20,000 bases of DNA from Reclinomonas americana ATCC 50394 (Eukaryota): assembly GCA_048213135.1 (NCBI GenBank), contig PS015309.1:98193-118192 (forward strand). The letters are read 5' to 3'. This document shows positions 1-20,000 of this stretch, piece by piece (the stretch's first letter is position 1; each line of letters starts with the position of its first letter). Under the pieces are notes generated by a model. The model saw nothing but the letters and a program-made list of their open reading frames with translations. It had not been told where the DNA came from and searched no databases. A program made the position numbers and the translations under genes.

Positions 1-3000
1 CGCAGTGGCGGCCGCGGCCACGCTGCGTCGATCGTCTCTGCAGTTGCCACTGGGAGCGCTGGAGAGTGCAGGACTCGGTAGCCAGTCGCCACGTTCGCCC
101 TCGGCTCCGCCGTCGGCACGATCGCAGTGCGCCACCTTCCGCTACCACTCGCCCGATCACCGCGGAGGCGCGGCTGTGACGGCCCCCGTGCAGCCACCCA
201 TGTCGTCGCGATACGGGTCACCGTCGCACTCGCCGCGAGCCTCGCTGAGTGGAACGCTGTCGTCGAGCACCATGGCCGTCGCCCGCCGTCTCGGTGTCAA
301 TGTCGACGAGGCGCAGTTCATGGAGGTTTGTGGCAATGATCCCGACTCACGTAGTGCTGCACGCGAAGGAGAGGAAGACAGAGAGAGAGAGAGAGAGCTG
401 TGCCACTGACCATGTTGTGCGTTGATAATGATCGTGATCGTCGGAGAATCCACCGAGGCTGGGCCACCGGCGTTGTGCTTTTGTTATCCTTCTCTCTCTG
501 CATGCCATGCTCATCATGTTTGTTTGTGTTGGCGATAGGATGTGCGCAAGACGGTGGTGCGGTTGAAGAGCTTGCCGAACAGCACGACCTACGTGGAGGA
601 TTCGGTGCAGTTTTTGGTCGAAGCCGCCAAGGAGAGCGACCATCACCGAGTGATTATGCGTGAGCTGGGCACCTTGGAGGTGCTCGTCTCTCTGCTTCGT
701 CACCACGGTACCAATGTCCAGTCGCTGGCCGCCGAGGCGCTGATGCTGCTTGGTGCGTGTGTGTTGTCCTCAGTTTCGCACATGCATGATTTGTCCGATC
801 CTGAACCGATGCAATGTCGTCTTGTGTTGCAGCGAACAACAAGGGCAACCGCGACCGCATTCGCGAGGTCAATGGCATTCAGCCGCTCATTAATTTGCTG
901 AGCAAGGAGTATGCGGTGTTGCCGGCCGCCATGGCGCTGCGCAATTTGTCTACTTCGTCGGAGAATCAGGTAAAGAAATGCCACTGCAGCACGTCTGATC
1001 CTTGTCGACTGTTGCTCATCAACCTGCGCCACAGCTCCGCATCTACCAGTACGACGGCGTGGAGCCGCTCATTCGGCTGCTGCGACATGTGGATCCGCGC
1101 GTGCAGGAGCAAGCGGCTGCGGCCGTGGCCAACTGTGGTTCGCATTCTTGTCCCCAAGCGTGTGTGTTTGTGTGTGTGCTGCAGTCGACTCAAATCGATC
1201 GCCTTGTCGCACACAGCGGCCAACTCGACAAACCAGGGTCTCATTCGTGACCTCGGCGGCGTTCCACTGCTGGTGAACCTGCTGGCAATCAAGAACTCGC
1301 GCATTCAGCGACAAGCGGCCATGGCACTGAAGCACCTGGCCGGCAACGAGGTCAACCGCGACCTTGTGCGCGACGCCGGCGCTGTGCCGCTGCTGATCGC
1401 CATTCTGCACGAGGGCAAGACACGAGCCAAGGCCATGGCGGCTGGTGCGCTCGGATTCTTGGCCTACGGCGAGCAGGTTTGTGTTTCTGTGTGTCGTGTT
1501 CATGCCTGATCATCATCACTCGTGCTGAATCATACAATCGGCGGGCGCAGACTCGCGAGCTCATCCGCATCCACGGTGGCGTGGCACCGCTGTGTACCAT
1601 GCTGCAGTCGAGCAACGTCGATTGCCTTGAGCAGGCCACCACCTGCATTGTCAACGTTTGTGAGTACTCATTCATTCCCTTGTGTGCTGATCACTCGCTG
1701 GTGCTGTTGCTAACTGCTGCCGCCAATCGCCGAACAGCTCTGAACAAGACCAACCGCCACCTGATTCGCGAGTGCAAGGGCATCGAGAGCCTCATTCGCC
1801 TGTTGATGAGCTCGAACGCCACGGTGCAGGAGAATGCTGCGTGGGCGCTGAAGAACCTCGGTATGTGAATTCCCCTGTCAGTACGATGGCAAGCTCCTCC
1901 AGCATGACACTCATGCTTTGTCCCCCCTCGCAACAGCCATGACACGCGCCAACCAGGACCACATTCGCGAGAATGGCGGCTTGGAGGTGATGTTGGACCT
2001 GCTGGAGACGGAGAATCACGAGCTGCTCTCACATCTGGTGTGGGGTCTCACCAATCTCAGTTGCGTCTCTATCTTTATTCTGTACCCATGGCCCTGTGAC
2101 ACGCCCGTGTATCTAGTTCTGACCGCTCGCTCGTGTATGCAGCCATCAACAAGTACAACCAAGACGAGATTCCGCGTCTTGACGGCATCCGCCCGCTGTT
2201 GCAGCTGCTGTCGCACGAGCGTGATGATGTGGTGGAGAAGGCCGCGTGGACGCTGACCAACCTGTCGGTCAGTGTGGAGAACCGCGACAAGATTCGTCTG
2301 GAGGGTGGCATTCCGCCCTTGATCACACTGCTGGCGCACCCGAACGCCAAGGTCAGTGCAGTGTTTGCGGGGACAAGGAGAGTCTCTCTGTGTTCTCCTC
2401 GCTGACTCTCTTTTGCAGTGCGTGGAGAAGGCGGTGGCCGCACTCAGCAATCTGGCCACACGGAAGCCATGCCGCGAAGCCATTCGTAAGAACGGCGGCA
2501 TTCCACCGCTGGTCGAACTGCTCGACTCGAACATTCCGGAGCTGCTGTGCGGGGCTGCCGGCACACTGGCCAATATGGGTGAGTGGCACGAGTCACGACT
2601 GTTGCATTGCACGAGGACACGCATCTCATCTCTGTGTCATCGTGTCTGTGTGCGCAGCGAGCAAGCACGATGTGAATCGCGAGGCAATCCGCGCCGAGGG
2701 AGCTGTCGGTCGCCTGTTGCAGTTGCTCGGTCACGTGGATAGCATGGTCCGCACCGAGGCGTTTGCCGCGCTGCGCAACCTGTCTCGTTGCGTTCACTCT
2801 GTCTGTCGTGTGCCAATGTGTTTACTCGGGGAAGCTCACCGACCCGTGCCATGCGTGCAGTGGGTGAGGCCTTCAATCGCGCGCTGCAAAAGTTCGTCAT
2901 GATCCCCGTCGGCCCCGACACGTTTGCCGAGTTGGGTCAGGCGGTGGCCGAGTATGAGCACGCCGCTGAGGATCTCGACGCGGCGGCGTTGTTGGAGATG

Positions 3001-3876
3001 CTGGTGGCACGGCATGGTGGTGAGTGTGATGATGATACACGCTGTCAGTGCCTGTTTGGCTTGTCTCACGATTGATTTGCAGGCACACCCGATCCACAAT
3101 TGCTGGCCGAGTACCACCGCGTGGCGCAAATGCCAGCGCCGTCGACTGCTCAGCACTCTCGCTCTTTCTCCGACATCACCGGCACCACACTGTCGGTGCG
3201 CCCGGTGCCTCGTGACGACAGCCGACGTGCGTACCAGCTGCAGTACGCGCAGCAGCACCACGATTCGGTGTCGGTGCAGTCGGACAGTCCACCACGAGCG
3301 ACCGTGACCAGCATTGATTTCCCCGAATCGTCGTCCACACCACCACCACCTCCACCGCCACCACAGTCGGAATCAGCACGCATTGTGCAACCGCACCAGG
3401 GTGGCAGCCCACGCAGTGGGTCTGCTGGGCGACCACAGCCGGCGTCCTTCAATCTCCCGCAAGTGCCTGGCTCACGATGTGCGTGCCTCTCTCTCTCTCT
3501 CTCCCCCGATTGTCACATTCAACTGACGTTTGTTCAATGCACAGCGTCACCGCCGCGCATCCCCAGCGCACCTGGCTCCACCTCGTCGCTCGGCATGAGT
3601 GACGACACGGGCGCTCACGACTTCGATCACGACAGCTCAGGCGACGATCTGGTGCGCTCGATCGCCCCACCACGGCAGTCAGCGTTCTCCACCCATACCA
3701 CCACCACCACCACCACGACAACCACGGCTGCGGCGCCGCCCATTGTGCCTCCACTGGTCGGCTGGGGAGCTTCATCGNNNNNNNNNNNNNNNNNNNNACA
3801 CCCACCCACCATCATCACCACCGTCAACCCCTCTCAGCACGACCACGCCAACGCAGGTCGTGCAATTTTGATATGA
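1..3876 (+). CDS. Armadillo (ARM) repeat protein with S/P-rich termini; 5' end lies upstream of the window; about 13 introns
   Basis: Spliced exons give tandem ARM repeats, e.g. NRDRIREVNGIQPLINLL..AAMALRNLS, NQGLIRDLGGVPLLVNLL..AAMALKHLA, NRDKIRLEGGIPPLITLL, CREAIRKNGGIPPLVELL. Frame-restoring GT-AG introns include 326-538, 753-832, 970-1034, 2060-2142, 2787-2860 and 3479-3544. The stop position is uncertain because of the N gap at 3778-3797. Confidence 0.85.
3698..3725 (+). repeat. (ACC)n microsatellite, poly-Thr in the ARM gene tail
   Basis: accaccaccaccaccaccacgacaaccac run. Confidence 0.8.
3778..3797. other. Assembly gap (20 N)
   Basis: Run of n in the sequence, flanked by ACC-rich low-complexity DNA. 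Confidence 0.99.
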
Positions 3877-4076
3877 CGGTGGTCGTGTGGTGCTTGCTGG
3901 AAGTTGTACTACCTCTTTGTGTTGCTGCCTCTTTTTTGCCTCCTCCTCCTCCATAACCTCCCACCCTCAAACAAAAGAATTGCCAGAAAGAACCTCCTGT
4001 CGCCCACCATTGTTAGAGCGTCGTCAGTGTACCACGATACTTCTTGTCCTTGACATCATAATCATCACAAGGAAAA

Positions 4077-6420
4077 ATGCTTCTCTTGCGCACATTGCGT
4101 CGCTCACTGGCACGTTCGTGTCATTGCTTTCGTCACTCCCATCGCTTTTGTCTCACTCGTGCCACACAGTCGACGAGCAGCAATGTGATGCGCGACACGC
4201 CCGATGCCTTCCTGCAGAACGTGATGAAGCACAACGGATTGCATCGCGCCATGCTTGCATTTGATCACGAAACGCGTCGTGTGGTTCCCTCACATCCCGC
4301 GCTGCAAGTCGTCGCCGACTGGATGATGAATGACCCGGTGGACTACAAGCAGGTGGGCTCAGCAACACATGCATGCATGCGTGAGTGTGTGTGCGAGAGA
4401 GAGAGATGCGCTGATTCTCTCTCTCTCTCCTCTGTCGCAGCACGAGGCCATCTTCCTGGAAATCGGGCGAGAATCCGGTGCTCTTCTCGGCTCCTTCTTG
4501 TGGTGGACGAAGCGTGGTCAGGGTTGTGGTGGCATTCGCTATCGCTCCTACACCAGGTTGGTGCTGTCTCCTGTCTCGTCCCTTCCTCTTTGTCTCTGTG
4601 GCTCACGAAGAATTGCAGCCTGGAGGAGTACCTGCGCGACGGCATGCGACTGGCCACTGGAATGGGCCAGAAGAGCGCCCTCGCCGGTCTGTGGTGGGGC
4701 GGTGGCAAAGGTATGTAGTCGAAGGTGGGGAGGGAGGGAGAGAGAACTTGTCCACGCTCGAGCTCATATCATGTGCCTGCTTGCAGGCGTCATTCCCATG
4801 CTGTCGTCGCACTCGGACAAGTTCCTCGACCGTGGATTCCGTGATGCGTTGTTCCGAGACTAGTTGAGTGGTGACAGCATTTCTCTGTGTTGCTTGACGT
4901 GCGCCGTGCCTCACTCTCGCTGCAGCGGTCGTTTCCTGACGGGCACACAGGGTGCCTACGTGGCTGCTGAGGATGCTGGTGTGCTCATCCCCACAGCTGC
5001 CTGCCGTGCGTGTCTCATGACTCACTTATGTGCTCGTGTGCACAGGCGTCAACGTGGAAGACGTCGATGTGGTGTTCTCACAGACTCGTCACACGACGTG
5101 CATCTCACCGCGCCTGGGTGGCTCCGGCAACCCGTCAGTACCCACAGCTCAGGTGACTCCCTGTGCGAGACAGGCGGTTTTTTTGCGATGCCTACTCAAT
5201 TCGCCAACCGCCTGCGTACACGCAGGGCATTGTGTGTGCGATGGAGGGTGCGCTGCAGTTCCTGAAGATGGGCAGTCTCGAAGGCAAGACTATCGCGGTT
5301 CAGGTCTGTGTCATGCTCGGCGTCACTATTTTGTACCACGAGTTGTTGTTGACGCGGTTCCACACACAGGGTGTCGGCAATGTGGGTCTGCCGCTGGTGG
5401 AGTTCCTGCTGGCCAAGGGTGTGAAGCGCATCGAGGCTGCCGAGACTGTGCCGCACCGACTGGAACAGGTGTGTCTGCAGCCGTGCTGGCGTCTCGCTCT
5501 CTCCGTCGTGCATCGTCTCTGACCGTGCACTCGCCACTGGCAGGCTGTGGAGAAAATCACCGACTCCCGCGTGCGATTCCGTCATGGTTGTTACTCCTCG
5601 CACTTTTTCTCCTGCATGCGCCATCGTGTGTTCTCATCAACACACAAACTATGCTGGGCAGTGACCACCAGCGACATGAGTATCTTGCACGAGGAGGTGG
5701 ACATTGTGTCGCCGTGTGCCTTTGGTGGCGTCCTCAACCCCACCACCATTCCTGGCATTCGGTTTGTGCGCTCTTGTGGCTCTCTACCTCAAACACGCGA
5801 GAACTTGACTTGCTGTGTACTGTAGGGCGAAGATTGTGTGCGGTGCGGCAAACAACCAGCTGCAGGATCCGCGGGGAGATGGAGAACTGGCGAAGCGCGG
5901 CATTGTGTACGTACCCGATTTCGTCGGCAACCGCATGGGCATGTTGCGTGTGTGCAGCAGCGTGACCAGTTTCCTCTGTTTGTTTGTTCGTTGATCCTCA
6001 CGTCACGCTTGTTGTACAGCGTGAACTGTGCCAATGAGCAGTACGGCTACGTGACACCGTCGTCGGAGGATCCGTCGTTTGCCCGTCACTTTGGTCGCGA
6101 CTGGGAGGACTCGATCCAGAACACCACTCAGCGCGTTCTCGAGTTTCGTATGTGCCACACCCACTGTGCCGAGGCGCACACTCACTTCGCACTCTGTGAT
6201 ACAGGCTTGCCAAGCGCACTGGAACATCGCCGGCTGTCGCGGCCATTGTTGCGTCACTTTACTCACCCACTCACATACAGCTGCTTGGACTCATTGTTGC
6301 AATAACCAGTCGCTGGCCGACAAGGCCGCCAGCGTGCCGCATCCGATTTGGGGCCACCGTGTGCGCCACATTATCGAGTCGCTGCGGAAGAACTCGTGGG
6401 CCAGCGCCGAGCGTTTGTGA
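4077..6420 (+). CDS. Glu/Leu/Phe/Val (leucine dehydrogenase-like) NAD(P)-dependent dehydrogenase with probable mitochondrial presequence; 14 inferred introns
   Basis: The spliced product contains GGIRYRSY, GMGQKSALAGLWWGGGKGVI, YVAAEDAGVNVEDV, GGSGNPSVPTAQG, Rossmann motif IAVQGVGNVG, DIVSPCAFGGVLN, KIVCGAANNQL, GIVYVPDFVGNRMGIVNCANEQYG and HPIWGHR. N-terminus is MLLLRTLRRSL(STSS); TGA at 6418-6420. Confidence 0.92.
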
Positions 6421-6736
6421 CAAGTTACCCCATTTTTGTGGGAGAAATGACAACTCCGTGACGTGAGATTTGATTCCCCTGTCCGAGTGAAAGTAAGTGG
6501 AAGATTGGCGGACTGCTGGCGCGTGGAGAGAGCGAGAGCGAGAGAGATAGATAGTAGTGCCGCCACGTAGATCACCACTGCCGTCGCTCGAGTGCTTGGG
6601 GACCTAGTTCGCCGTGTCAGCGTGGTTTGCTCTCGTCACTAGTATCTGGGAGGACAGTGGGAGTGCTAGTAGAGGCCACAACGGTAGAGAATCAACAGCT
6701 GGTGCGACTGCGGCAGTAGAGGGAGAGCTGTCAATC

Positions 6737-9700
6737 ATGGGGCACTCGGAATCCAAGTCGGCGCGTGGTGAGGCTATCGTGTTTGGCGAGGTTTGTGCTG
6801 TGGGTGTACTGTGTTCTCGGTGGCCGGAACACGTCTCACCAGTCGTGCACAGGAGGGTGCCGGAAAGAACGAGCTGCTTCACATCGCAACGGTGCGTCTT
6901 TTGCTTGTCGTGTGAGGGGCCGGCGATCAACTTTTTCACCAACATGGAATCGTTTTGTTTTTCTCCAGCGGCTTTACACCAACACTCCACTCAAAGTCGA
7001 AGCCGAGCGACATGGGCGTCTGCTCTTCAGTGAAGTGAGTTGTCGTCTCAGTTGCCGCGCCCCTTTCTCCCCTGCCGAGCTGACAAGGGCACACGTGTGG
7101 CAGGAACTCGTGGTGAAGCACGGAAGCGAAACCACCAAGATTCTCTGGGTCTGCATCTCATGTTGTTGTTGTTGTTATCATTGATCTCCCTGCCCGTTAC
7201 TCACGCATGCACGCACTGTACTCTCAGTGGAATACGGGCGATTGGACGCACTTCTTCTCTGGCATGTCTGCCACGCAGAAGAAAACGTTCTTCTCGTCGG
7301 ATCGGCGCTGTTATGTGATCGTGTACAGGTGAGTAATAATTATTCCGAATGCATTTTGTGATCCCCAGTTATGACTGACCAGTGGATGGGGTGAACCAGC
7401 GTGACAAGTCGCCGTACATTCAATGCGGTGCATCAGGTATGCGGTTTGAATGCGAGGCGCGGGAGGGTCATTCATTCACTGACAATTCGGCGATGGCTGT
7501 TTTGCAGGTCATTCAGTGCCTCCGCCATTTCCAGAGTGGCCGCGGTGCTGCGCCGGTGCTGGTGGTTGGCACTGGAGTAGAGTGCGAAGTGGTTGGGCGA
7601 GAACGAGAAGTATCGAAAGAGGAAGCCATTGTTGAGTGGTCTGCTTTCGTGCTCGCAGCCTCACACGCTGACACTTACAGCATCGTTCGTCGCGCAGATG
7701 TTTGCACAGCAACACCACGCGCTATACATGGAATGTTCCGTGGTCACTGAGTGGCACGCGGAGCTTGTTATCCAAGTGGCAAGTTCCATCGGCATTCAGT
7801 GCAAGTTTCGTTGGCTTTGATTTGAGGGAGACCGTGCTGTGTGTGTGACACTAACCGAATGTCACAGCGGTCGACACGGACCCCTTGATGCGAAATCGGT
7901 GATTGCTGAGGCGCTGCGGGAAAACATTCCTGCCGATTCCGTGGTGCCCGTTGAGGTGCCTGCAGCGGGCTCTGCACAGCAAGCGCCGGTCGAAGCCCTC
8001 GTCGGTGGTGCGCACCCACACATGCAATTGATTATAGCTTCTTCGCTCACACGCATCACGTTTGCAGTGCCGGCCGTGCACGACCAGGGCTCCGTGTCTG
8101 ACTCCGAGAATGTGTACATGGGGTCGAACTACACGCCGTGCCGAGCGGCATACGCGTTCATTGTCGACAACGAACGAGAGGAGATACCGGAGGGCTTTGT
8201 GGCCATCGAAGAGCTGCGCGCGCTCTATGTGTATCGCTCAAAGGTGCTGTCGTTGTGTACGCGCTGCGTCACATCTGAATGCTGTGCTTACCGCGGACAC
8301 CAGGAGTCGTTCCTCAAGCGCCTCAAACCCGAAGTGGCGATCATCACGCTGCTTGATCCATCGCTGGTTATGGAGAGGGTCGACGCGAGTGCGGTGCATG
8401 TGCGCAACCAGATCTACAACCTGCTACTCAAGTTCGAGACTCCGCAAGCCGCCACCGACATCATCAGTGAAGTGGAGCGCAATCGGGAGCAGCTCGAGGC
8501 AACGCTGCAGAGTGCTGATGGCGACGTGATGCAGCGCGCCCTCGGCCTCGGTCCAGGTGGGCCACTGCTCACAGAGACGGCGCATCCACACGAGATTCCG
8601 GAGGAAGCGGCGATGGAGCACATGGAGCAGCAGCTGGCACAAAAGGCGGCGATCCAGCTCGATGCGCAGAAGCAGGCAGCGGCCATGAACGAGCTGCTGC
8701 CACCGCAACCTGGTCTGGACGAGTTGCGGGAGAAGGAGGAGCTGCGACAGCAGGCGCTGGCCATGGTTGGCCGCTCCGTCGAGCCAGCGCCGCTGTCCGT
8801 ACCCACGACATCGACTGCGCAGACGACGGCGGACACGTGGCCTGGCGAGCTGAAGCGGCTGTTTGCAGAGACAGATGAAATGCAGCAGCCGGGGACGATT
8901 CAACAGGGGCGGCCGTCGCGTCTTCGCGATGTCGACGTGGGCGAGCCGGAACATGAGAACCAGACCGAGGAGATGCAGTCCACGACGCCAGTGGATACAT
9001 CAGCGACCGCCAGACGGTTGCCGATGTCGTTCGGTGTGGACGAGGTTGCCGCGGCCGCAGCGCCTGGGTTGATGAGCGAGCGGACGTCTTCGTTGCGCGA
9101 CGCTCCGTCGGCAAAGAATCGGTCGGGCTTTCCATCCACGAGTGTCTACAGCCTTCCGCTCGTCGGTGGTCGTGGCGGCAGCAGCCCGTCACCCCGAGTT
9201 GATGATGCCTCGGTGCAGTCGGAGGTCGGCAGTGAGCGGGTGGTCTCGGAACCCGGCATTGTGCTGCACCTCGCTGGCTCCGACGTTGATGAGGGGCCAC
9301 GCCGGCGCCTGGACAGTGTTGCCGCGTGGCCGTGGTTTTCGCAGGCAGGCACTGCACCACCGCAGCTTCGAGACCAGGCGAGCGCGGGAGAGGAGGTGCA
9401 GCCGCTTGTGCGCTCCAGTGGTATGCCGGAGAGCGCACCGACGTATAGTCAAGTGCAGCCAGTGGCCGCAGCCGGAACATCTGTGGCGCAAGGCATGGGT
9501 GTGCCACCGGTTGGCTCGCTCGTTGGAGCTGCCGTGCCGTCGCTGGTGCCCGAGGCCATGTCGTCGTTGGTCGGCAGCAGCAACCTTGGCCAGGGCGCAG
9601 CTCAGGCCGTGTCTGGTGGCATGAGCATCGGATCTGTGACTGGTGCGGCACAAGGTCTCGGTGGTGCCAGCATCGGCAGCGGTGTGGCGCAAGCCGTGGG

Positions 9701-10880
9701 GATGCCATCGTCGGGCATGAACGTCGGCTCTCTGGCAGCTGGTGCGGCGCAAGGCATGGGTGTGCCGTCCGGAGGCTCGCTGGTTGGAGCTGCCGTGCCG
9801 TCGCTGGTGCCCGAGGCTATGTCATCGTTGGGTGCGGCTCAGGTCGTGTCTGGTGGCATAAACACCGGCTCCGTGGCTCGCGCGGCGCAAGGCATGGGTG
9901 TGCCGTCCGGAGGCTCGCTGGTTGGAGCTGCCGTGCCGGAAGCGGTGTCGTCGGTGGTTGGTGGCACCAGCATCGGCAGTGGTGCGGCACAGGCCGTGTC
10001 TGGCAGCATGAACATCGGCTCGCTGGCTGGAGCTGCTCCATCAATGGTCTCGGCGTTCCACCACCTTTCACCGTCCGCTGAAATTCGTGCGGCTGCTGTT
10101 CCACCTCCGACGGGGCCAGCTTCAAGCGTGACCAGCCAGGTGTCAGATGCGGCACCCCGGCGTCTGCCTGGTGCACCGGAGGGCGACGACAATTTCATGA
10201 CGGAGCAGTTGCTGCAGTATGCGCCGTTTGGCACGTCGGGCGACGAGACAGTGGAAGATGTGCGGGAAGCCACCATGCCGATTCTGCATCGCGTGCCGGC
10301 GGAGGACAGCATGAGCGGACTCGTGCGCAAGTCGGCACCCGAGTCGGTGATCAGCCAGCCTATGGGCTCAGCCGTTCCGCGACTCGCCGCATTCCGCTTC
10401 CCAGCCGACGACGAGCCCATGCCGGAACGGACAAGCGCATCTCTCGTCCAGGGCAGCGAGGCTGTTGCGTCTGCGCCCTTTGACTGGATTCCACATACGG
10501 TCGAAGAGGACGACATTGATGTGGTGGAGGAGGCGCCGCGCGGGACGGTAATGTCGCAGCAAGTGGAGACGCAGCCGCCGTCGTTTGTGCCAAGTGCGCT
10601 TTCCTTGGGGGACGAGGAAGAGGAGGCCGGAGTAGACGACAATCTGCTGCAGGGCACGGGGGTCGTCGGCCTCGTCGACATCAACAAAGGCGAAGACGAC
10701 GACGTTCGCATCAGCGACAACAACAGGGGGGACTTGCGTGGAGAAGAGAAGCAGGTAGACCGAGAGGTGCGAGAGGAACTCGAAGAGTTCGTTCCGTTCC
10801 TGCAGATGGACCCGACGCCGCTGTGGAGTCCGCGAGACGAGGCCGGCAATGGCTTCCTGCGTGAAAACCGACTGCAGTGA
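6737..10880 (+). CDS. Multidomain protein: N-myristoylation motif, degenerate Ras/Rab-like G domain, PH-like domain and long low-complexity/repeat tail; 10 inferred introns
   Basis: Spliced N-terminus reads MGHSESKS..IVFGEEGAGKNELL..KILWWNTGD..CYVIVYSVTSRRTFNAV..PVLVVGTGVE..REVSKEEAIMFAQQHHALYMECSVVT, which follows small-GTPase topology. A PH-like stretch follows (EGFVAIEELRALYVYRSK..LLLKFETPQAATDIISEVER), then a single terminal exon 8304-10880. Confidence 0.75.
9485..10035 (+). repeat. Coding imperfect tandem repeat (AQGMGVPxxGSLVGAAVP(SLVP)EA.SS x3 plus interspersed GSGAAQAVSG units)
   Basis: Near-identical DNA ggcgcaaggcatgggtgtgcc..ggctcgct.gttggagctgccgtgccg starts at 9485, 9746 and 9884. 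Confidence 0.9.
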
Positions 10881-10908
10881 TTAGCTAAACAGTCAATGTA
10901 CATTCTTT

Positions 10909-13900
10909 CTACGAAGAGTGCTCGGGGGGTGGCCGCGATGGCCCGTCTGGTTCCGGGATGGCGAGTTTGTTGTATCGGTAGGCCAGTTTGTGTGCCTCGA
11001 TGAACGCCACCAGCTCCGACTCCAAAGGCACGTGGACCGCCCCGGGTGCGAGTGGGCGCTCATCTTCACCGTCCACGGCAGGCGCGCGTGGTGACGGTGG
11101 CGGACTGTGGCGAATAAAGATGTCGTGCAGCCGCTTGTGTTGAAAGAGTGTCCACCACAACACGAATGCGGTGGCCGCGACCAGCACCACTCCAGCCACC
11201 GAAGCCAGCGCCGCACTCTGCTGGAACACACAGAACACTGCACGAGATGACAGGCAGTGGGAGACACTCGGCAGGGAGGGGACCACAGCAAAAAAACACA
11301 CGGACCGAGCCAGATGCCAATGTACAGCAGCAAGTAGCCGTAGACGATCTGCGTGAGATTCTTGAGGATCTCTGGAGTGCTGTGCATTGGTGAAAGTCAG
11401 TCACTCTGCATGTGCGCACACGCACACACATGCGTACACGCTCCACTTGCCAGTACGGCGACGTGACCGGCCCATCATATGCAAAGGCACTCTCCGTGTG
11501 CGACAACCAGTTCCATTTCTGCGCGACAACCAAGTTCAGTACAAATGGGCATGCAGCAGAAGCAACAAGCACACTCACATGAACAATGTGTCGCACGTAC
11601 AAGGTGCACAGGCACAGGGGTACGACGACTGGTGAGAATACAGAGTACACCAGCGCCACCTGTGTTGGAGCGACGGGTTGTCACGAATTGCACACAACAA
11701 CAATAACAACAACAGCACGATTGTCGTCACCCACCCCAAAGAGTAGGCTATCCTGGGCGTATTTGGAGTTGAACTCGGGCGCAGCAGGACGAATGGCGTG
11801 CGCCATTTCTTGCGGAGTCTGTGCACGCGATCAAAGTCAGTATCGCACGCGGTCCTCTTCACCACGAACACGGTTGACGCACCACAGCGGACCAGGCCTG
11901 GAATCAAGACATCGTGTGAGATAGTATCGACAAACACGTCAACAATATGCAGCGCACACCTGAAAGTGCATGTCGAAAAAGTGCTTCAGTTGTGCCATGC
12001 GCGCGGCAGTGCCAATGAAGAAACTCTGCATCACATACGCCTGCAATTCCACCGTTTAGTGTCGCAGCGCATGCGTGCACTGTATCACTCGCGCATCACT
12101 CACCACAAAGAATGCACAACTTCGCAAAAGCACACCAAACAACATGAATTAAGTGCCGCCGTGGCACATGCACAGAGAGTGAGAGGAGCGATCATGCGAC
12201 TTACGTGGAGGCCGTAAACACCTGCGGGGAGCGCGACAGTTGGACAAGAAGGCAAGGTACACAAGTAGTGACAGCAGGCGCACGAAACATGCTTCAGGGC
12301 CCCTGAAAGGTCGCTGCCAGTCTTGTGGACCTCGATAATGGCCTCCAGCGTGGAAATGGCAAGCGACGGAAGAATGACTGTGGACACGGCCAGGTACGTG
12401 CATGTCCGCCCGAGAACCGCGGACCGCAGCCCTCGGCGAGAGACAGGCCTCTCGTGCCGCGACGTGTCTACCACTCCACTGTCAGCTCACGCCAATGTCT
12501 CCCGAACGCCGCCGCCGACTCAAACGCAACATTGCACAACTGCCGGCTGTGCGCATGCAAGCAGCGAGAACAAAGTGAGAAACCCACCGAGCGCGTGTGC
12601 TAACATACGCGCAACACACGCACAATGACCAAGTTGACCCAGTAGAGGAAGAACATGGGAACCGAATATCTGCGGCGACTTGACGTGAGTCACCAGACAG
12701 ACAGCAGAATTGGAGAGACAGGGAACAATCAATCGCACGTGGCCATGGTCGCCCAAAAGGCTGCGATTGAGGAGAACGCAGTTTGCACGTCAGCTACGAG
12801 ATACAAACACACGACGACCGATAAGAGACACGCACGCACCACTGGCCCCGGTGGTGAGGAAACGGGTGGCACCGCCAATCACATCCACGCTCGCCATCTG
12901 GCACGTGCATGTGAGACAGTGTGGATGCACACTGCCGAGGCATATGCGCACGGCTCACCTTCTCCAGGGAGGTGAGGACGGCCAGTGGAGAAGAATAAAA
13001 CACCAGAAACACAATAAAGAGGGAGCGCCATATCAACACACGCCAGTATCGCTGCCACTTGGTGTAATGCAAGTTCTGTGGCACTCGTGTCAGGAGTCTG
13101 CGTGGTATACGTGCCGTCGCATGTGCATGCACAAACCTCCCAGATTACGTCTTCGGGTCGCGGGGCCGGATGGAATCCCCACGATACGGGCAGATCACCA
13201 GCATGCTGCACAGCATGTGTGCATCGCCGTTCAGTTGGCATTCGATGCAAGCTCAAAAAAGAACCCCTTGCACCTTCAAGCACTGCGCGGCAGAGTCGGG
13301 GTTCCAGAAGGTGACAAAGGCACGCGAACCCGACAGTGTGTTACTGCGTGTCGGATCGGCCAGTGCGCGCTCGTACTCCAGCTTGGTTCGTGCGATCGTC
13401 AGCTGCTGGTCAATTTCGCGTGCGGTTGACTCCCCACGCTGATCGCAGCCGCAGCACATGCACCGGCACTGCATGCGACCCTTGATTTCATCACGCGCAG
13501 ACATGAACTGCAGTAGGCGTACTCGCTCACGCTCCGCACGCAGAGCATCAAGGCGTTGACAGGCCTGCGTGCGTACAGCATGAAAAATCAGCAGACAGAC
13601 ACACGGTTTGCTGATACCAGCACCCAGACGAACCGCAACAAATCGATGCAACACCGGCACCACCTGCAGACATGCACAGTGAGAGAGAGGGAGTACACCC
13701 TGAATTGCACTGCGACTCGACAATCACCTCAATGTGCGCCACTTGTTCTGGTCCATGTCTCTGGTCACGCAGCACGTGTGCAATGTTCTTGCGGACGGCG
13801 GCCAAGGTGGCTCTCGGAAGCCCGTCTATCATCACCGTGTAGGGCGCCAGAGAGAGTTCCAACGAGGCAGCCGATGGCGGAGCCACAGACGGCAGCAACG

Positions 13901-14933
13901 ATTCGACGTCGTGTTCACCGCCGTGACCAACCTGCTCCGAGAAGAGCTGGGCGTGGCGATAGACACCGAGAGAGAACGGCAGCACGTGGAACCGCTGGAA
14001 CGCATACAGCACGACACAGGCAGTCAGAATGACCACCGCCATGTGACTCCACAGTCGCGGTGAGCCCGGCGCGACCTGTGTCCATCACTGTCAGCAGGAA
14101 CAGCAACAGCAACAGTGGCCACACAAGCACGAAGCATTCTCAATCGTGGTGATCGCAAACGCTGCATCGGTGACATTGGCGATCTCACGATACAATGGCT
14201 GATCGTCCAGCGCGTTGCCAGTGAGGTTGAGCGGCAACTAGACGAGCAACACCGTTGAGAGAGAACGTTGGTTGCATCGCTGTGTGTGCAACGAGCTGGC
14301 GAACCGTGACCAGCAACGCCGGGACCGACAACATCAACAGCAGCGCGATGAGACGCTTCTCAAACGCCAGAAAGATGACCACATCACGACTCAGTCGATT
14401 CTCAAACTGCGCACACGCACACACGCAGAGCAAGCGATCTTCAGCAGGCAGCGAAGATCCACAACAATCGCGATCCCAGGCTGCGCAACGTCACGATTCT
14501 GCCACGAAAACACCTCCGTCCACGAGAACACACCATCGCCCAATCGCGGTGCCTGTTCCACTCGCCGAAACGCATCGCCTGTGACTGCCGTGAGCGGACG
14601 CTGCCGGCATGCACACACACATTCACAATTGATTCCTCTGTCACACCTTCCTCCATGGTCAACTCTGCAGCCGACGCAGCAGCAGCAGCAGCAGCAGAGG
14701 CTGATCCCTTGTCATCACCACTCACTGTGCGCGTGCGTGACTGGCGTGCACAGACAGAGACAGAGACAGAGAGAGAGAGACACACCTCGTGCTTCATGCA
14801 CAAGACACTCTTTGACACGTTCCAACACGCGACGCACTGCGCGCAGTTGCAGTCGTCGAGTCCATGGCACCAGTGAGAGAACGACACCAGCGACCACTAA
14901 CGAGAAGACCAACGACGGCAGCAACACTGCCAT
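10909..14933 (-). CDS. OSCA/TMEM63/CSC1-family mechanosensitive calcium-permeable channel; about 23 introns
   Basis: Spliced motifs: FSW..FENRLSRDVVIFLAFEKRLI, LPLNLTG..ITTIENVAPGSPRLWSH, APYTVMIDGLP, AFVTFWNPDSA, PAPRPEDVIWENL, FYSSPLAV, VILPSL, AFFVAYVMQSFFIG, YSVFSPVVVP. ATG at 14933-14931, TAG at 10911-10909. Confidence 0.92.
14676..14698 (-). repeat. (GCA/GCT)n microsatellite encoding poly-Ala in the OSCA N-terminal loop
   Basis: gcagcagcagcagcagcagcag on +; translates as [13 protein letters not shown] on -. Confidence 0.8.
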
Positions 14934-15033
14934 CGCGATTGATCGATGGAGTGGACAGTTTGATGTTGCTGACGTCACACACCCGCACAAAAAGGGGTTT
15001 GCTTTGCCCCACTTGAACCTTACAAGAGAGAAA
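14934..15033. promoter_or_regulatory. Putative bidirectional promoter (100 bp) with a perfect TGACGTCA palindrome at 14970-14977
   Basis: Lies between the divergent start codons of the OSCA gene and RPA3. TGACGTCA is the CRE/bZIP consensus; function is inferred only. Confidence 0.5.
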
Positions 15034-15568
15034 ATGGCGACTGACTTTGCTGTGGCGCGTGTGAATGCGGGTGTGATGTCGAGGTGTGTGTGTTGTATGT
15101 GCTGCGTGTGTGTGTGTCTCTCTCTCTCTCTCACGCAGTTGACACAGGTTTGAGGGCAATGTGGTGTGTCTGGTGGGCGAGTGTGTGTCACAGGCGAGCT
15201 CCACTGCGCTGGTGAGGGCAAGCGATGGCCATGAAGTGCAGGTGCGTGTTCACGGAAAAAGAAAGAGAGAGATGTGCACAGTGTTGCTCATTTGCGTCTC
15301 TGTGTGAAGATTATTATGAAGCCCGGCAGCATGTACCCCAAGTTCGTGGAGGTCATTGGCTACGTGCTCCCTGGCAACCGCATCAAGGAGGAGCGGTACA
15401 CGGGTTTCCCTGACAACTTTGGTGCGTGTTTTGTATGTGTGAGCAGAATGTGAGTGAGTGTGCATCTCACTCTCTCTCTCCTCTCTCACGCACGCAGACT
15501 TGGCAAACTACAACGAGATGCTGACACTGGCGCACACTCGCTTCCGCGACATGTTCATTGCGCAGTGA
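15034..15568 (+). CDS. RPA3: Replication protein A 14 kDa subunit (about 108 aa); exons 15034-15083, 15148-15241, 15310-15421, 15498-15568
   Basis: Spliced product: MATDFAVARVNAGVMSRFEGNVVCLVGECVSQASSTALVRASDGHEVQIIMKPGSMYPKFVEVIGYVLPGNRIKEERYTGFPDNFDLANYNEMLTLAHTRFRDMFIAQ*. The RVN, V.LVG, A.DG, FVEVIG and FDL..YN motifs are typical of RPA14. The ORF track does not show it as a unit. Confidence 0.92.
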
Positions 15569-15671
15569 GCGGGGGGAGTTGGAATTCGCTGAGTGCAATG
15601 TGTGTTGAATCGATTTGTACTGCTTGTCTCTCTCTCTCGTTTGTGTTTGTGCTTGCGTTGCGCTTGGCGGC

Positions 15672-17638
15672 TCAAGTCGCCACGCTGGTGCACCGGGCAA
15701 TGCGCTCGCGCAGCTCCACAATGCGTGCCGACTCGGGCAGATGCTCCGTCGACACCTCGCATGCCTGCCACAGCTCGTGATTCACCTCGACCGGCGAGTC
15801 GAGCAGCACCAGTGCGGCCTCGAGCAGCTTCTCCGCTATGTCGCACAATCGTAAGTGAGTGGACAGGTGGAGAGCACGAGCGGGGGTTCCACTCACCACC
15901 GTCGACGGAGAGCGACACCGAGGAATCAGAAATGGCGTACGCCAGCGCGCCCAGCACAGCAATCTCCGTGTCGTCACCCGTGCGCTCCTTGCCAATGTAC
16001 ACGTTGTGTGCCAGTGACGCAGCCACCTGCCACCAGCATCGCACAGATACCCGTCAACCATGCGTCACCGCCCCTGCACTGACTGGTCATATCAAACACA
16101 CACAAACCTTCTTCTCCACCTCACTGGCGGCGTTGAGCGACTCCACCACGTGCGGCATAATTTGCTCGTAGATTGTCTGTCGCACAAAGTGTGCGCCTTT
16201 CGGGCTCGAGAACATGTTGCAGAACTGTGTACGACGGATGTGAGCACAACACACACGGACGCGCACACTTGCAACTGCACCAACCATGCGCAGTGTCATG
16301 ATTTTGAAGGGCGACGAGGCGGCCGACGTCGAAAAGTACCCCAGCAGCTTCTCGACCAGTTCACCTGCGCCGCACTTGCAAAGTGAGCGCGCGTACGAGC
16401 CTAACATGATGGTGGCCTCATGCACACACCTTGCGTGTCAACAAAGCGATCAACAGCCGCCGGCAAAATGAACGCCAGCCGCTGCAAGTCGAGAGCCGGG
16501 AACAGCTTGTTGACCGGCAGGTGGCCAATGATGGTGGCTGCCAGCCCGAATAAGGAGACACGCACACAAACATAAAGGAAATGCAAAAAGCAAACGTACC
16601 GAGTGTGCTGGCATCGCCCTCGGAGAGCACGCGATTGCTGCGCACGTTCTCCGCCGCGCGCTTGAAGAAATCCTCGTCGGCCACCAAAGACGTGGTCATG
16701 GCCGCCTCCTGCTCGACAAACTCGCGCAGCTTGCTAATCACCGTCTCCAGATTGGCGCTGGCAAACAAGTGCGGCTGCGGCACCGCAGCAGCAGCCGCCG
16801 CCGCAGCCGACACCGTCGGCGGTGGTTGCAACGGCGGTCCAGCTGCTCCCACGCCTGTCAGCCAAAAGAAAAACAAGACACGAGGAGTAACACAAAGGAG
16901 GACCTGACGCAGGCACCGAGCTCGGCACCGGCCCGAGCGACGGAGCCGCCGGGTTGCTGAACTGGCGCAACATGGGCGCCAACATTGCCCCAAACGGCGT
17001 CGACAGCACCTCCGCCGGAAGCCCAGTGATGTCTGCAAGAACCACAGTTGTCACTAACAAACGACACAGTCACTGTAAATAAATGCAGACAGAGATAGAG
17101 AGAGCACAGACGAGAGGGAATGTCGTTTCCGGTGAGGAACTTGGCGCACTCGGAGCTGAAGTTGTTGCAGTTGTTGGTGAGCAGATCGTACGAGGTATCG
17201 TTGAAGCGGTGGCTCATGTTGCCCATGAAATCCCTAAACACTTCCTCACTGATGTTGGTGCGTCCCAACAGAATCCGCTGCACTGGGTTACCGTAGGGCG
17301 TGCGACCAGGCTGCTCTCACATGTGAGAGTGAGTGCGTGTCAGTGAGAGTGAGAGAGTGCGTGCGTGCGTCAGTGACACGTAACATAGGGGAACTCTGAG
17401 ACTCCCTGCCCAAAGGCGAACTCTTTGCCGTACACGACCACACCTGTGTGTGTGTGTATGAGAGAGTGAGTGAGTGAGGGACTTCACATGTGTTGTGTGT
17501 TTGTTGTTGTCAGTTGTGTCACTGACCAGTGTGCCAGATGCCATCAATCTGCTTGCCCAACATCTGGCGCGACAGCATTCGCGCCATTCCCTGCGAGAGG
17601 TCGTACAAGTACACATACACTTCGTGTTCCTCGCCCAT
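15672..17638 (-). CDS. PPPDE/DeSI1-like cysteine isopeptidase fused to a C-terminal PUL domain; about 9 introns
   Basis: [82 protein letters not shown], with the catalytic His and Cys intact. PUL-type motifs [22 protein letters not shown] and TLRMFCNMF follow. Confidence 0.9.
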
Positions 17639-17716
17639 CTTTTGTCGTCGGTGTGCGTGTCAGTCTGTGAGAGGACTTGCAAATGGGACACTCGTCAACT
17701 TCATTTTCGTTCTCAA

Positions 17717-20000
17717 TCAACGACGTTGACGCTTCTTGGCCGGCTTGTCGTCGTCGTCATCATCGCCACCGCGATCGCGTCGAGAACCGCCGCCTCGGTC
17801 ACCGCCACCTCGACCTCCGCGATCGCCTCCTCCGCGATCGCCTCCACGTCCTCCTCGATCGCCTCCTCCGCGATCGCCGCCGCGATCACCACGGTCACCA
17901 CGATCGCCGCGATCACCTCGACCACCGCGATCACCTCCTCCGCGATCGCCGCCTCCACGGTCATCGCCTCGGTCGCCGCCTCGAGCAAAGCCCTTGCTGC
18001 CGCGCTGCTTGAGCAGGCCTTCGATTTGACGGAATTCACTGTCCTCCTTGCTGGAGCGGCCAGCACCGCCAGCGCCGCCGGCACTGCGACGCGTCTTGCG
18101 GCCATCGGTCATCTTCAGTCCGAATTGGAACGCGGCTCTGTGGCGGGGTGAGATGGTGACGGAAGGCGACAGAGACGTGTCGACACCAGTGATGCGTAAC
18201 TTGGGCACGGCCTCTTGGGTCTCCTTGTAGCGCGAGTACTCCTCCTCGGTGGCAAAGTCGTAAGGGCGTAGCACTGGCTTCTGGCGCGAGTCCATCTTTG
18301 AAAAGTCGACCTCGTCGTCAGAGTCCTCGTCGTCCTCGCCGTAGCCGCCCTCGACACCGGCGCCCGGCACGTCCGGGTAGCATTCCATGTAGGGATCCTC
18401 CACCTCCAACTTGCGACGCTGCTTGGCCGTCGGCACCTCCACTGCACGGCATGTGGTGAGGCGCGAAATGCGGAACAAGAAACAGATAATTCCTACCTCC
18501 GGGAACGCCCGGCTGGATGGTGGCCTTGACCTGCTTCTGCTTGTCGAGGAACTCCTCCACACGCCGATCAATGTCCGAGGCTGCCGCCGTTCCACCCTCC
18601 GCCGCCCCAAAGTACGACACGCGGGCTGCAGCAGCCGCCGCCGCCGCAGAGGCTCCAGTCGGAGAGACCACTTGCGAGGCGGCGGCGGCGGCGGCAAACG
18701 AGGGTGCACCGACGCCACGAGTGGCCAGCGGATCATACGGCTCAGTGGCGTCGGCAAAGATGCTACGCAGGCCAATGTTGGTCAGTGCGAGGCATGTAGC
18801 AAGGTGCGACAGTACGCAACTCATCCCCGTCGTCCAGATCCATGGAGACTGCAGGTGCGCGTTTGACTGCCGCCGTCGTTGTCGCCGCCTCTGCGGTGTC
18901 GGTCTCTTTCTGCTCCTTGTGCGCTGCACACGATTGTGAGTCAACAACAAAGCACCTTCAACATGACAACAGAACGCACATCGCTTTTTGCGGCGACTGA
19001 GTTTGCCTTGTCGGATGGCGGCGACAATGCGCGACACTTCCTCCAACACATCGGGCGCCGGCAGTGAGAACATGCGTTCCTGTGTTCGTGCTAGTGAGAC
19101 TTCTATTCACACACGAGCGGGTGTATAATAACAACGCAACATCTTGCGGACAGTCGAGTTTGGAGCGGACCACGGTCATCGGCACATCCTGGCGTGCATC
19201 CTCGTCGAGCGAGTACACGAATGCGGTTCTCCGCGGCAAGAAGCGGTCAGTCGAACGCGGCAGAGCCACTGTGACGGTGATGATGGTGGTGCACGCCCAC
19301 GTGAGCAAGAAGAGTGTGCCAGTGAGAAACCACGCCGCAGACGCAACAGTTCAGCGTGGACACATGATGATCAATGGCGGCATGCAGTGAACGACCAAAG
19401 GCCGTCCGCACCGCCACACTCGAGTCGCCATCCACACTACACGACGTCGCATGTCAACAAACAGCTCATCACTTCGCCACTCCTCTCTCTCGCCTCCCTC
19501 ACGCAACGACATCAACTCGGTCCCCTTGCCGCTCTTGCTCTTCTTCGCATCACCGCCAGCCGCAGCTCCTGCAGCTGCCGCCGTCGACTTGCTCTTGGTG
19601 ATCTCCTCGTACTCCATGTCGAAGCTCTCATCGGCTTTCGCGTCGAGCTTGTGCCGCGTCTGCAAGCACCGACGCAATGAGCAGCAGTCCAGCACCGATT
19701 AATGTAAGACACACACGCCTTCTCCAGCAGCTGATAATCGAGACCCTTGACGAGATGCGTTGTGCGCTCATCACCGCCCAAGTACTTGGTCTCCTCCACA
19801 CTGCAAGCACGTCACAAACAAAGCAATGCAGGGAAACACACAGCAAAGGCGCAACGTCAGCTGCGTGGCCTTGCCCAGCATCAACTCAGCCTCCACGGCC
19901 TCATAGTCCGGAGCCTTGCCCTCACGCCTACAGTGCACGAGTGAGACAGGGAGACAGAGACAGAGGCGGGAGGCCTTCTTTCTTTCCATCTCTCTTTTTT
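17717..20000 (-). CDS. IK: RED-like (IK) spliceosomal B-complex protein; 5' end lies beyond the window; C-terminal GGDR/RGD repeat tail
   Basis: RED_N motifs VEETKYLGGDERTTHLVKGLDYQLLEK, DRFLPRRTAFVYSL..DVPMTVVRSKLDCP. RED_C motifs DPYMECYP, DFSKMD, DFATEEEYSRYKETQEAVPKAAFQFGLKMTDGRKTRR. Last in-window exon starts at about 19927; TGA at 17719-17717. Confidence 0.93.
17765..17985 (-). repeat. Coding microrepeat encoding GGDRGG/RGD tail of RED
   Basis: Repeated cgcgatcgcc/cgcgatcacc units on +, translating to GGDRGGGDRGGRGDRGDR on -. Confidence 0.9.

Follow-up and report, generated by a model that had tools for sequence, protein, structure and literature searches.

In a gene-dense 20-kb stretch of the genome of Reclinomonas americana ATCC 50394, about one intron in four begins with a second form of 5′ splice site, GTT[GTA][CA]G, which has no G at +5, carries a G at +6, and is never preceded by an exon-final G. 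The class is not a product of chance, and what is new here is that it is tied to sites where coding bars a G at position −1. From the sequence statistics, we regard it as probable that these are GT-AG introns of the U2 type whose 5′ recognition element starts one base later than in ordinary introns, inside the intron, a form that would be used where the protein bars G at −1. The analysed stretch (the window) comprises 20,000 nt (assembly GCA_048213135.1, contig PS015309.1, positions 98,193 to 118,192 of the forward strand), and all counts given below refer to it.

Donor sites and their junctions

Seven genes with 77 introns were rebuilt, not counting one extra junction in gene D that does not close with GT-AG, in good agreement with the count of about 80 introns given in the initial annotation of this DNA. 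The genes with donors in Table 1 are an ARM-repeat gene (A), a Leu/Glu-dehydrogenase-like gene (B), a GTPase-like gene (C), an OSCA/TMEM63-like gene (D), a DeSI/PPPDE gene (E), and a RED/IK gene (F). Junctions were judged from homologue alignments (14 homologues for gene B and 16 RED homologues for gene F), the solved-structure chain 2wp7_A, profile alignments (Arm and RED_N), the reading frame, and the donor consensus.

The 18 heptamers listed in that annotation are all present at their coordinates and strands, each preceded by a base other than G. With a further candidate at 13639, donors of the form GTT[GTA][CA]G number 19 of 77, so that the earlier estimate of roughly a quarter of introns stands with either count (18/77 or 19/77). 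The consensus of the class is sharp: GTTGCGT accounts for 9 of the 19 donors, CG occupies +5 and +6 in 17, and T follows at +7 in 15.

Homologue, structure, or profile alignments without indels give strong support to 11 of the 18 listed junctions, whereas four have moderate support from reading frame and consensus, and three are ambiguous; the last two groups, seven junctions in all, were placed by frame and consensus only. Cleavage at GT..AG is upheld by the protein alignments, by which the 11 strong junctions are fixed to the residue.

Table 1. Donors of the second class and related candidates (the stroke marks the exon-intron boundary; support as graded in the text)
Donor	Positions	Strand	Gene	Intron (nt)	Support
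A/GTTGCGT	2060..2066	+	A	83	strong
C/GTTGCGT	2787..2793	+	A	74	moderate
A/GTTGAGT	4863..4869	+	B	63	strong
T/GTTGCGT	5943..5949	+	B	77	strong
A/GTTTCGT	6143..6149	+	B	62	strong; no indel against 14 homologues
T/GTTGCGT	6248..6254	+	B	62	strong; no indel against 14 homologues
T/GTTGAGT	7631..7637	+	C	67	moderate
A/GTTTCGT	7805..7811	+	C	63	ambiguous
T/GTTTCGT	12282..12288	-	D	67	moderate
T/GTTGCGT	12524..12530	-	D	153	weak or ambiguous, frame-consistent only; 16-nt micro-exon before
T/GTTGCGG	13633..13639	-	D		further class candidate, absent from initial annotation
C/GTTGCAC	14286..14292	-	D	55	variant donor, frame-consistent
C/GTTGCGC	14483..14489	-	D	83	ambiguous, frame-consistent
T/GTTACGT	17378..17384	-	E	74	strong
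A/GTTACGC	18194..18200	-	F	63	strong
A/GTTGCGT	18814..18820	-	F	58	strong
T/GTTGCGT	19134..19140	-	F	61	strong
T/GTTGCGT	19341..19347	-	F	79	strong
C/GTTGCGT	19501..19507	-	F	71	moderate
C/GTTGCGC	19849..19855	-	F	55	strong

In gene B, all 13 junctions were checked by homology. The codon split at 4863, TA/C, encodes the Y of a conserved [DE]YG motif, with zero indels against the 14 homologues; as had been noted before, sliding this junction by one base gives TAG, which can be read directly from the sequence. At 5943, the split codon AT/C encodes an I within the invariant NRMGIV block of the homologues, again without an indel against the 14. In gene A, the junction at 2060 leads from position 39 of the Arm profile through a split codon at 40 to 41 and on to position 1 with no gap, and the exon that ends at 2787 stops at profile position 40 of 41, a donor also chosen by donor-blind parses. 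In gene E, exons 1 and 3 align to residues 8-39 and 60-126 of 2wp7_A, and the 20 residues that the model places between them bridge the interval exactly (17384).

Gene F contributes the largest group. The codon split at 18200 (AA/A) encodes the K of a conserved PKAAFQ[FY]G block shared with 16 homologues, with zero indels, and that at 18820 (GA/C) encodes a D before a conserved IF.D block. Across 19140, the length over the DCP... segment agrees with most homologues, and the upstream exon corresponds to RED_N positions 159-197. The 19347 junction shows zero indels against the nearest homologue, P0099, which has the same lineage-specific insert. At 19855, chosen by donor-blind parses, the split codon AC/T encodes a T that fits the L[ST][IV]E[ED]TK[FY]LGG motif of the closest homologues with zero indels. 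The 19507 junction lies in a variable region, with a one-residue indel against P0099 and in-frame alternatives at 19510, 19516, and 19480.

For 19507 and 7805, in-frame alternatives had been announced in the initial annotation, and they do exist. The rival of 7805 is a donor at 7799, in frame and using the same acceptor; 7799 scores −7.0 bits unslid on the ordinary donor matrix and 7805 scores +5.0 when slid. The neighbouring donor at 7631 is required for a frame switch and was chosen by a donor-blind parse, and none of its four alternatives compatible with the open reading frame (ORF) exceeds +1 bit. In gene D, 12288 belongs to a 19-exon chain that is open to the stop codon, its sole ORF-compatible alternative scoring −1.8 bits. 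The 153-nt intron at 12530 is an outlier in length, and gene D has other micro-exons of 15-17 nt; 14489 competes with two upstream in-frame donors that score well on the ordinary matrix, 14513 with +4.3 bits and 14533 with +6.2 bits. The candidate at 13639 opens a 75-nt in-frame stretch with a usual 3′ end, and the ORF fits whether it is spliced or not. The variant at 14292 lacks both the +5 and the +6 G and has an in-frame rival, G/GTTCGC, 12 nt upstream. Three perfect class heptamers lie unspliced within modelled exons (10464, 9092, and 16971).

Intron type and the link with the reading frame

Introns of the U12 (minor) type are a distinct minority donor class without a preference for G at −1, a likeness to the class described here, and are recognized by an extended, conserved ATCC-type donor together with a conserved branch box near the 3′ end. 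This identity was rejected: neither of these motifs is present, and lengths, 3′ ends, and composition are those of ordinary introns. Indeed, the class has the GT, the AG, the pyrimidine before AG, and the length expected of U2-type GT-AG introns. All 19 introns run GT..AG, 17 of them carrying C and two carrying T at −3. They measure 55-83 nt, with a single exception of 153, and ordinary introns measure 53-88 nt, apart from two first introns of 207 and 213; the two groups do not differ in their CAG/TAG ends or base composition.

The claim that class donors follow a base other than G, whereas most ordinary donors follow a G, is confirmed. G at −1 occurs in 0/19 class donors versus 45/58 ordinary ones (p=7e-10), the latter figure being inflated because the choice between neighbouring ordinary donors was sometimes guided by the consensus (for example, 753 vs 759 and 15422 vs 15428). 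In gene B alone, the counts are 0/4 versus 9/9 (p=0.0014). The reading frame accompanies this dependence closely. A G at −1 would alter the encoded amino acid at all 19 class donors; of the 47 donors that have a G there or could take one without a change of residue, 45 carry it. It is barred at the remaining 30, of which 19 are class donors and 11 are others. Phase 2 is also more frequent in the class (8/19 versus 6/58 ordinary donors, p=0.004).

Register of the recognition element

The occurrence of the class exceeds what independent base frequencies predict, with 19 donors of 77 observed against 2.04 expected, so that the chance explanation envisaged in the initial annotation fails in the window. 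The bimodality proposed there for testing genome-wide is seen in the window: G at +5 occurs in 0/19 class and 48/58 ordinary donors, and G at +6 in 19/19 and 1/58, the two being mutually exclusive. On the ordinary donor matrix, the class averages −8.7 bits unslid; a slide of +1 raises this to +4.5 bits and one of −1 to −0.5 bits. The leave-one-out score of ordinary donors is +3.4 bits, so that the class slid by +1 fits the matrix as well as they do. The fit of the slid donors to the matrix, the exclusivity of the two G positions, and the codon data together support a shifted-register reading.

According to this reading, ordinary donors would be recognized through the heptamer G/GT[GAT][CA]GT, which begins with the G that closes the exon. 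Second-class donors would present this element as /GTT[GAT][CA]G[TC], with the intron's own +1 G as its first base. The pairing of U1, and probably that of U6 at a later stage, would be one base out of line, leaving the second position mismatched, and the cut would still fall directly before the only GT. Where coding forbids an exon-end G, the intron would supply the junction-adjacent pairing G.

The earlier proposal of shifted-register recognition is upheld in part. The matrix scores, the exclusivity of +5 and +6 G, and the absence of −1 G fit a slide, but the class is sharper than a plainly slid copy of the ordinary donors: CG is found in 17/19, at +5 and +6, versus 13/58 ordinary donors (p=3e-7), and T at the slid +4 position in 0/19 versus 21/58. 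Position −2 of the class exons resembles the ordinary −2 (p=0.95) and not the ordinary −3 (p=0.009), and therefore the exon side is not slid. By a hand count against the U1 5′ end given in PMC4856993, the slide raises the number of Watson-Crick pairs formed by class donors from two to four, with one wobble in either register. The slid pairing has the same strength as that of H/GTGCGT read normally, and pairing strength alone thus does not account for the majority held by the class.

This excess is one point in favour of a different explanation, which appears possible, if rather unlikely, namely that a second U1, or an altered U1 or U6, has a changed 5′ end that pairs perfectly with GUUGCGU, so that two RNAs rather than two registers would be at work. 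The slid pairing would be no stronger than H/GTGCGT, yet class donors prevail by 19 to 11 where −1 G is barred. The very sharp consensus also speaks for it, as does the +5 C, which is unpaired on the usual U1 as given in PMC4856993, and variant U1 genes are described in humans. On the other hand, ordinary donors likewise prefer G at +3 and tolerate C at +4, and the narrow consensus may simply be that of a weaker site, which needs all of its remaining contacts. An Rfam search of the 20-kb window for snRNA genes gave no match.

It has been reported that the usual U1 can accommodate a bulge at +2/+3 in human cells (PMC4856993), and a normal register with one U of the GUU bulged, GU[U]GCGU, would leave +1 G and +2 U in their normal places and agree with the unslid −2 position of the class exons. 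This explanation is nevertheless improbable. It offers the same pairs as H/GTGCGT with a bulge penalty added, and class donors should be rarer than these instead of commoner (19 vs 11). The octamer H-GTT[GTA][CA]G[TC] is also a much better predictor, since 18 of the 23 copies found in genes on the sense strand serve as donors, compared with 7/31 for H-GT[GAT][CA]GT and 12/13 for G-GT[GAT][CA]GT. A bulged register also predicts a gain from −1 G, but the absence of −1 G has no power here, as the codon bars it at all 19 donors.

A very improbable explanation is that no special recognition is involved: with short introns and strong 3′ signals, nearly any GT would work, and GTTGCG would be a compositional or mutational by-product. 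The introns are indeed short and uniform with strong CAG ends, and several ordinary donors match the consensus poorly (for example, GTCCTC and GTAGGA). Against this stand the excess over the expected number, the occurrence of the motif at only 9 of 1435 non-donor sense-strand GTs, the invariant +6 G with its usual +7 T, and the fact that only 3 of 84 ORF-compatible alternative donors beside class donors reach at least +2.5 bits on the ordinary matrix. Finally, an artefact of gene modelling, through wrong junctions or draft-assembly errors, is hardly credible; a run of N (3778-3797), a gene D junction that does not close with GT-AG, and noisy donor-blind parses could point to it, but 11 junctions are residue-fixed by independent proteins or profiles, and the parses still picked 8/18 class donors in one case and 9/18 in another.

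Relation to known registers and significance

The shifted-register reading has known counterparts. Shifted and bulged U1 registers have been proven in human cells (PMC4856993), the shifted (+1) register having been described by Roca and Krainer in 2009, as cited there. As in these human sites, the class keeps the GU at the cut, matches U1 poorly in the normal register and well one base downstream, and has no +5 G but a G one place further on. However, the validated non-canonical registers of human donors together make up only about 1.5% of 201,541 sites according to PMC4856993, whereas the class amounts to 18-19 of 77 introns, with U1 as its putative reader. It also differs from the human shifted sites described in having a sharp GTTGCGT consensus that is not A-rich, and in occurring only where −1 G would change the protein. 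The bulge +2/+3 sites (Roca et al. 2012, as reported in PMC4856993 and PMC9311317) resemble the class in having an additional U behind the GU and a regular match beyond it; the counts obtained here favour the slid over the bulged reading, and the abundance differs as well.

A non-canonical register of U6 has been described for a tandem donor of STAT3 (PMC11162779), which shows that the G paired with U6 C42 can lie at a distance other than five bases from the cut. In that single human exon, the shift is of one base upstream, to four bases, whereas the class described here would require a U6 contact at six bases, and would do so in a quarter of the introns. Among the flanking bases of human donors, the exon-end G and the +5 G are the most strongly conserved pair and are interdependent (PMC8283771); the same two bases are linked here, but the link is all-or-none and accompanied by a one-base displacement of the intron G.

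A further and rather unlikely possibility is that, in this lineage, the reading frame decides between two forms of 5′ splice site. The ordinary form would serve wherever the exon can end in G. Where −1 G is barred, the whole element would sit one base further inside the intron, and a specialized or modified snRNA would recognize it; a U1 paralogue complementary to GUUGCGU, acting with a U6 that makes contact six bases from the cut, would be one example. If true, this would be the first case of a non-canonical register in routine, genome-wide use and served by a dedicated reader.

In human genes, such U1 registers, shifted or bulged, have so far been known as rare exceptions. If about one intron in four uses a shifted register under a rule tied to the code, this organism would offer a natural system for splice-site study. 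It would open the questions of how the finding and cutting of 5′ splice sites are divided among U1, U6, and U5, how large the distance between the cut and the U6 contact may become, and what imprint coding constraints leave on splice signals. In such a genome, about a quarter of the junctions would be misplaced by gene finders trained with one donor matrix only; how easily this happens can be seen in the donor-blind parses of this window.

Gene models and intron architecture

The G+C content ranges from 55 to 67% across the 20 kb window, in which genes are densely packed on both strands and introns are very numerous and very short. Seven gene models were made by hand from three-frame read-outs, and an open frame was verified for each of them. 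The models contain 77 introns, 74 of which measure 53-88 nt; one gene D junction (14140-14075) is left out of all counts. The exceptions in length are one intron of 153 nt and the first introns seen in genes A (326-538, 213 nt) and D (14785-14579, 207 nt), which are about three times as long as usual. Intergenic spacers of approximately 30-100 nt are found at 10880-10909, 14933-15034, 15570-15672, and 17638-17717, in tail-to-tail and head-to-head arrangements alike, and despite a density of about 9 introns per coding kb the genome is very compact. No Rfam family was matched in the window.

Hand-built gene models, in window positions
Gene	Product	Position	Strand
A	armadillo-repeat protein	2-3873	+
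B	Leu/Glu-dehydrogenase-like enzyme	4077-6420	+
C	GTPase-like, long repetitive tail	6737-10880	+
D	OSCA/TMEM63-like channel	14933-10909	-
G	small OB-fold-like protein	15034-15570	+
E	DeSI/PPPDE peptidase fusion	17638-15672	-
F	spliceosomal protein RED/IK	19927 to 17717, 5' end outside window	-

A run of 20 N at 3778-3797, within the last exon of gene A, indicates a scaffolded draft as the source. In gene C, the long last exon (9440-10010, + strand) holds several near-identical copies of a unit of about 30 residues rich in Gly, Ala, Val, and Ser (AAQGMGVP..GGSLVGAAVP...). These copies form a repetitive tail behind the GTPase-like head. The frame of the channel gene, D, requires four micro-exons of 15-17 nt (minus strand: 12546-12531, 12221-12205, 12119-12104, and 11897-11883), whose flanking introns have normal length and good signals. 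In the same gene, the frame upstream of 14140-14075 (minus strand) reaches ...ENAS and the next exon must start in phase 0 at 14075. No phase-0 GT or GC donor is found there, and the obvious C/GT...CAG/ pair (the slash marks the exon/intron cut) would put the reading frame off by one base; the cause may be an error in the assembly, an unusual intron, or an incorrect model. In gene F (minus strand), the GT donor of intron 2 at 19712 adds two residues (AC) that are absent from all 16 RED homologues, and these are taken out by a GC donor, AAG/GCGTGT, at 19718; intron 2 is therefore probably of the GC-AG type, with a length of 59 nt.

Placement of the shifted donors

The initial annotation had listed 18 donors of the form H/GTT[GTA][CA]G[TC], where H is any base other than G, as a second class shifted by one base. 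All 18 heptamers were found where they had been reported, each preceded by a non-G base, and all 18 act as donors in the hand-built models. An additional candidate donor of this type, T/GTTGCGG at 13639, opens a 75-nt in-frame stretch resembling an intron. The class thus comprises 19 donors and the remaining 58 are termed ordinary.

Eleven of the 18 class junctions are firmly placed by alignment with homologues, with the solved chain 2wp7_A, or with the Arm profile. In gene B, compared with 14 homologues, none of the 13 junctions carries an indel, and the codons split at 4863 (Y) and 5943 (I) encode conserved residues. Alignment of gene F with the 16 RED homologues fixes 18200, 18820, 19140, 19347, and 19855; a conserved K precedes AAFQ[FY]G at 18200 and a D precedes IF.D at 18820, while 19347 was placed against the nearest homologue (P0099). 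In gene E, exons 1 and 3 correspond to residues 8-39 and 60-126 of 2wp7_A, and the model bridges the two with exactly 20 residues and thereby fixes 17384. The Arm profile of gene A runs uninterrupted across 2060, with no gap.

Four further junctions (2787, 7631, 12288, and 19507) rest on frame and consensus; the RED alignment shows a one-residue indel at 19507, within a variable stretch. The other three are ambiguous: 7805 has a rival donor at 7799, 12530 depends on both a micro-exon of 16 nt and the 153-nt intron, and 14489 has ordinary-looking in-frame competitors at 14513 and 14533. For gene D, a different model, which puts 12530 within coding sequence and places a class donor at 12615, was dropped, as the true conserved block of the kind concerned appears to lie further downstream in the chain; this comparison with plant OSCA sequences is given no weight as evidence. 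Pfam searches with 10 single exons of gene D gave no match for 8 and two weak ones (PHM7_cyt, E=0.14; RSN1_7TM, E=0.022), and no match was obtained for 4 exons of gene C in Pfam or for two exons each of genes C and D in a PDB sequence search. A homologue search with a 79-residue RED exon returned 61 candidates, none significant. The top match of a representative search (P0065) proved to be a vertebrate RED tail three times over and is uninformative on lineage.

Beside the class donors lie 84 other GTs that would keep the frame, only 3 of which score at least +2.5 bits on the matrix of ordinary donors. Dynamic-programming gene finders that were blind to the donor fused genes, read antisense strands, and invented introns, and serve as a weak check only; two of them, otherwise too noisy, still picked 8 and 9 of the 18 class donors with donor scoring set to zero. 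The observation of a one-base-shifted donor class is confirmed.

Displacement of the motif and its possible readers

GTT[GTA][CA]G occurs at 19 donors in the window, against 2.04 expected from the column-wise base frequencies of all 77 taken independently, and at only 9 of 1435 non-donor GTs on the sense strand. The two classes are mutually exclusive: G stands at +5 in 0/19 class and 48/58 ordinary donors and at +6 in 19/19 and 1/58, respectively, and the T that follows this G (class +7, ordinary +6) is found in 15/19 and 43/58. The dependence on the last exon base noted initially holds, with -1G in none of the 19 class donors versus 45 of the 58 ordinary ones (p=7e-10). Gene B alone, where every junction was checked by homology, gives 0/4 versus 9/9 (p=0.0014). 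Of the 23 intragenic sense-strand copies of the octamer H-GTT[GTA][CA]G[TC], 18 are donors, a proportion similar to that for G-GT[GAT][CA]GT (12 of 13) and well over that for H-GT[GAT][CA]GT (7 of 31). Class-type heptamers that follow a non-G inside modelled exons and are unused as donors lie at 10464, 9092, and 8723 (+) and 16971 (-); the first is a perfect T/GTTGCGT for which, on reading, no branch-like or CAG signal was seen 55-90 nt downstream.

Scored against a matrix of the 58 ordinary donors without its GT columns, class donors average -8.7 bits in their own register, +4.5 bits after a shift of one base downstream into the intron, and -0.5 bits after the opposite shift; ordinary donors score +3.4 bits on their own matrix by leave-one-out. 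These scores indicate that the ordinary G/GT[GAT][CA]GT recurs in the class as /GTT[GAT][CA]G[TC]. The +1 G of the intron takes the place of the exon -1 G, and T that of the +1 G. In other respects the class introns are ordinary, with the same lengths, CAG/TAG ends, and composition. An origin from introner-like elements was rejected, since the class introns share, by reading, no sequence past the donor.

At class donors, U1 may pair one base out of register. Excerpts of PMC4856993 describe such pairing at a few human sites and put all validated non-canonical registers combined at about 1.5% of 201,541 sites. Since the G found at +5 in ordinary donors occupies +6 in class donors, the contact made by U6 would likewise have to lie one base deeper in the intron; according to PMC11162779, all earlier cases had the cut five bases from the U6 contact, and a first exception, at four bases, is reported there. 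The sequence shows the displacement of the motif, its tie to the codons and, in part, the junctions, the pairing with U1 being what we infer; within the limits of sequence evidence, the shifted-register reading of the initial annotation is supported.

A plain slide does not describe every property of the class. It is much sharper than the ordinary donors, with CG at +5+6 in 17/19 versus 13/58 at the corresponding positions of the latter (p=3e-7), and T, the commonest base at ordinary +4, never occurs at class +5. The exon -2 position is unslid, resembling ordinary -2 (p=0.95) and not ordinary -3 (p=0.009), which would fit a cut-anchored reader of the exon side, such as U5. Moreover, when pairs are counted with the usual 5' end of U1 printed in PMC4856993, the slid register forms no more pairs than H/GTGCGT does in the normal one, and the class C at +5 has no partner. 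These two points keep alive the rival possibility that a variant snRNA or a protein reads the class donors. A register with a bulged U is a weaker candidate, because by it the class would be strictly worse than H/GTGCGT, yet the class is the commoner and the more predictive of the two.

Codon rule and comparison with other genomes

A relation to the coding sequence, absent from the initial annotation, is new in the present analysis. None of the 19 class donors could have G at the end of the exon without a change of amino acid; the terminal codons of the phase-0 cases encode I, I, Y, D, D, F, and H. At 47 donors G either is present or could be introduced synonymously, and 45 of them carry it. 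The 30 donors at which it is barred comprise the 19 of the class and 11 of ordinary type, the latter mostly strong forms such as GTGAGT, GTGCGT, and GTAAGT. Phase 2 accounts for 8/19 class versus 6/58 ordinary donors (p=0.004). As G is barred by the codon in every case, its lack at -1 is not avoidance but a condition for the class.

None of the matches was one of the window's own proteins; the best identity is 78%, over a 40-residue exon, and the PPPDE exon reaches 57% (one match). The nearest named eukaryotic homologues of gene B are from Bigelowiella, and two of these proteins (P0006 and P0009) have in common with gene B a small insertion and a PHPIWG block, unlike the bacterial homologues. 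Such features give hints of a rhizarian or shared-transfer affinity. Intron numbers per gene in the window are 13, 13, 9, 9, at least 9, and over 20, with introns of approximately 73 nt and spacers of 30-320 nt. Their structure is like that of a compact, intron-rich rhizarian amoeba, for which passages of PMC13746701 give 13 introns per gene of 82 bp, a median spacer of 162 bp, 99.5% GT/AG introns, and a genome-wide G+C of 53.2%; this is a resemblance only, and the G+C of the window is higher.

Out-of-register reading of a 5' splice site is known in kind; the class differs from known examples in abundance (18-19 of 77 window introns), in having its own consensus, and in its codon rule. Among the papers listed by a literature search of main texts, none describes a class of this kind as routine in a genome. 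The work listed on shifted register or U1 pairing was human and tunicate only, the matches listed for the class heptamer in splicing were unrelated papers, and those on Plasmodiophora introns held nothing about donors. Donor motifs are not treated in the texts of two recent rhizarian genome papers (PMC13746701 and PMC12730881), whose supplements could carry donor logos; "donor", "snRNA", and "spliceosom" are all absent from the main text of the former, and "donor" is absent from the latter. In metagenome contigs, a search for genomic DNA of relatives gave 166 pattern matches, none of them confirmed. If it is valid genome-wide and in RNA, the class would be of real interest.
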